Assembly (NCBI GenBank): GCA_037137655.1 | Contig: JBAXJX010000001.1 | Coordinates: 289,188-353,187 of the forward strand | DNA from: Candidatus Falkowbacteria bacterium | GTDB lineage: Bacteria > Patescibacteriota > Patescibacteriia > Patescibacteriales > UBA12465 | DNA length: 64,000 nucleotides | Direction of reading: 5' to 3' | In this document: in pieces, positions 1 to 64,000 of the stretch | Position numbering within the stretch: the first letter of the stretch is position 1 | How the letters are laid out: the number at the start of each line of letters is the position of its first letter | Made by a program: the position numbers and the translations under genes | The notes under the pieces: model-generated | The model's database searches: none | Seen by the model: the letters and a program-made list of their open reading frames with translations, nothing else | What the model was told of the DNA's origin: nothing

Positions 1-19
1 TTTAATCTTTTAAGTTTTC

Positions 20-28
20 TGCTATAAT
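20..28 (+). promoter_or_regulatory. Extended -10 element TGcTATAAT upstream of ORF 60-854
   Basis: tgctataat at 20-28, 31 nt before the ATG; -35 lies outside or is weak. Confidence 0.35.
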
Positions 29-59
29 ATTAGTATTAATATTTAAATCAAAAATTACT

Positions 60-854
60 ATGGAATTTTATCAATTTATAAAATCAAAAAAACAAACTCT
101 ATTAGCCTTCCTGTTATTCTTTTTGATAATTGGTGGTACTTTTACTTTTGTTCAAACCTTTAAATATAGTACTAAATCACAGCTCTTAGTTATTCAAGAG
201 GGTGCCGGCGGCGTTGATCCTTTTGCAGTTTCACGCTCAGTGGAATATTTAAGTACACTTTTTTCTCAGATTGTTTATTCTAATTCTTTTTTTAATTTAG
301 TTTTAAACTCTAAATATAATATTGATAAAAATTACTTCAACGGTGATTCAACCGCTCAAATGAAGCTTTGGAAAAAAACGGTGAGCGCGAAAGTGATTGA
401 AAATACTGGTATTATTGATATCTCTGTTTACCACCCAAGTGGTTATCAAGCTAAACAAATCGCTTTAGCTGTTAATGATGCTTTAATAAATCAAAATGCT
501 AATTATCAAGGAATCGGTAGCTCGGTTAAAGTGACCGTGATTGATGAACCAATCGTTTCTAATTATCCTGATCAACCAAATTTATTATTAAACTTCGCTT
601 TAATAATTGGATTGTCGTTTGTTTTTGGCTTTATTTATATCTATGTGTTTCCAGAAGAGAAGTATAATATTAGTTTATTTGGTAAAAAGAAAAAGAAAGT
701 GGTGGCTACAAGTCATGTTTCTATTCCAGAAGCGCCTGTTCGTCAGGAAAGAGGAATGGCACCTGACCGTAATATCTATGAACATGATACTAATTTAACT
801 GGCAACACTTACACCCCAGAGAGCTCAGCTAATATTAGAAATATTTTAAAGTAA
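60..854 (+). CDS. Polysaccharide co-polymerase (Wzz/YveK-like chain-length determinant) membrane protein
   Basis: 264 aa. TM helix near the N-terminus (LLAFLLFFLIIGGTF) and a second TM (LLLNFALIIGLSFVFGFIYIYVF) flank a ~150-aa loop, the Wzz-type topology. Lys-rich cytoplasmic tail. Confidence 0.55.
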   Translation: MEFYQFIKSKKQTLLAFLLFFLIIGGTFTFVQTFKYSTKSQLLVIQEGAGGVDPFAVSRSVEYLSTLFSQIVYSNSFFNLVLNSKYNIDKNYFNGDSTAQMKLWKKTVSAKVIENTGIIDISVYHPSGYQAKQIALAVNDALINQNANYQGIGSSVKVTVIDEPIVSNYPDQPNLLLNFALIIGLSFVFGFIYIYVFPEEKYNISLFGKKKKKVVATSHVSIPEAPVRQERGMAPDRNIYEHDTNLTGNTYTPESSANIRNILK

Positions 855-875
855 ACCGGTATTTTCTCCCAGGTA

Positions 876-904
876 TTGACATTTACAATTATTCGTGATA
901 CAAT
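876..904 (+). promoter_or_regulatory. Sigma70-type promoter TTGACA-N17-TACAAT
   Basis: ttgaca 876-881, 17-nt spacer, tacaat 899-904; drives ORF 969-1949. Confidence 0.7.
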
Positions 905-968
905 ATAATATAAAATTTTAATAATTTAAATTGATCATTCACAACTAAATAATAAGGAGGAACAAATA

Positions 969-1949
969 ATGAGAAAGTTAGTAATTTCTGCAATAGCGAT
1001 AGCCTCGATGGCTTTCAATTCATTCGGTCAAACCAAGTTTGATTGTATGGAAATTAATCTTGGTAGTAGCGCGATAAGCCTACCAAATAGTGCCCATTCC
1101 AATCTGAATAGTATTGATGGTAAAATTTTTATCCGCAATAAAACAGAACGGAATAATTATTTCGGTATTGGCCTCTACGGAGGTTATGATCGCAGCAGCA
1201 CCGCTTTAGATACTTCGGCTGACGTAAGACAAAAACTTACCATCGGTCTTGATCTAAGATGGGCTGGACGCACTAGCAGCAATGTTAGTTGGTATTCATT
1301 TAATTGTGCAGCTGATCTTTACGGTGGTTATTTAGCTGGAGATAAAACTTCAAGCACTATCTACACTAAAGATAATTTTGCAACACTACTTTACGAATAT
1401 CGTCGATCAGTAAAATCTGATGCTACTAATTTCGGCGCCAATATTGTATTTTTTAAGGACAACCCCGGACTTTTAACTCCGAGTGAAAGATTTCCTTATT
1501 CTGTCAGTATTGGTTTTAATGCTTACGCGTCGCAAGGTGTTAAAAGTGGTGTTCTAACAAAAACAACGTTTGTAAATAATGTTGCAGATGTTACTGATAC
1601 TATTTACCCAGTTACTCGTAATGCTGATGAAATGTCTGGAATTACTGGAACTGTTAGCTTTGGAATTAATCTGTACTCCTTTCCAATTAGTGGAAAAAGA
1701 GATGGAATTTGCAAATTTGGTATTTCACCACTCGATGCTAAAATATCGTACGGTTATACTAATGACTTCAAATTCCAACCCGGATTCACACTAGCTGTCG
1801 GTCCGAGTATCGATGATTATTCTCGCATTGGTCAAATTGCATCAGTTAAAATGGTTTATACTAGTCTCCCTGGAGCTACTGGTGTTGGAATCATGGGAAC
1901 AGTATCTGTTCTTCGTCTGATCGATTTATTCAAATTTAGAGAATATTAA
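969..1949 (+). CDS. Secreted beta-strand-rich protein (beta-barrel-like), unknown function
   Basis: 326 aa. Sec signal MRKLVISAIAIASMAFNSFG/Q. Repeated amphipathic strand-like segments (YFGIGLYGGY, KLTIGLDLRW, SVSIGFNAY, GTVSFGINLY, GFTLAVGPS). C-terminal Tyr. AAGGAGG (954-960) 8 nt before the ATG. Confidence 0.8.
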   Translation: MRKLVISAIAIASMAFNSFGQTKFDCMEINLGSSAISLPNSAHSNLNSIDGKIFIRNKTERNNYFGIGLYGGYDRSSTALDTSADVRQKLTIGLDLRWAGRTSSNVSWYSFNCAADLYGGYLAGDKTSSTIYTKDNFATLLYEYRRSVKSDATNFGANIVFFKDNPGLLTPSERFPYSVSIGFNAYASQGVKSGVLTKTTFVNNVADVTDTIYPVTRNADEMSGITGTVSFGINLYSFPISGKRDGICKFGISPLDAKISYGYTNDFKFQPGFTLAVGPSIDDYSRIGQIASVKMVYTSLPGATGVGIMGTVSVLRLIDLFKFREY

Positions 1950-1970
1950 TTCTAACCACAAAAATTTTAC

Positions 1971-2006
1971 AACCCCAAATTAAAGCAATTTAATTTGGGG
2001 TTTTTG
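1971..2006 (+). terminator. Rho-independent terminator
   Basis: Perfect 14-bp stem aaccccaaattaaa / tttaatttggggtt, 4-nt loop, T-run. Confidence 0.85.
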
Positions 2007-2032
2007 ATTTTTACAGAATTGTTATGGTAAAC

Positions 2033-2065
2033 AAAAAACCCGAGTCGTGTGACCCGGGTTTTTTT
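2033..2065. terminator. Bidirectional terminator (serves rpmA on the minus strand)
   Basis: cccgagtc gtgt gacccggg hairpin flanked by an A-run (2033-2038) and a T-run (2059-2065). Confidence 0.7.
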
Positions 2066-2083
2066 AGAGTGATTCTTAAGGCT

Positions 2084-2368
2084 TTATTTTTGAATTGGAA
2101 CAACAGTAACAACTTTGTTGAATTTAAAGCTACCGTCAAATTTCTTGAATTTCTTAGTTAAAAATTTAACTAAGCCATTTTTCATAGCAAAAAGAGTATC
2201 ATCAGTGCCGATACCAACATTTAGACCTGGGCGATATCTTGTACCACGTTGTCTGATAATGATAGAACCGGTTTTGGCGTATTGACCATCGGACAATTTA
2301 ACACCTAGACGTTGAGCAGCCGAATCACGGCCTAAACTGGTAGAACCAGCTGAATTCTTATGTGACAT
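2084..2368 (-). CDS. rpmA: 50S ribosomal protein L27
   Basis: 94 aa. [24 protein letters not shown]...[17 protein letters not shown] carries the hallmark L27 motifs. Confidence 0.97.
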
Positions 2369-2452
2369 ATTTGTCTGTAATAACGCATAAACCGAGCCGT
2401 TTACCCGCTCTGTTAGTGTTACGCGATACCTACTTTAATTGTTTACTTGTTA

Positions 2453-2481
2453 AATATAACAAAACTTAAAGTTATTGTCAA
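2453..2481 (-). promoter_or_regulatory. Sigma70-type promoter for rpmA (minus strand TTGACA-N17-TATATT)
   Basis: Plus-strand tgtcaa 2476-2481 and aatata 2453-2458, with a 17-nt spacer; leaves a ~80-nt 5' UTR. Confidence 0.6.
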
Positions 2482-2570
2482 TATTTAGCTCTGGCTATTT
2501 TCCTTATTTAAAAAATGTGTTATTATTGGAGGGTAGTGTAAAAATAAAAATTAAAATTAAAAATAAAACT

Positions 2571-2747
2571 ATGATCGTAAAAGTTGACCCAGACAAATGT
2601 ATTAGTTGCGGTATGTGTGTAACACTTTGCCCAACTGGCTTTAGAATGAATGATGATTACAAATCAGAACCAATTGAGGGTGGTGGATTTGATTGCGCTA
2701 AGAATGCGGCTGAGAATTGCCCAGTTGATGCTATAAGCGTTGAATAA
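2571..2747 (+). CDS. Small single-cluster ferredoxin
   Basis: 58 aa from ATG 2571. CISCGMCVTLCP (CxxCxxCxxxCP) plus a distal CAKNAAENCP. The track start (TTG 2475) only adds a low-complexity K/I tract. Confidence 0.85.
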   Translation: MIVKVDPDKCISCGMCVTLCPTGFRMNDDYKSEPIEGGGFDCAKNAAENCPVDAISVE

Positions 2748-2753
2748 TTTATT

Positions 2754-3224
2754 ATGCCTGAAGACTTATCTTTAAGAAAGCTTGAAACTCCAGCCTCAGT
2801 TGAGGCTCCGGTCAGTCCTGATGCTGGTGCTTTTGAGCGTGGCGTTGAGGCTAACTTAGAAAGAAAGCTCGAAACCGCTAAGAGCGAACCAGTTGGTGAG
2901 CCGGTAAATATACCAGCTACGCCATTGCCGGTAGTAAAAAGCCAGCAACAAATCCGTGAAGCGCAAATCGACCAAATTCTTTCTAGTGGTTTGGAGGATA
3001 TTTTTTTAGGTTTATCTCCGCAAAAACAATTGGAATTCAGAAATGAGGGGGAAGTAACAGTTAAAAAAATTAACCAGTTAATGGACTCAGCTAAGTTTAA
3101 AGTTAAAAGTATCGTCGAATTGATTAAAAAATGGTTGGCGATTATTCCAGGCGTCAATAAATTCTTCCTCGAGCAGGAAGCTAAAATAAAAACTGATCAG
3201 ATTATTGCTTTGAGACAAAAATAA
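2754..3224 (+). CDS. Hypothetical protein, small partner of the downstream VirD4/TraD-like ATPase
   Basis: 156 aa. Acidic/Pro-rich N-terminal half; C-terminal half has a hydrophobic segment (WLAIIPGVNKFFLEQEAKIK). Ends 9 nt before the ATPase gene. Confidence 0.7.
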   Translation: MPEDLSLRKLETPASVEAPVSPDAGAFERGVEANLERKLETAKSEPVGEPVNIPATPLPVVKSQQQIREAQIDQILSSGLEDIFLGLSPQKQLEFRNEGEVTVKKINQLMDSAKFKVKSIVELIKKWLAIIPGVNKFFLEQEAKIKTDQIIALRQK

Positions 3225-3233
3225 CTTCTATTT

Positions 3234-5798
3234 ATGAATACAGACATTTCCCCAAATGTTTTAAGTGACGGCGTCCAGCAAGGTATTAATACCTATGCTA
3301 ATTTAAATACGGCTTATTTAGCTCTATTTATTGTCGCTATAATCGTTTTGGTTGTAATCTTTAGAAAAATCTTTACTTCAATTTCAATTCAAAACAGCAT
3401 GAATGATTATGCTGTTTTTTTAGTGCGTTTACCAAAGGAAAAGCCAAAAGATGACGGTGGTTCGAAAGATTTGTCAGTTCAACAAGTGCGTGAAGATATT
3501 TCTTTGGCGGAAACAATATTTGCCAGCATTGGTGGTATGCGACCGCAACATGGATTTATGCCGTGGCTTTTTGGTCGCAGTGACAATTTTTCTTTTGAAG
3601 TGGTGGCTCATGCCGGCAAGATTTCTTTTTATGTAGCCGCGCCAAAAGAATCAGCTCTATATTTAGAGCAACAAATCAACGCTTATTACCCTGAGGCGAG
3701 CGTGGAAGAAATTCCTGATTACAATGCCTTTAATCCACAAAATAGTATTGCGGCTGGCTCCTTGAAGCCGGTGCGTGGTTTTATGTTTCCTTTTAAAACT
3801 TATAATGATATGGAGTCGGATCCGATGAATTCACTGATTAATATCATCTCAAAAATGGAGCCACAAAATAGTATTAGTATTCAATATGTGGTTCGCTCCG
3901 CTGAAGGTGGTTGGCATAGTGTTGTAAAAAGAGCCGTACTTAATGCTTATAACAACAAGAGTGTGAGTGATATTTTTCACAGTGGCAACAACATGTTATC
4001 TGGTTTTGCTAGTTTTATAATTTATCATATTATTGGTGGTATATTTGGCGCAGTGGAGCCGAAGGACAAAAATAGCATGGAGAAAAAAGTTAATACTAAG
4101 GAGTTGACTGACAAGGAGAAAGAAATGTTGAAAAAAATGGAAGAGAAAAATTCTAAAGCTGGTTTGGATACCAATATCCGAATCGTGGTTAGTGCGACTA
4201 ATAAAATTCAAGCGAAGTCATATTTAGAAAATGTTGTAAACGCTTTTACTGAGTACAATTATTATACATATGGCAATAGTTTTAAAAAAGGTTTGGGATC
4301 GGCGCAACAAAATAAATTAATTAATCATTTTATTTATCGTCGTTTTATTCCAGAAAAAGGCTTTATTTTAAGTACGGAAGAATTGGCGAGTATGTATCAT
4401 TTTCCACTCCCACACACTGAAACGCCAAATATTGATTGGTTGTTATCTAAAACCGCACCAGCTCCAACTAATACTCCGCAAGAAGGAATTAATTTGGGTT
4501 ACAATTTGTTCCGCGGTCACAAAACTGATATTCGAATTAAACGCGTTGATCGTCGTCGTCATTGTTACATTGTTGGTAAATCTGGTACTGGTAAATCGGT
4601 CGAATTATTAAACATGGCGATTCAAGACATTGAAAATGGTGATGGTGTTTGCGTAATGGATCCAAACGGTGACTTGATTGAAGATATTTTAAATCGCATT
4701 CCACCACATCGTGCTGAGGATGTAATTGTCTTTTCTCCGGGTGATTTGGAGCGACCACTCGCTATGAATTTGTTGGAATATGATGAACGCTACCCAGAAC
4801 AAAAGAGCTTTGTGATTAATGAGGTGATTGGGATCTTTGATAAGTTGTATGATTTGAAGGCGACTGGTGGTCCGATTTTTGAACAATACATGCGCAATGC
4901 TTTGTTGTTAATTATGGATGATCCGGAATCCGGTTCGACCTTAATGGAAATTCCAAAAGTTTTGGCGGACGAAGATTTCCGTCGCATGAAATTATCACGT
5001 TGTAAAAATCCAACCGTGGTTGATTTTTGGCGCAAGGAAGCGGAGAAGGCGGGCGGAGAAGCGGCTCTAGCTAATATTGTGCCGTACATCACTTCGAAAT
5101 TAACTCCATTCGTGGCCAATGATATGATGCGTCCGATTATTGGGCAACAAAAAAGTTCCTTTAATATGCGCGACATAATGGATAACAAAAAAATCTTGAT
5201 GGTGGATTTGCCGAAGGGTTTAATTGGTGAAACTAATGCTTATCTTTTGGGTATGATTATTGTTGGTAAGATTTTAATGGCCGCTCTTAGTCGCACCGAT
5301 ATGCCAGCGGAAAAGCGGAATGATTTTTATTTATACATTGATGAGTTTCAAAACTTTACCACAAATTCGATTTGTCAGATTTTATCCGAAGCTCGAAAAT
5401 ATGCGTTGTGTTTAACCGTGGCCCATCAATATATTGGTCAGTTAAGCAAAGGTCAGGATGCTCAAATTAAAGATGCGATTTTTGGTAACGTTGGAACACT
5501 GATGAGCTTTAAAGTTGGTTCTGAAGATGCTGATTTCTTGGTAAAAGATTTTGGTCCAGTTTTCAATCAATTTGATTTAACTAATGTCGGTCGTGGTGGC
5601 TTTATGAAATTATTAGTTGATGGCAGCACCACTCGTCCTTTTTCCTTCCAAACTATTTGGCCCTTACTTGGTAATTACAATGAAGGTTTATCTCAAAAAA
5701 TTCGGGCTCTAAGTCGTTATAAATTCGGCCAAGATCGTCGTTTAATTGAAATGGAGATTGCGCGGCGCGCTAAAGCGACTGTTTCGACTGATTTTTAA
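3234..5798 (+). CDS. TraD/TraG/VirD4-like coupling-protein-type P-loop ATPase (FtsK/HerA superfamily), membrane anchored
   Basis: 854 aa. N-terminal TM (LALFIVAIIVLVVIF), Walker A GKSGTGKS, Walker B-like LYIDEFQNF, then CLTVAHQY. Confidence 0.8.
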   Translation: MNTDISPNVLSDGVQQGINTYANLNTAYLALFIVAIIVLVVIFRKIFTSISIQNSMNDYAVFLVRLPKEKPKDDGGSKDLSVQQVREDISLAETIFASIGGMRPQHGFMPWLFGRSDNFSFEVVAHAGKISFYVAAPKESALYLEQQINAYYPEASVEEIPDYNAFNPQNSIAAGSLKPVRGFMFPFKTYNDMESDPMNSLINIISKMEPQNSISIQYVVRSAEGGWHSVVKRAVLNAYNNKSVSDIFHSGNNMLSGFASFIIYHIIGGIFGAVEPKDKNSMEKKVNTKELTDKEKEMLKKMEEKNSKAGLDTNIRIVVSATNKIQAKSYLENVVNAFTEYNYYTYGNSFKKGLGSAQQNKLINHFIYRRFIPEKGFILSTEELASMYHFPLPHTETPNIDWLLSKTAPAPTNTPQEGINLGYNLFRGHKTDIRIKRVDRRRHCYIVGKSGTGKSVELLNMAIQDIENGDGVCVMDPNGDLIEDILNRIPPHRAEDVIVFSPGDLERPLAMNLLEYDERYPEQKSFVINEVIGIFDKLYDLKATGGPIFEQYMRNALLLIMDDPESGSTLMEIPKVLADEDFRRMKLSRCKNPTVVDFWRKEAEKAGGEAALANIVPYITSKLTPFVANDMMRPIIGQQKSSFNMRDIMDNKKILMVDLPKGLIGETNAYLLGMIIVGKILMAALSRTDMPAEKRNDFYLYIDEFQNFTTNSICQILSEARKYALCLTVAHQYIGQLSKGQDAQIKDAIFGNVGTLMSFKVGSEDADFLVKDFGPVFNQFDLTNVGRGGFMKLLVDGSTTRPFSFQTIWPLLGNYNEGLSQKIRALSRYKFGQDRRLIEMEIARRAKATVSTDF

Positions 5799-5820
5799 TT
5801 TTTATAATTTAAACAAAACT

Positions 5821-7305
5821 ATGAAAAAAGGTTTTAAGGTTCTATTATTTGTCGTTTTACTTGGTGTGCCATTTTTTGCTCTAAAAGCGGCTTCAACATC
5901 AAGCAGTGTAAAAGGGAAAATATTTCTTCAAGTTGAAGATAAAGGGCAGGCTTATTATGTCAGTCCAAAAGATGGACAGGCTTACTACATGGCTAATGGC
6001 AATGATGCTTTTAAAGTGATGCGAAGTATGGGTGTTGGTGTTAGTAATACCGACATGAATAAAATAAAAACTGATGCTAATTTCCGAAAGAAGTTTATGG
6101 GAAAAATACTTTTACAGGTTCAAGATAAGGGCCAAGCTTATTATATAAGTTTTGATGGTCGTTATAATTATCTTAAGGATGGCGCAGCTGCTTACGACGT
6201 CATGCGAAAATTAGGTGTTGGTATTAGTAATAATAATTTAAAAAATATTAAGGTTGTATCGGCGACTAACGCTAGTTTGGATGTGCGCGCTGATAAAAGC
6301 AATAACGTTGATAATGGAAATAGTGTTAGCACAAACGTTGCCACTAATACTACCGTTAAACCTGACGCTACTGCCAAGCCCAATACAATATCTAATAACC
6401 AACAAGCAGTTATAACGGAAAATGTTGGTCAAATAGATTATCAAAATCCAAATTATACTTGCGATGAAATTAATAATAATGACACTTGCACTTACAATGT
6501 TGTTAAAATTTGTGATAAAACTGGTAAACGTTGCCAACAATGGCTAAAGGAAAATCTTAATATCGGAAAATATACTGAAAGCAGAATGTCATCATCATCT
6601 GAATTTGCAAATTGCGTTAATATTGGAAATAGCGATGTGCCATCTTGGTCGTGTCAGATTGATTCTGGTTTGCAAAAATATTGTTACGGCAAGGTTGCTC
6701 AATCTGGCGGCTTAGAAAAAAATTGTCAAACTGATGGTGGCTTATACGAATGGTCTGAAGCTATGGGCTTGCCAGCTAAATGTAATAGAGCTTCTTATGA
6801 TAAAAATAGGGGGGCGAGTGATAGTTCTTGCACGCTGTCGTCGACCAGTAATATTCAAGGTATTTGTCCAAATGGTTTCCATATTCCAAATCGACAGGAA
6901 TTTGTGCAGCTAGCAAAAAATGTTATTAATGATCAATTCTGTGACCCACTTTACGGTGGTTGTAAACCAGCCGGTCATAAATTAAAAAAGAGAATGAATT
7001 TAATAGATTATACGGCCAATAGAACGTTGACAACTGGTAAAGGTTGTGATGCTTCAGTGCGTGAAGATGGTAGTGAAAAAGATGACTCCGATTGTGGTTC
7101 TAGTGGTTTTGAGGCCTTGTTTACTGGTATGAGAGACGATATTCAAGGGACGTTTGACGGTCGAGGTCAGGATACGATTTTTTGGACAGCAAATCCGATT
7201 GATAATGCTGCTTACTGCTTTGGTGTTGGTGACGGCAACTCAACCATTTCTCAAAATCTAATTGGTAAAACTAATGGTCTTTCCATTCGTTGTATAAAAG
7301 ATTAA
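5821..7305 (+). CDS. Secreted protein: two N-terminal ~55-aa repeats plus a Cys-rich FISUMP-type (TIGR02145-like) C-terminal domain
   Basis: 494 aa from ATG 5821 (the track start 5746 overlaps the previous gene). Signal MKKGFKVLLFVVLLGVPFFALKA. Repeats GKIFLQVEDKGQAYYVSP.../GKILLQVQDKGQAYYISF.... Motifs CQQWLKENLN, GGLYEWSEA, GICPNGFHIP, SGFEALFTG, LSIRCIKD. Confidence 0.8.
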   Translation: MKKGFKVLLFVVLLGVPFFALKAASTSSSVKGKIFLQVEDKGQAYYVSPKDGQAYYMANGNDAFKVMRSMGVGVSNTDMNKIKTDANFRKKFMGKILLQVQDKGQAYYISFDGRYNYLKDGAAAYDVMRKLGVGISNNNLKNIKVVSATNASLDVRADKSNNVDNGNSVSTNVATNTTVKPDATAKPNTISNNQQAVITENVGQIDYQNPNYTCDEINNNDTCTYNVVKICDKTGKRCQQWLKENLNIGKYTESRMSSSSEFANCVNIGNSDVPSWSCQIDSGLQKYCYGKVAQSGGLEKNCQTDGGLYEWSEAMGLPAKCNRASYDKNRGASDSSCTLSSTSNIQGICPNGFHIPNRQEFVQLAKNVINDQFCDPLYGGCKPAGHKLKKRMNLIDYTANRTLTTGKGCDASVREDGSEKDDSDCGSSGFEALFTGMRDDIQGTFDGRGQDTIFWTANPIDNAAYCFGVGDGNSTISQNLIGKTNGLSIRCIKD

Positions 7306-7424
7306 ATTTATTGCTAACTTTTTATAATTTAAAAAAATGAAACATAGTATAAAGCTATTATTAGTGATTATTTTGCCAGCATTATTTTTATCGGGGTGTA
7401 GCGCTGTTAACATTCAAACACAAA
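7274..7424 (+). repeat. Junction repeat copy A (gene 3' end + intergenic + lipoprotein signal peptide)
   Basis: 7274-7348 is identical (75 nt) to 8079-8153. Similarity continues, degraded, to about 7424/8229. Confidence 0.9.
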
Positions 7425-8110
7425 TAACTGCAAACAATGATAATTCCTCTGATTGTCCAAAAACTGTTAAATATGATGGTGGTGCTTATGATCAAGGTGG
7501 AGGAAATGGGATTTTTGGTGGTTATTATCGAACTGTTAAAATTGGAACTCAATGTTGGCTTAAGGATAATTTAAATGTTGGCACGATGATAAAAGGAACT
7601 ATTGATCAGTCTGACAATAAAATCATTGAGAAGTATTGTTATGATAACAATTCTGGCGGTTGCGATGCTAATGGTGGGCTATATCAATGGGATGAAGCTA
7701 TGCAATATTATGGCAGTAGTAGTGTTAATTTTGATAATAGTGGTAATCCGCTTAAAAATGTCCAGGGTATCTGTCCATCTGGTTGGCATATTCCGAATGA
7801 TGTTGACTGGAAAGCTATGATTAAATACTTAGGCGGTGATGATGTGGCTGGTGATAAATTAAAGGCAGCTTCAGTTTGGGGTGATAAGGCTAATAACTCT
7901 TCTGGATTTTCAGCTTTGCCAAGTGGTCAATTTTTTGGTGAACGAGGTTTTGTGGCGATGTATGGTAAGTTTTTTCTTCAAGGTTCTGGTGCTGTTTTTT
8001 GGTCATCATCATATAATTCCAGGTGGACTTTATTAAAAGATGATTCTAAATTTGATCTTGGCAACAAAATTAGCACTCATGGTCTTTCCATTCGTTGTAT
8101 AAAAGATTAA
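7337..8110 (+). CDS. Lipoprotein with FISUMP-type domain
   Basis: 257 aa. Lipobox LPALFLSG/C. Motifs CWLKDNLNVG, GGLYQWDEAM, GICPSGWHIPNDVDW, AGDKLKA, SGFSALPSG, FWSSS, LSIRCIKD. Confidence 0.85.
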   Translation: MKHSIKLLLVIILPALFLSGCSAVNIQTQITANNDNSSDCPKTVKYDGGAYDQGGGNGIFGGYYRTVKIGTQCWLKDNLNVGTMIKGTIDQSDNKIIEKYCYDNNSGGCDANGGLYQWDEAMQYYGSSSVNFDNSGNPLKNVQGICPSGWHIPNDVDWKAMIKYLGGDDVAGDKLKAASVWGDKANNSSGFSALPSGQFFGERGFVAMYGKFFLQGSGAVFWSSSYNSRWTLLKDDSKFDLGNKISTHGLSIRCIKD

Positions 8111-8229
8111 ATTTATTGCTAACTTTTTATAATTTAAAAAAATGAAACATAGTTTAAAAATATTACTAGGCATTATTTTGCCAGCATTATTTTTGTCGGG
8201 GTGTAGTGCTGTAAGCATACAAACACAAA
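8079..8229 (+). repeat. Junction repeat copy B
   Basis: Offset of 805 bp from copy A, with the same 75-nt identical core spanning the stop codon, the 31-nt spacer and the ATG. Confidence 0.9.
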
Positions 8230-8747
8230 CCATGGCCGATGGTGATGTTGCGCAAATTCCAGTTAAAAGTCAGACAGCTTCTTCTGATGAGCGTCAAGTT
8301 GATCAAGTATCTGTAAATGATAAGCAAAAAATTGTTCAAGATCGACCAGCTGGAGTTAACGTTCCCGCTAAGGCTGGTTTGAGTATTGATGGATTAAAAG
8401 TTGGTGATAGATACAATAGGGACTTTATGATTATTAAAATTTTGCCACTTGATAAAGCTAGACCGGTGGGTGATGATAATTTTGCAATTTCTTATGCTGG
8501 CATGACCTCTGTTACTGGTAATTATACTTGTGATCCTTCTGGTTTTTCAACCCTAATTCCGGATACTATGGAAGGGTTGCCAATTATATCTGGTAGTAAT
8601 TCTTATGATATTCTTTTCCCTAAAGCGCACTGCAATAAGTTTCCTAAAAATCATGCGACAATTACTTTTAAAGATTTTGTTTTGCAATCTGTTGGTGATG
8701 ATATTACAGCTTACTCTAATGAAATTTTAGTCGAGCTTTTTAAATAG
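8142..8747 (+). CDS. Lipoprotein, unknown function (paralog of ORF 23344-23877)
   Basis: 201 aa. Signal/lipobox nearly identical to the preceding gene. The mature domain shares VTGNY...PDTMxGLP...FPK...ATI...VLQS with ORF 23344-23877. Confidence 0.8.
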   Translation: MKHSLKILLGIILPALFLSGCSAVSIQTQTMADGDVAQIPVKSQTASSDERQVDQVSVNDKQKIVQDRPAGVNVPAKAGLSIDGLKVGDRYNRDFMIIKILPLDKARPVGDDNFAISYAGMTSVTGNYTCDPSGFSTLIPDTMEGLPIISGSNSYDILFPKAHCNKFPKNHATITFKDFVLQSVGDDITAYSNEILVELFK

Positions 8748-8826
8748 TCTTGCGTACTTAAAGAAGATCTGGTTTTCGTCTGGTCTTTTTTGTTAATTCC
8801 AATATTATCGCTTTGTTGTCAACGTC

Positions 8827-8855
8827 TTTTAAAAAGTATTTTTCTCCTGTATAAT
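8827..8855 (+). promoter_or_regulatory. Promoter of dnaX; -10 TATAAT lies 8 nt before the ATG (leaderless-type)
   Basis: tataat 8850-8855, preceded by tg; weak -35 ttttaa 8827-8832; ATG at 8864. Confidence 0.45.
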
Positions 8856-8863
8856 GTTCCTAT

Positions 8864-10486
8864 ATGGCAACATTATATCGACAATATCGCCCACAAAATT
8901 TCGCTGAGATTTTAGGACAAAACTACGTCAAAACAATTTTACAAAATGAGATAGGAAGCGGCAATATTGCGCACGCCTATCTTTTTTGCGGTCCACGCGC
9001 AGTTGGTAAAACCACTATGGCGCGTGTTTTGGCGAAAGCGGTTAATTGTTTGAATATTAAAGCAGGTGAATTTGAGCCTTGTGATAAATGTGATAACTGT
9101 TTAAGTATTAATAACGGACGGAATTTGGATATTATTGAAATTGATGCAGCATCTAACACTGGCGTGGATAATGTCCGCGAAAATATTATTAGTTCTAGCC
9201 GGGTTGGTTCTCCAACCAATAAATATAAGGTCTTCATTATCGATGAAGTGCACATGCTTTCGATTTCGGCTTTTAATGCTTTGCTTAAAGTTTTAGAGGA
9301 ACCACCGACTCATGTGATTTTTGTGCTATGTACAACAGAACTTCATAAAATTCCGAGTACCATTATTTCTCGTTGCCAACGCTTTGACTTTAAACGTCTT
9401 AGTGTTTTGGATATGGTGCAAAAAATGAAGCATATTGTAGAATTGGAGAAGATTGAAGTGGAAGACGGCGTGCTCGAAGCCGTGGCGCGTCACAGTGATG
9501 GTTATATGCGTGATGCTGAAAGTTTACTGGGACAAATCATGGCCATTGGCGAGCATAAGATTACCCGGGCTGACGTTGACTTAGTTATTCCACGTAGTGA
9601 CTTTGCGGAGATTATAAAATTAATTGAACATTTAAATAATAAAGATGCGGCCAAGGCAATTGCTTTAGTCAACGCCCTGTTTAATGATGGCTTTAATTTG
9701 AAAAGTTTTTTATTGGATGCAGTTGAGGTTTTGCGCAAAATGATGCTGGATAAATTAAGTCCGAATTTAGCTAATAATCTTGGTTTGGATTATGGTGATA
9801 GCTTGGAAATTGAAATCAATAATTTAAACGCGACTTTAAAATTAGAACAAATTGCGCTTTATGCGGAAACTTTTAGTGCTGCGATTAATGATTTGAAATA
9901 TAGTGCTATCATTCAATTACCACTCGAAATCGCCATTATTAATTTGTGCTCCGCTGTTAAGATAGTGCCGGAAATTGTAACTACTACGATTAGTGCGAAG
10001 CTTGTACCAAGCACACCAAGCGCACCAGTTAACCAAGGAAATTTTGTTAAAGAAGAAGTGAAGATTACTCCGGTTAAAGTGGTCTTGAAAGATTCTGCTT
10101 CAGTTTCCACAGATTTAATTACTGAAAGATGGAACGAGGTGCTATTGAAAGTAAAACCGATTAATCATTCTTTATATTTTGTATTGCAGTCATCTCGGGT
10201 TGATAGCTTTGTTGATAATGTTATTAACTTGGCGTTTAAATATAAGTTTCATAAAGATCGGATCATGAGTCCGGAAGTAAAAACTAGTTTGGAAAATATT
10301 CTAGTTGAGGTTTATAGCGCTAATTTAAGTATTAACGCAACACTTGATGAAAATTTGGATTTATCAGCGGTGGTAGTAGAGGAATCTGCGCTACCAGCGC
10401 CATCTACTCCAGTAGAAACAGTCAAAAAAGATGACAGTATTATTAATAATATTTTAAATACTTTTGGCGGGGAAATCGTCAATTAA
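8864..10486 (+). CDS. dnaX: DNA polymerase III subunit gamma/tau
   Basis: 540 aa. RPQNFAEILGQ, Walker A GPRAVGKTT, Walker B IIDEVHML, SRCQRF sensor motif. Confidence 0.95.
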   Translation: MATLYRQYRPQNFAEILGQNYVKTILQNEIGSGNIAHAYLFCGPRAVGKTTMARVLAKAVNCLNIKAGEFEPCDKCDNCLSINNGRNLDIIEIDAASNTGVDNVRENIISSSRVGSPTNKYKVFIIDEVHMLSISAFNALLKVLEEPPTHVIFVLCTTELHKIPSTIISRCQRFDFKRLSVLDMVQKMKHIVELEKIEVEDGVLEAVARHSDGYMRDAESLLGQIMAIGEHKITRADVDLVIPRSDFAEIIKLIEHLNNKDAAKAIALVNALFNDGFNLKSFLLDAVEVLRKMMLDKLSPNLANNLGLDYGDSLEIEINNLNATLKLEQIALYAETFSAAINDLKYSAIIQLPLEIAIINLCSAVKIVPEIVTTTISAKLVPSTPSAPVNQGNFVKEEVKITPVKVVLKDSASVSTDLITERWNEVLLKVKPINHSLYFVLQSSRVDSFVDNVINLAFKYKFHKDRIMSPEVKTSLENILVEVYSANLSINATLDENLDLSAVVVEESALPAPSTPVETVKKDDSIINNILNTFGGEIVN

Positions 10487-10495
10487 AATAAAATT

Positions 10496-11767
10496 ATGTT
10501 AGATTTAAAATTTATCCGCGAAAATGCGGAATTGGTAAAAAAGAATTGTGCGGATCGCTTGGTTAATGTGAATGTTGATTTGCTTTTGGAGCTTGATGCA
10601 AAAAAACGCGAGACCGAGAATGCGATTGATAATTTGCGCGCCGAACGTAATAAATTTTCTAAAACAAAACCAACGCCGGAAATTATTGAACAGATGAAAG
10701 CGGTGGGTGAACAGATTAAGGAAAAAGAAGAAGAGTTGATTGGTTTGGAAATCGGCGTGAAAGAAATTTGGTATTCTATTCCAAATTTAACTCATCCGGA
10801 TGTGCATGTGTCTGACAACGAAGATGACAATCCAGTTTTGGAAATTTTTAAAGAGCCGACTAAGTTTGTTTTTACACCAAAAGATCATGTGGAAATTGCC
10901 GAGGCTTTAGACTTGGTAGATTTTGATCGCGCCACTAAAGTTTCGGGAGCCAAGTTTTATTATTTGAAAAATGAATTAGCGTTAATGGAATTCGCTTTAA
11001 TTCAATACGCGCTCGAGATTGCTTTGAAACATGGCTTTACGCCGATGACTACTCCGGATATTGCCAAGCGGGAAGTGTTGGAAGGTTTAGGCTTTAATCC
11101 CCGCGGTGAATCAACCCAGATTTATAATATTGAAAATTCCGATTTAAGTTTAATTGGAACGGCTGAAATTACTTTGGGTGGTTTACATCAAGAAGAAGTT
11201 TTTGCGCCAATTGAATTGCCGAAAAAATATATCGGTGTGTCACATTGTTTCCGCACTGAAGCGGGATCTTATTCTAAATTTTCCAAAGGTATTTTCCGTG
11301 TCCACCAATTTACTAAGATTGAAATGTTTGCTTACGCCATGCCGGAAGACAGTGAAAAAGTCCATCAAGAATTATTGGCAGTGGAAAAAGCTATCTTTGG
11401 CGGCTTAGATATTCCATTCCGCGTCATTGATCATTGTACGGCTGATTTGGGCGGTCCATCAATTCGGACTTATGATTTAGAAGCCTGGATGCCAGGGAAG
11501 CCGGCAGCGAGCGGGGAAATGGGAGAATGGGGAGAAATTACCTCGACTTCCAATTGTACTGATTACCAAGCCCGGGGACTAAATATTAAATATAAAGATG
11601 CTGATGGTAATAAAGGTTTTGTTCATACCTTGAATGGCACCGCAATTGCGATTACCCGCGCCATGATCGCCATTTTGGAAAATTACCAACAAGCTGATGG
11701 TTCTGTGTTAATTCCCGAAGCTTTACAGAAATATTTCCCAAATAATTTGAAAGAAATTAGAAGATAA
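10496..11767 (+). CDS. serS: Seryl-tRNA synthetase
   Basis: 423 aa. N-terminal coiled-coil arm and class II core (HCFRTEAGS, LNGTAIAITRAMIAILENYQ). Confidence 0.97.
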   Translation: MLDLKFIRENAELVKKNCADRLVNVNVDLLLELDAKKRETENAIDNLRAERNKFSKTKPTPEIIEQMKAVGEQIKEKEEELIGLEIGVKEIWYSIPNLTHPDVHVSDNEDDNPVLEIFKEPTKFVFTPKDHVEIAEALDLVDFDRATKVSGAKFYYLKNELALMEFALIQYALEIALKHGFTPMTTPDIAKREVLEGLGFNPRGESTQIYNIENSDLSLIGTAEITLGGLHQEEVFAPIELPKKYIGVSHCFRTEAGSYSKFSKGIFRVHQFTKIEMFAYAMPEDSEKVHQELLAVEKAIFGGLDIPFRVIDHCTADLGGPSIRTYDLEAWMPGKPAASGEMGEWGEITSTSNCTDYQARGLNIKYKDADGNKGFVHTLNGTAIAITRAMIAILENYQQADGSVLIPEALQKYFPNNLKEIRR

Positions 11768-11787
11768 CTGAAGAATACTAAGAATAT

Positions 11788-11819
11788 AAAAACCACTTTT
11801 TAAAAAAAAGTGGTTTTTT
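11788..11819 (+). terminator. Rho-independent terminator after serS
   Basis: aaaaaccac ... gtggttttt hairpin followed by a T-run. Confidence 0.75.
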
Positions 11820-11843
11820 GTTAAAATAATCATCGTAAGCTTA

Positions 11844-12200
11844 CTTATGAAATACCGCACCTGAAGCGGGCGAAGCTTTCTTGGAAAATTTGAGCGTTAG
11901 CGAAATTTTTTCAAAAAGATTTGCACGCTTCACCCCACACAGTTAACGGCATTCTACCGAAGATTATTAAAAGCACCATTTTCTTTTTATATTAATAAAT
12001 AACCGTCTTCTCAGTCTTCGGTATCTCGGCTTGAATAAGCTAATCTATATAATTTCGCTTCGTCTTTCGACTTCGCTTTCTTCAACGCTTTTATCTTCTG
12101 GGGCGAATCTGGCAAAACTTTTGAAAAAAGATCTCACTAACGTTCGAACTTTTTTAAAAGTTTCGTCCAGCTTCGGATACGGTGGCTCGGTGAGGGCTTT
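11844..12200. repeat. Nested-hairpin intergenic element, copy 1 (MITE-like or structured RNA/ssDNA element)
   Basis: Two ~75-nt arms (11860-11937, 12099-12185) are inverted copies of each other, and each is a hairpin. Core 11860-12022 is the reverse complement of 51030-51192 (151/163 identical, ungapped, hand count). Confidence 0.85.
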
Positions 12201-12208
12201 TTACTTGA

Positions 12209-12237
12209 TTGACAAAACATTATTAAATTAGTAATAT
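12209..12237 (+). promoter_or_regulatory. Sigma70-type promoter TTGACA-N17-TAATAT
   Basis: ttgaca 12209-12214, taatat 12232-12237; upstream of the DUF488 gene. Confidence 0.65.
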
Positions 12238-12271
12238 TTTATATTCTTTAACAATTTAACAGCGTTGTATT

Positions 12272-12667
12272 ATGTTAAAAACTAGATGTATTAAAAGTAC
12301 CCGGCAAACTGATGATGGCTGGCGCATTTCTATTATGAGTCGACATACTAAGAATGATGGCGTTACTCCTGATGAAGATATCACTAACGATTCTTATGAT
12401 GAGTGGTGGTCGAAATTAAGCCCGGCGCCAAAATTAGTTGGTGATTATTATCGAGGAACTTTATCTTGGGAAGATTTTGCCATAAAATTCAACGAATTTC
12501 TAAAGCAACCAAACACTCATGATAAGCTAATGGTATTAGTTAGCTTGGCAAAAGTTAGGAATATTACTATTTTATGTATAGAAGATGGTCCGGAATATTG
12601 TCATCGGCGATTAGTGGCTGAAAGGTGCTTAGAGTTAGATAACACACTAGAACTTGTTATCGAATGA
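12272..12667 (+). CDS. DUF488 family protein
   Basis: 131 aa. W..LSPAPKL, W..F...F...L and ILCIE.....CHRRLVAE are the DUF488 pattern. TGA stop. Confidence 0.8.
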   Translation: MLKTRCIKSTRQTDDGWRISIMSRHTKNDGVTPDEDITNDSYDEWWSKLSPAPKLVGDYYRGTLSWEDFAIKFNEFLKQPNTHDKLMVLVSLAKVRNITILCIEDGPEYCHRRLVAERCLELDNTLELVIE

Positions 12668-12681
12668 GATTGATTTTTATT

Positions 12682-12712
12682 AACCGTGGTAAATTATACC
12701 GCGGTTTTTTAT
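12682..12712 (+). terminator. Rho-independent terminator
   Basis: aaccgtggta / taccgcggtt 10-bp stem (one G.U), 5-nt loop, T-run. Confidence 0.75.
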
Positions 12713-12726
12713 TTTTCCGCCCAGAT

Positions 12727-12755
12727 TTGACATTTCTCAAAATTTAGTTTAAACT
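12727..12755 (+). promoter_or_regulatory. Sigma70-type promoter TTGACA-N17-TAAACT (typA)
   Basis: ttgaca 12727-12732; taaact 12750-12755. Confidence 0.55.
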
Positions 12756-12818
12756 CTAGTTATTAAATTTTTTATTAAGAAATTGCGCCACGACGCGTAA
12801 TTTTTTTATGTTTATTCT

Positions 12819-14609
12819 ATGGAAATCAGAAACATTGCAATTATTGCTCACGTTGATCATGGTAAGACTACTTTGACTGACGCCTTAATGCGCCAAACCG
12901 GTTCATCTAGTGATGATGAGGTTAGTATGGACTCTAATGATTTAGAGCGCGAACGCGGCATTACTATTTATTCGAAAAATACCTCAGTTTTTTACGCGGG
13001 TACTAAAATCAACATCGTAGATACTCCGGGTCACGCCGACTTCAGTTCTGAAGTGGAGCGTATTTTGCGTTCGATCGATTGCGTTTTATTGTTAGTTGAT
13101 GCACAAGAAGGTCCTATGCCTCAAACTAAATTCGTATTAAAGAAGTCTTTGGAATTGGGTTTGATGCCAATCGTGGTTATTAACAAAATTGACAAACCAG
13201 CCGCTCGTCCAGCTGAGGTAGTGGAAATGGTTTATGAATTATTCTTAGATTTAGGCGCAACTGACGAACAATTGGATTTTCCAGTAGTTTACGCTATCTC
13301 TAAGCAAGGTATCGCTAAAACTCGTTTAGAGGATGAATCAACTAATCTTGATCCAATGTTAGATTTGATCTTAACTCACGTTAAAGCTTCATCTAGCCCA
13401 GCCCTTGAAACAGAGGAATTATTAGCTCAACCTTTTAACTTAGCTTATGATAACTTTTTAGGTCGTTGTGCAATTTGTCGTATTTATAAAGGTACATTAA
13501 GAGCCGCGCAAGAAGTGGTAATTAAAAATGGCGCTGGTGAAAATCGCAAACGCAAAATTACAAAATTATTTAGTTTCTCTGGTTTAGTTCGTAAAGAAGT
13601 AACTGAAGCTGTGGCTGGCGATATCGTGATGGTAGCTGGTTTACCAGACATCTATATTGGTGAAACTATTTGTGCTAACGAAGCTCAAAATGCTTTACCG
13701 GCTATTAAGATTGATGAGCCAACAATTTCCTTGAATTTCTTGGTTAATAACTCACCTTTTGCTGGTCGCGAAGGTAAATTTGTGACTAATCGTCAAATCA
13801 AAGAAAGATTAGAAAAAGAATTGGAAGTTAACGTTGGTTTGAAAATTGACTTTTCTGATGCTAATTTCTATAAAGTTTTTGGTCGCGGTGAATTACACGT
13901 GGCGATTTTATTGGAAAACTTACGTCGCGAAGGTTACGAATTACAAGTTTCTCAACCCCAAGTTATTATTAAAGAAGAAAATGGTGTAACTGTTGAGCCG
14001 TTTGAAGAAGTAACAATTGATGTTCCTGAAGCAGTGTCCGGCGTGGTAATCGAAAAGATTTCTAAACGTCGTGGCCAAATGACTAGTATTAAAACCCAAA
14101 ATGGCCAAACTCGTCTATTATTCGACGTGCCAACTCGTGGTTTACTTGGTTACCGTAATGAATTTGTGGTTGATACTCGCGGTGAAGGTATTTTATGTTC
14201 TCATTTTTTAGGTTTCCGCCCTCATGTGGGTAATATTGAACGCAGCGAACTTGGTTCCATGATTTCTATGGTAACTGGTAAAGCTCTAGCTTATTCTTTG
14301 TGGAATTTGCAAGAACGCGGCAATTTGTACATTGGACCGAACGTAGAAGTTTACGAAGGTATGGTGCTTGGCAGTGTGTCTAAAGGTAATGATATGACTG
14401 TTAATCCAATTAAAGGTAAACAACTTACTAATGTGCGTGCTTCTGGTTCTGATGAAGCGATCAAATTAATTCCACCGGTGGAATTGAGTTTGGAAATTGG
14501 TCTAAGTATTATGAATGCCGATGAATACTTAGAAGTAACTCCAAAGAGCATCCGTTTACGTAAGAGACTTTTAACTGAAGTTGAAAGAAATCGCTCTAAA
14601 AGATCATAA
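12819..14609 (+). CDS. typA: Translational GTPase TypA/BipA
   Basis: 596 aa. AHVDHGKTTL (G1), DTPGHADF (G3), NKID (G4); BipA-type length and C-terminal domain. Confidence 0.97.
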   Translation: MEIRNIAIIAHVDHGKTTLTDALMRQTGSSSDDEVSMDSNDLERERGITIYSKNTSVFYAGTKINIVDTPGHADFSSEVERILRSIDCVLLLVDAQEGPMPQTKFVLKKSLELGLMPIVVINKIDKPAARPAEVVEMVYELFLDLGATDEQLDFPVVYAISKQGIAKTRLEDESTNLDPMLDLILTHVKASSSPALETEELLAQPFNLAYDNFLGRCAICRIYKGTLRAAQEVVIKNGAGENRKRKITKLFSFSGLVRKEVTEAVAGDIVMVAGLPDIYIGETICANEAQNALPAIKIDEPTISLNFLVNNSPFAGREGKFVTNRQIKERLEKELEVNVGLKIDFSDANFYKVFGRGELHVAILLENLRREGYELQVSQPQVIIKEENGVTVEPFEEVTIDVPEAVSGVVIEKISKRRGQMTSIKTQNGQTRLLFDVPTRGLLGYRNEFVVDTRGEGILCSHFLGFRPHVGNIERSELGSMISMVTGKALAYSLWNLQERGNLYIGPNVEVYEGMVLGSVSKGNDMTVNPIKGKQLTNVRASGSDEAIKLIPPVELSLEIGLSIMNADEYLEVTPKSIRLRKRLLTEVERNRSKRS

Positions 14610-14634
14610 AATATACTGTCTTTTTTTAAGAAAA

Positions 14635-14661
14635 GTCTGACCTTCGGGTCAGGCTTTTTTT
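14635..14661 (+). terminator. Rho-independent terminator after typA
   Basis: gtctgacc ttcg ggtcaggc followed by ttttttt. Confidence 0.85.
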
Positions 14662-14682
14662 ATTTCCCCTAAACAATTTCTA

Positions 14683-14691
14683 TGATATAAT
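14683..14691 (+). promoter_or_regulatory. Extended -10 TGaTATAAT, 6 nt before the ATG (leaderless-type)
   Basis: tgatataat 14683-14691; ATG at 14698. Confidence 0.5.
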
Positions 14692-14697
14692 AATTTT

Positions 14698-16176
14698 ATG
14701 ACTAAAATTGCTAACATTGCTAAAAACACATCATATTTAACCATCGCCCTGATTTTGCAAAAGGTGATTTCTTTTTCGTACTTTGCAATTTTAGCGCGCG
14801 CTCTTGGCCCGGAAAATCTCGGTAAATATTATTTTGCCATTTCTTTTACGACTATTTTTGCGATTTTTATCGATCTTGGTTTTATAAATTATTTAACCAG
14901 GGAAGTAGCTAAAAAGCAGGAAGAGGCGATGCGTCTAATTGGTAGTATTTTTGGTTTTAAAATTTTGCTTTCAATCTTAACTGTGGCAGCGGTAATATTC
15001 TTTACTAATTTTTTAGAGAGCGATCCTTTAACACGAAATTTGGTTTATATTTCGATGATTTCGATGGTGCTCGATTCTTTTTCGACCACTTTTTTTGCGG
15101 TGATTCGCGGTTTTCATAATTTGAAGTATGAAAGTATTTCCTCGGTAATTTTTCAATTGATTGTTTTGGTTTTTGGTTGCTTGGCCTTAAATTTTAATAT
15201 GGGCTTGCAAGTTGTAATTAGTACTTTAGCTTTAGCATCTCTGTATAATTTTATTTATTCACTTTTTGCTTTGCGCTATAAAATCGGTGTAAAGTTTAAA
15301 TTGGCGTTAGATAAAAATTTAATTATAACAACCTTTAGATCAAGCTGGCCGTTTGCCTTGTTTGCGATTTACCAAAGATTTTATACTTACATTGATTCAA
15401 TTTTATTATCATATTTTGCCGGTGATTATTTTGTTGGTATTTATCAAGTGGCTTTTAAAATAATTTTTGCCTTACAGTTTTTACCGATGGCTTTTACGGC
15501 GACGCTATACCCAGCTATGAGTGCTTATTGGCAAAATAATCGACCACAATTAACAATTGCTTTTGAACGGGCTATAAATTATTTATTGATAATCTCATTG
15601 CCGATTTCTTTTTTTGCTATAATTGCGGCTGATAAAATTGTATTGATTTTTAAGGCTGAATATTTATCAGCGATTGTGCCAATTCAAATTCAATTAGCCT
15701 CTTTAATTTTTGTGTTTTTAAGTTTTCCGGTCGGTTCATTGCTTAATGCTTGTGATCGACAAAAGAAAAATACCAATATTATGTTAATGGCGATGATGGC
15801 CAGTATCGTTTTAAATGTTTTATTGATTCCGTCCTTAAAGGCGACAGGTGCTTGTATTTCTGATTTGTTAACTAATGCTCTTATTTTTATATTTGGCATG
15901 CGCTTGGTTTGGAAAATTATTCCATATAATTACAAAAATAATACCACGGTGTTTTTGAAAGCTCTGGGGGCTTCCGTTGTCATGGCTTTGTTCACATTTT
16001 TTGCTAAAGAGTATTTTAATATTATTCTTGTCGCCCTATTAGCAATACCGCTTTATTTTGGCGCTCTCTTTGTTTTTGGTGGTATTGCCAAGGCTGATAT
16101 TGAATATATTATAAATTCTTTTCGCCGTAAGAGTAACGATATTGATCCGGCTAAATTAAGTGAGGAAAATTTATGA
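14698..16176 (+). CDS. Polysaccharide flippase (Wzx/MOP superfamily)
   Basis: 492 aa, about 12-14 TM helices, with Polysacc_synt-like N-terminal pattern; first gene of a glycan operon. Confidence 0.8.
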   Translation: MTKIANIAKNTSYLTIALILQKVISFSYFAILARALGPENLGKYYFAISFTTIFAIFIDLGFINYLTREVAKKQEEAMRLIGSIFGFKILLSILTVAAVIFFTNFLESDPLTRNLVYISMISMVLDSFSTTFFAVIRGFHNLKYESISSVIFQLIVLVFGCLALNFNMGLQVVISTLALASLYNFIYSLFALRYKIGVKFKLALDKNLIITTFRSSWPFALFAIYQRFYTYIDSILLSYFAGDYFVGIYQVAFKIIFALQFLPMAFTATLYPAMSAYWQNNRPQLTIAFERAINYLLIISLPISFFAIIAADKIVLIFKAEYLSAIVPIQIQLASLIFVFLSFPVGSLLNACDRQKKNTNIMLMAMMASIVLNVLLIPSLKATGACISDLLTNALIFIFGMRLVWKIIPYNYKNNTTVFLKALGASVVMALFTFFAKEYFNIILVALLAIPLYFGALFVFGGIAKADIEYIINSFRRKSNDIDPAKLSEENL

Positions 16177-17249
16177 AGACATTACTTTTTACATTAGAAT
16201 ATGAACCATTTAAAGGTGGTGTGGCTAACTACTATAAGAACTTGGTTATTAATTGGCCGGAACCAGATAATATTTCGGTGCTGTATAAAAATTATTTAGG
16301 CCGACGCTTAAAACATTTATTTTATTTACGTGACTTGTATCGTGAATATCGAAGATCTAAATTCGACTACATTTTAGTTGGTCAGCTTATGCCACTAGGG
16401 TCGGTGGTTTATTTATTTGCTAAAATTTTTAAAGTTAAATATGCCGTTTTTATCCATGGCATGGAAATTTCACCTTATTTGGCTGGCGGTAAAAAGGCGG
16501 CGTTGGTTCAAAAAATATTACGGCAAGCTGATAAAATAATTACGCCTAATAATTTTACAGCTGAATTAATTAAAAAAGTCTTAATTAATAATTTAGAAAA
16601 AATTGTAGTAGTTAGTCCTGGAATATCAGGGCGACCAGAAGTAAACAAGGCTCGTGTGGCGCAGTTAAAAGAGCAATATGGTGTTGATGGAAAAAAAGTA
16701 GTGCTTAGTTTGGGGCGCTTGGTGAAACGTAAAGGTTTTGATACTGTGCTTGAGTCTTTAGAGACGATGACACTCGCGGAGCTAGAAAAAGTTATGTATG
16801 TTGTGGCTGGTGCCGGACCTGATAGTTATTACATGCAATCTCTTTTTTTGAAATATCCACGCCTTAAAGAACATGTGTTATTTTTAAGCGAAATTAGTGA
16901 TGACGATAAATGGTCCTGGCTTGATTTGTGTGATATATTTGTGATGCCAGCGCGTAATATCGCGGGCGATTTTGAAGGTTTTGGCATTGTTTATCTTGAA
17001 GCTAATTTGAGTCACAAGGCTGTGATTGCCGGTAGGGCTGGTGGTGTGCCTGATGCGGTTGTTGATGGTTTAAATGGTATTTTGGTTGATCCAGAAAATA
17101 GGGAAGAATTAAAGGTTAAAATTTTAGAACTTTTAAGTGATGTTAAATTACGACATGAACTGGCTGAGCGTGGCTACGAGCGGGTGATTAAAGATTTTAA
17201 ATGGAGTGATAAAATTACCCAAATTTACAAAGCGGTTAATTTTAAATAA
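16173..17249 (+). CDS. Glycosyltransferase family 4 (GT-B)
   Basis: 358 aa. C-terminal E(x7)E-type region FEGFGIVYLEA...GGVPDAV. ATGA overlap with the flippase gene. Confidence 0.85.
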   Translation: MKTLLFTLEYEPFKGGVANYYKNLVINWPEPDNISVLYKNYLGRRLKHLFYLRDLYREYRRSKFDYILVGQLMPLGSVVYLFAKIFKVKYAVFIHGMEISPYLAGGKKAALVQKILRQADKIITPNNFTAELIKKVLINNLEKIVVVSPGISGRPEVNKARVAQLKEQYGVDGKKVVLSLGRLVKRKGFDTVLESLETMTLAELEKVMYVVAGAGPDSYYMQSLFLKYPRLKEHVLFLSEISDDDKWSWLDLCDIFVMPARNIAGDFEGFGIVYLEANLSHKAVIAGRAGGVPDAVVDGLNGILVDPENREELKVKILELLSDVKLRHELAERGYERVIKDFKWSDKITQIYKAVNFK

Positions 17250-17251
17250 TT

Positions 17252-17953
17252 ATGATTTCAGTTATTATTCCTGTTTACAATCAGGCTGATAAAATTACGA
17301 CCACACTTGATAGTTTGATTAAACAAAGCTATCAAGATTTGGAAATTATTATCGTTAACGACGGTTCACGTGATGGGCTTGATCTTGTTTTGGAAAATTA
17401 TTTTAAAACGATTGAAACTAAAATTGGCTTCATGGTTTTACATCAAGCTAATGGTGGCGCTCCGGCGGCGCGCAATGCTGGGTTTAAAAAATCACGCGGT
17501 GAATATTTATTTTTTTGCGATGCTGATGCGGTGCTCGATTATCAAGCTTTAGAAATAATGTTGGCAAGTTTAAATACGCACCCGGAAGTCTCTTACGTTT
17601 TTTCCTCGTTTTATTGGGGAAAAAAGTTGTTTCGCTTGGAGGAATTTTCGGAAAGTAAATTAAAACAAATGCCATATATTCATACTATGTCGCTTATTCG
17701 ACGGAGCAATTTTCCAGCTACCGGTTGGGATGAAAGCATTAAGAAATTACAGGATTGGGATTTATGGTTAACAATGCTCGAGGCAGGACATCGCGGCTTG
17801 TGGATTGATCAGATATTATTTAAGGTAACCCCAGGTGGTCATATTAGTTCATGGTTACCGGCTGCCGCCTATTCTTTATTTCCATTTTTACCACAAGTTC
17901 AAAAGTATAATGCGGCCCTAAAAATAGTCAAAACTAAACACCATTTATTATGA
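17252..17953 (+). CDS. Glycosyltransferase family 2
   Basis: 233 aa. ISVIIPVYNQ...IIIVNDGSRD...FCDADA (DxD) signature. Confidence 0.9.
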   Translation: MISVIIPVYNQADKITTTLDSLIKQSYQDLEIIIVNDGSRDGLDLVLENYFKTIETKIGFMVLHQANGGAPAARNAGFKKSRGEYLFFCDADAVLDYQALEIMLASLNTHPEVSYVFSSFYWGKKLFRLEEFSESKLKQMPYIHTMSLIRRSNFPATGWDESIKKLQDWDLWLTMLEAGHRGLWIDQILFKVTPGGHISSWLPAAAYSLFPFLPQVQKYNAALKIVKTKHHLL

Positions 17954-19416
17954 TTATCACCCGTAAAAACAAACAGAGATTGATAAAATATTTAAGTTTA
18001 TTTCTATTTTTTGATCTCCTTTCTATTCTGGCTCATAGTTTTCCGTGGCTGGGGGCAATTTTTTTTGGCGTGATCATGGTGTTATTTTTGATTTTGGCGA
18101 TTCATGATTTTGAAACCGGGTTAATCGTTGTTTTAGCGGAACTTTTTGTCGGCTCTCAAGGACATCTTTTTGATTTAAATATTATTGGTTTCACCTTTTC
18201 CATTAGAATCGCTTTTTGGTTGATTATTCTATTTGTTTTTTCTTATCGCTTAGTGCGCGATTGGATTGTGGGGCGGAAAATATCACTTAAATATTTAGAA
18301 CGCTTTAAACATTTAAATTTCTTTTTGTTTTTATTTTTATTTATTCTAATTGGCTTACTTGTAGCCCTGTTTAATCATAATGATTTGGCTAAAATATTTT
18401 TTGATGTTAATGCCTGGTTATTCTTTGCGCTCCTTTTTCCATTTTATTCGGTGAATGAAAATTGTGCCGAACGGGCGGATTTTTTTAAAAGAGTAAAGAT
18501 TATTTTTATTGCCGCGTTGATTTATTTAGGTTTTAAAACCTTAACCTCGCTTTATATTTTTACGCACGCTTTGCCGTTCGCCGATTTTATTTATCATTGG
18601 TTACGCGATACGCGGGTTGGAGAAATTACCCAAGCCGGTGGTGGTTTTTATCGCATCTTTTTCCAGTCTCATATTTATGCCGTCTTTGCTATCATCATCG
18701 GCGCGGCACATTTTTTTGATGAACTGGTTGGTGAGCGAAGGTTGAAAAAAATCTGGCCATTTTGGGGTTTGATGGTGCTGGCGACTGCGATGGTGGTAAC
18801 GAGTTTTTCTCGTAGTTTTTGGTTAGGTTTAGCTATTGGTTTATTGTGTTTGTTTATTTTGTTTTTACGCGCCGGTTTTAATAAGCGCTTTTTTATGTCT
18901 CTGCTTTATGTTGGATCGTCTTTGGTTGCTGGCGTTTTGTTGGTAGCTATGATTACTTTATTTCCATGGCCAAGAGGTGGTTCATTTGATTTATCGTTAC
19001 TAACTGATCGGGCCGACTTCAACCAAGGTGAATCAGCTATTTCGTCTCGCTATGCCTTGCTTGGAGTGCTGAAAAAAGAAATTTGTTCCTCACCATTATT
19101 AGGTCGCGGCTTTGGCGCGACGGTGACTTATAAGAGTAGTGATCCGCGCATCTTGGCACAAAACCCGGACGGGATGTATACAACTTATGCTTTTGAATGG
19201 GGCTTTTTAGATATTTGGTTAAAGATCGGTTTTTTGGGTTGTTTAGCTTATATTATTTTGCTGGCCAATTTGATTCGTAAGAAGTTTACTACCGGTGTCT
19301 GGTTTGGCCGAGCGTTGAGTATTAGCTTAATTTCTTTATTAGTTATTAACATCTTTACCCCGTATTTAAATCATCCGCTAGGGATTATTTGGATTATACT
19401 GGTGGCCCTATTTTAG
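17950..19416 (+). CDS. O-antigen ligase/polymerase-like (Wzy_C family) membrane protein
   Basis: 488 aa polytopic protein. TSFSRSFWLGLAIGLL segment and a large loop typical of Wzy/WaaL. 4-nt overlap with the GT2 gene. Confidence 0.7.
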   Translation: MIITRKNKQRLIKYLSLFLFFDLLSILAHSFPWLGAIFFGVIMVLFLILAIHDFETGLIVVLAELFVGSQGHLFDLNIIGFTFSIRIAFWLIILFVFSYRLVRDWIVGRKISLKYLERFKHLNFFLFLFLFILIGLLVALFNHNDLAKIFFDVNAWLFFALLFPFYSVNENCAERADFFKRVKIIFIAALIYLGFKTLTSLYIFTHALPFADFIYHWLRDTRVGEITQAGGGFYRIFFQSHIYAVFAIIIGAAHFFDELVGERRLKKIWPFWGLMVLATAMVVTSFSRSFWLGLAIGLLCLFILFLRAGFNKRFFMSLLYVGSSLVAGVLLVAMITLFPWPRGGSFDLSLLTDRADFNQGESAISSRYALLGVLKKEICSSPLLGRGFGATVTYKSSDPRILAQNPDGMYTTYAFEWGFLDIWLKIGFLGCLAYIILLANLIRKKFTTGVWFGRALSISLISLLVINIFTPYLNHPLGIIWIILVALF

Positions 19417-19429
19417 GGGCCTAAAACCC

Positions 19430-19458
19430 TTGTCTTATTATTTAAAATAAGGTATATT
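19430..19458 (+). promoter_or_regulatory. Sigma70-type promoter TTGTCT-N17-TATATT (greA)
   Basis: ttgtct 19430-19435; tatatt 19453-19458. Confidence 0.5.
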
Positions 19459-19530
19459 GAATGCAATAAATTTATAAGTAAATATCTTGCTTAATTTAAA
19501 GTTTTGGCTTTAAATTGGCGGAAAAAAACT

Positions 19531-19992
19531 ATGCCGGATCAAATTATTATTTCGCAAGAAGGTTACGACAAGTTAAAAGAAGAATTGGATCATTTAACCA
19601 ATGTTAAACGTTTTGAAATTGCTGAAAGAATCGAAAAAGCTAAAGATCTAGGTGACTTAAGTGAGAACGCTGAATATAGTGAGGCTAAAGATGCTCAAGC
19701 TTTAAACGATGGTCGCATCATGGATATTTTGGCGATGCTAAAAAATTCTGTAGTGGTTGATAAAAAATCTGACGCCCAACATGTTTCTATGGGATCGGAA
19801 GTGACCGTGGAAGTGGCTGGGCAAAAAAAAGTGTACACCATTGTTAGTTTTAACGAAGCTAATCCATCAGACGGAAAAATCTCTAACGAATCTCCAATTG
19901 GGATGGCTTTTTTTGGTAAGAAAAAAGGTGATACAATAACCGTGGAAACTCCACGCGGCGAAATACTTTATAAAATCGTTAATATTCAATAA
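19531..19992 (+). CDS. greA: Transcription elongation factor GreA
   Basis: 153 aa from ATG 19531. ISQEGYDKLKEELDHL...DLSENAEYSEAKDAQ coiled-coil plus C-terminal globular domain. The track TTG start is unlikely. Confidence 0.93.
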   Translation: MPDQIIISQEGYDKLKEELDHLTNVKRFEIAERIEKAKDLGDLSENAEYSEAKDAQALNDGRIMDILAMLKNSVVVDKKSDAQHVSMGSEVTVEVAGQKKVYTIVSFNEANPSDGKISNESPIGMAFFGKKKGDTITVETPRGEILYKIVNIQ

Positions 19993-19993
19993 T

Positions 19994-21499
19994 ATGGAAG
20001 AAACTAATTTGCAAAATCCGGTTAATGAAAGGGAAGAGCGTTTACGCAAATTAAAAGATCTTAAAGACTTAGGTATTAATCCTTTTCCGGCGATAGCTAA
20101 AAAAGATTATTCTTTGGGTCAGGTTATTGAAAATTTTAAAAAACTCGAAGCTGACGCGAGCGTCTTTTTCGTGTGCGGTCGTTTGCGCACTATTCGTTCT
20201 CATGGCAATTTAACTTTTGCCACTTTGCAGGACGGTAAAGAAATGATGCAAATTGCGTTATCTAAAAATGAATTGGGTCCAGAAAAATACAAAGAGTTCG
20301 TAAAGCTAATCGATATGGGTGACTTTATTGAAGTTAGCGGTAATTGCTTTGTAACTCATAAAGGTGAGAATAGTATTTTAGCTAAAAGCTACAAACTCTT
20401 AACTAAAGCGGTGCGACCGTTACCGGAAAAATGGCATGGTTTACAAGATGATGAAGATAAATTACGCAAACGTTATTTAGATATCATGCTTAACCGCGAT
20501 GTTTATGAGATGATTGAAAAGCGCGCTAAGTTTTGGCAAACAACTCGCAGTTTTTTATGTGAGCGTGGTTTTATTGAAGTGGAAACTCCAACGATTGAAG
20601 TGACGACTGGCGGAGCTGAGGCTAATCCTTTTAAAACTCATCATGATGATTTTGATGTCGATGTTTATATGCGTATTTCAGTTGGTGAGTTATGGCAAAA
20701 ACGCTTAATGGCGGCTGGTCTGGAAAAGACTTATGAAATTGGCCGCGTTTATCGTAATGAAGGTTCTAGTCCGGATCATTTACAGGAATTTACTAATGCG
20801 GAATTTTATTGGGCTTATGCTAATTATGAAGACGGCATGAAATTATCCCAAGAATTGTATCAAGAAATTGCGCAAAAAGTTTTTGGAAAAACTAAATTCA
20901 CGGCCAAGGGTTATGAATTTGATTTGAGTGGTGAGTGGCCCCGCTTGGATTATCAAGCAACTGTTTTGGAACACACTGGGATTGATGTTTTGCGAGCGAC
21001 AGAAGATGAAATGCGAACAAAATTAGATGAACTTAAAGTTAAATACGAGGGGAATAATCGAGAAAGATTAATGGACACACTTTGGAAATATTGTCGCAAA
21101 CAAGTTGCTGGTCCAGCTTTCTTAATTAATCATCCAAAATTAGTTTCGCCCTTAGCCAAGGCGAAGGAAGATAATCCAGAGTTGACCGAGCGTTTTCAAA
21201 TTATTATTGCCGGTTCAGAAGTTGGAAATGGCTTTTCTGAATTAAATGATCCAATCGATCAACGGGAGCGTTTTGAAATTCAAGAAAAATTAATTGATCG
21301 CGGTGATAAAGAAGCGATGATGCCGGATTGGGAGTTTGTAGAAATGTTGGAGCATGGTATGCCACCAACTTGCGGCTTCGGTTTCGGTGAACGTTTATTT
21401 GCCTTTATGATGGATAAACCAGTCCGCGAAACAACTTTATTTCCTTTAATGAAACCTAAATTTGAATCCAATGAAAAAATTGAAAAAGATAAGCAATAA
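19994..21499 (+). CDS. lysS: Lysyl-tRNA synthetase, class II
   Basis: 501 aa. OB anticodon-binding domain followed by a class II core (YEIGRVYRNEG, GFGFGERL). Confidence 0.97.
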   Translation: MEETNLQNPVNEREERLRKLKDLKDLGINPFPAIAKKDYSLGQVIENFKKLEADASVFFVCGRLRTIRSHGNLTFATLQDGKEMMQIALSKNELGPEKYKEFVKLIDMGDFIEVSGNCFVTHKGENSILAKSYKLLTKAVRPLPEKWHGLQDDEDKLRKRYLDIMLNRDVYEMIEKRAKFWQTTRSFLCERGFIEVETPTIEVTTGGAEANPFKTHHDDFDVDVYMRISVGELWQKRLMAAGLEKTYEIGRVYRNEGSSPDHLQEFTNAEFYWAYANYEDGMKLSQELYQEIAQKVFGKTKFTAKGYEFDLSGEWPRLDYQATVLEHTGIDVLRATEDEMRTKLDELKVKYEGNNRERLMDTLWKYCRKQVAGPAFLINHPKLVSPLAKAKEDNPELTERFQIIIAGSEVGNGFSELNDPIDQRERFEIQEKLIDRGDKEAMMPDWEFVEMLEHGMPPTCGFGFGERLFAFMMDKPVRETTLFPLMKPKFESNEKIEKDKQ

Positions 21500-22775
21500 G
21501 ATAAAAGAAATCTTAAAGGTAGCTGGTCCTGGCGTGATTACTGGTGCGGCTGATGATGATCCATCGGGAATTGCGACTTATTCGCAAACTGGGGCACAAT
21601 TTGGTTACGGCCAATTGTGGACTGCCTTTTTAGCTTTGCCGTTCTTAACGGCCGTGCAGGAGGCTTGTGCGCGTATCGGGGCGGTGACTGGCAAAGGTTT
21701 GGCGGCAGTTATTAAAACTCATTATAATAAGAAAGTTTTATTTATTGCTGTTGGTTTGGTTTGTATTGCTAATACGATTAATATTGGAGCGGATATCGGA
21801 GCAATGGCGGCAGCCGCAAAACTTATTTTACCACAAATAGATTTCACAATTTTTGCTTTATTTTTCACAGCTTTAATTTTAGTTTTGGAAATATTTTTAA
21901 ATTATAAAAAGTATTCCAAGATTCTAAAATGGTTTGTGTTAAGTTTATTGGCTTATCCAATTACAGTTTTTATGATTGCTCAGCCATGGAGTGAAATTGC
22001 CCGAGCGACTTTTATGCCGCACTTTGAATTTGGCTTTGCCTTCTTCTTTGTGATTACTGGTGTGTTGGGTACAACTATTTCACCTTACATGTTTTTTTGG
22101 GAAGCCTCACAAGAAGTGGAGGAGGAGCGCACTAAGCATCTTATTAGAAAAACTGGCAGAATATTTGGTTTGAAAAAAATCGTCCACAATTTGAAAATCG
22201 ATAATTTCATGGGCATGCTTTTTTCACAAATTGGATCGTGGTGTATTATCGTAGTAGCCGCGACAGTTTTGCATGGTCATGGTATTACTAACATTAACAC
22301 GGCAGCTGATGCGGCTAAGGCTCTTGAACCACTAGTTAGTACTTTTCCCAATGCTGGATTGTTATCAAAATTGATTTTTGCGATTGGTGTTATTGGCTTG
22401 GGCTTGTTGGGTGTACCAGTGCTTTCTGGTTCCGCCTCTTATGCTTTATCCGAGGCAATGAATTGGCGTGATGGCTTGAATTTGAAGTTCAAGAAGGCTC
22501 ACGGTTTTTATGGTGTAATTACGATTGCGACGATTGTTGGTCTAGGTATAAATTTTATTGGCATTGATCCGATGAAGGCTTTGGTGTTTACGGCGGTATT
22601 TAATGGTGTGGTTTCAATTCCATTATTGTTCTTAATTGCCAAAATTGCGCGTAATAAAGAAATTATGGGTGAATATCGTAGTGGAGTATTTTCCAGTATT
22701 TTAGTTTGGTCCACTTTTGCGATTATGTCACTGTCAGCTGTATTTATGTTTGTGGCTTTAGCGCGAGGAATGTAA
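21462..22775 (+). CDS. NRAMP-family divalent metal transporter
   Basis: 437 aa. GAADDDPSGIATYSQTGAQFGYGQLW Nramp signature; about 11 TM helices. The start overlaps lysS (alternative ATG 21471). Confidence 0.85.
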   Translation: MNPMKKLKKISNKIKEILKVAGPGVITGAADDDPSGIATYSQTGAQFGYGQLWTAFLALPFLTAVQEACARIGAVTGKGLAAVIKTHYNKKVLFIAVGLVCIANTINIGADIGAMAAAAKLILPQIDFTIFALFFTALILVLEIFLNYKKYSKILKWFVLSLLAYPITVFMIAQPWSEIARATFMPHFEFGFAFFFVITGVLGTTISPYMFFWEASQEVEEERTKHLIRKTGRIFGLKKIVHNLKIDNFMGMLFSQIGSWCIIVVAATVLHGHGITNINTAADAAKALEPLVSTFPNAGLLSKLIFAIGVIGLGLLGVPVLSGSASYALSEAMNWRDGLNLKFKKAHGFYGVITIATIVGLGINFIGIDPMKALVFTAVFNGVVSIPLLFLIAKIARNKEIMGEYRSGVFSSILVWSTFAIMSLSAVFMFVALARGM

Positions 22776-22791
22776 AAATAATTAAAAGTTT

Positions 22792-23226
22792 ATGCGTCTG
22801 TGGAGTTTGAATCCCAAATATTTGGATCGCGCCGGATTGCTTGCGGTTTGGCGCGAGGGGTTGTTAGCTAGAAAAGTTTTATTAGGCGAGACAGTGGGCT
22901 ATAAAAATCATCCCCAGCTAATTAGATTTAAACAATTTAAAAATCCGGTAAAAGTGATTGACGCTTATTTGAATGGAATATTGGAGGAGGCGAGTGAGCG
23001 TAATTATAATTTTGATTCTACTAAGATTAAGCTGATAAAAGATAATTTTAAGATTCCGCTAAATCAAGGTCAATTGCAATATGAATTTTCTCATCTCTTG
23101 AAAAAGTTGGAGAAAAGAGATAGATTGAAATATCTGGAATTAAAAAAACTGGATAAAATTACACCTCATAAAATATTTAAACTTGTGCCGGGTGAAATAG
23201 AAGATTTTGAAAAAGTAATAGAATAA
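22792..23226 (+). CDS. Pyrimidine dimer DNA glycosylase / endonuclease V family protein
   Basis: 144 aa. MRLWSLNPKYLDRAGLLAVWREGLLARKVLLGETVGYKNHPQLIRF matches the conserved N-terminus of the DenV-like family. Confidence 0.8.
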   Translation: MRLWSLNPKYLDRAGLLAVWREGLLARKVLLGETVGYKNHPQLIRFKQFKNPVKVIDAYLNGILEEASERNYNFDSTKIKLIKDNFKIPLNQGQLQYEFSHLLKKLEKRDRLKYLELKKLDKITPHKIFKLVPGEIEDFEKVIE

Positions 23227-23231
23227 AATAT

Positions 23232-23302
23232 TCGGGGATCGTCTAACGGTAGGACGACTGGTTCTGGTCCAGTTAATCGGGGTTCGAATCCCTGTCCCCG
23301 AG
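23232..23302 (+). tRNA. tRNA-Gln (anticodon CUG)
   Basis: Hand-folded cloverleaf. Acceptor TCGGGGA/TCCCCGA; D arm GTCT-AACGGTA-GGAC; anticodon arm ACTGG-TTCTGGT-CCAGT; T arm CGGGG-TTCGAAT-CCCTG. No encoded CCA. Confidence 0.9.
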
Positions 23303-23343
23303 CTTTGTGTTATGTTTATAGTATAATAATTAACAAATAATCT

Positions 23344-23877
23344 ATGAAAAAAATTTACTTTTTTATCTTAATTTTGCCATTAGTTTTTTTATCAGCTTGT
23401 AGTTTGAATAAAAATGTTAAAAGCGATGTTGATAATAAAAATGTTAATCAAATAAACCTTGTTACAACGACCAGTCAAGTAACCGAAAACATTATTCCTG
23501 GTGTTATGGATTTAAAAATTGGTGATAAACTTGAAAATTTCATAGTTTCCAAAATTTCTCCTCTTAATAATGAACACGTTTTAAGTGGTAATAATTTTTC
23601 CGTTTATTTAGTTGGAACAACAACAGTAACTGGTAATTACGATTACAACGACATGTCCGACACGCCTTATTTGACACCAGATACGATGAACGGCTTGCCG
23701 GTATTCTTAGAAAAAAATATCTATGAAATTAGTTTTCCTAAAAAATATTTACCCGATACCGCCAATCGCAAAGGACGAGCAACAATTAGTTTAAACGGAT
23801 TAGTACTGCAATCGCCAAGTGAAGAATATGCCCAGGACGGCTCTGATACAATAATTAAAATAGAGATATTAAAATAG
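23344..23877 (+). CDS. Lipoprotein, unknown function (paralog of ORF 8142-8747)
   Basis: 177 aa. Lipobox VFLSA/C. Shares VTGNY, PDTMNGLP, FPK, ATISL, VLQS blocks with ORF 8142-8747. Confidence 0.8.
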   Translation: MKKIYFFILILPLVFLSACSLNKNVKSDVDNKNVNQINLVTTTSQVTENIIPGVMDLKIGDKLENFIVSKISPLNNEHVLSGNNFSVYLVGTTTVTGNYDYNDMSDTPYLTPDTMNGLPVFLEKNIYEISFPKKYLPDTANRKGRATISLNGLVLQSPSEEYAQDGSDTIIKIEILK

Positions 23878-23900
23878 CATTTTTATGCTATTTTTGTTTT
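23871..23900 (+). terminator. Rho-independent terminator
   Basis: aaaatagcat / atgctatttt 10-bp stem overlapping the stop codon, then a T-rich tail. Confidence 0.6.
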
Positions 23901-23938
23901 ATAGGTAAAAAATAATAATAATTAACCACCTCGTTATT

Positions 23939-24322
23939 ATGACAAAAAATAAAGGAAAAATTTTTTTAAACACGGTTTTTTGGGGATTTATTCTTTGGCT
24001 CTTTGGTTATATTTTGGGTTTCTTATTTTTTGCTTTGGTACCAAAAAATGTTATCGGTTGGTATATTATGCCATTTGGGCTAGCAGCCACGCTTTGGGTG
24101 TTGCTTAAAAAAATCAAAAGGGAAGAGTTTATGTGTTATATTGGTCTTGGCGTTATTTGGACAATTATGGCTATTGCCTTGGATTATTTCTTTTTAGTTA
24201 AACTTCTTAAAGCAGTTGATTATTACAAGCTAGATGTTTATTTATATTATTTTTTAACATTTGCTTTGCCCGTTGCGGTGGGAATGTATAGGTTTAATAA
24301 AACAAAGAAAGCATCTTTATAA
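23939..24322 (+). CDS. Small integral membrane protein, unknown function
   Basis: 127 aa with four hydrophobic helices. Confidence 0.65.
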   Translation: MTKNKGKIFLNTVFWGFILWLFGYILGFLFFALVPKNVIGWYIMPFGLAATLWVLLKKIKREEFMCYIGLGVIWTIMAIALDYFFLVKLLKAVDYYKLDVYLYYFLTFALPVAVGMYRFNKTKKASL

Positions 24323-24332
24323 GTTAGTGTAT

Positions 24333-24911
24333 ATGGATAACTTATTAAAAGTATTTAGCGAACAAGTATTTCAAGATATCTCGATTCCGCAACAAGATTT
24401 GAGTCATCGGGAGTTTTCGAAATGTAAATTTAAGAAATGTGATTTCAGTGGCTATAAATTTATTGGCACATCTTTTATTGATTGCTCATTTATAGATTGT
24501 AATTTATCGAATATTAAAGTTGATAATTGTGGTTTTCAAAATGTGCTTTTTGAAAATTGTAAAATATTAGGTGTGACGTTTTCTAAAGTTGATTCCTTGC
24601 TAGTATCTTGGATTTTTAAAAAGTGTAATATTTCCTTGTGCGATTTTAGTAATTTGGATATCAAGGAAAGCCAATTTTTGGCTTGTGACATAAAAGAAAG
24701 TGATTTTATCAAGTCTAACTTAGCCGGCTCCGATTTTTCCGAATCCACTTTGGCATTGTGCAAATTTCAAAACACGAATTTAGAGAAAGTAAATTTTGTC
24801 GGCGCCCGCGATTATTATATTAATCCGATAAATAATAAACTAAAGAATGCTAAATTTTCCTACCCAGAAGTTTTAGTCTTGTTGGATGATTTTGGGATTA
24901 AAGTTGAATAG
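24333..24911 (+). CDS. Pentapeptide-repeat protein (Qnr/MfpA-like architecture)
   Basis: 192 aa from ATG 24333. MDNLLKVFSEQVFQDISIPQQDLSHREFSKCKFKKCDFSG..., then continuous A(D/N)LxX-type pentapeptide repeats. Confidence 0.85.
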   Translation: MDNLLKVFSEQVFQDISIPQQDLSHREFSKCKFKKCDFSGYKFIGTSFIDCSFIDCNLSNIKVDNCGFQNVLFENCKILGVTFSKVDSLLVSWIFKKCNISLCDFSNLDIKESQFLACDIKESDFIKSNLAGSDFSESTLALCKFQNTNLEKVNFVGARDYYINPINNKLKNAKFSYPEVLVLLDDFGIKVE

Positions 24912-24937
24912 AAGATTGTAATTTTGGTGAGCCAAAT

Positions 24938-24980
24938 AAAAAAGAGTATAAATAAATTTATACTCTTTTGTGTTTTTTTT
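24938..24980. terminator. Bidirectional terminator between convergent genes
   Basis: aaaagagtataaa taaa tttatactctttt perfect 13-bp stem, A-rich upstream and T-run downstream. Confidence 0.8.
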
Positions 24981-24987
24981 GTAGTTT

Positions 24988-25641
24988 TTAGCGAAAAGAC
25001 ATTTTGTGTAAGCCTTCACTTTTAAAATAAACAGTACCGTCTTGAAGGCGAATGCGTTCATGTATGATTTCGTTGAGAATATAGCTCTGCCAGCCATGTT
25101 CGATTTTATTAACTCTGGCCGCTAATGTTTCCGGCGTGTCATCTGGTCGAATTAAAACTGGAATTTTTACGATTCCTGGTCCGCGATCATATTCATCATT
25201 AACAAAGTGGATGGAAACACAGCTTTGAAATATTAGTCTTTCTTTGAAAGCTTTAATAACGGCTTCGTGCACGTGATGACCATATAATCCAGGACCGCCA
25301 AATTCTGGCAATGGTCCAGGGTGAATGTTTATTGTTTTGCTTGGGTTAAGTCCAACGACCAACTTTAACCAACCAGAGCACATCACGTAATCGGCTGAGA
25401 ATTTAGCCACTAAATTGCGGTAAGTTTCAGCTGTAAAAGGTCCAGGGCAATATTCAAAAGCAATGGCGAGATCCATGGCTTTTTTGCGAACGCCACCATT
25501 GGCATGATTAGAAACTACGCCGACAATGTCAGCATCTAAAATGGCTGGGCTAGTTCTGGACTGTTCAACCATTTCCTGAAAGCCAGAGCCACCACCAGTT
25601 TTATCGCCCGAAGCGAAAATAAGAATTTTTTTCTTACTCAT
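24988..25641 (-). CDS. Formyltransferase-family protein (PurN-like)
   Basis: 217 aa. KILIFASG...GGSG, NIHPGPLPEFGGPGLYG and CVSIHFVNDEYDRGPGI resemble the PurN/Fmt N-terminal catalytic domain. Confidence 0.75.
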   Translation of the reverse strand: MSKKKILIFASGDKTGGGSGFQEMVEQSRTSPAILDADIVGVVSNHANGGVRKKAMDLAIAFEYCPGPFTAETYRNLVAKFSADYVMCSGWLKLVVGLNPSKTINIHPGPLPEFGGPGLYGHHVHEAVIKAFKERLIFQSCVSIHFVNDEYDRGPGIVKIPVLIRPDDTPETLAARVNKIEHGWQSYILNEIIHERIRLQDGTVYFKSEGLHKMSFR

Positions 25642-25864
25642 AAATTTATATTTTTAAGGTTCAACAAATTGATTGATTTTTTATATTACAATAAGACTTA
25701 GATTTAGTCAATTGGTTTTTTTTCTTGTGAAAATGTGCTATAATCAATTTATAACAAGTAATTTGTGTTTTTATGACCTTAGTTCTATGAAACAGTTACT
25801 GAAAGTTTTATAGATAAAAAACGTCAGGAAATATTTAAAAAAATTAATAAAAAATAATAAAAAC

Positions 25865-26641
25865 ATGACTATCTCGGATTATCAAGCAATAACTAGTGCT
25901 CAAAACAAACAAATAAAAACCTTGGAGAAGTTAAATTCCAAAAAATATCGAGAGGAATTGCAACAATTCACGGTCGAAAATTTGGTGATTATTTTAGATG
26001 CTTTGAAATCTGAGCACGACTTTGAAGCTTTGTTTGTGACCGAAGAGTTTTATAGTAAACATTTAGAGCAGGTGAATTATTTGCAGAACAATTCCAATTG
26101 TAAAGATTTTTTTCTTATTAATCCGAGAATAAATAAAATTTATTCTAATTTGGACACTCCTTCTGGTATTACAGCTGTTTATAATATTAAGGAAAAAACA
26201 TTAGATAAATCATCGGTAGTTTATTTAAATGCTGTTTCTGACCCGGGCAATATGGGGACTATTATGCGCAGCGCTCTGGCCTTTGGTTTTGTTAATTTTG
26301 TGTTGGATGAAAATTGTGTGGATATTTATAATTCCAAAGTTATTAGTGCTGCTAAAGATGCTATTTTTAAATTAAATATTATTGAAGATAAGTCAGGTGC
26401 TTGGTTAAAAGCTAATAAGCTACCACTTTATATTACTAGCTCACACAATGGCCTTGATTTGGCCAAATTTAAGCCTGCTAGCGCTTTTTGTCTTGTTTTG
26501 GGTAATGAGAGTCATGGAGTCGATTTGCGTATCATGGCTATAGCTAGTAAGGCTTTAAAGATAAAAATGTCATCTGAGATCGAATCACTAAATGTGGCGA
26601 CGGCTGCCGCAATCCTATTTTATGAACTTGGAAAAAAATAA
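25865..26641 (+). CDS. TrmH/SpoU-family RNA 2'-O-methyltransferase
   Basis: 258 aa. DPGNMGTIMRSA, LVLGNESHGV and SLNVATAAAILFYEL are SPOUT motifs. Confidence 0.85.
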   Translation: MTISDYQAITSAQNKQIKTLEKLNSKKYREELQQFTVENLVIILDALKSEHDFEALFVTEEFYSKHLEQVNYLQNNSNCKDFFLINPRINKIYSNLDTPSGITAVYNIKEKTLDKSSVVYLNAVSDPGNMGTIMRSALAFGFVNFVLDENCVDIYNSKVISAAKDAIFKLNIIEDKSGAWLKANKLPLYITSSHNGLDLAKFKPASAFCLVLGNESHGVDLRIMAIASKALKIKMSSEIESLNVATAAAILFYELGKK

Positions 26642-28226
26642 ATTAATTAGAATTGAAGAAGTGACTTTGGGTTTGGATGAAAATGAAGCGATTTTAAAAT
26701 CTAAAATTGCTAAAATTTTAGGCGTGCCAGAAACGGGTGTTTCGGAGTTTACGATTGTAAAAAAAACGATTGATTCGCGTAAGAAAAGTAATATCTTATT
26801 TGTTTATTCAGTGGATGTGAAATTGGATAATATTAAAAGCGTTAAAAAATTTGATGTTCGTTATCGCGCCCGAATTATCGAACCGTTTGTTTATCAAGAA
26901 AAAGTCATTGCCAAAAAAGTAAACAAAAAAATTGTGATAGTTGGTAGTGGTCCATGCGGACTATTCGCCGCTTTATTATTGGCAAAAGCTGGCTTAAAAC
27001 CATTACTTATTGAACGCGGTAAAGATGTTGAGGCGCGCGTGAAAGATGTTGATAATTTTTTTAAAACGCGGGAATTTAATCCGAATTCCAATGTCCAATT
27101 TGGCGAAGGTGGGGCTGGTACTTTTTCGGACGGTAAATTATACACACTCATAAATGATCCGCGTTCCAAATATATTTTTGGTGAATTAATTAAAGCTGGT
27201 GCGCCAGCGGAAATTGCTTATAGTGGCACACCACATATTGGCACGGATAAATTACGTGGCGTGGTAAAAAACATTCGCGCTGAAATAATTAAATTGGGCG
27301 GGGAAGTCAGATTTGAAACTTGCTTAAGTGACCTTGAAATTAAAAATAAAAAATTAAAAGCGATTATTGTTAACGGCGGTGAAAAAATCGCGGTAGATGA
27401 TTTGGTTTTGGCAACCGGCCATAGTGCGCGTGATACTTATGAGATGTTGTATAAACATGAACTTAAAATGATTCCTAAAGCTTTTGCGGTTGGTTTGCGG
27501 ATTGAGCATCAAGCCGAGATGATTAATAAATCCCAATACGGCGCTTGTTATAATAATCCAAAATTAAAAACCGCCAAATATAAATTAGTTCAACATACCG
27601 AGGGTTTTCGCTCTGTATACACTTTTTGTATGTGTCCCGGCGGCTACGTCATGGGTGCGGCCTCGGAAGAAGGTATGGTGGTAACAAACGGTATGAGTGA
27701 ATATGCCCAAAACGGCCAAAATTCCAATAGTGCCTTGTTGGTTCCAGTAACACCAGCTGATTTTGGCTCCGATCATCCTTTGGCCGGAATTGAATTTCAA
27801 CGTCATTTTGAGCGAGAAGCTTATAAAATGGCCGGCAGTGATTACTCGGCTCCAGCCCAATTGGTCAGTGATTTTTTAGCAAATCGCGCATCTTTAAAAA
27901 GTAAGAGTGTAAAGCCAAGTTATCGCCCAGGTGTAAAAATGATGTCTCTAAATGGTTGTTTACCAGATTATATTATTGAGAGTATTCGGGCAGCTTTGCC
28001 TCAAATGGACCGAAAAATTAATGGTTTTGCTCATCCGGAGGCAGTTTTAACCGGACCAGAAACTAGAAGTTCTTCACCTCTACGACTAGAAAGAAATAAG
28101 GAATGTGAATCTAATATTGCTGGAATTTATCCAGCCGGCGAAGGTGCTGGTTACGCTGGCGGAATTGTATCGTCAGCGATTGATGGTTTAACTGTGGCCG
28201 AGGCGCTAATAGCTAAGTATATATAA
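26622..28226 (+). CDS. FAD-dependent protein (COG2509-type NAD(P)/FAD-dependent oxidoreductase)
   Basis: 534 aa from ATG 26622. Dinucleotide fold VIVGSGPCGLFAALLLAKAG; GAGTFSDGKL; C-terminal GIYPAGEGAGYAGGI. Confidence 0.8.
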   Translation: MNLEKNKLIRIEEVTLGLDENEAILKSKIAKILGVPETGVSEFTIVKKTIDSRKKSNILFVYSVDVKLDNIKSVKKFDVRYRARIIEPFVYQEKVIAKKVNKKIVIVGSGPCGLFAALLLAKAGLKPLLIERGKDVEARVKDVDNFFKTREFNPNSNVQFGEGGAGTFSDGKLYTLINDPRSKYIFGELIKAGAPAEIAYSGTPHIGTDKLRGVVKNIRAEIIKLGGEVRFETCLSDLEIKNKKLKAIIVNGGEKIAVDDLVLATGHSARDTYEMLYKHELKMIPKAFAVGLRIEHQAEMINKSQYGACYNNPKLKTAKYKLVQHTEGFRSVYTFCMCPGGYVMGAASEEGMVVTNGMSEYAQNGQNSNSALLVPVTPADFGSDHPLAGIEFQRHFEREAYKMAGSDYSAPAQLVSDFLANRASLKSKSVKPSYRPGVKMMSLNGCLPDYIIESIRAALPQMDRKINGFAHPEAVLTGPETRSSSPLRLERNKECESNIAGIYPAGEGAGYAGGIVSSAIDGLTVAEALIAKYI

Positions 28227-28227
28227 T

Positions 28228-28806
28228 ATGATCTATACTCCAAAAATTCAAAGAGCAATTAAATTTGCCGCTAAAACCCATAATCACTATCAACAACAAA
28301 CCCGGAAAGGTAAGTTGATTCCATATATCGCTCATCCACTGACTGTTGGTATTATTTTGGCGCTCTCTGGCGCCTCGGAAGACGTGGTGGTAGCTGGAAT
28401 ATTGCATGACACTATCGAAGATAGTGTTAGTGCTAAAAAGGTTAGCTTTGAAATGTTGGCGGAAAGATTTGGTGATAACGTGGCACAATTAGTGTTGAGT
28501 GTGACTGAACAAGATAAAGATTTGAATTGGGAAGAGCGTAAAAAACTAGCCTTGGATCACATTAGTCATTTTTCCAACGAAGCATTATTGGTGAAGTCAG
28601 CTGATGTTGTTAGTAATATGTCGGAGTTAGTGGATGACTACGCCCGCTATGGTGATGAAATTTTTGCTCGTTTTAACGCGCCCAAGGAAAAAATTATTGA
28701 AAATCAATTAAAAGTTATAAGTGCTATAATTAATGTTTGGAGTGATAATCCGCTTAAAGATGATTTATTATTACTGCTTAATAATTTGGGTGATTTAAAT
28801 AAATAA
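28228..28806 (+). CDS. HD-domain hydrolase (RelA/SpoT-type HD, small alarmone hydrolase-like)
   Basis: 192 aa. YIAHPLTVGIILA...AGILHDTIEDS is the HD motif arrangement. Confidence 0.75.
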   Translation: MIYTPKIQRAIKFAAKTHNHYQQQTRKGKLIPYIAHPLTVGIILALSGASEDVVVAGILHDTIEDSVSAKKVSFEMLAERFGDNVAQLVLSVTEQDKDLNWEERKKLALDHISHFSNEALLVKSADVVSNMSELVDDYARYGDEIFARFNAPKEKIIENQLKVISAIINVWSDNPLKDDLLLLLNNLGDLNK

Positions 28807-28819
28807 TAAAAAATATAAC

Positions 28820-29785
28820 ATGTTTTATCCGCTGGAATTATTTGCGAATTGGTTAGTCTATTATGTTTTAGATATTGCGCCCCAAACCTTGCTGGGTAAT
28901 ACTTTAACTTTTTTTGTAGCTGATATTTTAAAAATATTTATTTTGTTGTTCGTTATAATATTTATTGTTTCTTTTATTCGCACTTATTTGCCGGCAAAAA
29001 AAGTTCGTTTCTTTTTAGCTAGTAAAAATAAGTTAACCGGCCATACTCTTGCCGCCTTATTAGGTATTATAACGCCTTTTTGTTCTTGTTCAGCCATTCC
29101 ATTATTTTTGGGTTTTGTTGAAGCCGGAGTACCTCTGGGAGTAACTTTTTCTTTTCTGATTTCTTCACCCATGATTAATGAGGTGGCTTTGGTTTTACTT
29201 TTTGGTTTATTCGGCTGGAAGATAGCGTTATTATATGTTGTAAGTGGTTTAATTATTGCAATTATTTCTGGGTTGATTATTGGTCGTATGAAAGTGGAAA
29301 GTTTAATCGCTGACTTTGTTTGGAAGAATAAAGCGGAGGATGATTTGGTGGAACTGGAAAAAAGAACTATAAAAGAACGAATGATTTATGCTAGTGATTA
29401 TACTTTGAGTATAGTTGATAAGGTTTGGCCCTATATTTTTATCGGAGTGGGGTTGGGCGCCTGGATTCATGGCTACGTGCCAGCTGATTTTTTAGCGGCT
29501 TATGCTGGGGCGGATAAATGGTACGCTGTGCCATTGGCCACGTTAATTGGTATCCCGCTTTATTCTAATGCGGCTGGAATTATACCATTGGTTAGCGTTT
29601 TAACGGAAAAAGGTGTGGCTATGGGTACAACCTTATCTTTTATGATGGCGGTGACCGCACTGTCATTGCCGGAGTTTATGATTTTAAAAAAAATCATGAA
29701 AACTAAATTAATCATTATTTTTGCCACTGTGGTTGGAATTGGAATTATACTAACTGGTTATTTGTTTAATTTGGTTTTAAAATAA
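28820..29785 (+). CDS. Permease (COG0701/ArsP-like family)
   Basis: 321 aa polytopic protein. Conserved PFCSCSAIPLF motif and two-fold internal symmetry. Confidence 0.7.
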   Translation: MFYPLELFANWLVYYVLDIAPQTLLGNTLTFFVADILKIFILLFVIIFIVSFIRTYLPAKKVRFFLASKNKLTGHTLAALLGIITPFCSCSAIPLFLGFVEAGVPLGVTFSFLISSPMINEVALVLLFGLFGWKIALLYVVSGLIIAIISGLIIGRMKVESLIADFVWKNKAEDDLVELEKRTIKERMIYASDYTLSIVDKVWPYIFIGVGLGAWIHGYVPADFLAAYAGADKWYAVPLATLIGIPLYSNAAGIIPLVSVLTEKGVAMGTTLSFMMAVTALSLPEFMILKKIMKTKLIIIFATVVGIGIILTGYLFNLVLK

Positions 29786-29844
29786 GATAAAAGTAGGCGT
29801 GAAATTATTTTATAATAAATATAAAGTATTAATTAAATAACATT

Positions 29845-31050
29845 ATGAATGAAGCAGAATTAATTGCTAAGCTAAAAAAACAAGAGTCGGCCATGCTAAA
29901 TGTAATGGATGATATTGAACTGGAAAAGAAGAAGGTGGAGGATTTGGCGGCTGATTTGGAAAAATTTAAATTGGCTGTGGCCAACGCAGCAGAACATATG
30001 GTTATTACCGATCCTGATGGTATTATTTTATACATGAATCATGCCGCTGAGAATATTACTGGTTATTCAATTGGAGAATCGCTTGGTAAGAAGGCCGGCT
30101 CTAAAGATTTGTGGGGCGGCTTAATGCCATTGGAATTTTATGTCACCATGTGGGATACTTTAAAAAAACAAAAAAAAGTTTTTGCCGGTGAGATAAAAAA
30201 TAGAAGAAAGAGTGGTGAATTATATGATGCTTATGCGATGGTGGCGCCTATTATTAAAAATGGTGCAGTTAGTTTCTTTATTGGAATTGAGCGTGATATT
30301 ACGGCGGAAAAAAATATTGATCGAGTTAAAACCGAATTCGTTTCATTGGCTTCACATCAATTACGCACTCCGATTGGAACCGCCAATTGGTATACCGAAA
30401 TGTTGTTAAACGGTGATGCTGGTGTCTTAAGCGATGCACAACGAGAGATGTTAGAGGAAGTTCATGCGGAGAATAAATTAATGATGGAGCTTGTAGAGTC
30501 ATTGTTAAATGTTTCACGGATGGATCTTGGTACTTTTGTGGTTGAGTCAAAACCGACTAATATGACGGAATTATGGCAATCGGTTGTTAAAGAGCAAGCT
30601 CAAACTTTAACACAGAAAAAACAAAATTTAGAACAACAAATTGCTTCAGATATTCCAGCGATCTCCGTTGATCCTAAGTTGTGGCGAATGGTATTTCAAA
30701 ATTTATTGTCCAATGCCATTAAATACACCCCGGAGAGTGGCGCGATTAAAGTATCTATGGAAATCGGTAAAGCTAAAACTAGTTTTAATGAAGTAGTGTT
30801 AGAACAAGATTCTTTGTGTTTTGCAATTAGTGATACTGGTTATGGCATTCCTAAAGAACAACAAGATAAAATATTCGGTAAATTATTCCGCGCCAACAAT
30901 GTTAAAGAGAAAGACATTGAAGGTACCGGTCTTGGTCTTTATATTGTAAAATCGGTTATTGAAACCTCGGGTGGTAGTATTAGCTTTGTATCAGTGATAA
31001 ATCAGGGAACATCATTTTATATAATTTTGCCCCTAGTGGCTAAAAAATAA
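29845..31050 (+). CDS. Cytoplasmic PAS-domain sensor histidine kinase
   Basis: 401 aa. Coiled coil plus PAS (VITDPDGIILYMNHAAENITGY), H-box SLASHQLRTPIGT, N-box QNLLSNAIKYTP, G boxes ISDTGYGIP and GTGLGLYIV. No TM segment. Confidence 0.9.
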   Translation: MNEAELIAKLKKQESAMLNVMDDIELEKKKVEDLAADLEKFKLAVANAAEHMVITDPDGIILYMNHAAENITGYSIGESLGKKAGSKDLWGGLMPLEFYVTMWDTLKKQKKVFAGEIKNRRKSGELYDAYAMVAPIIKNGAVSFFIGIERDITAEKNIDRVKTEFVSLASHQLRTPIGTANWYTEMLLNGDAGVLSDAQREMLEEVHAENKLMMELVESLLNVSRMDLGTFVVESKPTNMTELWQSVVKEQAQTLTQKKQNLEQQIASDIPAISVDPKLWRMVFQNLLSNAIKYTPESGAIKVSMEIGKAKTSFNEVVLEQDSLCFAISDTGYGIPKEQQDKIFGKLFRANNVKEKDIEGTGLGLYIVKSVIETSGGSISFVSVINQGTSFYIILPLVAKK

Positions 31051-31060
31051 ATTCATTATT

Positions 31061-31753
31061 ATGCCGCAAAAAAATGCCTGGGAAAGAGAATATCAACAAC
31101 AACTACTTGTTAGTAAAGATGAGCGACCACAAAACTTTTTAGTGCAATTTCTCAAATATCTAAAAAAAGATAAAAAATTAGCCATGACCGATTTGCAGGT
31201 TTTGGATTTGGGTTGTGGCACGGGGCGTAACACTAATTATTTAGCTGAGCGGGGAAATAATGTGGTGGGAATTGATATTGCCGCTAACGCTTTAAGGACT
31301 GGTGAAATGCGCGTTAAGAAATTGGAATTAGAGTCATCAGTTAACTATATTAATCAAAGCATTGGAGCGCCGTTACCATTCGCTGATAATTATTTTGATT
31401 TAATTTTGGATATCACTTCCTCTAATTCACTTAAAGAGTCGGAGCGGGAAATTTATTTAAAGGAATGTCATCGCGTTTTAAAACCAGGTGGCTTTATTAT
31501 TTTGCGCGCCTTATGCAAGGACGGTGATAAAAATGCCAAGAAGCTCTTAGAACTAAGCCCGGGAAAGGAATATGATACTTATTTTATGAAAGAGTTGGGT
31601 CTTGTTGAGCGGGTTTTCAGCGAGAAAGATTTACGGGATTTGTATGGGCGTTATTTTAATTTTGATAAATTAACTAAAGATATTGGCTATCCAAAAGTTG
31701 GTGGCCGAGTTTACACGCGAAGATATTGGTTGGCGATTTTAACGAAGAAATAA
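31061..31753 (+). CDS. Class I SAM-dependent methyltransferase
   Basis: 230 aa. Motif I VLDLGCGTGRN; post-I VVGIDIA. Confidence 0.85.
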   Translation: MPQKNAWEREYQQQLLVSKDERPQNFLVQFLKYLKKDKKLAMTDLQVLDLGCGTGRNTNYLAERGNNVVGIDIAANALRTGEMRVKKLELESSVNYINQSIGAPLPFADNYFDLILDITSSNSLKESEREIYLKECHRVLKPGGFIILRALCKDGDKNAKKLLELSPGKEYDTYFMKELGLVERVFSEKDLRDLYGRYFNFDKLTKDIGYPKVGGRVYTRRYWLAILTKK

Positions 31754-31754
31754 C

Positions 31755-32582
31755 ATGATAAAAAAAATCTTAATTATTGTTGCTGTGCTTTTGGGCTTAG
31801 CGGGTTTATCGATTTTAGTTTTAACACCAAAATCTGTTCCGGTTGGTAACAGTCTTAATATTGTTGATGTTAGACATGTTGATGTGCCAGTAGTTAAAAG
31901 CGAAATTAGTTTACCGCCAAAAACTCCGACGGCTGTGCCTGTTAAAGCACTGCCTATAGCAAGTAGTACAACCCCAAGTTCAACTCCACCATTCAAGAAG
32001 GATCTTATTAAATTAGATGTTCCATTTACAACTCAATCACCGTTTGCGCAGTGGTCAGATTTACGCCAGGAGAATGCCTGTGAGGAGTCTGCGGCTATTA
32101 TGGCGGTGTATTGGGCTAAAGGGAAAATATTTACGGCCCAAGAGGCGCGAGACATGATTGTGGCGATATCTGATTGGGAAAAGAAAAATTATGGTAGCTT
32201 TGAAGATACCTCCGCTAAAGATACGGTGGATAGAATTTTTAAGAAGTATTTTAATTATCAAAAAGTGGCAGTGGTTAATAATATAAAACTTGAGGATATA
32301 ATTACTGAACTGGAGAAGGGTAATTTAGTGATTACTCCAATGGATGGGCAAAAATTAGGCAATCCATTTTTTACACCGCCTGGACCAGTGACGCACATGT
32401 TGGTTATTATTGGTTATGATTATAAAACTAAAGAGTTTATTGTTAATGAATCTGGCACCAAAAGAGGGAAGGCTTATCGTTATGACCGGGATGTTTTATT
32501 TGCGGCAATTCGGGATTACCCAACTGGTAATCATGAGCCGATTGTGGGAATTAAAAAGAATATGATTGTAGTTAGAAAATAA
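31755..32582 (+). CDS. Membrane-anchored C39-like (Peptidase_C39_2-type) cysteine peptidase domain protein
   Basis: 275 aa. N-terminal TM, Pro/Thr-rich linker, LDVPFTTQSP...ENACEESAAIM (candidate Cys) and THMLVIIGYD (candidate His). Confidence 0.7.
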   Translation: MIKKILIIVAVLLGLAGLSILVLTPKSVPVGNSLNIVDVRHVDVPVVKSEISLPPKTPTAVPVKALPIASSTTPSSTPPFKKDLIKLDVPFTTQSPFAQWSDLRQENACEESAAIMAVYWAKGKIFTAQEARDMIVAISDWEKKNYGSFEDTSAKDTVDRIFKKYFNYQKVAVVNNIKLEDIITELEKGNLVITPMDGQKLGNPFFTPPGPVTHMLVIIGYDYKTKEFIVNESGTKRGKAYRYDRDVLFAAIRDYPTGNHEPIVGIKKNMIVVRK

Positions 32583-32589
32583 GGTGTAT

Positions 32590-32671
32590 ATTGACAAATA
32601 GCATTATTTATGATATAATAATTTACAGTTAAATAAATAGTAATCGAACATTAAAAATCATATAATCATGG
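32590..32671 (+). repeat. Duplicated promoter plus 48-nt leader, copy 1
   Basis: 66/82 ungapped identity with 33296-33377 (hand count), including TTGACA, the -10 and taatcgaacattaaaaat. Confidence 0.8.
32591..32619 (+). promoter_or_regulatory. Consensus sigma70 promoter TTGACA-N17-TATAAT
   Basis: ttgaca 32591-32596; tataat 32614-32619. Confidence 0.75.
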
Positions 32672-33240
32672 AAGTAAATGTAATTGGCAAAATTGTTCCA
32701 AGTGAATTATTTGCAAGCGCTCACGAAGACGAGGCTTTAGTTAATAGAAATGATCCTCGTAATAATTTTGTTCCGGTTGAGGATGTGGTTGGCAGTGATG
32801 AAAGCGATATCATTGAATATATTTCAACGCGTGAAAGACTTATGAATCGCCTTAAAAACAATACCAGAAATCGCGATCATAAAATAAATCGTAAAACCAG
32901 TTCAAATCTTGATTGCCAAATTATGGTAATGAGTAAAGATAGCGATGAAATTGGTGTTGAATGTCAACATTTTATTGGTGCAGCTTCAATTGTTAATGGT
33001 GAGGTTGTTTATTCAGAAAATATCGCCGTTGATATTAAAGAGGAACTTCGTGTTTACATGGCGCCAGAGAGAATTGGAATTAATAAATCTCATTGTAATG
33101 CAGGCAAACACTTAACCGATATAATTGGTTTAAAGCGTTTCTTTAAAAATTCTGACAAAGAAAACCTCAAGACAATGCCCATAGCCAAATTACAAAGATT
33201 ATCACGCGCTGAACTCCGTGAGTATCGTGGTAAATTCTAA
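32668..33240 (+). CDS. Hypothetical protein (paralog family with ORF 33374-33673)
   Basis: 190 aa. Has its own consensus promoter and terminator. Shares DIIEY and CxxFIGAAS blocks with the next ORF. Confidence 0.65.
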   Translation: MEVNVIGKIVPSELFASAHEDEALVNRNDPRNNFVPVEDVVGSDESDIIEYISTRERLMNRLKNNTRNRDHKINRKTSSNLDCQIMVMSKDSDEIGVECQHFIGAASIVNGEVVYSENIAVDIKEELRVYMAPERIGINKSHCNAGKHLTDIIGLKRFFKNSDKENLKTMPIAKLQRLSRAELREYRGKF

Positions 33241-33255
33241 AACAAAAAAATCGAT

Positions 33256-33286
33256 TAGACAGGCCTTAAAAACCTGTCTTTTTTTA
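33256..33286 (+). terminator. Rho-independent terminator
   Basis: agacagg ... cctgtct followed by tttttt. Confidence 0.75.
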
Positions 33287-33295
33287 TGATTCATC

Positions 33296-33377
33296 ATTGA
33301 CAACACGCTATCTTCATGATACAATTATTTACAGTTAATTGAATTCTAATCGAACATTAAAAATTATATAGTTATGG
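33296..33377 (+). repeat. Duplicated promoter plus 48-nt leader, copy 2
   Basis: See copy 1; offset of 706 bp. Confidence 0.8.
33297..33325 (+). promoter_or_regulatory. Sigma70 promoter TTGACA-N17-TACAAT
   Basis: ttgaca 33297-33302; tacaat 33320-33325. Confidence 0.75.
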
Positions 33378-33673
33378 TAGCAAAGGAAAGCGATCTTCCC
33401 GAGGAAGATGAAGTGATAATTGTTCAAGATTATCCAAATAAAAAAAAGGTTTCAGCTGAAGAAGTGGTGGATGATAGTATTGATATTATTGAGTACGTCG
33501 AAGAGGCATTACAAATAAAAAGACTAAGACGCCTCCGTATCGAAAACTTAAAATCAAGAGGATTGGTATTACCAGAAACGGTTGAAGCTGATTGTTTTAT
33601 TGGCGCCGCTTCAGTCTTTTCAGATTTTATCGTAGTTCCAAAATGGAATGCAATCTGTAATCTGGCATTATAA
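33374..33673 (+). CDS. Hypothetical protein, short/truncated paralog of ORF 32668-33240
   Basis: 99 aa. SAEEVVDDSIDIIEYV and ADCFIGAASVF align with the 190-aa paralog. It diverges and stops soon after the FIGAAS block, so it may be a decaying copy. Confidence 0.45.
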   Translation: MVAKESDLPEEDEVIIVQDYPNKKKVSAEEVVDDSIDIIEYVEEALQIKRLRRLRIENLKSRGLVLPETVEADCFIGAASVFSDFIVVPKWNAICNLAL

Positions 33674-33703
33674 TAATTTTCGTAAATCAAGTGTTAATCT
33701 AAA

Positions 33704-34069
33704 ATGGAAATAATGGAAAAGAAAATAATTGTTAATGGTAAAGAGTTGGAGTATCACGGTCAACCGCTACAAGCCTTTGTGTTTGATGGTGAAGCTTGGG
33801 GTGGTCGCAGTAATTTTATCGAAGAAGGTGTGTCCGGAAAAAACATTAGTTGTTTACGAGATACCTCTAATTGTTTTTGGTGGATAAAAAATTGGATTTT
33901 ATTGGAAGGTGATAAATACGGTTATGTTTTGGATTATTACAATCAAGTTGTGTATTATGACAAAATTGAAGCCCTTGATTACCTCCAAAAAGACTATTTT
34001 TTAGTTCATGGTTTAAATGATTATTTCGTGGAATTTATCCAAAAAGATTTTTTGGAGCCAGCTGCCTAA
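33704..34069 (+). CDS. Hypothetical protein
   Basis: 121 aa, aromatic-rich, no recognisable motif. Follows ORF 33374 with no terminator in between. Confidence 0.55.
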   Translation: MEIMEKKIIVNGKELEYHGQPLQAFVFDGEAWGGRSNFIEEGVSGKNISCLRDTSNCFWWIKNWILLEGDKYGYVLDYYNQVVYYDKIEALDYLQKDYFLVHGLNDYFVEFIQKDFLEPAA

Positions 34070-34087
34070 AAAACAGAAAAACAGTCC

Positions 34088-34125
34088 AAGAGTATCGCCA
34101 AATTACGGTGATACTCTTTTTATTT
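34088..34125 (+). terminator. Rho-independent terminator
   Basis: aagagtatcgcc / ggtgatactctt 12-bp stem (one G.U), followed by a T-run. Confidence 0.8.
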
Positions 34126-34134
34126 GCCAGCTTA

Positions 34135-34163
34135 TTGATTTTATTTTAGTTATGCGTTAGTAT
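34135..34163 (+). promoter_or_regulatory. Sigma70-type promoter TTGATT-N17-TAGTAT
   Basis: ttgatt 34135-34140; tagtat 34158-34163; precedes the small ORF at 34192. Confidence 0.55.
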
Positions 34164-34191
34164 GGATATTATTCATTATTAAACAATTTAT

Positions 34192-34320
34192 ATGGCCAAA
34201 AGAACTACTGGGGTTGGTAAACCTCACAAAACCCACTCTCATAAAACTGCTAAGCGTTTAGAGATCAAGAAACAAATGCTTGAAGCTAAAGCTGCTAAAA
34301 GAGGTAATAAAATCAAATAA
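34192..34320 (+). CDS. Small, very basic 42-aa protein (below the ORF-track cutoff)
   Basis: MAKRTTGVGKPHKTHSHKTAKRLEIKKQMLEAKAAKRGNKIK. Own promoter; ends 15 nt before the next gene and shares its terminator. Confidence 0.4.
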   Translation: MAKRTTGVGKPHKTHSHKTAKRLEIKKQMLEAKAAKRGNKIK

Positions 34321-34335
34321 AGTCCTCTTTATTTT

Positions 34336-34668
34336 ATGGATAACCTCAAAAATGTTTGCGCCGTTTGTCATCAACCAATTTTGGAGTCTTATTATTTTTG
34401 CCCAAACTGTGGAGCTAATTTAAGAGAGAAAACTGCACCAGTTTCGGTTATTATGCAAATCGGTCTTTATGCTTTAGCAGTTTTTGTGCCACCACTAGGT
34501 TTTGTGCCAGGTGTTAAGTATATGATGAAAAAAACGACACAAGCTAAGCGTGTTGGATTAATTACAGTTTTACTAACCACAATCTCAACCGTCCTAACAA
34601 TTTGGGCTATCTTTGCTTTTCTAAATAAATATTTAAGTGAAATAAGTGGTCTTGGTTTAGGTTTGTAG
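34336..34668 (+). CDS. Zinc-ribbon membrane protein
   Basis: 110 aa. CAVCHQP...FCPNCGA zinc ribbon, then two TM helices. Confidence 0.7.
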   Translation: MDNLKNVCAVCHQPILESYYFCPNCGANLREKTAPVSVIMQIGLYALAVFVPPLGFVPGVKYMMKKTTQAKRVGLITVLLTTISTVLTIWAIFAFLNKYLSEISGLGLGL

Positions 34669-34676
34669 TAAAATAC

Positions 34677-34712
34677 AAAAAAAACAACCTCAGAGATTGA
34701 GGTTGTTTTTTG
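34677..34712. terminator. Bidirectional terminator between convergent genes
   Basis: aacaacctc agagatt gaggttgtt flanked by an A-run and a T-run. Confidence 0.85.
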
Positions 34713-34728
34713 TTTGGTGTAGTTTTTA

Positions 34729-35136
34729 TTATTTAGTAGAAGTGGCGTTGGTAGCTGGAGTTGGTGTTGGTGCTACAACTTGGCTATTAGCTGGGATGTA
34801 GTTACGATTCATCATTTGGCGACCGCCGAAGTTTTTTTCAAAATTTCCTTCATTGTGATTATTTCTGGCACCCATGTGAAATCCGATTGAGAAGATGGCG
34901 ACAATGATAGCTATTTTTACTAAAATTTTTAAAGCACCACCGTGACAACAACATTTAGATTTCGCACTTGAACAACAATCTTTTTCACTTGAACAACATG
35001 ATTTTTCTTCAGAACAACAATCTTTTTCACTTGAACAACATGATTTTTCTTCAGAACAACAATCTTTTTCACTGCTCATTTCTTTGTCGTCATGTGAACA
35101 ACAAGTGTGTTCATTTTTGTCTTTTTGTTCTTCCAT
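34729..35136 (-). CDS. Cys-Cys heptad-repeat membrane protein (putative metal/thiol-binding)
   Basis: 135 aa. N-terminal cytoplasmic tract with seven vicinal-Cys clusters in (E/S)EK(D/S)CCS(E/S) heptads, one TM (ILVKIAIIVAIFSIGF), and a short Pro/Thr-rich tail. Confidence 0.75.
   Translation of the reverse strand: MEEQKDKNEHTCCSHDDKEMSSEKDCCSEEKSCCSSEKDCCSEEKSCCSSEKDCCSSAKSKCCCHGGALKILVKIAIIVAIFSIGFHMGARNNHNEGNFEKNFGGRQMMNRNYIPANSQVVAPTPTPATNATSTK
34965..35074 (-). repeat. In-frame 21/42-bp tandem repeat inside the Cys-rich gene
   Basis: The 42-bp unit cacttgaacaacatgatttttcttcagaacaacaatcttttt is repeated exactly twice (34986-35069) and preceded by a 21-bp half unit. Encodes the CC heptads. 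Confidence 0.9.
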
Positions 35137-35163
35137 ATCCTATTTTTGTTTAATTTGTAAGTA

Positions 35164-35178
35164 ATAACCAGTGGTTAT
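35164..35178. promoter_or_regulatory. Perfect 7-1-7 palindrome ATAACCAgTGGTTAT (candidate operator)
   Basis: Lies just downstream of the minus-strand extended -10 (tgatataat, plus-strand 35189-35197). A TGGTTAT half-site recurs at 35222-35228, next to the plus-strand -35. Confidence 0.45.
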
Positions 35179-35228
35179 CAATGTTGGAATTATATCATAT
35201 ATTTTTGATTTTGTCCATGATTGGTTAT

Positions 35229-35258
35229 TTGCCAAAAGGACCTTGAAAATGCTATAAT
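35229..35258 (+). promoter_or_regulatory. Promoter TTGCCA-N18-TGcTATAAT (DUF1003 gene)
   Basis: ttgcca 35229-35234; tataat 35253-35258, preceded by tgc. Confidence 0.6.
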
Positions 35259-35288
35259 TAATCAGTAATTTACTAAAAAATTTAAAAT

Positions 35289-35705
35289 ATGGAAAATAAA
35301 GAGGTGGTGCAAAAGACTTGGCACGAAAAACATGTTGCGGCCTCAACCGTTGGTCAAAAAATAGCCGATAATACGGCGAATTTTATGGGTTCATGGAAGT
35401 TTATTATTGGGCAAACTGCCTTTGTGATTTTATGGATGACGTTTAATTGTATTGCCTTCATTAATCACTGGGACGTTTATCCATTTATTTTGCTTAATTT
35501 GATTTTCTCAACCCAAGCAGCTTATGCGGCACCAATTATTATGATGGCGCAAAATCGGCAAAATGAGCGTGATCGTTTTCAAGCTAGCGAGGATTATCAC
35601 ACTAATGTTGTGGCCAAGAAAGATATTGAAAATTTACAAAGAGCTTTGGCTCGAATTGAAGAGGATAAGTTAGATAAGATTATTGAAATGTTGAAAACGA
35701 AATAA
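35289..35705 (+). CDS. DUF1003 family membrane protein
   Basis: 138 aa. FMGSWKFIIGQT...YPFILLNLIFSTQAAYAAPIIMMAQNRQNERDR is the DUF1003 signature. Confidence 0.8.
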   Translation: MENKEVVQKTWHEKHVAASTVGQKIADNTANFMGSWKFIIGQTAFVILWMTFNCIAFINHWDVYPFILLNLIFSTQAAYAAPIIMMAQNRQNERDRFQASEDYHTNVVAKKDIENLQRALARIEEDKLDKIIEMLKTK

Positions 35706-35729
35706 GTTTATAAATTAATTTTTTATTAT

Positions 35730-36872
35730 ATGTCTGATATATACGAAGAGTCTGTGGCTTGGCATCGTGCCCAGCACGGAAAAATGGAGCTTAAAAGTAA
35801 AGCGCCCTTGCTAACTAAAAAAGATTTATCATTAGCTTATACGCCAGGTGTGGCTGAAGTGTGTCGCGTAATTGCCAAGGATGAGGCGGAGGCTAAAAAT
35901 CTAACATTAAAACATAACACTGTGGCAGTAATTAGTGACGGTAGCGCTGTTTTGGGTTTAGGTAATTTGGGTGCAGCGGCAGCTATACCGGTTATGGAAG
36001 GGAAATGCGTATTATTTAAGGAGTTTGCGGGAGTTGACGCTTTTCCAATTTGTCTTGATACGCAAGATGAAGAAGAAATCATTAAAACTATAAAATATTT
36101 AGCCCCGGTTTTCGGTGGCATTAACTTGGAAGATATTTCTGCACCACGTTGTTTTAATATTGAAGCGCGCCTAAAAAAAGAATTGGATATTCCAGTGATG
36201 CACGATGATCAGCACGGGACCGCTACTGTGGTGTTGGCTGGACTTATTAATGCTTTGCGTTTGCGCGAGTCAGATAAAAAAGATGTTCGCGTTGTGGTTA
36301 ATGGGGCTGGAGCAGCCGGAGTGGCTATAACAAAATTGTTATTAGAATTCGGCTTTGTAAATATAATTGTTTGTGATAGTAAGGGTGTAATATTTTCTGG
36401 TAGGGATGATTTAAATAGTTCTAAGACAGAGCTGGCCAAATTAACTAATAAAAATAAAACAACTGGTGATTTAATTGCAGCCCTTTCTGGTGCTGATGTT
36501 TTTATTGGTGTTAGTACCGCTGAAGTTCTTAAACCAGAGATGATAAAGCTAATGGCTAAAGATCCAATTATTTTTGCGCTAGCCAATCCAACGCCGGAAG
36601 TTATGCCGGATGTGGCAATGGCAGCCGGCGCTTTAGTGGTGGCTACTGGTCGGAGTGATTATCCAAATCAAATTAATAATGTTTTGGTTTTTCCAGGAGT
36701 ATTTCGGGGCGCTTTGGACAATAATGTTAAAGAAATCACTGATGCAATGTTGATTAGAGCTGCGGAAAATTTAGCTAGTTTAATTGAAGAGCCAAGCGCT
36801 GATAATATTTTACCGGATGTCTTTGATAAACGCGTAGCTAAAGTAGTGGCTAGTGCGATTTGTGAAATATAA
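35730..36872 (+). CDS. NAD(P)-dependent malic enzyme (short MaeB-type, no PTA domain)
   Basis: 380 aa. LAYTPGVAEVC, VISDGSAVLGLGNLG, PVMEGKCVLFKEFAGVDAFPI, FGGINLEDISAPRCF, NGAGAAG. Confidence 0.92.
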   Translation: MSDIYEESVAWHRAQHGKMELKSKAPLLTKKDLSLAYTPGVAEVCRVIAKDEAEAKNLTLKHNTVAVISDGSAVLGLGNLGAAAAIPVMEGKCVLFKEFAGVDAFPICLDTQDEEEIIKTIKYLAPVFGGINLEDISAPRCFNIEARLKKELDIPVMHDDQHGTATVVLAGLINALRLRESDKKDVRVVVNGAGAAGVAITKLLLEFGFVNIIVCDSKGVIFSGRDDLNSSKTELAKLTNKNKTTGDLIAALSGADVFIGVSTAEVLKPEMIKLMAKDPIIFALANPTPEVMPDVAMAAGALVVATGRSDYPNQINNVLVFPGVFRGALDNNVKEITDAMLIRAAENLASLIEEPSADNILPDVFDKRVAKVVASAICEI

Positions 36873-36896
36873 TTAATATAATTAATTTAAAAAAAT

Positions 36897-37331
36897 ATGA
36901 AAAATAATCTAAAAAAAATAATTCTTTCCTTATTTGTGATTGGGGCATTTATTTTTTATGCTATCTATCGCCAAGGAAATTTTACCCCTCAGACTAATGA
37001 TAAAAATACTGCTAACAATAATACTCCTAGCAGTAATACGGGGAATAAAACTAATGTGATTTATAAAGATGGTGAATATACTGGGGCTTCGTTTGACGCC
37101 CTGTACGGCGTGCTTCAAGTTAAGGCTGTTGTTCAAGGTGGCAAATTGACCGATGTGATTTTTTTAAGCGGCACACAAGAAGGTGGGCGACCACTGAGAG
37201 GACTTGATACGTTAAAGAGTGAAGCTATTACTGCTCAAAGCGCTAATGTGGATACAGTTTCTGGCGCGACCAATTCTAGCGGAGCTTTTGTTAGTTCTTT
37301 AGCTTCTGCCCTAGCTCAAGCTACAAAATAA
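36897..37331 (+). CDS. Membrane-anchored FMN-binding (FMN_bind) domain protein
   Basis: 144 aa. N-terminal TM (Lys-rich N-terminus inside), Asn/Thr linker, FMN_bind domain with flavinylation-type motif VDTVSGATNSS. Confidence 0.8.
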   Translation: MKNNLKKIILSLFVIGAFIFYAIYRQGNFTPQTNDKNTANNNTPSSNTGNKTNVIYKDGEYTGASFDALYGVLQVKAVVQGGKLTDVIFLSGTQEGGRPLRGLDTLKSEAITAQSANVDTVSGATNSSGAFVSSLASALAQATK

Positions 37332-37338
37332 ATTAATT

Positions 37339-38085
37339 ATGAAACTTAGTAAAATAGTGATGGGCACGGTAGTAACGATTGATATTGTTGATCCCCAGGT
37401 TTTAGCAAGTGATATTGAGAAAGTTTTTAATTACTTGGAGCAGGTTGAGGAAAAATTTAGCGTGTTTAAAGTAAGTAGTGAGATTTCTAGAATAAATCGC
37501 GGTGAATTGAACCACGAAAATTATAGCGCGGAGATGAAAGAAATTTTTTCTTTGGCCGCTAAGACCAAAGTTGAAACTAATGGCTACTTTGATATTGTTA
37601 CTGATAAAGGTCAATTTAATCCTTCGGGCATTGTTAAAGGTTGGGCAATTTCAAAAGCCGCTGATTTACTAAAAGTTGCTGGCTTTAAAAACTTTTACGT
37701 CGAAATTGGTGGTGATATTGAAGTCGCAGGGAAGAATTCATCAAATAATTTGTGGCGCGTGGGTATTAGAAATCCGTTTGACCTGGAAAAGAATGTTAAA
37801 ATTTTAGAACTGGACAATTGCGGTATTGCGACCTCAGGTATTTATTTACGTGGTCAACATATTTATAATCCACACAATCCAAATGAAAAATTTTCCGATA
37901 TTGTGAGCTTAACCGTTGTAGCTAAAAATGCTTATGAGGCCGATAGATTTGCCACTGCCGCGTTTGCGATGGGACGAGAGGGAATTGTTTGGTTGGAAAA
38001 TTTCCCCGAACTAGAGGCTTACATGATTGATAAAAATGGCCAGGCGACTTTTACAAGTGGTTTTGAAAAATATATAACAAAATAA
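37339..38085 (+). CDS. apbE: FAD:protein FMN transferase (ApbE family), no signal peptide
   Basis: 248 aa. MGTVVTIDI, VKGWAISKAADLL, VEIGGDIEVAG, WRVGIRNP, IATSGIYLRG, HIYNP, EADRFATAAFAMG. The conserved MGT block starts at residue 8. Confidence 0.88.
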   Translation: MKLSKIVMGTVVTIDIVDPQVLASDIEKVFNYLEQVEEKFSVFKVSSEISRINRGELNHENYSAEMKEIFSLAAKTKVETNGYFDIVTDKGQFNPSGIVKGWAISKAADLLKVAGFKNFYVEIGGDIEVAGKNSSNNLWRVGIRNPFDLEKNVKILELDNCGIATSGIYLRGQHIYNPHNPNEKFSDIVSLTVVAKNAYEADRFATAAFAMGREGIVWLENFPELEAYMIDKNGQATFTSGFEKYITK

Positions 38086-38089
38086 TTTT

Positions 38090-39607
38090 ATGAAAAAAAT
38101 TGATTATTATCTTAATCGAGTAACGATGTATCGTTTACTTATTTATTCTCTAAGCTTCTTTTTATTGGTAGCTATTGGTTTAAGTTTTTTTAAACTTTTT
38201 CCATATAAACCATTAGATATTATAATGTCGGCCGGTTTTATCATGGCGCTTTGTTTTATTGTTAATGGTGTTTTTGCTTACGCGTTTGAAGCTCCGAGCA
38301 ATGATGAGTCAGTGGTTATTACGGCTTTAATTTTGGCCTTGATAATTACACCACAATATTCCAGTGATTATGTAGTTTTAGCTGTTTGGGCTTCGGTTTT
38401 AGCGATGGCTTCTAAATATATTTTAGCTATTGGTAAAAAACATATTTTTAATCCCGCAGCAATTGCGGTGGTCTTAACGGCTATATTTCTAAATCAATCA
38501 GCCAGTTGGTGGATTGCTAATTTGTATACCGCTCCAATTATTTTTATCGGTGGATTTTTAATTGTGCGCAAGATAAAAAGAGCTGACTTGCTTTATGCTT
38601 TTTTTGGCACGGCATTGTTAACAGCTTTAATCTTTGGAATAGGTAAGGGTACTAATCCGATATTGGTTTTAAGTATGACGATAATTTATTCATCGTTAAT
38701 GTTTTTTGCCTTTACCATGCTAACTGAACCGATGACTACACCACCAACTAGAAATGGTCGAATCGCTTATGGTGCTTTGGCGGGATTTCTATTTGTGCCA
38801 GCGGTACATTTTGGTTCACTTTATTTCACACCAGAATTAGCTTTGATAACTGCTAATATCTTTTCTTATCTTATTAGTCCAAAGCATAAACTAATTTTAG
38901 AATTTAAAGAGAAAGTTTTGGTGGCTAATAATTCTTATGATTTTATCTTTACTCCTAGCAAAAAAATAAATTTTAAGCCAGGGCAATACATGGAGTGTAC
39001 TTTGAAACACGAAGACTCTGATAGTCGGGGTGTGCGCCGTTTTTTTACGGTTGCCTCATCACCCACCGAGGACACAGTTCATTTTGGTATAAAATTTTAT
39101 GATAAGCCTAGTAGTTTTAAACAAACTTTATTAAGTTTAAAGTCTGGTGATACGATGGTGGCTGCTCAATTAGCAGGTGATTTTTATATGCCAGCAGATA
39201 AAAATAAAAAGTTGGTCTTTATCGCTGGTGGTATCGGAGTAACACCATTTCGCAGTATGATTAAGAGTTTATTGGATACTGGCGAGGCGCGCGATATTGT
39301 TTTCTTTTATGCTAATACTGAAGAGGCAGATATTGCCTATAAAGACATTTTTGATGCCGCTAATAGTAATTTAGGTATAAAAACAATCTATTCTTTATCT
39401 AAAACTGAGGCGATTCGGGCTGATTGGCCTGGAATTAAAGGTTTGATAACTAAAGAGCTGATTTTAGCCGAAGTGCCGGATTATAAGGAGCGAATGTTCT
39501 ATATTTCTGGTCCACATGCCATGGTGGCTGCTTATAGCGGTATTTTACAGGAATTAGGGGTGACTCGTGACCAGATTAAGGTTGACTATTTTCCCGGTTT
39601 CGCGTAA
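38090..39607 (+). CDS. Fusion protein: NqrB/RnfD-like polytopic membrane domain + ferredoxin-NAD(P)+ reductase-like FAD/NAD(P)H domain
   Basis: 505 aa. Membrane half has KHIFNPAA and MLTEPMTTPPT (RnfD/NqrB-type motifs). C-terminal half has RRFFTVASSP (RxYS-type FAD site) and GGIGVTPFRSM (NAD(P)H site). Confidence 0.8.
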   Translation: MKKIDYYLNRVTMYRLLIYSLSFFLLVAIGLSFFKLFPYKPLDIIMSAGFIMALCFIVNGVFAYAFEAPSNDESVVITALILALIITPQYSSDYVVLAVWASVLAMASKYILAIGKKHIFNPAAIAVVLTAIFLNQSASWWIANLYTAPIIFIGGFLIVRKIKRADLLYAFFGTALLTALIFGIGKGTNPILVLSMTIIYSSLMFFAFTMLTEPMTTPPTRNGRIAYGALAGFLFVPAVHFGSLYFTPELALITANIFSYLISPKHKLILEFKEKVLVANNSYDFIFTPSKKINFKPGQYMECTLKHEDSDSRGVRRFFTVASSPTEDTVHFGIKFYDKPSSFKQTLLSLKSGDTMVAAQLAGDFYMPADKNKKLVFIAGGIGVTPFRSMIKSLLDTGEARDIVFFYANTEEADIAYKDIFDAANSNLGIKTIYSLSKTEAIRADWPGIKGLITKELILAEVPDYKERMFYISGPHAMVAAYSGILQELGVTRDQIKVDYFPGFA

Positions 39608-39642
39608 TCTGACTAGGTGTTAAGAGTTTTTTAATTAATGTC

Positions 39643-40215
39643 ATGAAAAAAGAAATTACAATTTCCGGGCGCAAAATCGAATACCGTCTCGAGCGCCGGC
39701 GCGGCATTAAAAATTTATGTCTAACGATTGGTTCTGATGGTTGTTTAGTGGCTAGTCGCCCGTGGTATGTAGGCCAAAAAACGATCGAGCTATTTATCAT
39801 GGATAAGTCATCTTGGATTATAGAAAAGATGGATGAATTTAAGGAAAAGTATCGGAAAGCCAAGTCATTTGTTGATAGTCGGGAGGCTTATTTGCTATAT
39901 AAGAAACAAGCCGAAAGAATTATTGCTAAAAAAGTTAAAGAATTTAATGAATTTTATCAATTTGATTTCGCTAAAATTGTTATTAGAAATCAAAAGACGC
40001 GCTGGGGAAGTTGCTCGGCCCGTGGTATATTAAATTTTAATTATAAATTAATTTTTTTACCGCACCATATAATTGACTATGTCGTAGTACACGAATTGTG
40101 TCATTTAAAAGAAATGAATCATTCAATTCGGTTTTGGAATCTAGTAACCAAAAAGGTTCCGGATTATAAAGCGATTAGAGTTTTACTACATAAAAAAGGA
40201 TTAGATTTAAGATAA
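39643..40215 (+). CDS. M48-family metallopeptidase (YgjP/DUF45-like)
   Basis: 190 aa. RWGSCS, VVHELCHLKEMNHSIRFW (HExxH plus distal H). Confidence 0.8.
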   Translation: MKKEITISGRKIEYRLERRRGIKNLCLTIGSDGCLVASRPWYVGQKTIELFIMDKSSWIIEKMDEFKEKYRKAKSFVDSREAYLLYKKQAERIIAKKVKEFNEFYQFDFAKIVIRNQKTRWGSCSARGILNFNYKLIFLPHHIIDYVVVHELCHLKEMNHSIRFWNLVTKKVPDYKAIRVLLHKKGLDLR

Positions 40216-40240
40216 AATAATATAAGAGTTTTTAAAATAA

Positions 40241-40501
40241 ATGAATAAAAATAATTACGTCGCTAAATTAAAACGAACTATCACTTCAATTTTACCGGTA
40301 AGTAAGAAGCGTCGAGGTTCCTGCAATAATTGTGGTAAGTGTTGTTCTTTGCCTAATCCATGTTGGTTTTTACGAACCAGTGCGGACGGTAAAACTCATT
40401 GTGCGATTTATAAAATTAGACCACTTAATTGTCGTAAATATCCCCGCACCGAAAGTGAATTATTAACTGCGGATAGCTGTGGTTATCATTTTGAAAAATA
40501 A
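40241..40501 (+). CDS. YkgJ-family cysteine-cluster protein
   Basis: 86 aa. CNNCGKCC...CAIYKIRPLNCRKYP pattern. Confidence 0.75.
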   Translation: MNKNNYVAKLKRTITSILPVSKKRRGSCNNCGKCCSLPNPCWFLRTSADGKTHCAIYKIRPLNCRKYPRTESELLTADSCGYHFEK

Positions 40502-40521
40502 AAAATTAATTTAAAAATAAT

Positions 40522-41979
40522 ATGGCCGAAGAAGTAGTATTGAGATTTGATGATGTGAGTTTTGAATATGTGCACAAAAAACCGATTTTAGATGAGGCGT
40601 CTTTTAGTGTGCGTAAGGGTGCTAAGGTAACTTTAATGGGACAAAATGGTGCTGGTAAAAGTACAATTTTTGGCTTAATTAAGGGTGATTTAAAACCAAA
40701 AAGTGGTCGCCTATCAATAACTGGCGGTGCAAGTATTGGCACAGCTAGCCAAACCGTGGCCAGGGCAGATTTTCCACTAACAGTCTTAGAATATTTTTCT
40801 AAAGCCTTTGAAATTGTTCCGGGAAATATAAAAAGTCGTATCGCCAAGGTGTTGGATGCGGTTAATTTTGACATTCCACTAGATCGCATTGTCGGTGATC
40901 TTTCTGGCGGGCAACAAGCGCGTTTACTTTTGGCTTATTCCTTAATTCAAGATCCTGATATTTTATTATTAGACGAACCAACAAATAATTTGGATAAAGA
41001 CGGAATTGATCATTTGATTACTTTTTTGATTATGTATGAAAAAACTGTAATCGTAATTTCCCATGATGCTGATTTCTTAAATTGTTTTACAGAAGGCGTG
41101 GTTTATTTAGATGTTTTTACTCATAAAACTGAACTTTATGTCGGCGATTATTATTCCGTAGTTGAAGAAATTGCCTCTCGCGTGGAAAGAGAAATCATGA
41201 AAAACGCTCAACTGGAAAAGAAGATTATTGACCGTAAAGAAAAAGTTAACTTCTTCGCCAATAAAGGTGGTAAGATGCGTAAATTAGCCCAAAAACTAAA
41301 AGAGGAAACAGAAGAATTGGAAGAAAATAAAGTTGATGTTCGTCGGGAAGACAAAACTATTCGAAATTTTGAAATTCCAGTTCAAGATGAACTCGTTGGC
41401 GAAATTGTCATTTTAAAAAAAGTACGAGTGATAAAAAATCATGAACCGATACTTAAAGATATTGATAAAGTTTTACGTAAAAAAGACCGCTTGTTAATTA
41501 CTGGACCAAATGGTGTTGGTAAGAGTACTTTACTGCGATCATTGGTGTCAGAGGCGCAAGATGGCGCTACGATTCAACCAAAGATTAGAGTTGGTTATTA
41601 CAGTCAAGATTTTTCGGCGCTTGATTTTGATGAAAAAGTTTTTGATTCTTTAATGGGTATCCGCTCTGAAGGTATCGATGAACAAATGATGCGTGCAATT
41701 GCGGCTGGTTTCTTAATTACTGGTGATCTAATGGAAAACAAGATTGGTTCATTATCAGAGGGACAAAAAGGTTTGTTGTCTTTCGCGCGTTTGGTTCTAA
41801 TGAAACCAGGTTTATTGATTTTAGATGAGCCAACTAATCATATTAACTTCCGTCATATTCCGGTTATTGCTGAAGCTATTAATAAGTTTGACGGACCAAT
41901 CATTATGGTTAGTCATATGCCGGAGTTTGTGAAAGAAATAAAGTTTAACGATGAACTCGATCTAGGTAAATTATTATAA
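40522..41979 (+). CDS. ABC-F family ATPase (tandem ABC domains, no TM)
   Basis: 485 aa. GQNGAGKST/LSGGQQ/LLLDEPTN, then GPNGVGKST/LSEGQK/LILDEPTN, separated by a charged ~60-aa linker. Confidence 0.9.
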   Translation: MAEEVVLRFDDVSFEYVHKKPILDEASFSVRKGAKVTLMGQNGAGKSTIFGLIKGDLKPKSGRLSITGGASIGTASQTVARADFPLTVLEYFSKAFEIVPGNIKSRIAKVLDAVNFDIPLDRIVGDLSGGQQARLLLAYSLIQDPDILLLDEPTNNLDKDGIDHLITFLIMYEKTVIVISHDADFLNCFTEGVVYLDVFTHKTELYVGDYYSVVEEIASRVEREIMKNAQLEKKIIDRKEKVNFFANKGGKMRKLAQKLKEETEELEENKVDVRREDKTIRNFEIPVQDELVGEIVILKKVRVIKNHEPILKDIDKVLRKKDRLLITGPNGVGKSTLLRSLVSEAQDGATIQPKIRVGYYSQDFSALDFDEKVFDSLMGIRSEGIDEQMMRAIAAGFLITGDLMENKIGSLSEGQKGLLSFARLVLMKPGLLILDEPTNHINFRHIPVIAEAINKFDGPIIMVSHMPEFVKEIKFNDELDLGKLL

Positions 41980-41996
41980 TTTAGAATCTACTCTTT

Positions 41997-43232
41997 ATGA
42001 GCATATATGATGTCGTGGTTGTGGGCGGTGGCGCCTCAGGATTAATCGCGGCGGGGCGAGCGTCAGAATTGGGCGCGCGCGTTTTGTTGCTGGAAAAAAA
42101 TAAACAGCTGGGCGTTAAACTTTTAATGACTGGTGGCGGTCGCTGTAATTTTACCAATCAATCATCACCTCGCGTGCTAGCCGAGGCCTTTGGCCAAAAT
42201 GGTAAATTTTTGTTATCCGGTTTAAACCGTTTTGGCTCCGAAGAATTAATTGATTTTTTTAGTGTCCGCGGTTTAAAATACAAAATTGAAGATCGTGGTC
42301 GAGTTTTCCCGGAAGGCAATAAGGCCCAAGAAATTTTAAAATTATTAGTTGATTACATTAAGGATGGTCATGGTGAAATAAAAACTGATTCTAAAGTTAC
42401 AAAAATTATTAAAACTGGTAATAAAATTTCCAAATTAATTTTGGCTGATGGTTCTGAAATTATAGCTAAGAAATTTATTATTGCGACTGGCGGAAAATCA
42501 TATCCACTCTCCGGCTCTAGTGGTGAAGCTTATTCTTGGTTAGCTGAACTTGGCCATAAAATTATAAAACCACGCGCCGCCCTTAGCCCAATTATTATTA
42601 GTGAGAACATTAAAGATTTGGAGGGTTTAAGTTTGTCTGGTGCCGAATTAACATTGGTGCACAATGGTCAAAAAATTGGCCACAGCTTTGGGGATTTTAT
42701 TTTTACTAGTCGATCTTTAAGCGGTCCAGCAGTTTTAAGTTTGAGTCGTGATTCTGTTCGGGCCAGTGTAAATAAGGCTGAGGTGGTAATAGATTTTTGC
42801 CCGGATCTAAGTGCGGAAGACTTGGAAGATAAAATTATAGCTCTGGTGGCGGAAAATAAACAAGTTGATATTAAAAATATTTTGGCTCGAATTTTTCCGA
42901 AACGTTTAAGTAATTTCATTCTACTTAATAACAGAATTAATCCAGACAAAAAAGCCAATGGTTTAACTAAAATTGAGCGTCAGCTTTTAGTAATGGCTTT
43001 TAAAAAATATTCATTGACCACTTTTGGGGTGGGTGATTTTACTGAAGCGATGATTACTTTAGGTGGCGTTGATTTAAAAGAAGTTGATCCGAAAACGATG
43101 GCCTCTAAACTTTATTCTAATTTATATTTAGCCGGGGAAGTTTTGGATTTAGATGGACCAACTGGCGGTTATAATTTGCAAGCAGCTTGGACGACCGGCT
43201 ATTTGGCTGGGGAAGCAGCGGCAAGTGATTAA
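41997..43232 (+). CDS. HI0933/YhiN-like NAD(P)/FAD-dependent flavoprotein
   Basis: 411 aa. DVVVVGGGASGLIAAGRASELG, TGGGRCNFTN, ATGGKSYP; C-terminal GEVLDLDGPTGGYNLQ. Confidence 0.88.
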   Translation: MSIYDVVVVGGGASGLIAAGRASELGARVLLLEKNKQLGVKLLMTGGGRCNFTNQSSPRVLAEAFGQNGKFLLSGLNRFGSEELIDFFSVRGLKYKIEDRGRVFPEGNKAQEILKLLVDYIKDGHGEIKTDSKVTKIIKTGNKISKLILADGSEIIAKKFIIATGGKSYPLSGSSGEAYSWLAELGHKIIKPRAALSPIIISENIKDLEGLSLSGAELTLVHNGQKIGHSFGDFIFTSRSLSGPAVLSLSRDSVRASVNKAEVVIDFCPDLSAEDLEDKIIALVAENKQVDIKNILARIFPKRLSNFILLNNRINPDKKANGLTKIERQLLVMAFKKYSLTTFGVGDFTEAMITLGGVDLKEVDPKTMASKLYSNLYLAGEVLDLDGPTGGYNLQAAWTTGYLAGEAAASD

Positions 43233-43255
43233 AATAGGGCATGGAAGCTTAATTA

Positions 43256-43284
43256 TTGATAATATCGGCTTATTCGTGTATAAT
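43256..43284 (+). promoter_or_regulatory. Sigma70 promoter TTGATA-N17-TATAAT (tyrS)
   Basis: ttgata 43256-43261; tataat 43279-43284. No T-box between the promoter and the ATG. Confidence 0.7.
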
Positions 43285-43313
43285 TTTGGTGTTATCAATT
43301 AATTTTTAAATTT

Positions 43314-44495
43314 ATGAATATTAATACTAATCCGGAGAAAATTGAAGAATTATTATCTCGTGGTGTTGAGGAAGTTATTTCTAAAGATGATTTACGTAAG
43401 AAATTGCTAACCGGTAAACAATTGCGCGTGAAGTTAGGTATTGATCCAACTAGCCCGAATATTCATTTGGGTCGCAGTGTGCCGCTTTTAAAATTGCGTG
43501 ATTTCCAAGATCTTGGTCATCAAATTGTTTTTATTATTGGTGACTTTACCGGTACAATTGGTGATACTTCCGATAAGAACGCGGAACGACCAATGTTAGA
43601 TGATGCTACGATTAAAAGTAATATTAAAAATTATGTCGCGCAAGCCGCTAAAGTAATTGATATTGATAAATGTGAAGTTCATTATAACAATGACTGGCTT
43701 GGCGCTTTAACTTATAAAGAAATTTGTAAACAAGCTAATGCTTTTTCGATTAACGAATTTATTTCTCGTGATAATATTGCGCGCCGCTTAGAGTCTGGTT
43801 CTCGGGTGTCGTTACGTGAAGTTTTATATCCTTTAATGCAGGGCTACGACTCCGTACAGTTAAAGGCGGATGTTGAAATCGGTGGGACAGATCAACGCTT
43901 TAATTTGTTGGCTGGGCGTGAGTTGCAACGCTTGTATGGTCAAGAGCCGCAAAATGTCATTACTAATCCAATTATCGAAGGTTTGGATGGTCGTAAAATG
44001 AGTTCTAGCTGGGGTAATACTGTAAATTTATTCGACACCCCACGTGAGATGTTTGGTAAAATAATGTCACTCCAAGATGAATTTATTGTTAAATATTTTA
44101 TTTTAGTAACACGAATTGATTTGGGTTTAGTAGCTGAATATAAAAAAGAATTAGATGGCGGCGCTAATCCGCGTGATTTAAAAGTTAAATTAGCCAAAGA
44201 AATTGTTAAAATGTATCACTCCGAAGCCGAGGCTGAGGCTGAAGAACTTAATTTTATTAAAACATTTTCTAAAAAAGAAATTCCCGATGAGATGCCGGAA
44301 ATTACTCCGGGTGCTTATGATTTAATCTCAGTTTTAATGGAGGCAAAATTGGCCACTTCTAAATCGGATGCTCGCCGTGTCATTGAACAGGGTGGGGTGA
44401 AGATCAATCAGGAAGTTATTAAAGATATTAATTTTATTATTCCTGGTGGCGCCGTGCTGCAAAAGGGAAAGATTAATTTCTTAAAAGTTCTATAA
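43314..44495 (+). CDS. tyrS: Tyrosyl-tRNA synthetase
   Basis: 393 aa. Class I HIGH-type PNIHLGR, KMSSS loop, C-terminal S4 domain (SKSDARRVIEQGGVKIN). Confidence 0.92.
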   Translation: MNINTNPEKIEELLSRGVEEVISKDDLRKKLLTGKQLRVKLGIDPTSPNIHLGRSVPLLKLRDFQDLGHQIVFIIGDFTGTIGDTSDKNAERPMLDDATIKSNIKNYVAQAAKVIDIDKCEVHYNNDWLGALTYKEICKQANAFSINEFISRDNIARRLESGSRVSLREVLYPLMQGYDSVQLKADVEIGGTDQRFNLLAGRELQRLYGQEPQNVITNPIIEGLDGRKMSSSWGNTVNLFDTPREMFGKIMSLQDEFIVKYFILVTRIDLGLVAEYKKELDGGANPRDLKVKLAKEIVKMYHSEAEAEAEELNFIKTFSKKEIPDEMPEITPGAYDLISVLMEAKLATSKSDARRVIEQGGVKINQEVIKDINFIIPGGAVLQKGKINFLKVL

Positions 44496-44510
44496 ATATT
44501 AGTGTAAATA

Positions 44511-44549
44511 AAAACGCCTCGCAATTTTTTTGCGGGGCGTGTTTGTTTT
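44511..44549. terminator. Bidirectional terminator between tyrS and the convergent minus-strand gene
   Basis: acgcctcgca attttttt gcggggcgt (one G.U) with an A-run upstream and a T-rich tail. Confidence 0.75.
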
Positions 44550-45246
44550 AAAAAATCTCAGCCGTTGTAGCTAGAGGCGATATCAATCCGACTGTTGCTT
44601 TTTTGTCAGGATAAACTTTAAAACCTTCGCGACTAATCCATAAACCACCAATCATTTCCGGAGACTGATTCTTTTGACAAGTAAATATTAAGCGGTAAAT
44701 AACGCTTTGTTTATTTCTTGATGGCGGAATAAAGAATTTTTGCAGATAGGAGGTATCATTGAAGATAAATACCTTAATAGCGGTCATGGTTGATAGATTG
44801 CCGTCATGACGAAATTTGCGCCATTCTGGGTGCCAAATGCGACTAGCTCCATTTTCTTGTTTAACACAAAATGCTTGGCTCCAATCGATTTCTTCTTCGT
44901 AATTATTGGGGCTAACTCTTCGCCATAATTTTAACCCTTCGCCGATGACAAAATCAGTTTTGAAAGCTGTTTCGTTGTTTAGGGCAATTTTTTCATCCAT
45001 CCAAGCTAAATGATGCCCAAGGAAATTGCCAGCCAAGCTTTTAACAATACGAGTATCCTCTAAACCATTATTATAGTGAAAGAGGTTTAACCTGTTGTCA
45101 GTTGGTGCGCAGTCCAGTGATAATAAACCTTCAACCTGGTGGGCATTTTGTAGCTTTTGGGCAAATCTCTCCGCTTCGATTTTGTGCCATTGAGTTATTT
45201 CGACAATATTGTCAGAAATACCGAAATCATTTTTTACTTTTTCCAT
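44548..45246 (-). CDS. Hypothetical cytoplasmic protein (orphan minus-strand gene behind an attenuator-like leader)
   Basis: 232 aa. No signal peptide or TM, no motif I recognise. W/H-rich (WHPEWRKFRHDG). Confidence 0.7.
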   Translation of the reverse strand: MEKVKNDFGISDNIVEITQWHKIEAERFAQKLQNAHQVEGLLSLDCAPTDNRLNLFHYNNGLEDTRIVKSLAGNFLGHHLAWMDEKIALNNETAFKTDFVIGEGLKLWRRVSPNNYEEEIDWSQAFCVKQENGASRIWHPEWRKFRHDGNLSTMTAIKVFIFNDTSYLQKFFIPPSRNKQSVIYRLIFTCQKNQSPEMIGGLWISREGFKVYPDKKATVGLISPLATTAEIF

Positions 45247-45298
45247 GATTAATTAATTTTTAGATTAGACATTTATTTATATTTTATTGTTAAGAAAC

Positions 45299-45323
45299 AA
45301 AAAACCGGACTTTTGATCCGGTT
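45299..45323 (-). terminator. Intrinsic terminator inside the 5' leader of ORF 44548-45246
   Basis: Minus strand: aaccgga ucaaaag uccgguu followed by uuuu(g). Lies 53 nt upstream of the ATG. Confidence 0.5.
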
Positions 45324-45407
45324 GATTTTTATTGATGTGATTCGAGCCGTAAACTGGGAACTAATCTGCTTTTTTATCAATAAAAACCGTCCGGATATTC
45401 ATCCAGA
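45299..45407 (-). promoter_or_regulatory. Candidate four-region transcription attenuator
   Basis: Region 1 is ucuggau (45401-45407). Region 2 is auccgga-c-gguuuuuauugau (45376-45396). Region 3 is aucaauaaaaauc-aa-ccggau (45316-45336). Region 4 is uccgguu plus a U-run (45299-45309). Pairings 1:2, 2:3 and 3:4 are mutually exclusive. Confidence 0.45.
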
Positions 45408-45453
45408 AATTATTGTAATTGTTGCAGTAGTTTTTATTTAATAAATTTAGCAT
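45361..45453 (-). CDS. Candidate leaderless 30-aa leader peptide MLNLLNKNYCNNYNNFWMNIRTVFIDKKAD
   Basis: The ATG lies 6 nt after the -10 hexamer. 8 of 30 codons are Asn, with NNYNN directly 5' of attenuator region 1. The stop codon is inside the loop enclosed by regions 2 and 3. Confidence 0.3.
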   Translation of the reverse strand: MLNLLNKNYCNNYNNFWMNIRTVFIDKKAD

Positions 45454-45459
45454 ATACTA

Positions 45460-45487
45460 ATATTAGCATATATTTAATAATTGGCAA
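45460..45487 (-). promoter_or_regulatory. Minus-strand promoter TTGCCA-N16-TGcTAATAT
   Basis: Plus-strand tggcaa 45482-45487 and atatta 45460-45465. Flanked by a 10-nt direct repeat ttagcatata (45447-45456, 45463-45472). Confidence 0.55.
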
Positions 45488-45522
45488 GACTATGCTATAA
45501 TTTTGAATATAATAATAAATTT

Positions 45523-46317
45523 ATGACTAAAAAAACAATTTTAATTACTGGAGCGCGGGGTGGGATTGGCCGGGACGCGGCCATGGCTTTAGCGACTTTG
45601 GGACATCGAGTTATCGCCACTGTTCATCGCGAAGAATCAATAGAGCCATTATTGGCTGATGCTAAGAAGCGTGGCGTGGAACTTGAGGTTTTTAAATTAG
45701 ATATTACTAGTGCGAGTGATCGAGAAAAAATATTACCTTTAAATATTGACGTTTTAATAAATAACGCTGCAATTGGTGAAAGCGGATCTTTAAGTGAAAT
45801 ACCGATGGCACGCGTGCGGGCTAATTTTGAGACGAATTTGTTTGCTACGATTGAATTAAGTCAATTAGCCTTAAAGGGGATGATGACTAAAGACTCTGGT
45901 CAAATTATTTTTATCAGTTCGATCGCTGGTCGCATGCCAATGTCATTTTGGGGATCATATTGTATGACTAAATACGCCTTATCAGCCGCCGCAGATATTA
46001 TGCGCCAAGAATTAAGGGAAGTGAGTCGTAGTGTTCGCGTTTCAGTTGTTGAACCAGGAACTTACCATACCGGTTTTAATCAGAAGGTTATGGCCACTAA
46101 ATACACTTGGATGAATGAATCGTCTTACTTTTATAAAATTATAAGTAAAATAAAACAGCGCGAAGAAATGATGTTTAAAATTTTGGAACGTAAAACCACT
46201 AAAACAATTGTGGCTAAAATCGTTCAAGCCGTTTCAGCTAATAAGCCGCGTTTACGTTATACGGCGCCGTGGTGGCAAGCTTTTGGTGTCGCTATAGCTC
46301 GAATCTTTGGTAAATAA
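45523..46317 (+). CDS. Short-chain dehydrogenase/reductase (SDR)
   Basis: 264 aa from ATG 45523. TGARGGIGRDAA (TGxxxGxG), NNAA, and catalytic SS...YCMTKYAL (YxxxK). Confidence 0.9.
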   Translation: MTKKTILITGARGGIGRDAAMALATLGHRVIATVHREESIEPLLADAKKRGVELEVFKLDITSASDREKILPLNIDVLINNAAIGESGSLSEIPMARVRANFETNLFATIELSQLALKGMMTKDSGQIIFISSIAGRMPMSFWGSYCMTKYALSAAADIMRQELREVSRSVRVSVVEPGTYHTGFNQKVMATKYTWMNESSYFYKIISKIKQREEMMFKILERKTTKTIVAKIVQAVSANKPRLRYTAPWWQAFGVAIARIFGK

Positions 46318-46320
46318 TTT

Positions 46321-46352
46321 AAAAAAGAGTCCCGTAAAAGGGGCTTTTTTGT
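46321..46352 (+). terminator. Rho-independent terminator
   Basis: agagtccc gtaaaa ggggcttt followed by a T-run. Confidence 0.7.
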
Positions 46353-46357
46353 TGTCG

Positions 46358-46386
46358 TTGACAAAATATCATAAAAATGATACTAT
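46358..46386 (+). promoter_or_regulatory. Sigma70 promoter TTGACA-N17-TACTAT
   Basis: ttgaca 46358-46363; tactat 46381-46386. Confidence 0.7.
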
Positions 46387-46430
46387 AGATAGAATTATGC
46401 AGTTCCTAAACAATTTAATATATTAAAGCT

Positions 46431-47363
46431 ATGAAAAGTGATCTGAACAAGGTTTTTAGAGTTTATGCACCGCAATCCGGTGAATTAAAACATATCGAAC
46501 AAACAATTAGAAAAGCTTATTTGTTTTTCTTGCGAAAAGTTAGTAATTCTTATTACAGCTTAATTCTTAAACCATTAATGAAAATTAATGAGGATGTACC
46601 ATATTTAAGTGAATCTGAAATTGAGGAAATTGAAAACAAAGTTAATGACTTAAGTGATGGTGATTATCAACATAAAGAAGTTTTTCATGAAGCCTCAGCT
46701 CGAATCTCTGGCTTACGTAAAATTAATTACATCCGCTATTTATTGATGTGTGAGGGTTACCGCTCTTACAGAGCTTATGCCGATGGAAAGTTATCTATTG
46801 ATAGCCGGAGCGCCAAAATGGTTACGACTAATGTGGATATGGCTCAAATTAACCGTGATGTTGCCAATATGTCTTATTCTAAAATTAACTTTGAACATCC
46901 CAAGGAGAGAAAGTTGCTTTCAATTATAGATCATTACAGAGATGGCGTATTAATCTTTTTGGATAATAAAGACGCGATCAATTGTTTAGCTGATATAATT
47001 AGAGAACGTTTTCCTTTGACGGTTGTGGCTACTTTATTTTTTAATAAAGCTAAATATAAACATGTTCAGGTGGTTGATGATTTTAACAATGGAGCGATAA
47101 ATATTTTAATTGCCACCTCATTGCGTGAAACTCAAATTCTAGCTGGATCTGTAAAAGCTATAATCCATTATTCTTTGCCAAAAAATGATAGTTTACTGGA
47201 AAATCGTTGTTTATCACTTAGAAATACCGATGAACAATCAGTTTATTTTATCGTTTCTGATTACGAAGAGGCACACTATCGTCAATTGGTAAAAAAGAAT
47301 GGAATTAAATCGATTGATTTTAAAAGTTTTAATACCCAAATCAGTTTAGATTTTGCGGAATAA
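46431..47363 (+). CDS. Orphan helicase-C (RecA2)-like domain protein with degenerate motifs
   Basis: 310 aa. The C-terminal ~170 aa follow the DEAD-box C-domain pattern (GVLIFLDNKDAINCLADIIRERF...VVDDFNNGAINILIATS...IIHYSLPKN). Motif V/VI arginines are replaced, and there is no Walker A/DEAD domain. Confidence 0.6.
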   Translation: MKSDLNKVFRVYAPQSGELKHIEQTIRKAYLFFLRKVSNSYYSLILKPLMKINEDVPYLSESEIEEIENKVNDLSDGDYQHKEVFHEASARISGLRKINYIRYLLMCEGYRSYRAYADGKLSIDSRSAKMVTTNVDMAQINRDVANMSYSKINFEHPKERKLLSIIDHYRDGVLIFLDNKDAINCLADIIRERFPLTVVATLFFNKAKYKHVQVVDDFNNGAINILIATSLRETQILAGSVKAIIHYSLPKNDSLLENRCLSLRNTDEQSVYFIVSDYEEAHYRQLVKKNGIKSIDFKSFNTQISLDFAE

Positions 47364-47379
47364 TAAATTTCAAAACTAG

Positions 47380-47410
47380 AGCTCAAACATTTATTTGTTT
47401 GGGCTTTTTT
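47380..47410 (+). terminator. Rho-independent terminator
   Basis: agctcaaaca / tgtttgggct stem (one G.U) followed by tttttt. Confidence 0.75.
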
Positions 47411-47449
47411 ATTTACCTCGCCATAGTTTTAACGAAGGCAGGTTGCTAT

Positions 47450-47478
47450 TTACATTTTTTAGTTATTTATGTTATTAT
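47450..47478 (+). promoter_or_regulatory. Promoter TTACAT-N17-TATTAT for the thrS leader
   Basis: ttacat 47450-47455; tattat 47473-47478. Confidence 0.5.
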
Positions 47479-47479
47479 A

Positions 47480-47678
47480 GAGATAAGCTGATTGTTGAAA
47501 CTACCAATTTCAATTTTTGTCGGAAACGACCAGAAGGATTAAAATCCCCAAAGCTTAAAACAATTCTAAGTGTTTGCTCAATATTTTTTGGGTGAAAAAC
47601 TGGGTGGAACCGCGAGACTTATGTCCCGTCCCGGTCAATACATAATTTTTTTTGTGTATTAACCAGGGCGGGTTTTTT
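47480..47678 (+). promoter_or_regulatory. T-box riboswitch leader (threonine specifier) controlling thrS
   Basis: T-box sequence aaactgggtggaaccgcg at 47597-47614. Terminator helix 47625-47672 followed by tttttt. Upstream loop gaa-ACU-ACC-a (47500-47505) offers Thr codons. Sits immediately upstream of thrS. Confidence 0.8.
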
Positions 47679-47706
47679 GTTTTTAATAATAAATTAACAT
47701 AATTTT

Positions 47707-49455
47707 ATGAAAGAAGAATCACAAGTGGAAATTAAGCGTCATTCTTTGGCGCACTTATTGGCTTATGCTGTTTTAACAAAATATCCTAATGCCAAGTTGG
47801 CGATCGGACCAAGTGTTGATAATGGTTTTTATTATGACATTGATTTCGGCGATGCCAAATTAACCGACGCCGATTTGAAAGGTTTGGAAAAACAAATGAG
47901 TCATTTTATTAAACAGAATTTAAAATTCGAACGCAGCGAAATGCCAATCGCCGAAGCTTTAAAATTAGCCGAAGTGGAAAGTAACCCATACAAAACTGAA
48001 ATTATCTCTGATTTACAAAAAGCTGGTGAAACTGTGGTTAGTTTTTATAAAGTCGGAAACTTTACTGATTTATGTCGCGGACCTCACGTCGAAAGTACTC
48101 GTGATATTAAAGAGGGCAGTTTTAAAATCAATCGTTTGGCTGGTGCTTATTGGCGCGGTGATGAGAAAAATAAAATGTTGACTCGTGTTTACGGTTTAGC
48201 TTTTGATAATAAATTAGAACTTGATGAATATTTAAATTTAATGGCCGAAGCTGAGAAGCGTGATCATCGTAAATTAGGTAAGGAGTTGAACTTATTTATG
48301 AATCATGAATTTGCGCCTGGCATGCCTTTCTTTTTACCAAAAGGTATGATTATGGTGCAGGAGTTAATTAAGTTTGTGCGCGAATATTCTTATGGCGTTG
48401 GTTACCGTGAAGTGCGGACCCCGCAAATATTTAATTCTGAACTTTGGAAGATTTCTGGTCACTGGGAACATTATCAAGAGGATATGTTTTGTATGCATCA
48501 TGACGAGGATGATGTGGATTTAGGTCTTAAGCCAATGAATTGTCCAGCACATATGTTAGTGTTTAAACGTGATTTGCATTCTTATAAAGAATTACCTTTG
48601 CGTTTGGCAGAAACTACCACTTTATATCGTAATGAAAAGTCTGGCACTCTTCACGGTCTAACTCGCGTTCGTAGCTTGTCTCAAGATGATACTCATATCT
48701 TTTTACGTCCCGATCAAGTGTTAAGTGAAATTTCTGATTTGTTACAAAAAATTAAAAATATTTACAAAGTTTTTGATTTGCAAATTGATGAGATTCATTT
48801 ATCAACTCGCCCGGAAAAGTTTTTAGGTGAGAGAAGTGTGTGGGATCAAGCCGAGGATAATTTAAAAACTGCATTAACAGCAGCTAATTTGGAATATAAA
48901 ATCAATGAAGGTGATGGTGCATTTTATGGTCCAAAAATTGATGTGAAAATTAAAGATGCAATTGGTCGTCAATGGCAATTAGCTACTATTCAATTGGATT
49001 TCCAATTACCATTGCGTTTCGAATTAACTTACACTGATTCTGATGGTAGCGCTAAAACACCAGTAGTGATTCATAGAGCGCTACTTGGATCAATTGAACG
49101 TTTCTTTGGTATTGTTATTGAGCATTATGCCGGCGCTTTCCCATTATGGTTGTCACCGGTGCAAGTTAAATTAATTTCCGTGGCCGAAACTCACATTGCT
49201 TATTGCAAACAATTAGAGGAAGAGTTGCGTGGCCATGGTATTCGCGTGGAAATTGACGACACAGATTCAACTGTCGGTAATAAAATTAGAAAAGCGGTCA
49301 ATGAAAAGTCACCATACATGTTAGTGATCGGTGATAAAGAAGTAGCCGCACCAACTTTAAGCGTTAGAGCTCGAGGCGAACAGGAAGCAAAAGAATTCGC
49401 TAAAGATGCTTTTATTAAACAGTTATTAGAAGAAATTAAGACGATGGGTAAATAA
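47707..49455 (+). CDS. thrS: Threonyl-tRNA synthetase (lacks the N-terminal TGS domain)
   Basis: 582 aa. Starts in the editing domain (HSLAHLLAYAV), then a class II core (FRNEKSG-like YRNEKSGTLHGLTRVR, GPKID) and a C-terminal anticodon-binding domain. Confidence 0.97.
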   Translation: MKEESQVEIKRHSLAHLLAYAVLTKYPNAKLAIGPSVDNGFYYDIDFGDAKLTDADLKGLEKQMSHFIKQNLKFERSEMPIAEALKLAEVESNPYKTEIISDLQKAGETVVSFYKVGNFTDLCRGPHVESTRDIKEGSFKINRLAGAYWRGDEKNKMLTRVYGLAFDNKLELDEYLNLMAEAEKRDHRKLGKELNLFMNHEFAPGMPFFLPKGMIMVQELIKFVREYSYGVGYREVRTPQIFNSELWKISGHWEHYQEDMFCMHHDEDDVDLGLKPMNCPAHMLVFKRDLHSYKELPLRLAETTTLYRNEKSGTLHGLTRVRSLSQDDTHIFLRPDQVLSEISDLLQKIKNIYKVFDLQIDEIHLSTRPEKFLGERSVWDQAEDNLKTALTAANLEYKINEGDGAFYGPKIDVKIKDAIGRQWQLATIQLDFQLPLRFELTYTDSDGSAKTPVVIHRALLGSIERFFGIVIEHYAGAFPLWLSPVQVKLISVAETHIAYCKQLEEELRGHGIRVEIDDTDSTVGNKIRKAVNEKSPYMLVIGDKEVAAPTLSVRARGEQEAKEFAKDAFIKQLLEEIKTMGK

Positions 49456-49461
49456 AATATT

Positions 49462-50565
49462 ATGAATCCACTTTTAATCATGTCGCTAGTGGTAATTATT
49501 GTGGTGTTTGGTGGCCATTTATTTTTGTGGTCTACCTTGGTTAAATTTTATGCCATAGAAAGCTTGTATTGGCGCTATGGTTTATTGGCCGTTATTATTG
49601 TTTTGCTTTTAATTTTAGCGGCAGCCTTATGGTTGAAATTGCCTAACAATAATTTTTGGACCAATTTTCATGTGGGGGCTTTTTGGTGGATTGGTATTTT
49701 AGCCAATTTACTTATTTTCTCAACCTTAACTTGGATAATTTGGTTTAGTGCTAGTCGACTTAATTGTCCAGTAAATAGCCCGATTTTAATTAGTGTGATG
49801 CTGGGCTTAAGTCTACTTATTTCGATTATTGGGCTGATTAATGCTGCTCATCCGGCAATTGTAAATTTAGATCTAAGTTTGCCAAATTTACCGGAAGCCT
49901 GGAAGGGTAAAAAAATTGTACAGCTATCTGACATGCATTATGGCGCGATTAATAATGATGATTATCTGCAAAAAATTACTAATATTGTTAATGGTTTGCA
50001 CCCCGATTTAATCGTGTATACTGGCGATTTATTTGATGGTACTGGTGGGGCTGGTCCGAATTTTGCCAGCATTATAAATCAAATGAAGGCGACCAGTGGC
50101 TCGTATTTTGTTTTTGGCAATCATGAAACTTATTTTGGGATGGATGAGGTGAATAAACTTTTGGCCGAAACCAATCTTAAAGTTTTGCGCGACCAAAAAG
50201 TTGATCTTAATGGTTTGCAACTCGTCGGACTCGATGGCTGGAACTTTAACGGTCGCAGCGACTTAGCTCAAGTTTTTACTAAAATTAATCTCGATAAAAA
50301 TAAACCAAGTATCTTGCTGTATCATATTCCAGCGAATGTGCCAGAAATTAAAGCAGCCGGCATTAATTTGTGGTTAGCGGGGCACACGCACCGCGGTCAA
50401 CTTTGGCCCTTTAATTGGTTGGTTACTTTAATTTATAAGGGCTATGGTCATGGTTTATTTCAAGATAAAAACTTCATAACTTATGTTAGTGCTGGTGTCG
50501 GTACTTGGGGTCCACCAATGCGCACCTCCGGTCGCCCTGAGATTGTGGTGGTGAATTTGAAATAA
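49462..50565 (+). CDS. Membrane-anchored metallophosphoesterase (YkuE/YaeI-like)
   Basis: 367 aa. About 4 N-terminal TM helices, then LSDMHYG, GDLFDG, GNHE, GHTHRGQ. Confidence 0.85.
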   Translation: MNPLLIMSLVVIIVVFGGHLFLWSTLVKFYAIESLYWRYGLLAVIIVLLLILAAALWLKLPNNNFWTNFHVGAFWWIGILANLLIFSTLTWIIWFSASRLNCPVNSPILISVMLGLSLLISIIGLINAAHPAIVNLDLSLPNLPEAWKGKKIVQLSDMHYGAINNDDYLQKITNIVNGLHPDLIVYTGDLFDGTGGAGPNFASIINQMKATSGSYFVFGNHETYFGMDEVNKLLAETNLKVLRDQKVDLNGLQLVGLDGWNFNGRSDLAQVFTKINLDKNKPSILLYHIPANVPEIKAAGINLWLAGHTHRGQLWPFNWLVTLIYKGYGHGLFQDKNFITYVSAGVGTWGPPMRTSGRPEIVVVNLK

Positions 50566-50568
50566 TTT

Positions 50569-50808
50569 ATGTACCACCTCTACATCCTCCAATGTGCTGA
50601 TAAAAGTTTGTATACTGGCATCACGGTTGATTTGGTGCGGCGAGTAAGGGAACATAATAGTTCGAAGCTCGGCGCGAAGTACACTAAAATGCGGCGGCCG
50701 GTGCAATTGGTTTACAGTGAAGAATTTGCTGATCGCAGCGCGGCGAGCAAGGCGGAATACGAGATGAAGCAATTGACGCGGGAGCAGAAATTAAAATTGA
50801 TAAAATAG
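50569..50808 (+). CDS. GIY-YIG nuclease-family protein (UPF0213/YhbQ-like)
   Basis: 79 aa. YILQCADKSLYTGITVDLVRRVREHN...GAKYTKMRRPVQLVYSEEF. Confidence 0.88.
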   Translation: MYHLYILQCADKSLYTGITVDLVRRVREHNSSKLGAKYTKMRRPVQLVYSEEFADRSAASKAEYEMKQLTREQKLKLIK

Positions 50809-50814
50809 AATTTT

Positions 50815-50848
50815 AAAAGAGAAGTTGGAAACGACTTCTTTTTTTTAT
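50815..50848 (+). terminator. Rho-independent terminator
   Basis: agaagt tggaaacg acttct followed by tttttttt. Confidence 0.75.
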
Positions 50849-50867
50849 TTCACCTCGCCTAAAGCCT

Positions 50868-51205
50868 CTTATGAAACATTGCATCTGAAGCGAGTCGAGA
50901 CTTTTTACGGGAAATGTAGCCGCTAGGCGAATTTCGCGGAAAAAGGGCTCGATCGATTCGCCCAAGCGTAAAAAAGCTATTAAGTAAACGGAGTGAAATT
51001 ATATAGATTAGACTATTAAAATTGACGTGACCGAAGACTGAAAAAACGGTTATTTATTAATATAAAAAGAAAATAGCGCTTTTAATAATCTCCGGTAGAA
51101 TACCGTTAATTATGTGGGGCGAAGCGTGCAAATCTTTTTGAAAAGATTTCGCTAACGCTCAACCTTTCCAAGAAAGCTTCGCCCGCTTCAGGTACGGCAT
51201 TTTAG
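50868..51205. repeat. Nested-hairpin intergenic element, copy 2 (core inverted relative to copy 1)
   Basis: 51030-51192 is the reverse complement of 11860-12022 (151/163). The remainder is diverged but keeps the same hairpin skeleton. Confidence 0.85.
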
Positions 51206-51226
51206 GGAAGGCCACTGTTTAAAAAC

Positions 51227-51255
51227 TTGACATAAATCAAAAACTATGATAAAAA
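51227..51255 (+). promoter_or_regulatory. Promoter TTGACA-N17(TGa)-TAAAAA
   Basis: ttgaca 51227-51232; tga+taaaaa 51247-51255. Confidence 0.5.
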
Positions 51256-51302
51256 ATAGGTAATTAAATTTTCGAACATTCACAATTTAAATTATAGAAA
51301 TA

Positions 51303-51674
51303 ATGAAAAAGAAAAGTTTTTTATTGCTCACCGGCGCACTTATGATTGTCGCCTTTATTTGTTATCTAAGTGGTTATCATACAACCATTGTAATACGTCT
51401 AACTTTGAGTTTGCTTATCGGTCTGATAGCTGGTTTAATAGCAAATTTTTTTACCAGTGTTAGTGTGGTAGATTTGGTTGAACACGATAATCCGCTTAAA
51501 ATTGGAAAAATGCTTTTAGTTGGAATTATCGTTGGTGCGATCATGGCTCTTATTAATTATGGTTTTTATCACCAAGAATCTTTCGTTCTTTTTATCGGCT
51601 CGGTAATTGGCACTTTAATTAGCTGCTCTTACAAACAAGAAGACGATGACGAAGAAAAAGGTGGAAATATATAG
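51303..51674 (+). CDS. Small integral membrane protein, unknown function
   Basis: 123 aa, four TM helices, acidic C-terminal tail (QEDDDEEKGG). Confidence 0.65.
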   Translation: MKKKSFLLLTGALMIVAFICYLSGYHTTIVIRLTLSLLIGLIAGLIANFFTSVSVVDLVEHDNPLKIGKMLLVGIIVGAIMALINYGFYHQESFVLFIGSVIGTLISCSYKQEDDDEEKGGNI

Positions 51675-51688
51675 AATTTTTTCTCTCT

Positions 51689-51722
51689 AAGCCATATTAC
51701 ATTTTGTAGTGTGGCTTTTTTA
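51689..51722 (+). terminator. Rho-independent terminator
   Basis: aagccatattac atttt gtagtgtggctt (two G.U) followed by a T-run. Confidence 0.7.
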
Positions 51723-51752
51723 TTTGTCCAGTTTAATTTTAATTTAGCTTCA

Positions 51753-51761
51753 TGCTATAAT
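51753..51761 (+). promoter_or_regulatory. Extended -10 TGcTATAAT, 8 nt before the ATG (leaderless-type)
   Basis: tgctataat 51753-51761; ATG at 51770. Confidence 0.55.
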
Positions 51762-51769
51762 ATTAAAAC

Positions 51770-52321
51770 ATGAATAGTGAAGAGCAAAAACTTATCACTG
51801 ATTATTTTTCTGGGGATACCAAATCTCTGGATTTATTGATTGCTAAATATTTAGACGTCGTTTATCGTCTCGTTTTTTGCTATGTGAAAAATGCGGCGGA
51901 TGCTGATGATTTAACCCAAGAAGTTTTTGTAAAAGTTTGGCAGCACCTCAAGAGCTTTGACCAAGCTAAGAGTTTTAAAAATTGGGTGCTAGCGATTGCT
52001 AAAAATACAGCTCTGGATTTTTTGCGGAAGAAAAAAGATTTACCGCTTGCCACCTTTAATGATGAATATGTTGATAATCTTTTAAACACTCTAATTAGCG
52101 CCGAAATTGCGCCGGGTGATTTGCTGGATTTTAATGCGCAAGTTGATACTGTTAAACAGATTCTAGAAGCCAAATCCAGTGATTACTGGAAAATATTTAG
52201 TTTACATAATTTTGGCGGTTTTAATTTTCGCCAAATTGCCTTAAAGACCGGAAAGCCGCTTAATACCATAAAAAGCCAATATCGGCGGGCTTTATTGTTG
52301 ATCAAAAATCAGACGCGCTAG
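51770..52321 (+). CDS. ECF-type RNA polymerase sigma factor (sigma-70 family, group 4)
   Basis: 183 aa. Region 2 DADDLTQEVFVKVWQHLKSF...FKNWVLAIAKNTALDFLRKKK. Region 4 helix-turn-helix near the C-terminus. Confidence 0.9.
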   Translation: MNSEEQKLITDYFSGDTKSLDLLIAKYLDVVYRLVFCYVKNAADADDLTQEVFVKVWQHLKSFDQAKSFKNWVLAIAKNTALDFLRKKKDLPLATFNDEYVDNLLNTLISAEIAPGDLLDFNAQVDTVKQILEAKSSDYWKIFSLHNFGGFNFRQIALKTGKPLNTIKSQYRRALLLIKNQTR

Positions 52322-52408
52322 AAATTAAAATAATTTGCACCAAATTAGCAGCCATTATCGTATTATAGATAGTGGCCTTTTTATTATTTGACCAATAACG
52401 ATAAATTT

Positions 52409-52810
52409 ATGACTAAACAAATCTACGATATTCCAATTCCAGGTGGCTTATTAGACCGTGTGCTTAATCGTGTTCATTACGAAATTGATATCATGGGCGT
52501 GAAAAAGAGAATTGTTTTATTTTCTGTTATTACACTGGCATTGGCCGGTGTCTTTGTCGTCGCCTTAAAATCATTAAATGGACAATTGGCTGTTTCCGGT
52601 TTCTTTTATTTTTCTGCTTTACTATTTTCTGATTCCAAAGTTGTTATGAGTTATTGGCAGAGTTTTTCTTTAGCCTTAATCCAATCATTACCAGTATTTA
52701 CATTGCTATGGACCTTATCGATTTTATTTGCCTTACTTAAATCATTACAATCATTATTAAAAAACGCCGGCGAATCATTAGGATTTTATCGCCACGCTAA
52801 AATTAATTAA
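52409..52810 (+). CDS. Membrane protein, putative anti-sigma factor (by position)
   Basis: 133 aa from ATG 52409. Short cytoplasmic N-terminus, then 3-4 TM helices. Immediately downstream of the ECF sigma gene. Confidence 0.5.
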   Translation: MTKQIYDIPIPGGLLDRVLNRVHYEIDIMGVKKRIVLFSVITLALAGVFVVALKSLNGQLAVSGFFYFSALLFSDSKVVMSYWQSFSLALIQSLPVFTLLWTLSILFALLKSLQSLLKNAGESLGFYRHAKIN

Positions 52811-52826
52811 TATAAATAAAATAAAT

Positions 52827-53342
52827 ATGAACAAAGAAATTATTTTAAAACCTAGAATTCTAAAAATATTAGTTGCTATTATGTTAGCCCTGGTAATTTT
52901 CGCTTTAGCTTTTTCAGCTGGAGTTTTTATTGGTGAACGTAAGGCTCGTTTTTCTTGTGCTAGTGGCGATGCTTATCATCGCAATTTTGGTGCTCGTAAT
53001 AATTTTTTACCAGGAGCAAGATTTGATGTTGGTGAAAAAATTCCAGAAATTAATGATCGCGAATTTATGAATCCAAATGGTGTGTTTGGTAAAATCATAA
53101 AGATTGTAAAAAGTTCTGATATTAATTTGCCATCAGCCATAATTATTTCTAGTCCAAATGGTTTAGAACAAAATGTGTTAATAAGTAGTACAACTAATAT
53201 TAAATTGATGCGCGACGATATCAGTATTGATCAGTTAAAAAATAATGATTTAATTGCGGTAATCGGTGATGACAACTCTGGCCAAATCAGTGCCAAACTT
53301 ATTCGGGTAATGCCAGCCCCACAAGGGTTTAATTTAAAATAA
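52827..53342 (+). CDS. Membrane-anchored hypothetical protein (paralogous C-terminal domain with ORF 57189-57662)
   Basis: 171 aa. N-terminal TM. C-terminal block NDLIAVIGDDNSGQISAKLIRVMP resembles GDIITVMGQKNPDGSYTAQNISLG in ORF 57189. Confidence 0.6.
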   Translation: MNKEIILKPRILKILVAIMLALVIFALAFSAGVFIGERKARFSCASGDAYHRNFGARNNFLPGARFDVGEKIPEINDREFMNPNGVFGKIIKIVKSSDINLPSAIIISSPNGLEQNVLISSTTNIKLMRDDISIDQLKNNDLIAVIGDDNSGQISAKLIRVMPAPQGFNLK

Positions 53343-53384
53343 TTTCTGGATCCCCGCCTGCGCGAGGATGACGGTATAAAATTT

Positions 53385-55196
53385 ATGAACTTTATTAAAC
53401 AACACAAATTTGTAACAGCGCTAGTCTTGTTAATTATTATTGGGGGCTCTTATTATACTTATAGCAAATTAACCGCGACCACAGCGCCAACACGCTATGT
53501 TTTAGAAACGGCTTCTAAGCAAACTTTAATTTCCTCAGTTTCTGGTACTGGGCAAGTTTCTTTACTAAATCAAGTTAATATCACCCCAAAAATTGCGGGT
53601 AGTGGCAGTTCAGCTAATCTATCCGGCAATTTAACAGCTGTTAACGTGGTTAATGGTCAGGCCGTTAAAGCTGGTGATGTGATTGCTAAAATTGATTGCT
53701 CGGACTTAACTAAGCAATTGCGTGATGCTCGTATTTCTTTGGCCAGTGCCCAAGTGAGTATGGCTAAATTAAAACGCGGTTCTACTCCAGCCGACCTTAA
53801 AGCCGCTAATGACAAAGTAGCTTCAGCCCAAAAATCTTTAGCTGACGCCGGGCAAGCTTTAATTGATACGCAAAATCAAAATGTAACCGATTTAAATAAT
53901 AAATATTCTGATGCCGTTACCACTTTAAATGATGCCTATAATAAAGCTAATGATATCGTCACTAACCAAATCAACCCCTTGTTTAAAGATTTGCAAACTG
54001 AAAATCCATCTTTAAATTTTATTACTAGTGATCCACAATTATCGGCTAGCGCTGTTTGGAAGCGTGCCGCTGCTATTAATACTTTGAAAGATTTGAAAAA
54101 TACAGTTAGTGCTTTAAATGGTGATCAAAATTCCATCAATGCGGCGTTAAACACGGCTAATTCAGATTTGGCGACAGTAACTGATTTCTTTAATAATTTA
54201 TCAAACGCGGCCAATAGCGGCGTGGCCACTTTAGATACACCACAAAATACTTTAAATTCTTATGCGGCCAGTGCTAATTCGGCTCGCTCCTCAATTATTG
54301 GTCTAAGTAATAATATTACTGCCGCCCAAAGAGCTATCACCAATCAAATTACCACCAACAAAAATAACATCACCGCGGCTAACCAAAAAATTTCTAATGC
54401 CAACGATTCTTTAACTCAGGCCAAGGATAATTTGAGTACCATGCAAGCCGGACCGGATTCTTTTGATGTTAAAAGTCAGCAAATTTCCTTACAACAAAGA
54501 ATAAATGCTGTGACTGATATCGAACAAAATTTAGGCGATTGTACAATTAAAGCACCATTTGACGGTGTAGTTTCCACTATTAATTTTCAAGTTGGTGACG
54601 CTGTGACTAGTGCTAGTAATATTACCACTTTGTTAACTACGCAAAAAATTGCTTCCATTACTTTAAATGAGGTCGATGTGGCTAAAATTAAAATCGGCCA
54701 AAAAGCGACTTTAACCTTTGATGCTTTACCAGATTTGTCTCTAGCGGGAACAGTTAATGCGATTGATGCGATTGGTACGGTTAGTCAGGGTGTGGTTACT
54801 TATGGTGTAAAGATTTCACTTGATTCGCAAGATGACCGTGTTAAGGCTGGGATGACTGTGGCCGCTTCAATTATCACTGAAGTTCATGCTGATGTTTTAG
54901 CAGTTTCCACTGGATCAGTTAAACAAAATACTAATGGCGATTCATACGTTTTAATAATTGATAATCCAATCACCACGTCTGGTGTACAAGGCGTAACTAC
55001 TGCCACTAGTACTCGCGAGCAGATCGTGACTACTGGTGCCTCAACCGATGCACTCGTAGAAATTATTTCCGGCTTAAATGATGGCGACTCTGTGGTTTCT
55101 AAAACCGTATCATCAGTAAGTGCAAGTAAAAAAACCACTAGCGCCTCAGCTACCAGCTTGTTAGGTGGCGGCGGTGGCGGCGGTTTTGGCCGCTAA
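53385..55196 (+). CDS. Membrane-fusion (HlyD/MacA-like) periplasmic-adaptor-type protein with a long coiled-coil insertion
   Basis: 603 aa. N-terminal TM. Lipoyl-like halves (GQAVKAGDVIAKID ... CTIKAPFDGVVSTINFQVGDAV) are split by ~270 aa of N/A/T/Q-rich helix. Gly-rich tail GGGGGGFGR. Confidence 0.85.
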   Translation: MNFIKQHKFVTALVLLIIIGGSYYTYSKLTATTAPTRYVLETASKQTLISSVSGTGQVSLLNQVNITPKIAGSGSSANLSGNLTAVNVVNGQAVKAGDVIAKIDCSDLTKQLRDARISLASAQVSMAKLKRGSTPADLKAANDKVASAQKSLADAGQALIDTQNQNVTDLNNKYSDAVTTLNDAYNKANDIVTNQINPLFKDLQTENPSLNFITSDPQLSASAVWKRAAAINTLKDLKNTVSALNGDQNSINAALNTANSDLATVTDFFNNLSNAANSGVATLDTPQNTLNSYAASANSARSSIIGLSNNITAAQRAITNQITTNKNNITAANQKISNANDSLTQAKDNLSTMQAGPDSFDVKSQQISLQQRINAVTDIEQNLGDCTIKAPFDGVVSTINFQVGDAVTSASNITTLLTTQKIASITLNEVDVAKIKIGQKATLTFDALPDLSLAGTVNAIDAIGTVSQGVVTYGVKISLDSQDDRVKAGMTVAASIITEVHADVLAVSTGSVKQNTNGDSYVLIIDNPITTSGVQGVTTATSTREQIVTTGASTDALVEIISGLNDGDSVVSKTVSSVSASKKTTSASATSLLGGGGGGGFGR

Positions 55197-55227
55197 TTAA
55201 GTTGGTGTTGATAAACTAAAATTTATT

Positions 55228-55929
55228 ATGATTGAATGTAAAGATATTAAAAAAGTTTATAAAAGTTTTAATGTGGAAACTGAAGCTTTAAAAGGAATCA
55301 GCTTTACAATAAAAGATGGTGAGTTTGTAGCAATTATGGGCTCATCTGGCTCAGGTAAATCAACCTTAATGCACATTCTTGGTGCGCTCGATTCACCGAC
55401 TGGCGGAACTTATCTTTTGGATGGTCATGATGTTTCTAAAATGTCCGAGGATGAACTAGCCACTATTCGTGGTGAAAGAATTGGTTTTGTTTTTCAATCC
55501 TTTAATCTTTTACCGCGGGCCACTGTTTTACGTAATGTGATGTTACCACTTATTTATGATGGCACTAAAAGATCGGAACGGGAAGGGCGCGCTCGAGAAG
55601 CTTTAAAAGCGGCTGGATTACCAGAAGATCGTTTTTTACACCTTTCCAATCAATTATCTGGTGGTCAAATTCAACGCGTGGCGATTGCCCGCGCCTTAGT
55701 TAATAATCCAACTTTGATTTTGGCGGATGAACCAACTGGTAATTTAGATAGTAAAACCGGAGAAATCGTTTTAGCAACCTTTGAGAGGTTAAATCGAGAG
55801 CATGGAAAAACAATTGTGCTAATTACGCACGAACCAGATGTTGCTGTTCATGCCGACCGGATTATTATTATTAAGGATGGTGAAATAATTGAAGATAAAA
55901 TTAATACAAAAAAAGTTAAATCTAAATAA
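55228..55929 (+). CDS. ABC transporter ATP-binding protein (MacB/LolD-type)
   Basis: 233 aa. GSSGSGKST, LSGGQIQRVAIARAL, ILADEPTGNLD. Confidence 0.95.
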   Translation: MIECKDIKKVYKSFNVETEALKGISFTIKDGEFVAIMGSSGSGKSTLMHILGALDSPTGGTYLLDGHDVSKMSEDELATIRGERIGFVFQSFNLLPRATVLRNVMLPLIYDGTKRSEREGRAREALKAAGLPEDRFLHLSNQLSGGQIQRVAIARALVNNPTLILADEPTGNLDSKTGEIVLATFERLNREHGKTIVLITHEPDVAVHADRIIIIKDGEIIEDKINTKKVKSK

Positions 55930-55931
55930 AT

Positions 55932-57155
55932 ATGAAAATTTACGATATTTTAGACGAAACATTTTCCGCTTTACTCAGTAATAAAGTTCGTTCTAGTTTG
56001 ACCGTGCTTGGTATTGTGATTGGTATTTCTTCAGTTATTTCCATGTTGGCGATTGGTAATGGCACTAAGACTTCAATTGAATCCAGTATTCAATCAATTG
56101 GTTCTAACTTATTAGTGGTTATGCCGGGAGCACAACGTGTTCCAGGAGCATCAGTTAGTGCTGGTCGCGGCTCGTCTCGAACTTTAATTTCTGAAGATGC
56201 TACAGCAATAAGTTCTTCGGTTTCCAATATTAAAGCCTTATCGGCTGATGTTTCTGGCCGCTATCAAGTAACAGCTAAAGGCACTAACACTAATACGAGC
56301 ATTACTGGCACAACTGCCTCTTATGCTGATATTAGAAATGTAGCAATTGACTCTGGTCGCTTCATAAGTGATCAAGATGTTAAAAGCTACTCCAAAGTAG
56401 CTACTTTGGGCGCAACTACAGCCACTGATTTGTTTGCGACCGGCACCAATCCAATTGGTCAAGTTATTAGAATTAAGCAATTAGAATTTACAGTTATTGG
56501 TGTGGCAGCGGCGAAAGGTGGTTCTGGTCCAAGCAGTCAAGATGATTCTATCTATATCCCAGTTTCTACTGCACAAAGATTTTTAAGCGGTGGTAATTAC
56601 TTAAGTGATATTTCAGTTTCAGTGACCGACTCCAGTTTAATGACAACTGTTCAGAGCGATATTTCGGATTTATTATTAGTGCGACATAAAATTACTGATT
56701 CGACTAAAGCTGATTTTAGTATTATGAATCAAGCTGATATTTTAAGTACAGCCTCTAACATCACTGGAATTTTAACAGCTCTACTAGGATCGATTGCTGG
56801 AATATCTTTGGTGGTTGGTGGAATTGGTATTATGAATATGATGTTAATGACCGTTACTGAAAGAACTCGGGAAATTGGTTTACGCAAAGCGATTGGGGCT
56901 AAGCGTCGTGATGTGAGTACACAATTTTTAGTTGAAGCTATTGTTTTAACTATGTTCAGCGGGGTAATTGGCATTTTGTTAGGGTGGGGAATTTCTTGGG
57001 CGGTAACGACTTTTGCTTCCATTACCACCACGATTACTATGTCTTCAGTTTTAATGGCTTTTGGTACTTCAACTGTTATTGGTATAATCTTTGGTTATTA
57101 TCCAGCCCGGCGCGCCTCAGCCTTAAATCCAATTGACGCTTTAAGATACGAATAG
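55932..57155 (+). CDS. ABC transporter permease (MacB_PCD + FtsX domains)
   Basis: 407 aa. TM1, a ~230-aa extracytoplasmic domain, then three C-terminal TM helices with REIGLRKAIGA. Confidence 0.93.
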   Translation: MKIYDILDETFSALLSNKVRSSLTVLGIVIGISSVISMLAIGNGTKTSIESSIQSIGSNLLVVMPGAQRVPGASVSAGRGSSRTLISEDATAISSSVSNIKALSADVSGRYQVTAKGTNTNTSITGTTASYADIRNVAIDSGRFISDQDVKSYSKVATLGATTATDLFATGTNPIGQVIRIKQLEFTVIGVAAAKGGSGPSSQDDSIYIPVSTAQRFLSGGNYLSDISVSVTDSSLMTTVQSDISDLLLVRHKITDSTKADFSIMNQADILSTASNITGILTALLGSIAGISLVVGGIGIMNMMLMTVTERTREIGLRKAIGAKRRDVSTQFLVEAIVLTMFSGVIGILLGWGISWAVTTFASITTTITMSSVLMAFGTSTVIGIIFGYYPARRASALNPIDALRYE

Positions 57156-57188
57156 TTTATTAATATAATTATAATTAACAAGAAAAAT

Positions 57189-57662
57189 ATGAACAAAAAA
57201 ACAAATTTAATTGGTGGCGCAATTCTAATCGCCGTAATAATGTTTGCGGCTGGCTACGAAACAGCCAACATAAAAAATCCTAAATCAAATAATTTAGGGA
57301 ATCCGGGTACTAATTTTTCCAATAACATGACTGGCGGTCCCGGTCGCGGCACTCAGGGATCTCAAAGTGGTTCTCGTCGCACCGGTTTTGCTGGTGGTGT
57401 GAGCGGTGATATTTTATCAGTTGATGATCAAGGCTTCACAATTAATAATGCTAGTAGCGGTTCAGCAATTATTTTTATTAGTCCGGCCACAAAAATGGAG
57501 AAGAGAGTTGAAGTTGCTAAAACTGACTTTAAAATTGGCGACATAATCACGGTTATGGGTCAAAAAAATCCTGACGGTAGTTACACGGCACAAAATATTA
57601 GCTTGGGCGCCGGTGGTTTTGGCGCTCGTCCAAATACTCCAAGTAGCACCCCGACAAAATAA
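57189..57662 (+). CDS. Membrane-anchored hypothetical protein, Gly-rich
   Basis: 157 aa. N-terminal TM, G/S/N-rich linker, small beta-rich domain. Last gene of the efflux operon. Confidence 0.6.
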   Translation: MNKKTNLIGGAILIAVIMFAAGYETANIKNPKSNNLGNPGTNFSNNMTGGPGRGTQGSQSGSRRTGFAGGVSGDILSVDDQGFTINNASSGSAIIFISPATKMEKRVEVAKTDFKIGDIITVMGQKNPDGSYTAQNISLGAGGFGARPNTPSSTPTK

Positions 57663-57678
57663 GTAAGAATAAAATTTT

Positions 57679-57727
57679 AAGGCTTGCCAACCCCAATTTA
57701 GGGGAATTGGCAAGCCTTATTTTTTTA
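57679..57727 (+). terminator. Strong rho-independent terminator
   Basis: aaggcttgccaa(c)cccc aattta gggg(a)attggcaagcctt followed by a T-run. Confidence 0.9.
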
Positions 57728-57778
57728 AACAAATTGGCTAAAAATAGCCAAAAGTGATAAAAAAACAGATAAAAATGC

Positions 57779-57807
57779 TTGACAAGATTTGTAGTTCATG
57801 TTAAAAT
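57779..57807 (+). promoter_or_regulatory. Sigma70 promoter TTGACA-N17-TAAAAT
   Basis: ttgaca 57779-57784; taaaat 57802-57807. Confidence 0.65.
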
Positions 57808-57862
57808 AGCTTGCATTGTTTCATAATTATGCTAGGATTTTTATTCCCCTTAATATTAAACT

Positions 57863-58390
57863 ATGAATTTATCAAAAAGTAGAAAAGTAATTTTAATGTT
57901 AGCTGTTACGATTTGGATCGCAAGTCCGAGTCTAGCACTAGCTAGCGCTATCAACTCAGTCGAGTCAAGTACTCCAAAGGTACAAGATGTTGTGGCTGAT
58001 GATAGCGATCCTGGTAGTAGCATCGGGGTTTCTGAAAAGAAAACCCCGGCCCCATATGTTCAGCCAAAATATTCAGTCGTAAGCATTAGTAATCACATGG
58101 CAACTGCCTACACTTCGGAAGCAGCCCAAACTGATAGTGATCCTTGTACGGCAGCCAGTGGTTTTAATTTGTGTCAACATGGAATCGAAGATTCTATTGC
58201 GGCTAATTTTTTACCACTTGGTGCTAAAGTACGAATTCCAGATTTGTTTGGTGATCGTGTCTTTACAGTCAGAGACAGAATGAATGCTCGTTTTAGTAAT
58301 CGGATTGATGTCTGGTTTAAAAATAAACGAGATGCAATCAACTTCGGTATTAAAAATGTTAAAATCGAAATTGTCGAAGAAAACAAATAA
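57863..58390 (+). CDS. Secreted 3D-domain protein (MltA/RlpA-like double-psi beta-barrel; cell-wall associated)
   Basis: 175 aa. Signal peptide ...SPSLALASA. ATAYTSEAAQTDSDPCTAASG...GAKVRIPDLFGDRVFTVRDRMNARFSNRIDVWF. Confidence 0.8.
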   Translation: MNLSKSRKVILMLAVTIWIASPSLALASAINSVESSTPKVQDVVADDSDPGSSIGVSEKKTPAPYVQPKYSVVSISNHMATAYTSEAAQTDSDPCTAASGFNLCQHGIEDSIAANFLPLGAKVRIPDLFGDRVFTVRDRMNARFSNRIDVWFKNKRDAINFGIKNVKIEIVEENK

Positions 58391-58393
58391 TAA

Positions 58394-58426
58394 AAAAGAC
58401 CTCGAATTTACCGGGGTCTTTTTTTG
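58394..58426 (+). terminator. Rho-independent terminator
   Basis: aagacctcg aattta c cggggtctt followed by tttttt. Confidence 0.8.
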
Positions 58427-58466
58427 TGCTATTATAAAGTTACTTAAGTATTAATAAATAAAAACT

Positions 58467-59237
58467 ATGGAAAACAAAAATCGTTTAGTTTTAGCAATGG
58501 GGGCACTTGGTTTAAGCTTGATCGTGGCGACCGCTCTTGGCGCCTTTGTTTTTTACAAAGTAAAATCAAGTGAGGGTAGTGTTTTAAGTGTGACTGGCTC
58601 AGCTGATCAAATTATCAGTTCAGATACAGTTAAGTGGACTAGTGCTTTTTCCCGGAATGTAGCCCCAGATAAATTAAAAGATGGTAATGTGCAAATAGCC
58701 ACCGATTTAAAAACTATCATGGCTTATTTTAAACAATCTGGAGTAGCTGATAATGAAATAACAGTTAACCCGGTAACTATCAGTCCGTTGTGTGACTCAC
58801 AAAATAACGTTATATACGACAAGACTGGTAATCCAAATTGTGCTGGTAACAATATTTCTGGTTATTCTTTGCAAGAGTCAATTATTGTTGAGTCGTCTCG
58901 CGTTAACGATATCACTGACTTAACTAGAAAATCGTCTGACTATTTAATTGCTAAAGGTTTAGTTTTTTCCACTCAATCACTCGAATACTATTATAATAAA
59001 TTAGCTGATTTACGTTTAGAGTTATTAACTAAGGCGACGGAAAACGCTAAAGAGCGCGCAACCAGAATTGCTCAAAGCACCGGAGCAAAGATTAATTTCT
59101 TACAATCAGCTGCTACTGGCGTTTTTCAAGTCACAGCTAAAAACTCCGTTGATGTTTCTGATTATGGTGTTTATGATACCACTTCTATTGATAAAAAAAT
59201 CACCGCTGTAGTTAAAGCCTCATTCTCTTTAAAATAA
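58467..59237 (+). CDS. SIMPL (DUF541) domain protein, membrane anchored
   Basis: 256 aa. N-terminal TM. The two-lobed pattern (VTGSA... and ...TGVFQVTAKNS) and the size fit the SIMPL family. Confidence 0.7.
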   Translation: MENKNRLVLAMGALGLSLIVATALGAFVFYKVKSSEGSVLSVTGSADQIISSDTVKWTSAFSRNVAPDKLKDGNVQIATDLKTIMAYFKQSGVADNEITVNPVTISPLCDSQNNVIYDKTGNPNCAGNNISGYSLQESIIVESSRVNDITDLTRKSSDYLIAKGLVFSTQSLEYYYNKLADLRLELLTKATENAKERATRIAQSTGAKINFLQSAATGVFQVTAKNSVDVSDYGVYDTTSIDKKITAVVKASFSLK

Positions 59238-59251
59238 TAAAAGAATCATTT

Positions 59252-59278
59252 AAAGGCCCTTCACAAAAGGGCTTTTTT
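59252..59278 (+). terminator. Rho-independent terminator
   Basis: aaaggccctt cacaa aagggctttt, continuing into a T-run. Confidence 0.8.
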
Positions 59279-59279
59279 A

Positions 59280-59288
59280 TGTTATAGT
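59280..59288 (+). promoter_or_regulatory. Extended -10 TGtTATAGT, 7 nt before the ATG (leaderless-type)
   Basis: tgttatagt 59280-59288; ATG at 59296. Confidence 0.45.
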
Positions 59289-59295
59289 TAGTGGT

Positions 59296-60489
59296 ATGGA
59301 AGATAATTATAAAAACCTACCGTTGGCCACTTTTTTGCGACCACAAAGCTTAGATGATTTTATCGGACACGACAATGTCGTTGGTGCGAATAGTTTTTTG
59401 CGTCAAATGATAAATAGTGACCAAATTTCGTCTTTAGTTTTTTGGGGACCACCTGGAACCGGTAAAACCACCCTAGCTTTAATCATTGCCAAAGCGACCA
59501 AATCAGAATTCAAACAGATCAGCGCCGTTAATAGCGGTGTAAAAGATTTAAAGGAAATTATTCATGGCGCCGAAGCTGATTTACGTTTTGGTAAAAAAAC
59601 CATTTTATTTGTAGATGAGATTCATCGTTGGAATAAAGCCCAACAAGATGCGCTTCTGCCAGAAATTGAAAGTGGTAAAATCACCTTAATTGGTGCGACC
59701 ACTGAAAATCCAAGCTTCGCTTTAAACTCGGCGCTTTTGTCGCGTGTTAAAGTTATTGTTTTAAAATCTTTAAGCAGTGATGATTTAGGGAAGATTATTA
59801 AAAATGCCGCTAAGGTTTTAAAGGTTAAACTTGATAAAAAAATTACCGCTTTGATTGCGCGCTTTGCCGATGGTGATGCTCGGGTCGCTATAAATATTTT
59901 AGATAATTGTGCTCGAAAATCTAAAGACATCACCTTGGAAAGTGTTAAGGATATTATTAATAATCCTAATTTACTGTACGACAAAAAGGGTGATGAACAT
60001 TACAATATTATTTCCGCTCTCCATAAATCTATGCGCGGCGGCGATGCGGCTGCGGCGGTTTATTGGATGACACGGATGTTGGAGGGCGGAGAAGATCCGT
60101 TGTATGTAGCGCGGCGAATGTGGCGTTTTGCCAGTGAGGATATTGGTTTAGCTAATAACAGTGCCACAATGTTAGCCGGAACAGTTTTTGATGCCTGTAA
60201 AAATATTGGCATGCCAGAATGTGCGGTGCACCTATCTCATCTTGCTATTTATTTGGCGAAGTCACCTAAAAGTGTTGTGGCTTATGATGCTTATAACATA
60301 GCTAAAGAAGAAATCGCTAAAAGTGGTGCTTTGCCAGTACCAATTCATCTGCGTAATGCCCCGACTAATTTTATGAAGGATTTGGGTTATGGTAAAGATT
60401 ATAAATACACGCCTAAAGTTGATAGTAGTGAGCAAGAATACTTACCACCAGAAATGAAAAATTCTAAATTAAGGAAGCTAATTAAATAA
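59296..60489 (+). CDS. rarA: Replication-associated recombination protein A (AAA+ ATPase RarA/MgsA)
   Basis: 397 aa. FWGPPGTGKTTLA, LFVDEIHRWNKAQQD, GATTENP; C-terminal MgsA_C region (HYNIISALHKSMRGGD). Confidence 0.93.
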   Translation: MEDNYKNLPLATFLRPQSLDDFIGHDNVVGANSFLRQMINSDQISSLVFWGPPGTGKTTLALIIAKATKSEFKQISAVNSGVKDLKEIIHGAEADLRFGKKTILFVDEIHRWNKAQQDALLPEIESGKITLIGATTENPSFALNSALLSRVKVIVLKSLSSDDLGKIIKNAAKVLKVKLDKKITALIARFADGDARVAINILDNCARKSKDITLESVKDIINNPNLLYDKKGDEHYNIISALHKSMRGGDAAAAVYWMTRMLEGGEDPLYVARRMWRFASEDIGLANNSATMLAGTVFDACKNIGMPECAVHLSHLAIYLAKSPKSVVAYDAYNIAKEEIAKSGALPVPIHLRNAPTNFMKDLGYGKDYKYTPKVDSSEQEYLPPEMKNSKLRKLIK

Positions 60490-60491
60490 TT

Positions 60492-60953
60492 ATGTTAGAT
60501 ATTATAATCATTGCCTTGGGAAAGGTTAAAGAATCTTATTGGCTAGAAGCTGCTAATGAGTACTTGAAGCGTTTAAAGCCTTATGCTAGGCTCAAGGTCG
60601 TGGAATTGGCGCCAGAAGCTTTTGATAAGTCAAATGCGACCAGCGCTAAGCAAAAAGAAGCGGCTAAAATTTCTAATGTTTTAGCTAAATATCCTGATGC
60701 CACCGTTTTTCTACTTGATGAACGCGGCGCGGAAATGACTTCGGTGCAATTTTCACAGCAACTTGATAAAAATTCTGGACCCCTAGTCTTCGTGATTGGT
60801 GGGTCTTTAGGCATGAGCCAGGACTTATTAGATAAGTATCAAAAAATTGCCTTATCAAAATTAACTTTTCTCCATGAAGCGGCGCGCGTAATATTATTAG
60901 AGCAAATTTATCGCGGCGTCACTATTATTAAGGGAAAAGATTATCATCACTAA
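60492..60953 (+). CDS. rlmH: 23S rRNA (pseudouridine1915-N3)-methyltransferase RlmH
   Basis: 153 aa. SPOUT fold: LLDERGAEMTSVQFSQQL, LVFVIGGSLGMS, LSKLTFLHEAARVILLEQIYR. Confidence 0.93.
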   Translation: MLDIIIIALGKVKESYWLEAANEYLKRLKPYARLKVVELAPEAFDKSNATSAKQKEAAKISNVLAKYPDATVFLLDERGAEMTSVQFSQQLDKNSGPLVFVIGGSLGMSQDLLDKYQKIALSKLTFLHEAARVILLEQIYRGVTIIKGKDYHH

Positions 60954-60954
60954 A

Positions 60955-62787
60955 ATGTCCAACTTATTTAAATTAAAATCAGATTTTTCTCCGGCCGGTG
61001 ATCAACCGACGGCGATTGCCAAACTGCTAAAGGGAATAGCGGCTGGTTTTGATTACCAAACTTTACTTGGTGTCACTGGATCAGGTAAAACTTTTACCAT
61101 TGCCAATATTATCAAAGAACTTGGTCAACCAGTTTTAGTTATGGCACCCAACAAAGCTTTGGCGGCGCAACTTTATCGTGAATACAAAAATTTCTTTCCT
61201 GATAATGCCGTGCATTATTTTGTGTCTTATTATGATTACTACCAACCCGAAGCTTATTTGCCGACAACTGATACTTATATTGAAAAAGAGGCGATGATCA
61301 ACCAAGAGATTGATCGTTTGCGTCATGCTGCCACCACCGCGTTAATGACTCGCCGAGATGTCATAATTGTGGCCTCGGTTTCCTGTATCTATAATTTGGG
61401 TGTGCCTTTAAATTACAGTGAGTCATCTATTCGTTTAGAAAAAGATAATCCGTTGGTGCGAGCCGATTTAATTTCGCAATTAATAAAAATTCAATTTGAG
61501 CGAACCGTGGGTGATGTGAAGCGCGGACAATTCCGGGTTCGTGGTGATGTTTTTGAAATTCGTCCAATGGCGGAAAATATTATTTATCGTTTAGAGTTAA
61601 AAGATCAAAGTATTGCCGACATTAGTGTGATTGATGAATTAACAAAAAATATCCTAGAGCATTTACCAGAAATTATAATCTTTCCACCAAAACATTTTAT
61701 TTCCACCCAACCGCAAGTTGAAGAAGCAATAAAAAATATTAAAGAGGAATTACAAGAACGCTTGAAATATTTTAATGATAATAAATTATTTTTAGAAGCG
61801 GAACGTTTAGAGCGCCGTACGCGTTATGATTTGGAAATGTTACGCACTCTTGGTTATTGTCATGGCATTGAAAATTATTCACGTCATTTATCCGGAAAAC
61901 TAGCCGGAGAAGCGCCGGATTCTTTATTGGCTTATTTTCCTTGGAAAGATGGCAAACCAGATTTTTTAACCGTCATGGATGAATCTCATATCGGCGTACC
62001 ACAGGTACGCGGCATGTATGCTGGTGATCGCGCCCGCAAAGAAACCTTAATCAAATATGGTTGGCGTTTGCCGTCCGCTCTGGATAATCGCCCGCTGCGT
62101 TTTGCGGAATTTGAAAAGAGAATTGGGCAAACAATCTTTACTACCGCCACTCCAGGAGAGTTTGAAATTAAACATTCTAAAGCAATTGCCGAACAAGTTA
62201 TTCGTCCAACCGGTTTAGTTGACCCAGAAATTGAAATTCGCCCAGTCTTTGATAAAGCAAAAAATTACAGTCAAATAAATGATGTCATGGCCGAAATCGA
62301 GAGATTGGCAGCGAAGAATGAACGCATTATCGTTAACACTTTAACTAAAAAACAAGCGGAAGATTTAAATAGTTTTTTAGGCGCTAAAGGTTTTAAGGCT
62401 AATTATTTACATTCCGATATTAAAACTTTAGAGCGCATGGATATTTTAAAAAAATTCCGTGAAGGTGAATTCGATACTTTGATCGGAGTTAATTTATTAC
62501 GTGAAGGTTTGGATTTACCCGAAGTAACGCTCGTGGCAATTTTAGATGCTGACCGTGAAGGTTTCTTGCGCAGTCAAACATCACTTATGCAAACCATGGG
62601 GCGGGCAGCGCGTAATGTTTCCGGTAAGATTATTTTGTATGCTGATAAAAAAACCGACTCAATGAAAAAAGCAATTGCTGAAGTTGATCGTCGTCGTACC
62701 AAACAACTAGCTTATAATAAAAAACATAACATAACTCCAGAAACTATTAAAAAAGTAATTGAGAATTTTTTGGATACTCCTAATTAA
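60955..62787 (+). CDS. uvrB: Excinuclease ABC subunit B (no C-terminal UVR domain)
   Basis: 610 aa. GDQPTAI, GVTGSGKTFT, YFVSYYDYYQPEAY, DESH, GRAARN. Ends shortly after helicase motif VI. Confidence 0.97.
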   Translation: MSNLFKLKSDFSPAGDQPTAIAKLLKGIAAGFDYQTLLGVTGSGKTFTIANIIKELGQPVLVMAPNKALAAQLYREYKNFFPDNAVHYFVSYYDYYQPEAYLPTTDTYIEKEAMINQEIDRLRHAATTALMTRRDVIIVASVSCIYNLGVPLNYSESSIRLEKDNPLVRADLISQLIKIQFERTVGDVKRGQFRVRGDVFEIRPMAENIIYRLELKDQSIADISVIDELTKNILEHLPEIIIFPPKHFISTQPQVEEAIKNIKEELQERLKYFNDNKLFLEAERLERRTRYDLEMLRTLGYCHGIENYSRHLSGKLAGEAPDSLLAYFPWKDGKPDFLTVMDESHIGVPQVRGMYAGDRARKETLIKYGWRLPSALDNRPLRFAEFEKRIGQTIFTTATPGEFEIKHSKAIAEQVIRPTGLVDPEIEIRPVFDKAKNYSQINDVMAEIERLAAKNERIIVNTLTKKQAEDLNSFLGAKGFKANYLHSDIKTLERMDILKKFREGEFDTLIGVNLLREGLDLPEVTLVAILDADREGFLRSQTSLMQTMGRAARNVSGKIILYADKKTDSMKKAIAEVDRRRTKQLAYNKKHNITPETIKKVIENFLDTPN

Positions 62788-62797
62788 TTATAAATAT

Positions 62798-64000
62798 ATG
62801 GAAGATAAAATAATTATCCGTGGTGCACGGATGCACAACTTAAAAAATATTAACCTGGAAATACCGCACACTAAATTAACGGTAATTACGGGTGTTTCCG
62901 GCTCGGGTAAATCCTCGTTAGCTTTTGATACTATTTTTGCTGAGGGTCAACGTCAATATGTGGAATCATTGTCACCTTACATTCGGCAATTCTTGGGGCA
63001 GAAAAAACCAGCTGATGTCGACCAGATTATTGGTTTGGCTCCAGCGATTTCCATCGACCAAAAAGCCTTATCACATAATCCGCGTTCGACTGTTGGAACT
63101 TTAACTGAGATTTACGACTACTTGCGTGTACTTTATGCCCGTCTCGGTGAAGTATATTGTCCAAAGTGTGGCACTAAGATTGAAAAATTATCACTTGAAG
63201 AAATGATCGATATTATTTTAACGCGCGCCAAAGATTTTGGCGCCCAGTATGTCGAAATTTTAGCACCGGTCGTCCGTGATCGTAAAGGTGAGTATTATCA
63301 ATTACTTTATGATTATTTATCACTCGGTTACAGTGAATCACGAGTGGATGGAAATCGACATTTTTTACGTGACCAAATTAAATTAGCCGCCACCAAAAAA
63401 CATAATATTGATATTGTGGTTGATAAAGTAATGCCCAGTGATGAAACACGTTTATTTGAGGCAGTGGAAAATTCTTTGGACTACGCGCAAGGTTTGGTGA
63501 TGGTGCGTTTAATTTCAACTACTAAAAATGAAGCCGGGGAAAGCGAAATAGAATTTCTATTATCATCAAATTGGACTTGTCCGAATGATGGCTTTGCTTT
63601 TCCAGAAATTGAACCGCGTTTATTTTCTTTTAACTCACCGCACGGCGCCTGTGAAGCTTGTTCTGGCCTAGGAAAGGTTGGATTCTTTGCCGAAGAGCCA
63701 TGTCCAAAATGTCTTGGTCAGCGTCTACGCGTTGAAGCCTTAAGCGTTAAAATTGGTGGCAAAGATATTGCCGCTGCTTGTCACTTAAGTATTGATAAGG
63801 CACATGATTTTTTCTTTCACTATTTTACTCATTTAAATAAACGCCAAGAATCGATTGCTTCCGCCGTGATGCAACAAATAATTGATCGCTTAGATTTTTT
63901 GAGTCGCGTCGGTTTAAATTATTTATCACTAGACCGGGAAGCAGAAACTCTTTCTGGTGGTGAAGCGCAGCGCATTCGTCTGTCGTCCCAAATTGGCTCA
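62798..64000 (+). CDS. uvrA: Excinuclease ABC subunit A (5' portion; runs off the window)
   Basis: ATG 62798. MEDKIIIRGARMHNLKNINLEIPHTKLTVITGVSGSGKSSLAFDTIFAEGQRQYVESLS..., zinc-finger Cys pairs, LSGGEAQRIRL at the window edge. Open frame of 401 codons with no stop. Confidence 0.95.
   Translation, partial: MEDKIIIRGARMHNLKNINLEIPHTKLTVITGVSGSGKSSLAFDTIFAEGQRQYVESLSPYIRQFLGQKKPADVDQIIGLAPAISIDQKALSHNPRSTVGTLTEIYDYLRVLYARLGEVYCPKCGTKIEKLSLEEMIDIILTRAKDFGAQYVEILAPVVRDRKGEYYQLLYDYLSLGYSESRVDGNRHFLRDQIKLAATKKHNIDIVVDKVMPSDETRLFEAVENSLDYAQGLVMVRLISTTKNEAGESEIEFLLSSNWTCPNDGFAFPEIEPRLFSFNSPHGACEACSGLGKVGFFAEEPCPKCLGQRLRVEALSVKIGGKDIAAACHLSIDKAHDFFFHYFTHLNKRQESIASAVMQQIIDRLDFLSRVGLNYLSLDREAETLSGGEAQRIRLSSQIGS

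Follow-up and report, generated by a model that had tools for sequence, protein, structure and literature searches.

The window analysed here, a 64-kb stretch of DNA (64,000 nucleotides, 36% GC) in which nearly all genes lie on one strand, raises the question of what kind of entity occupies the spacer between serS (10496-11767) and the downstream DUF488 gene (12272-12667), both identified by Pfam annotation. The initial annotation had singled out positions 11844-12200 of this spacer as one of two copies of a nested-hairpin element, either MITE-like or a structured RNA or ssDNA, and had proposed a search for copies beyond the window, an assessment of covariation in the hairpins, and a comparison of the orthologous serS-DUF488 spacers of relatives for presence or absence of the element and for target-site duplications. 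Prokaryotic MITEs are small intergenic elements with terminal inverted repeats (TIRs) that carry no transposase and have stable stem-loops predicted for their transcripts (PMC11602168; PMC10969869). The best named homologues of SerS and ThrRS come from Falkowbacteria, Moranbacteria and Parcubacteria, and the host is therefore a member of the Patescibacteria (CPR).

Architecture of the element in the serS spacer

The element lies, as annotated, between a rho-independent terminator and a consensus promoter, both of which were found and both of which are outside it. The left flank is the serS terminator (11788-11819, plus strand; 11788-11818 in the stem scan), a 14-bp perfect stem followed by a T run, and the right flank is the promoter of the DUF488 gene (TTGACA-17-TAATAT, 12209-12237, plus strand); in two relatives, L032 and L033, the terminator is kept and a homologous promoter stands directly 3' of it. 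An element is indeed present in the annotated interval, and all coordinates given for its features were confirmed, with a small correction to its extent: the segment that is missing from the orthologous spacer of two relatives spans 11824-12197 (plus strand), reaching slightly further to the left. The resulting long form of 374 bp falls within the 50-800 bp size range of MITEs.

The left outer segment (ATCATCGTAAGCTT...TGAAAT, 11824-11853, plus strand), defined by alignment with the left ends of two elements from other contigs, L039 and L042 (see below), contains a -10-like box (11848-11853) that precedes the hairpin by 7 nt; according to the same alignment, the terminal GCCCTCACCGAG motif is absent from this end. 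The left arm (11860-11937, plus strand; covariance-model match of 95 bits) is a 78-nt imperfect hairpin with an apical C(GUUA)G, in which the 30 nt at 11862-11891 pair with 11903-11932 across an 11-nt loop, with 77% complementarity; its minimum free energy is -28.1 kcal/mol (z -4.1) on the plus strand and -20.1 on the minus strand. Between the arms lies an AT-rich core of ~160 nt (11938-12098, plus strand, 35% GC) with a conserved block, TAACGGCATTCTACCGAAGATTAT (11944-11967), that is common to copy 1, copy 2 and L039, and with a TATAAT at 12048-12053. Direct reading of the sequence also confirms the central hairpin noted earlier in the core, formed by accgaaga (11956-11963) and tcttcggt (12015-12022). 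The right arm (12099-12177, minus strand; 89.8 bits) is a 79-nt imperfect hairpin and an inverted copy of the left arm, with 12104-12133 pairing with 12146-12175 (30 nt, 73% complementary) and a minimum free energy of -28.4 (z -5.3) on the minus strand and -21.9 on the plus strand. It is followed by a 13-nt terminal motif, AGCCCTCACCGAG (12186-12198, minus strand), which a motif search also locates at the ends of the L039 and L042 elements; the motif, as AGCCCTCACCGAG / CTCGGTGAGGGCT, is common to several copies.

Two claims of the initial annotation, that the arms are mutually inverted and that each is itself a long hairpin, are both borne out: the arms are 75.7% identical over 74 nt by blastn and 72.5% identical in global alignment, and both stems were located. 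The loop motif is asymmetric, with GAGCGTTAGCGA in the left arm and GAACGTTAGTGA in the right arm once reverse-complemented, and thus fixes the orientation of the arms. Local alignment of 11854-11945 against 12183-12092 gives a terminal inverted repeat of ~92 nt with ~74% identity, so that, against the TIR of at least 10-15 bp by which MITEs are recognised, we find a ~92-nt repeat and the 13-nt terminal motif, the latter missing at the left end of copy 1. A pattern abstracted from the arms has exactly four matches in the window, one per arm, and none in 100 shuffles. The GC content of the arms is 39-52% versus 36% for the genome, unlike that of a textbook AT-rich MITE.

A second copy and mosaic divergence

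The annotated second copy was recovered as another long form at approximately 50853-51215 on the minus strand (88% identity to copy 1 over 215 nt by blastn, supported by alignment and by the independent assembly L050), between the terminator of a gene for a 79-aa GIY-YIG protein and the promoter of a 123-aa membrane ORF. Folding, the covariance model and alignment place its right arm, a subtype B hairpin, at 50885-50965 (plus strand), and its left arm, of subtype A, occupies 51115-51192 (minus strand). Between the two copies, the left arms are 94.9% identical, the cores 77% and the right arms 58%, and the right arm of copy 2 is 77% identical to the left arm of L039; the core outside the conserved block is missing altogether from L042. 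Judged by these alignments, the arms belong to at least two subtypes that occur in differing combinations, the right arms of copies 1 and 2 differing in subtype. These differing combinations suggest that exchange among family members is behind the mosaic divergence.

Copies 1 and 2 are not an assembly artefact. An independent ENA assembly, L050, reads through copy 2 with 99.97% identity, and Logan contigs matching the window at 100% have their ends within the shared repeat, one stopping at 11873 and others starting at 12136 and 51164. A practical consequence is that the repeat breaks short-read assemblies at both loci.

Several other features of the window and of the copy 2 locus were recorded. 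The GIY-YIG domain adjoining copy 2 is a stand-alone 79-aa ORF (50569-50808) whose orthologue adjoins the mini element of L042, and in L046 (GCA_023246935.1) the contig ends just within an ORF at the position orthologous to the GIY-YIG site. The 123-aa membrane ORF (51303-51674, in the region 51216-51722) is served by a TTGACA promoter and a terminator of its own; L042 does not have it, and only 243 bp separate the GIY-YIG and sigma-70 genes there. The variable segment at this locus is bracketed by TTTTTTATT(T) runs both in the window and in L042. Elsewhere in the window, a 106-nt direct duplication (7319-7424 and 8124-8229, 89.6% identical) covers the 5' ends of the adjacent ORFs 7337-8110 and 8142-8747, which are probably tandem paralogues.

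Filled and empty orthologous sites

The comparison of orthologous spacers revealed the presence/absence polymorphism that the initial annotation had proposed to look for. The serS spacer carries no element in L032 (SerS 95% identical) or in L033/L034 (SerS 87% identical); these empty sites read GGTTTTTTGTT[A/G]TGTG[G/A]TTGACAAAA, with the terminator abutting the TTGACAAAA promoter (TTGACA). In local alignment, window 11717-11823 corresponds to L032 2403-2506 (89/107 identical positions) and window 12198-12248 to L032 2501-2554 (43/54), and the right flank in L033 is identical at 50/55 positions. The empty-site junction is precise, the window having 374 extra bases at 11824-12197. Filled and empty orthologous sites, by which the mobility of MITEs is recognised, are found at the serS spacer. 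Given that the segment is lacking in two relatives, an insertion in the lineage of the window is the parsimonious reading, and two independent deletions in the relatives are a less parsimonious source of the empty sites.

With respect to target-site duplications, the hexamer TTGTTA, which is single at the empty site of L032 (2501-2506), aligns to both edges of the insert, namely to TTGTTA at 11818-11823 on the left and, with one mismatch, to TTTTTA at 12198-12203 on the right. The pair is laid out as expected of a target-site duplication, but we rate it only as a 6-bp candidate because the hexamers are T-rich and lie in the T run of the terminator, where chance matches are likely. At the other sites checked, the flanks of L042 and of copy 2, there are only T runs.

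Related elements in other contigs

The search for copies beyond the window yielded two further elements, L039 and L042, and a remnant in L033. The arm-pattern scans of genomes and metagenomes relied on exact patterns and are accordingly insensitive: a stricter arm pattern produced eight chance matches and no relative among 185,579 representative genomes, and the arm pattern produced seven matches in JGI metagenomes, of which L039 alone is genuine. In viral contigs, the arm pattern had 21 matches, all GC-rich and due to chance, and the core motif had none; blastn against phage and plasmid collections gave no match. Searches of ~130 kb of related loci with nhmmer, the covariance model and motifs detected no additional copies. 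Altogether, there are two copies in the 64-kb window, and the related loci have one each or none.

The L039 element is a single partial copy on a metagenome contig of 35% GC, in an unrelated context. Reading inward, it consists of the terminal motif AGCCCTCACCGAG, which is the reverse complement of the right end of copy 1 (12186-12198), followed by ATCAACGTAAGCCTCTGATAAAATGACGTAT, a hairpin arm and the conserved block TAACGGTATTCTACCGAAGATTAT, after which the sequence diverges; the right arm is truncated. An ORF6N/Rha-like gene and a small ORF adjoin it; no transposase is present. On both sides of this element (L039 2300-2400 and 1985-2015), we observed a second repeat, shorter and characterised by small hairpins and the motif GTCATTC[TC][AG]GA, which may represent another intergenic repeat family of the clade.

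In the close relative L042, at the orthologue of the copy 2 site (ThrRS 96% identical), there is a 141-bp mini form (3802-3942) that has both terminal motifs, the outer box segment and one hairpin, and has no core. The 5' half of this hairpin resembles the left arm, and its base resembles the right arm of copy 1. The sequence TTTTTT(C/T)AAAAG occurs in both arms of the long form, so that a deletion between these repeats would turn the long form into the mini form; we infer that the mini form arose in this way. Finally, a 35-nt remnant, CCCTGAAGCGAAAGGGCTCGATCGCTTCGCCCCAG, was found in a different spacer of L033. Directly upstream of it, at L033 11770-11803, is a GC-rich hairpin (cAGCTCacagCGGttcgCCGccGAGCTa) in a spacer that is otherwise AT-rich.

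Hairpin conservation and strand asymmetry

The individual arms fold with energies of -27 to -33 kcal/mol (z -2.5 to -5.3 versus dinucleotide shuffles), and the hairpin is kept across six arms despite up to 40% sequence divergence. In the covariance-model alignment of these six arms, 86.8% of the cells are paired, compared with 35-57% after displacement of the 3' partners by 1-3 columns, the paired fraction being somewhat inflated because the alignment was fitted to the covariance model. The covariation sought by the initial annotation is apparent in the same alignment: seven pairs have changed on both sides, and the observed values were reached by 0/500 shuffles. The two left arms differ at four positions, which include one compensatory G-C/A-U exchange and one change from U-A to U-G. 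Simulation of four random substitutions leaves the direction of change undecidable, and the G-C/A-U exchange is therefore the only informative difference between the left arms.

Moreover, the hairpins are not equivalent on the two strands. Each of the five arms tested, those of the long forms and of L039, is more stable by 6.5-8.2 kcal/mol on the strand that is read inward from its end, that is, the plus strand for left arms and the minus strand for right arms. On the inward-read strand of the six arms, there are 13 G.T oppositions versus two A.C oppositions, counts that are non-independent owing to the shared ancestry of some arms. The apical loops on this strand are C(GUUA)G, C(GCUA)G or C(GAAA)G, with flanking G/A residues, in 5/6 arms. 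Since the favoured strand switches between the ends, a replication-strand mutation bias offers no explanation. The asymmetry points to a single-stranded function, which could involve an RNA read inward from each end or one strand of the DNA. Furthermore, a TAAAAT/TGAAAT/TGAAAC box stands 7 nt outside the hairpin at five of the seven ends examined, the five in which the outer segment is present.

Coding potential, promoters and known families

The initial view that the element contains neither a plausible ORF nor a transposase agrees with our results. The ORFs inside it are short, with no conservation between copies, and six-frame peptides from three copies, used as a concatenated query to pick up spurious ORF calls in further copies, matched nothing among 5.8 billion proteins. 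No transposase, integrase or autonomous element with the same ends was detected in the window or the related loci, including by Pfam analysis of the neighbours. An ORF of 66 aa with a TTG start (window 12031-12231) overlies the right arm; it has no homologue in the 5.8-billion-protein search and is not conserved in copy 2, and is most likely spurious. A small protein or type I toxin was rejected as well, the candidates being a 24-aa NGILPKIIKS frame and an antisense hydrophobic frame that have no conserved starts and differ in length between copies.

A consensus scan found no sigma-70 promoter inside either copy, although strong TTGACA boxes are used elsewhere in the genome, and a promoter within the element was rejected on this basis. 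Neither copy and none of the related loci matches an Rfam family at gathering or permissive thresholds, the best sub-threshold matches being to the neighbouring terminator or to microRNA-like hairpin noise, in line with the earlier remark that the element was not recognised as any named RNA or repeat family. A tRNA/tmRNA scan detected only an unrelated tRNA-Gln.

Other structured or mobile entities were rejected by specific features. A cis-regulatory leader of the downstream gene does not fit copy 2, which faces no downstream gene. An integron attC site would have R''/R' core sites (RYYYAAC ... GTTRRRY) at the hairpin bases, and these are missing, as is an integrase among the neighbours. In an IS200/IS605-type element, the hairpins of both ends would lie on the same strand and there would be no inverted repeats; here, one arm is an inverted copy of the other, and the strand of greater stability changes from end to end. 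REPs, retrons and DGR template repeats were dismissed, their defining features being absent and no reverse transcriptase or integrase being nearby.

Discussion

Dispersed copies, relatives with an empty site, compensatory changes in the hairpins, the lack of an Rfam match and the lack of a gene together bear out the choice offered by the initial annotation between a MITE-like element and a structured RNA or ssDNA. In our assessment, the element is probably MITE-like, a transposable or repeat element that is non-autonomous and belongs to a Patescibacteria (CPR) lineage, and most likely an additional example of a kind that is already known and not a new kind of RNA gene. The long form of ~370 bp would consist of ~92-nt imperfect TIRs around ~78-nt hairpins and a gene-less, AT-rich core of ~160 nt. 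This element would have inserted between the terminator and promoter of the serS-DUF488 spacer after the split from the nearest sampled relatives, presumably mobilised in trans by a transposase encoded elsewhere. Copy 1 has no left terminal motif and may, as a result, no longer be mobile. The hairpins would matter in single-stranded form, either as inward RNA from each end or as one DNA strand per end, and, once transcribed, the stem-loops could insulate or modulate neighbouring transcripts, as is the case for other bacterial MITEs.

Three other explanations have to be weighed against a MITE-like element. The first is a structured non-coding RNA locus, in which each end would combine a promoter-like box with a ~78-nt hairpin RNA, the two converging into the core, and the copies would be paralogous genes. 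The greater stability of five arms on the inward strand, the excess of wobble over A.C oppositions (13 to 2), the C(GUUA)G/C(GCUA)G/C(GAAA)G loops of 5/6 arms, the TAAAAT/TGAAAT box 7 nt upstream of the hairpin at 5/7 ends, and the covariation, including a G-C/A-U exchange among only four differences between the left arms, are all consistent with such genes. Maintenance of the palindrome at the DNA level could also give paired changes, however, and much else speaks against RNA genes: permissive thresholds still yield no Rfam match, the consensus scan finds no sigma-70 promoter inside the copies, no terminator follows the arms, the orientation relative to neighbouring genes differs between copies, and the architecture varies between one and two hairpins, with or without the core. 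Moreover, the locus is missing from relatives with 87-95% SerS identity, which would be unusual for a needed RNA, and we regard this explanation as unlikely. A low probability also attaches to the possibility that the arms are the decayed ends of a larger element, an autonomous IS or a carrier of cassettes, with copy 2 and the 123-aa ORF as the remains of a cargo unit and copy 1 as an internally deleted relic. The inverted repeats are unusually long and modular, the left terminus of copy 1 is truncated, neither the core nor the 123-aa ORF is present in L042 at the copy 2 locus, and the versions in the window and in L042 are both bracketed by TTTTTTATT(T) runs; yet these runs are ordinary terminator tails, the 123-aa ORF with its own promoter and terminator is like an ordinary small membrane protein, and neither the six-frame peptides nor Pfam analysis of the neighbours uncovered a transposase, an integrase or a pseudogene remnant.

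We consider it very improbable that the pair is merely a segmental duplication private to this genome, devoid of mobility and function, with palindromes that are due to chance. Such a duplication would fit the presence of only two copies in the window and of very few elsewhere despite large scans, but it is contradicted by the copies in different contexts on contigs of other organisms (L039 and L042), by the survival of the hairpin through 30-40% divergence with compensatory changes, and by the absence of the arm pattern from shuffled sequences and the precise empty-site junction. Finally, there is a slight chance that each end is a small RNA gene (TAAAAT box, ~78-nt hairpin and GNNA tip) and that the hairpin, as RNA or ssDNA, is active in an undescribed mobility mechanism for inverted-repeat elements; in a variant of this scheme, the RNA or ssDNA hairpin would be recognised by, or would guide, a recombinase whose gene lies elsewhere in these very small genomes.

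The preferred reading, a MITE-like element, is informed by comparison with known repeats. Like MITEs, which measure 50-800 bp, the element has TIRs and no transposase, is intergenic, has predicted very stable stem-loops and is present or absent between close relatives. It differs from them in that the target-site duplication is only a candidate, the sampled copy number is very low, no cognate IS was found in the window or related loci, and the inverted repeats are ~92 nt long, each forming a hairpin, with arms that are GC-richer than the genome. The closest analogues are the Correia and ERIC elements, which have long and short forms and function at the level of RNA. The ERIC (IRU) elements of enterobacteria, which are imperfect palindromes of ~127 bp in transcribed intergenic DNA with orientation-dependent effects on mRNA, have longer variants that arose through internal insertions at fixed points, and these variants recall the mini and long forms described here; ERIC is, however, a single palindrome without separate arms, belongs to another host phylum and has no sequence similarity to the present element. 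Correia elements likewise exist in long and internally deleted short forms. They resemble the present element as inverted-repeat elements located beside genes, with promoter-like boxes, but are shorter (100-155 bp) with 26-bp repeats, a TA duplication, an IHF site and more than 100 copies per genome; again the sequences are not similar, and the repeats of the present element are each a long hairpin in their own right. In Neisseria, the inverted repeats of the Correia elements (NEMIS) base-pair within RNA and are sites of RNase III cleavage (PMC10969869).

The IS200/IS605-derived PATEs share with our element sub-terminal hairpins, strand-specific single-stranded action and the lack of a clear target duplication, but the PATE hairpins are on one strand and the PATE ends are not inverted repeats, whereas here the arms are inverted and the favoured strand switches; furthermore, no Y1 transposase was seen with the element in the window and related loci. 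REPs and BIMEs are also extragenic palindromes that follow terminators and are mosaic and modular; unlike the rare ~78-nt arms described here, REPs are 20-40 nt long, occur in hundreds of copies and are linked to RAYT transposases. What seems unusual about the present element is the combination of ~92-nt repeats that are themselves long hairpins with a consistent strand asymmetry.

A full-text literature search for MITEs in the Patescibacteria (CPR) retrieved no description of any. Were the element an ordinary MITE, a well-known class would gain one further family; there is a small chance that the hairpin ends reflect a mechanism based on RNA or ssDNA, which would be much more interesting. An inverted-repeat element that is polymorphic and has no gene would demonstrate the movement of such repeats in the compact genomes of the CPR and would provide a marker for strain-level variation. 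Moreover, its strand-asymmetric hairpin ends can show whether elements of this type act via RNA or via single-stranded DNA.

Follow-up and report, generated by a model that had tools for sequence, protein, structure and literature searches.

A class of gene clusters named the NQR/RNF-like system has been described by Méheust et al. (2021, eLife; PMC8238504) and Huang et al. (2024, mSystems; PMC11334425). In this class, a fusion of an N-terminal PF03116 domain with a C-terminal PF00175 domain adjoins genes for an FMN_bind protein and ApbE, and the transmembrane subunit lacks the flavinylated Thr. The class is known as a genome-survey prediction from CPR and Actinobacteria, and a unidirectional flow of electrons from NAD(P)H to extracytosolic FMN has already been proposed for it (PMC8238504; PMC11334425). 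An earlier survey filtered by signal peptide contained 127 clusters of the NQR/RNF-like system, mostly from Actinobacteria and CPR. In RnfD and NqrB, riboflavin sits towards the cytoplasmic side and covalent FMN towards the periplasmic side, the two approximately 8 Å apart, and RnfG and NqrC are periplasmic FMN proteins with a single transmembrane helix (PMC12174285). Flavin-based extracellular electron transfer of the Listeria type (Ndh2, PplA, FmnB) proceeds through a quinone intermediate; its ApbE, FmnB, is an exported lipoprotein, and FAD leaves the cell through a dedicated exporter, an ECF transporter. The locus described here lies in the window, a 64,000-nucleotide stretch of a Candidatus Falkowbacteria (CPR) contig.

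Gene content and comparison with Rnf and Na+-NQR

Four plus-strand ORFs were found in a row, encoding a malic enzyme, an FMN_bind protein, ApbE and an RnfD-like::FNR fusion. The intergenic gaps read off the sequence are 24, 7 and 4 nt, in agreement with the 4–24 nt originally predicted. The features of the region are as follows.

35229..35258, + strand: sigma-70-like promoter match, TTGCCA-18-TATAAT with TG; the best in the region (11/12 match to the consensus)
35289..35705, + strand: DUF1003 membrane protein (Pfam PF06210, 5.7e-37)
35730..36872, + strand: NAD(P)-malic enzyme, 380 aa (Pfam malic and Malic_M; NCBIfam NADP-dependent malic enzyme subfamily, 3.7e-111)
36897..37331, + strand: FMN_bind subunit, RnfG/NqrC-like, 144 aa (Pfam PF04205, E 5.8e-7; bit score 30.5, cut-off 22)
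37251..37271, + strand: flavinylation motif DTVSGAT, residues 119–125 of the FMN_bind subunit
37339..38085, + strand: compact signal-less ApbE (FAD:protein FMN transferase), 248 aa (Pfam PF02424, 2.4e-42)
38090..39607, + strand: RnfD-like::FNR fusion, 505 aa (NQR2_RnfD_RnfE 6.5e-15, NAD_binding_1 3e-15, weak FAD_binding_6)
38090..38884, + strand: RnfD/NqrB-like polytopic membrane domain, residues ~1–265 (Pfam PF03116; bit score 55.7, cut-off 27.7)
38438..38461, + strand: KHIFNPAA conserved block, membrane domain
38717..38749, + strand: MLTEPMTTPPT conserved block, membrane domain
38885..39607, + strand: FNR/NqrF-like FAD and NAD(P)H domain, residues ~266–505 (NAD_binding_1 3e-15; FAD_binding_6 weak)
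39035..39064, + strand: RRFFTVASSP motif, FNR half
39227..39250, + strand: GGIGVTPF motif, FNR half

The motifs on which the original prediction was based (VDTVSGATNSS, KHIFNPAA, MLTEPMTTPPT, RRFFTVASSP and GGIGVTPFRSM) are all present in the ORF translations, and the Pfam families expected from them were matched, FAD_binding_6 weakly. Its description of the locus as a stripped-down Nqr/Rnf surrogate was correct but had already been published as the NQR/RNF-like system. Judged by its sequence, the locus is a member of this class, with no difference in architecture. Added here to the published class are the family-wide lack of a signal on the in-cluster ApbE, two co-varying subtypes of ApbE and flavinylation motif, and a wider distribution.

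Related loci were collected as 432 tblastn-confirmed candidates in species-representative genomes, the 80 best of which were examined. The order FMN_bind, ApbE, fusion was found in 64 of these 80, from at least five phyla, with junctions that usually overlap or are shorter than 10 nt. Synteny of the three-gene core in relatives, on which the prediction depended, was thus observed, and supports FMN_bind, ApbE and the fusion as a conserved three-gene module. Carriers of the ordered triplet belong to CPR, Chloroflexota, Alphaproteobacteria, Actinomycetota and Spirochaetota; the distribution therefore looks wider than in the earlier survey, taking in Alphaproteobacteria, Chloroflexota and Spirochaetota. 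The fusion has no adjoining ApbE at nine of the 80 examined loci, and at seven of those nine FMN_bind does not adjoin it either.

The AF2 model of the membrane half (pLDDT 89.1) gave significant PDB fold matches only to RnfD (TM 0.69–0.71) and NqrB (TM 0.51–0.58), so that Pfam and fold both place this domain in the RnfD/NqrB family, structurally nearer to RnfD. Relative to Rnf (PDB 9eri, 8ahx, 7zc6), the conserved TEP.TTP block of the membrane half aligns with ATDPVTSP of RnfD, and the partner has the RnfG layout of one N-terminal transmembrane helix and an FMN domain flavinylated near the C-terminus. In contrast to Rnf, the module lacks RnfA/E, RnfB, RnfC and Fe-S clusters, and neither a semicircular electron path nor any sign of ion pumping was found in it; NAD(P)H enters via the fused FNR domain rather than via RnfC. 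The membrane half is also shorter by approximately 75 RnfD residues (146–220 of 8ahx_D) and contains no [ST]G[AS][TS] flavinylation site, an absence already noticed in the original prediction and common to all 74 orthologous membrane halves.

Relative to Na+-NQR (PDB 7xk3, 8a1x), the FNR half resembles the FAD/NADH domain of NqrF (Foldseek E ~1e-15) and the membrane half shares ancestry with NqrB; an NqrC-like partner and ApbE-dependent maturation are also in common. Unlike Na+-NQR, the module lacks NqrA/D/E as well as a 2Fe-2S domain in its FNR half, and shows no sign of a quinone site. RRFFTVASSP and GGIGVTPF of the FNR half are invariant across 66 homologs. Its NCBIfam matches are flavohemoprotein reductase, NAD(P)H-flavin reductase and NqrF, and its Foldseek matches are the NqrF FAD domain, flavohemoglobin, FNR and S. 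pneumoniae NOX.

Site of flavinylation

The FMN_bind subunit consists of an N-terminal signal-anchor (MKNNLKK and a 16-residue h-region), an Asn/Thr/Pro-rich linker and the FMN-binding domain. Its motif ends approximately 19 residues before the C-terminus, with Thr125 as the presumptive FMN-phosphoester site. FMN_bind orthologs are present at 68 of the 80 best loci. The motif is conserved in every partner, lies within the last 30 residues in 70/70, and is followed by 11–15 (mostly 12–14) residues between its 16-column alignment block and the C-terminus. By heuristic calls from hydropathy, charge and lipobox, 68 of the 70 partners have an h-region of 15 or more residues at the N-terminus, as part of a signal-anchor or a signal peptide.

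The MGT block of ApbE begins at residue 8, as had been predicted; a start at M8, the choice of NCBI, gives a protein of 241 aa. No N-terminal extension is possible because the stop-to-stop frame opens just eight codons before the ATG. V. cholerae ApbE (6nxi, 7.9e-19) was the top match in the PDB, and comparison with it showed no loss of the catalytic His, the ATSG motif or the D...T Mg²⁺ site. The lengths of the 120 top-scoring database homologs range from 238 to 281 aa. Among 68 ApbE orthologs, none has a signal-like N-terminus (15 or more uncharged residues in a row, mean KD 1.5 or higher) or room for a signal peptide, even with the longest possible ORF. Since no relative's ApbE has an export signal, the enzyme is most likely cytoplasmic. 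The puzzle of a signal-less ApbE and an exported substrate, first raised for this locus, is therefore a property of the whole family.

Neither a discussion of this mismatch nor a precedent for cytoplasmic flavinylation of a Sec substrate was found in the literature searched. The cytoplasmic ApbE of Klebsiella pneumoniae, which serves fumarate reductase maturation, and the trypanosomatid ApbE-fumarate reductase fusions are likewise signal-less and act in the cytoplasm, but their substrates are cytoplasmic, whereas those of the present class have a signal-anchor, signal peptide or lipobox. ApbE occurs in two subtypes, MG[MT] (~248 aa) and IGT (~290 aa), and so does the partner motif, SGA[TS] and G[SA]SL; nearly every locus that yielded both pairs MG[MT] with SGA[TS] and IGT with G[SA]SL. 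This co-partition indicates the in-cluster ApbE as the enzyme acting on the partner. Most likely, we infer, it flavinylates the near-C-terminal motif in the cytoplasm, before Sec export of the partner. For ApbE, a 7-residue tag can serve as substrate, and terminal placement works best (PMC12052999). Counting against cytoplasmic action, Salmonella ApbE expressed cytosolically did not complement an apbE mutant (PMC12052999).

It appears unlikely that ApbE acts outside, by non-classical export or piggy-backing, or that it has another task in the cytoplasm (loading the membrane domain with flavin, or acting as an FAD pyrophosphatase) while a second, exported ApbE flavinylates the partner. CPR genomes are about 1 Mb in size and paralogous accessory enzymes are generally rare in them, although the genome search here covered 64 kb. 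The ApbE N-terminus has a conserved basic n-region (MKxTR) and a moderately hydrophobic 9-residue strand (ILMGMPITV), which could together form a weak uncleaved signal, but this stretch aligns with the first beta-strand of the mature fold (residue ~15 in the signal-less V. cholerae ApbE that was crystallized), usually contains Pro, is flanked by charges and does not reach the minimal h-region criterion in any of the 68. Tat-like n-regions with RR occur in a few partners (L064, L075, L078) but are missing from most. In favour of these readings, characterized ApbEs with exported substrates are all exported themselves (PMC12052999); the co-partition of ApbE and motif subtypes speaks against them.

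Malic enzyme and other neighbours

Between 25.8 and 44.5 kb, almost every gene is on the plus strand, with gaps of 1–85 nt. Because short gaps are usual here, tight spacing is little evidence of functional coupling; gaps of up to 35 nt also connect clearly unrelated genes (YgjP-like, ABC-F, HI0933-like oxidoreductase) in one long co-directional string. No terminator-like site lies between the four genes, as predicted, and the plus-strand matches in the interval are weak 5–6 bp stems inside the fusion ORF (the scan gave nine sites in total, against 5.2 ± 2.1 expected from shuffles). The malic enzyme probably shares a transcript with the module. The promoter-like site at 35229..35258 is a possible start of this transcript, in a region whose total of such sites does not exceed that of shuffled sequence. 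The first gene past it encodes the DUF1003 protein, which is a local neighbour only, missing by profile search at all 80 best loci and also in L081.

The malic enzyme is an upstream neighbour and no conserved component of the module. The original prediction suggested that it may supply the NAD(P)H; as a functional partner, it would couple malate oxidation to an extracellular electron sink. Such coupling is improbable, and is unsupported because adjacency was seen in only one of the 80 best of 432 related loci (within 7 kb, and there downstream rather than upstream) and in one 81%-identical relative. Adjacency in that relative, which shares the whole local synteny, and the terminator-free 24-nt gap to FMN_bind speak for a partnership, and the adjacency on the module's other side, seen in another Falkowbacteria genome (L001), is mildly suggestive. 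Against it, the gene does not adjoin the module in 62%- and 58%-identical relatives, equally short gaps join unrelated genes, and the diffusible NAD(P)H pool makes gene adjacency unnecessary.

Proposed electron path

By homology, the locus likely encodes a two-subunit NAD(P)H:extracytosolic-acceptor oxidoreductase of the NQR/RNF-like class with a dedicated flavin transferase, the ApbE being most likely cytoplasmic. FAD of the cytoplasmic FNR/NqrF-like domain would oxidize NAD(P)H and pass electrons to the RnfD-like membrane domain, which by homology with RnfD/NqrB may bind a flavin non-covalently close to its cytoplasmic face. Electrons would then cross to an outward-facing flavin pocket. As the RnfD/NqrB loop with the covalent-FMN Thr is missing, this pocket would be served in trans by FMN phosphoester-linked to Thr125 of the FMN_bind subunit, which is exported and membrane-anchored and would hand electrons to an external acceptor. 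The in-cluster ApbE would install this FMN inside the cell, drawing on cytoplasmic FAD, ahead of partner translocation. Flavin pockets, FNR-to-membrane distance and partner docking are taken as in Huang et al. (2024; PMC11334425).

The proposed path from cytoplasmic NADH through the membrane to an ApbE-flavinylated surface FMN_bind protein and an external acceptor, as well as the monoderm-type envelope, are shared with the Listeria system. Unlike that system, the module has no quinone step, no evident FAD exporter and no export signal on ApbE.

Net charge around the partner anchors favours N-in in 59 cases against 5, the bias being modest in CPR versions (three K/R before and two after the anchor in the window). 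Lipoboxes were found in nine partners, comprising all seven from actinobacteria and two others, and spirochaetal partners have signal peptides of cleavable appearance. These heuristic calls place the FMN_bind domain outside, as originally predicted. An N-out/C-in anchor and an inward-facing redox device would fit a cytoplasmic ApbE to its substrate, as in K. pneumoniae fumarate reductase, and would agree with the modest charge bias, but this is very improbable given the lipoboxes, the signal peptides, the overall charge count, the periplasmic location of RnfG/NqrC homologs and of the covalent-FMN pocket of RnfD/NqrB, and the model that Huang et al. built with AlphaFold-multimer, in which the partner lies opposite the NAD-binding domain (PMC11334425).

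Gene content and affiliation of the cluster

The cluster, from a Candidatus Falkowbacteria MAG, consists of four genes on the + strand, which were recovered in full agreement with the original prediction:

35730-36872, + strand, malic enzyme, 380 aa (Pfam malic and Malic_M)
36897-37331, + strand, FMN_bind protein, 144 aa (Pfam PF04205)
37339-38085, + strand, ApbE, 248 aa (Pfam PF02424)
38090-39607, + strand, RnfD-like::FNR fusion, 505 aa (Pfam NQR2_RnfD_RnfE and NAD_binding_1, with weak FAD_binding_6)

All Pfam domain assignments of the four ORFs exceed the curated thresholds. The intergenic gaps, read directly from the sequence, are 24, 7 and 4 nt, and a terminator scan found no terminator-like site between the genes, as had been predicted. 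A DUF1003 gene precedes the malic enzyme gene, and upstream of this DUF1003 gene is the best promoter-like site (35229-35258). Other flanking genes code for a YgjP-like protein, a CxxCxxCC protein, an ABC-F protein and an HI0933-like oxidoreductase, among others.

The 505-aa ORF contains both PF03116 (55.7 bits, cut-off 27.7) and PF00175 (57.2 bits, cut-off 22). NCBIfam models for RnfD, RsxD and NqrB match its N-terminal half, and those for flavohemoprotein reductase, NAD(P)H-flavin reductase and NqrF match its C-terminal half. An AlphaFold2 model of the whole fusion reached a pLDDT of 88.9 and a pTM of 0.81. In Foldseek searches, the fold of the C-terminal half matched NqrF FAD domains, flavohemoglobin reductase modules, FNRs and a bacterial NADPH oxidase. 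Since the best 50 matches of the full-length model were all of the FNR type, residues 1-272 were modelled alone (pLDDT 89.1). The only significant PDB matches of this membrane half were RnfD from A. woodii, A. vinelandii and C. tetanomorphum (TM 0.69-0.71) and NqrB (TM 0.51-0.58), which, with the PF03116 score, confirms the predicted membership of the RnfD/NqrB family. The next, non-significant matches were urea and ammonium channels, which are known distant relatives of RnfD/NqrB (PMC12174285).

Residues 72-143 and 150-260 of the fusion align with residues 75-145 and 221-331 of A. vinelandii RnfD, respectively, so that approximately 75 RnfD residues (146-220) have no counterpart in the fusion. 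We take this absent segment to be the one that carries the flavinylated Thr of RnfD. The flavinylation motif [ST]G[AS][TS] is absent from the window membrane half, and the strict motif occurred in none of 74 full-length ortholog membrane halves; the suspicion that the RnfD-like half lacks an SGAT site thus holds for the window protein and for these orthologs.

Gene clusters of this kind have been described before. NQR/RNF-like systems were defined as flavinylation gene clusters with a PF03116::PF00175 fusion, and 127 such clusters, mainly from Actinobacteria and CPR, were listed (Meheust et al., 2021; PMC8238504). Huang et al. (2024; PMC11334425) presented an AlphaFold-multimer model of the Ktedonobacter racemifer pair, in which the transmembrane subunit does not possess the flavinylation site of NqrB/RnfD, and suggested that the covalent FMN of the partner samples a non-covalent flavin site of this subunit. 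The window locus resembles these systems in its PF03116 and PF00175 fusion, in the FMN_bind and ApbE genes directly upstream of it, and in a membrane half without the flavinylated Thr of NqrB/RnfD. Unlike Rnf or Na+-NQR proper, its neighbourhood contains no RnfA/E, NqrD/E, RnfB/C or NqrA/F genes, and no Rnf or Nqr subunits recurred among the neighbours at 80 related loci. The description of the locus as a stripped-down Nqr/Rnf surrogate is therefore correct for the three-gene core but is not new: the module adds one more CPR example to a class that two genome surveys had listed before, and the central idea of the original prediction is an independent rediscovery of a known, purely bioinformatic class. 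In the open-access literature, two survey papers and an ApbE review were found, and no experimental study of the class.

Conservation and genomic neighbours

A scan of one genome per species yielded 432 candidate relatives confirmed by tblastn, and the best 80 of these loci were examined with our own ORF calls and iterated profiles. Numerous CPR lineages are represented in this set, as are Chloroflexota (Ktedonobacteria and others), Mesorhizobium, Kaistia, Microbacteriaceae, Arthrobacter and Spirochaetota. The number of candidates and the presence of Alphaproteobacteria, Chloroflexota and Spirochaetota among the best 80 loci indicate that the class may be wider than reported.

The three-gene core is very stable, as the original prediction required of relatives. 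The order FMN_bind, ApbE and fusion, on one strand and usually with overlapping genes or spacing below 10 nt, was found in 64 of the 80 loci; five more are interrupted by a contig end, and in two the genes are rearranged. The remaining nine loci have a fusion without adjacent ApbE, and seven of these also have no adjacent FMN_bind gene. The seven fusion-only loci (L016, L019, L042, L054, L059, L060 and L067) carry neither ApbE nor FMN_bind within 7 kb. At L014 and L022, FMN_bind is present (in two copies at L022) and an adjacent ApbE is absent. Such loci could use a flavin-free partner or one encoded in trans. In the 62%-identical relative (L082), a 204-aa gene directly upstream of ApbE, with no Pfam match on record, is the FMN_bind partner by position; two genes upstream of ApbE lies a 492-aa protein (L082:190-1668) with weak Flavodoxin_2/FMN_red matches.

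The malic enzyme, in contrast to the core, is not a conserved neighbour. It has the N-terminal malic domain (PF00390, 108.7 bits) and the NAD-binding domain (PF03949, 97.3 bits), and its catalytic part matches the NADP-dependent malic enzyme subfamily of NCBIfam (E 3.7e-111). In the 81%-identical relative (L081) the whole local synteny is kept, in the order malic enzyme, FMN_bind, ApbE, fusion, YgjP, ABC-F and HI0933. A malic enzyme gene is not next to the module in the 62% and 58% relatives, and only one of the 80 loci, from another Falkowbacteria genome (L001), has one within 7 kb, downstream of the fusion. DUF1003 was found in none of the 80 loci.

Between 25865 and 44495, almost every gene of the window reads in the + direction, separated from the next by 1-85 nt, and the 64 kb show a positive GC skew from end to end. 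The result is a single long, co-directional run of genes on the leading strand, as is typical of small CPR genomes, in which spacing does not reveal operon boundaries. Gaps of at most 35 nt also connect plainly unrelated genes on this run. Co-transcription with the malic enzyme is plausible, but for this reason it is no evidence of functional coupling, and the proposed supply of NAD(P)H by the adjacent enzyme was not borne out.

Other neighbours recur in other phyla. Among the best 80 loci, OmpR-type response regulators were found at 17, histidine kinases at 22, MacB/FtsX permeases at 17, HlyD-type adaptors at 11 and CopA-type P-type copper ATPases at seven. Three spirochaetal loci (L064, L065 and L069) show response regulator, histidine kinase, FMN_bind, ApbE and fusion on one strand. 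Two-component genes flank the core in Mesorhizobium and relatives (L026, L028, L031, L032 and L037), and in Mesorhizobium the kinase abuts its 3' end. At L050 the stop codon of CopA overlaps the start of FMN_bind; L017 is also among the loci whose core has regulator, exporter or CopA-type neighbours. Together with the VIT1 association reported for the class (Meheust et al., 2021; PMC8238504), the regulators, MacB/HlyD and CopA genes point loosely to a regulated role in the envelope or in metal reduction. In a CPR cell that has no respiratory chain, the module could plausibly also serve to re-oxidise the nucleotides by passing electrons from NAD(P)H to the outside.

A signal-less ApbE and a partner with export signals

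The window ApbE (PF02424, 145.7 bits, cut-off 25.6) looks like an active enzyme, since alignment with V. cholerae ApbE (6nxi, and the H257G mutant 6nxj) shows that the catalytic His (H257, in GQHIYNP), the ATSG block and the Mg²⁺-binding D...T motif (EADRFAT) are all kept. Only seven residues precede its conserved MGT, which aligns with residue ~15 of the crystallised, signal-less V. cholerae ApbE, and the NCBI annotation begins the protein at the M of MGT itself (P0121, 241 aa). The frame closes eight codons upstream of the ATG, so the missing signal peptide is no start-codon artefact.

The same holds throughout the family. In 66 orthologs, only about 7-10 residues lie ahead of the conserved MG[MT]/IGT strand, and at the related loci this motif follows the FMN_bind stop codon by only 5-25 codons. 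When the longest possible ORF was used and a signal was taken as an uncharged stretch of at least 15 residues with a mean hydropathy of at least 1.5, none of 68 ApbE orthologs had a signal-like N-terminus; the longest uncharged N-terminal stretch had a median of nine residues and corresponds to beta-strand 1. The best 120 database homologs of the ApbE are all single-domain proteins of 238-281 aa.

The window enzyme is not a canonical exported lipoprotein-type ApbE, as neither signal peptide nor lipobox precedes the MGT strand. A hidden N-terminal extension overlapping the FMN_bind gene is impossible in the window, where the frame is closed, and the over-extended ORFs of high-GC relatives hold no hydrophobic stretch. 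A programmed frameshift joining FMN_bind to ApbE was rejected because spacing and relative frame differ among loci. No Rosetta-stone fusions of FMN_bind with ApbE, or of ApbE with the RnfD-like domain, from which the compartment of the ApbE could have been told, were found among the best 120 matches per protein or at the 80 loci.

The partner has the opposite character. The window FMN_bind protein (PF04205, 30.5 bits, cut-off 22) carries DTVSGAT at residues 119-125 as its predicted flavinylation motif, and its basic n-region and 16-residue h-region indicate a signal-anchor; if uncleaved, such an anchor might or might not count as a signal peptide. In 68 of 70 partners the N-terminus contains a hydrophobic region 15 or more residues long. 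A fixed 19-residue segment gave an indecisive charge bias (29/11/16), as it took in the N-terminal lysines, and the h-region was used instead: K/R content on the N-flank was higher in 48 partners, equal in 19 and lower in three, and net charge favoured an N-in orientation by 59 to 5. Lipoboxes occur in nine partners, including all seven actinobacterial ones, and spirochaetal partners have N-termini resembling cleavable signal peptides. Tat export was rejected as a general solution, with RR in the n-region of only about four of 70 partners.

The flavinylation motif is present in every partner near the C-terminus, with 11-15, mostly 12-14, residues after the aligned 16-column motif block. The partners fall into two motif subtypes, VD[IV][IV]SGA[TS] and [SD][KR]V[SAG]G[SA]SL, and the ApbEs into two of their own, MG[MT] (~248 aa) and IGT (~290 aa). 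These partition together in nearly all loci, a pattern expected of a dedicated enzyme-substrate pair that co-inheritance of a single operon would give as well. The second deep subtype, combining the IGT enzyme with the [SD][KR]V[SAG]G[SA]SL motif, occurs in Saccharibacteria, Uhrbacteria and Actinomycetota (IGT loci L033, L043, L046, L049-L052, L055, L056, L063, L066 and L070-L078). Judged from the motif, Ser would take the place of Thr as its modified residue, and the surrounding sequence departs from the canonical DxxSGAT.

Thus, the topological puzzle noted for the window is real and family-wide: as far as sequence features indicate, the in-cluster ApbE is predicted to stay in the cytoplasm whereas its partner is predicted to be exported. 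Cytosolic ApbEs have been recorded only for cytosolic targets, and Salmonella ApbE expressed in the cytosol did not complement an apbE mutant (PMC12052999). Both survey papers leave the signal-less ApbE of the class unmentioned; Meheust et al. (2021; PMC8238504) required just one signal peptide per cluster, and Huang et al. (2024; PMC11334425) never used the term 'signal peptide'. This compartment mismatch is the one feature of the locus that merits specialist attention, and it is directly testable in culturable carriers.

Proposed routes of flavin attachment and electron transfer

The favoured reading, offered tentatively, is that the partners of the whole family receive their flavin in the cytoplasm, before translocation. 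The dedicated, signal-less ApbE would draw on the FAD of the cytoplasm to flavinylate the tag-like, near-C-terminal motif of the partner precursor, which would then be exported with its FMN via Sec, or via Tat in the few RR-bearing lineages. Such a route appears feasible because ApbE accepts a seven-residue tag and works best at a terminus, because FAD is available in the cytoplasm, and because the motif lies close to the end that would enter the translocon last. Non-classical export of the ApbE, or a second, exported ApbE encoded elsewhere, would also bring enzyme and substrate together; taken jointly, these are unlikely. A cytoplasmic FMN_bind domain, which would remove the mismatch altogether, is contradicted by the partner lipoboxes and very improbable.

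Flavin loading of extracytosolic flavoproteins and the supply of FAD to exported ApbE are an acknowledged open point in the field. If true, flavinylation before export would remove the need for FAD export and fit minimal-genome organisms; maturation of this kind is not described for ApbE substrates, and no mention of cytoplasmic flavinylation before export was found in the open-access literature. The three-gene family provides a compact test system for it in culturable Mesorhizobium, Dictyobacter and Agreia.

An electron path is proposed from RnfD/NqrB homology and the model of Huang et al. (2024); as for the maturation route, any step not given by gene content, homology, fold or signal features is inferred. 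RnfD/NqrB hold riboflavin on the cytoplasmic side and covalent FMN towards the periplasm, about 8 Å from each other (PMC12174285). In the window proteins, NAD(P)H would reduce FAD in the cytoplasmic FNR domain of the fusion, and a non-covalent flavin of the RnfD-like domain would receive the electrons. The next carrier would be the covalent FMN on Thr125 of the exported partner, filling the pocket of the missing loop, from which electrons would reach an external acceptor.

Two minor observations were made upstream of the cluster. The - strand at 34729-35136 encodes a Cys-rich protein of 135 aa for which no Pfam match was found. It combines CCSSEKDCCSEEKS repeats and a CCCH block with a single TM helix and a tail rich in Pro and Thr, and its gene contains a 42-bp tandem repeat in 2.5 perfect copies (34970-35073). 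A positional homolog in the 81%-identical relative (L081:3161-3520, - strand; 44% identity) has fewer repeats and the same divergent position. The protein may be a membrane-anchored metal-binding protein. The neighbouring + strand ORFs at 32668-33240 and 33374-33673 have the segments D-x-IDIIEY and FIGAAS[IV] in common and appear to encode small paralogs or partial duplicates.

Follow-up and report, generated by a model that had tools for sequence, protein, structure and literature searches.

We found that a window of 64,000 nt, the whole stretch of DNA that was analysed, carries two mutually inverted copies of a noncoding repeat of about 370 nt built from palindromes nested at several levels. 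The repeat, its anatomy, the covariation of its hairpins, and its presence/absence polymorphism among relatives were all observed directly. We read it, with a probability of about 0.55, as belonging to a small family of nonautonomous, nested-palindromic, MITE/REPIN-like repeats that land just after terminators. The family is real and well structured, it resides in the genome of an uncultivated CPR bacterium of the Falkowbacteria, and it appears to be undescribed.

Anatomy of the repeat

Each copy is made up of two hairpin modules of about 77 nt, mutually inverted, which flank an AT-rich core of about 160 nt (Table 1). Short outer terminal inverted repeats are followed by an AT-rich box (CTTATRAAA) 8 nt outside the module, then by the module itself, the core, and the inverted module. 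A module opens at its outer end with CYGAAGC, continues as a long, imperfect stem that turns at a tetraloop (TTAG or GCTA) and runs back, and closes at its inner end with RTTCGCCCC. A gapped module pattern matched twice, with 0 matches expected in shuffles, and all four long modules (two per copy, named L and R) scored 61 to 95 bits against one covariance model. Over 94 nt, module 1R matches the reverse complement of 2L at 73% identity. The box CTTATGAAA, followed by 8 nt and CTGAAGC, stands on the plus strand at 11844 and 50868, and its counterpart at position 3829 of locus L099, in a relative described below, is CTTATAAAA. As terminal inverted repeats, we found the modules themselves and an outer 22-nt repeat in the short form of the element at L099. 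The copy 1 stretch at 12178 to 12202 is 91% identical to the right end of that short form. No ORF was longer than 66 aa and none was common to both copies, so a coding region was rejected.

Table 1 Features of the two copies and their surroundings, with positions in the window
Feature	Position	Strand	Basis
Copy 2, whole unit	about 50852..51217	− (orientation collinear with copy 1)	Global alignment score 341; BLAST
Module 2L: CCTGAAGCG, long imperfect stem, TTAG loop, CGCTTCGCCCCA	51115..51192	−	Pattern match; covariance model, 95.2 bits
Second conserved hairpin P2, start of core, CCGGAGA...TCTTCGG	51030..51096	−	Predicted in both copies (copy 1: 11956-12022)
AT-rich core between modules, copy 2	50964..51114	−	2L-side half 92% identical to copy 1; other half diverged, with a 13-nt indel
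Module 2R: CTGAAGCG, diverged stem, GCTA loop, CGATTCGCCC	50885..50963	+ (outer to inner)	Covariance model, 61.2 bits
Box CTTATGAAA, 8 nt outside CTGAAGC, resembling a −10 hexamer	50868..50876	+	Read from sequence; collinear with those of copy 1 and L099
Degenerate box and 8-nt spacer at the other end: CCCTAAAA TGCCGTAC, then CTGAAGC	51193..51208	−	Sequence; alignment of ends
Copy 1, whole unit	about 11831..12202	+	Insertion of ~380 nt in three-way alignment with L014 and L012
Module 1L	11861..11937	+	Pattern match; folding; covariance model, 95.4 bits
Module 1R, inverted repeat of 1L	12100..12176	−	Covariance model, 81.3 bits
Outer terminal repeat of copy 1, TACGGTGGCTCGGTGAGGGCT and T run, resembling a weak terminator	12178..12202	+	Terminator-like flag at 12184-12198
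Bidirectional intrinsic terminator of the GIY-YIG gene, adjoining copy 2 on the left	50815..50848	+	Terminator scan (50815-50844)
Promoter-like site TTGACA, 17 nt, TAAAAA, before the gene of the 123-aa membrane protein, adjoining copy 2 on the right	51227..51255	+	Read from sequence

The long form folds in two ways, either as one end-to-end hairpin (the minimum-free-energy [MFE] structure of copy 1, −106 kcal/mol, z = −6.0) or as local hairpins (copy 2). Folding energies of the whole element are equal on both strands, and the strand preferred for folding is opposite in the L and R modules. The MFE of module 2L is −32.7 kcal/mol on the minus strand and −24.6 kcal/mol on the complement.

The two copies are inverted over their whole length

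The segment from 51030 to 51192 is the ungapped reverse complement of that from 11860 to 12022, with 151 of 163 positions matching; this identity, reported in an earlier sequence-only reading of the window, was reproduced together with its 12 substitutions, 11 of which are transitions. A repeat search of the window gave inverted arms of 173 nt at 92% identity (11850-12022 and 51030-51202), and BLAST aligned the two copies at 85.5% over 242 nt. The left halves of the copies, about 175 nt, are 92% identical, whereas the right halves show roughly half that identity, with indels. The lower identity of the second half had also been noted and was seen again here, with that half being collinear in the same inverted orientation and holding an island of 85% identity (12031-12063 and 50988-51020).

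When 11830-12215 was aligned globally with the reverse complement of 50850-51225, the two regions proved collinear end to end, with a score of 341, compared with 87 in direct orientation. The entire element is therefore inverted between the copies, not just its core, which bears out the view that the region is a second, inverted copy of an element at 11.8 to 12.2 kb. The sequence-only reading had gone further and hinted that the core can flip or recombine within the arms, because CTTATGAAA stands 8 nt outside CTGAAGC at the plus-strand left end of both copies. These boxes are indeed present, but core flipping is not needed to account for them: the bilateral symmetry of the element, with a box at either end of copy 2, is the simpler explanation. 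The mosaic identity of the copies is real, and since one half has diverged so much more than the other (92% versus roughly half), some additional recombination or partial replacement took place. A template/variable pair of a diversity-generating retroelement was considered and rejected, as the nearly exclusive transitions are not adenine-specific and no reverse transcriptase was identified among the window proteins.

Independent assemblies (ENA and Logan) are 100% identical across copy 1, and all those that could be read have the same orientation. The Logan short-read contigs start or stop within the hairpin modules near the loops (window position 12136; L101:3094), which suggests either that repeats and palindromes break assemblies or that the samples are heterogeneous there. 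ENA contigs of the same genome also break at 5803-8860, a segment missing from locus L012 of a relative that contains tandem paralogues with Fib_succ_major domains and a 155-nt direct repeat of 92% identity (7270-7424 and 8075-8229).

The fold is conserved through compensatory changes

In copy 2, the pair 11888:11907 changes from A-T to G-C. This pair lies within the predicted helix of the L module (alignment columns 36/55), confirming an earlier statement that the double substitution keeps the hairpin. At 11889/11906, T.T becomes G.T, and the stem is lengthened there; in P2, an A-to-G substitution at 11960 turns A-U into G.U. Conservation of the fold also held with further modules. We aligned five modules for covariation, namely, 1L, 2L, 1R, 2R, and the short form from the relative, and found 86% of the cells to be paired. 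Nine pairs were changed on both sides, compared with 2.9 ± 1.2 in 500 shuffles, none of which reached this number (0/500), and with 0 to 3 when the partners were slid by 1 to 3 columns. Modules 1R and 2R are only about half identical, yet 7 to 8 of their pairs are compensated.

The arms of 163 nt were also compared with the predicted structures. When the 12 substitutions were placed on the MFE structure of the copy 1 top strand, every pair stayed intact (P = 0.014; 1.4% of random sets of the same kind match this), whereas the same test was not significant with copy 2 as the reference or with the bottom strand (P = 0.23 to 0.97). The 163-nt arm alone is for this reason weak evidence for the fold, whereas the comparison of the modules is strong evidence.

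Empty sites and short forms in relatives

Two relatives were available for comparison: relative A, with a SerRS 95% identical to that of the window (loci L014, L099, L100, and L106, the last of which is identical to L099), and relative B, with a SerRS 87% identical (loci L012 and L067). The SerRS site is empty in both (L014 and L012), where the terminator is followed, within about 10 nt, by the promoter TTGACAAAAC..TTAAATTAGTAA. In a three-way alignment with these loci, the window shows a clean insertion of about 380 nt between the terminator and the shared promoter. Since both relatives are empty at this site, the parsimonious reading of the alignment is that copy 1 was inserted in the lineage of the window.

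At the GIY-YIG site, relative A has a short form of the element (L099:3799-3944, plus orientation), which is a single end-to-end palindrome. It consists of the 22-nt outer repeat, in which AGCCCTCATCGAAACTACTGTA pairs with TACGGTAGGCTCGGTGACGGCT at 17/22 positions, the box, and one hairpin, in which the left arm and loop of an L-type module are joined to the right end of an R-type module. The short form may have arisen by a deletion between the direct repeats TTTTCAAAAAG and TTTTTTAAAAG of the long form. The module in the window is inverted relative to this orthologous short form. Both flanks of the short form carry TTTTTTATT; as to candidate target-site duplications, this 9-nt sequence in L099 and TTTTT at copy 1 were found, with none convincing at copy 2, and the T runs of the terminators confound such comparisons. 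The short form shares 86% identity with 2L and 81% with 1L, compared with 92% between 1L and 2L, from which it would follow that 1L and 2L separated after the split from relative A; this fits a duplication after that split.

Relative B has a degenerate mini form (L012:11765-11838), also between a terminator and a promoter, with a hairpin that matches the inner part of 2R (AAAGGGCTCGATCG, at L012:11806-11838). In a more distant relative (L104:1955-1973, compared with 50565-51770 of the window), the metallophosphoesterase gene is directly followed by the sigma-70 gene, and both the GIY-YIG gene and the element are absent.

Genomic context of the loci

The element was found between an intrinsic terminator and the next promoter at four of four loci (copies 1 and 2, L099, and L012), and the position proposed earlier, after a terminator and before a promoter, is thus a recurrent one. 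For copy 2, the terminator was recovered by the scan, but the promoter, which has a perfect −35, was read from the sequence and is absent from the promoter scan list because its −10 lacks the final T. An association with GIY-YIG genes, also raised earlier as a point to check, is not supported and holds at one site only, as copy 1 and the mini form of L012 are not adjacent to such a gene. The terminator scan flagged a stem of 5 pairs with a T run only at 12184-12198, and not in L099 or copy 2. A riboswitch or leader was rejected as a candidate, as the element precedes the promoter and is oriented differently in the two copies.

The surroundings of both copies vary in gene content. Next to copy 2, the stretch from 51227 to 51725, with its promoter and the 123-aa membrane-protein gene (weak Bax1-I match), is present only in the window. 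The variable stretch by copy 2 is bracketed by TTTTTTATTT at 50841-50850 and 51716-51725, and the brackets of its L099 counterpart are TTTTTTATT. At the SerRS site, the three genomes have a common promoter and leader, TTGACAAAAC..TTAAATTAGTAA..TATATTCTTTAACAATT, behind the SerRS terminator (12209-12262 in the window, L012:11336-11390, and L014:2510-2560). The gene that comes next differs: the window has DUF488, L012 a gene for a 104-aa protein, and L014 one for a 100-aa Anti-TRAP-like protein, so that synteny breaks just past the promoter.

Other repeats were seen in the window. A tandem repeat of five 21-nt units (34949-35074) lies in a minus-strand ORF of 135 aa that has no Pfam match, and the promoter/leader regions of neighboring small genes at 32590-32683 and 33296-33389 are 79% identical. 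The motif TCGAACATT is common to the leaders of several small genes, including 51270-51290.

Searches for further copies, enzymes, and families

Altogether, the family was found at four loci in three genomes, with two copies in 74 kb of the window genome. The 10 kb upstream of the window contained no copy, and the covariance model of the module detected no further copy over 126 kb comprising the window, its upstream flank, and the relatives. In the genome-contig collection, the 20-mer CTGAAGCGGGCGAAGCTTTC gave 8 matches, all by chance, including one in Saccharibacteria that lies inside an AspRS gene; the last base of this pattern (C, which is A in the short form) excludes short forms. In metagenome contigs, CCTGAAGCG..CGCTTCRCCCCA gave 84 matches, all of them by chance in GC-rich contigs except that in L067, which is the mini form of L012 again; the L053 match was inspected and found to be unrelated. 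This pattern cannot fit the short form either, and the family may be wider than found, since both large-scan patterns miss that form. Patterns that would fit it are CTGAAGCGGGCGAAGCTTT without the last base, or TTTCGNCCAGCTTCGGATACGG. The collection scans returned nothing that could be regarded as a longer relative of the element.

Three pattern scans of viral contigs gave 0, 7, and 0 matches, the 7 being chance matches to one homologous phage gene, and blastn against plasmids and phages gave no match. Rfam listed no family at either locus: its sole match at gathering score in the window was a tRNA, and the best matches by E value at the two loci were hairpin-type noise, well below gathering scores. 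Among the approximately 45 proteins encoded in the window, Pfam identified no transposase, integrase, reverse transcriptase, or RAYT. Our literature searches turned up no account of MITE- or REP-type repeats from CPR bacteria.

Discussion

We propose that the family is a small nonautonomous mobile element of the MITE/REPIN type, without a gene of its own. An enzyme whose gene lies elsewhere would copy the element into further intergenic sites; the element would land in the T-rich spacer just behind intrinsic terminators and would decay through internal deletions to short and mini forms. Compensatory changes would preserve its hairpins, since what counts is the fold of a single strand, either single-stranded DNA (ssDNA) during mobilization or a transcript. 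Here, we infer transposition as the copying mechanism, as well as the identity of the enzyme and the target preference. Several observations count against this reading. The numbers of copies and loci do not show a high copy number, there is no clear target-site duplication, the approximately 45 window proteins include no transposase, integrase, or reverse transcriptase, no autonomous parent was found, and simple duplicative transposition leaves the very unequal divergence of the two halves unexplained.

A transcribed RNA gene would account equally well for the box and the strand-biased folding, and given a promoter-like box upstream and this folding bias, the element may be transcribed. The main rival reading, which we regard as possible, is accordingly a family of small structured RNA genes, in which the box would be the −10 of an inward promoter, the transcript would start at the foot of the module, and its end would be formed by a weak GC hairpin and T run (copy 1 and L099) or by the bidirectional terminator of the GIY-YIG gene (copy 2). 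A mobile origin would not conflict with this reading. In L099, a promoter-like site (TCGAAA-17-TAAAAT) points into the hairpin, but in both window copies the −35 part is deleted and no promoter was called there by the scan. With RNA parameters, the short form reaches −63.4 kcal/mol (z = −7.0) on the promoter-directed strand, compared with −43.2 kcal/mol (z = −2.75) on the other, and the gap is much smaller with DNA parameters (−27.8 versus −22.5). However, whole-element energies do not differ between the strands, and the L and R modules favor opposite strands, so that a single transcript cannot carry both favored folds. The outer-to-inner strands show a 15-to-5 excess of G.T over A.C, counts that are few and nonindependent and that amount to 7 versus 2 in the short form alone (P = 0.09). 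The terminator-like site at 12184-12198 and the 12 substitutions that leave every top-strand pair of copy 1 intact (P = 0.014) also speak for an RNA gene, whereas the lack of an Rfam match and a nonsyntenic locus, absent at the SerRS site of the relatives and inverted at the GIY-YIG site, speak against it.

The recurrent position at gene boundaries could alternatively mean that the element is a cis-acting DNA or RNA module, such as an extra terminator or insulator resembling the pneumococcal SPRITE or a 3′ stabilizer of read-through transcripts, that has spread by duplication. This is unlikely. SPRITE is listed as a terminator-like repeat (PMC3184786), and copy 1 and L099 end in a GC hairpin with a T run, but the main hairpins lack the T run that directly follows the GC-rich stem of an intrinsic terminator, the small 3′ hairpin is limited to 3 to 5 pairs, is unflagged in L099, and is missing from copy 2, and the relatives manage without the element at the SerRS site. 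We consider it highly improbable that the element is an invertible or recombining segment, or an attC-like site of cassette recombination that marks variable genes. The mosaic identity of the copies, the inversion of the GIY-YIG-site module relative to its orthologous short form, and the difference among relatives in the genes beside both copies (DUF488 after SerRS and the 123-aa gene confined to the window) would agree with such a segment. However, the whole-length inverted alignment and the bilateral symmetry account for the shared flanks, the window encodes no recombinase or integrase, the base motif CTGAAGC/GCTTCRG does not fit the R boxes of attC, synteny at the SerRS site breaks after the shared promoter rather than at the element, and the readable independent assemblies all have one orientation. 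Chance similarity or an assembly artifact is scarcely credible: nothing but the breakage of short-read contigs inside the hairpins points that way, and it is contradicted by 173 nt at 92% identity, by the same sequence in the independent ENA and Logan assemblies, and by related forms in two other genomes.

Beyond the MITE/REPIN-like reading that we prefer, it is conceivable, although rather doubtful, that the modules are substrates of a hairpin-reading, single-strand mobilization system of CPR bacteria, similar to REPIN/RAYT but with larger hairpins, or that the unit is a mobile small-RNA gene with its own promoter box and terminator. Either of these, if true, would make it the first repeat system of its kind reported from the reduced Patescibacteria genomes. 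If, on the other hand, the family is only a low-copy MITE, it is an ordinary one. CPR/Patescibacteria genomes are about 1 Mb in size, and a family of structured repeats that is gained, shortened, and inverted between close relatives shows that small selfish or regulatory DNA persists in them. Hot spots of gene-content change are marked by the occupied sites, and the natural covariation of the hairpins provides material to distinguish a fold acting in RNA from one acting in ssDNA. On the practical side, the hairpins break short-read assemblies.

Among the known systems with which the element can be compared, the attC sites of integrons have R boxes of the form RYYYAAC/GTTRRRY. The hairpin feet of the element are CYGAAGC ... 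GCTTCRG instead, and no integrase is encoded in the window. The ends of IS200/IS605-type elements, which are ssDNA substrates of HUH enzymes (PMC6006769), resemble the element in having subterminal imperfect hairpins that are strand-biased and conserved in fold rather than in sequence. However, no TnpA, TnpB, or IscB gene accompanies the element, and the two end hairpins of these insertion sequences lie on the same strand, whereas the two modules of the element favor opposite strands.

The likeness to MITEs is closer. Bacterial MITEs, such as Correia/CREE, ERIC, RUP, and Nezha, have been defined (PMC3184786, PMC11602168), and their terminal inverted repeats are at least 10 to 15 bp long (PMC11602168). 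We compared the element with them by a size of 50 to 800 bp, the lack of a transposase gene, a target-site duplication of 2 to 10 bp, dispersed copies, and empty/occupied sites. The element has terminal inverted repeats, lacks a transposase gene within its ~370 nt, falls within the size range, is intergenic, and has an empty/occupied site at SerRS (L014 and L012). Like MITEs, it also forms stem-loops that are long and stable, occurs in longer and shorter versions distinguished by internal indels, is present or absent among close relatives, and may carry a promoter- or terminator-like motif. It differs from them in that it has no clear target-site duplication or known parent insertion sequence, its inverted repeats are themselves long hairpins, and its copy number appears to be low.

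REPINs and BIMEs are doublets of hairpin-forming REPs that are mobilized by RAYT transposases (PMC3116915, PMC3337134). RAYTs are Y1 HUH transposases, and their genes usually have REPs on their flanks. A single REP is a unit of about 20 to 40 nt in tens to hundreds of copies, unlike the four long modules of ~77 nt that we found in 74 kb, with none elsewhere in 126 kb. The element likewise differs from REPINs in having modules of ~77 nt rather than ~20 to 40 nt, a spacer of ~160 nt rather than tens of nucleotides, a handful of copies rather than hundreds, no RAYT gene in the window, no GTAG-type motif, and a CPR bacterium as its host. A REPIN consists of two inverted hairpin-forming repeats with a spacer, adopts the same two folds, and commonly shows compensatory changes in its hairpins (PMC3116915). 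The element is likewise extragenic and exists as singlets or short remnants, it has a conserved motif at the hairpin foot, and it can adopt a long hairpin or a "clover" of local hairpins. Like a REPIN, it is built of two inverted hairpin repeats around a spacer, with the hairpins kept up by compensatory changes.
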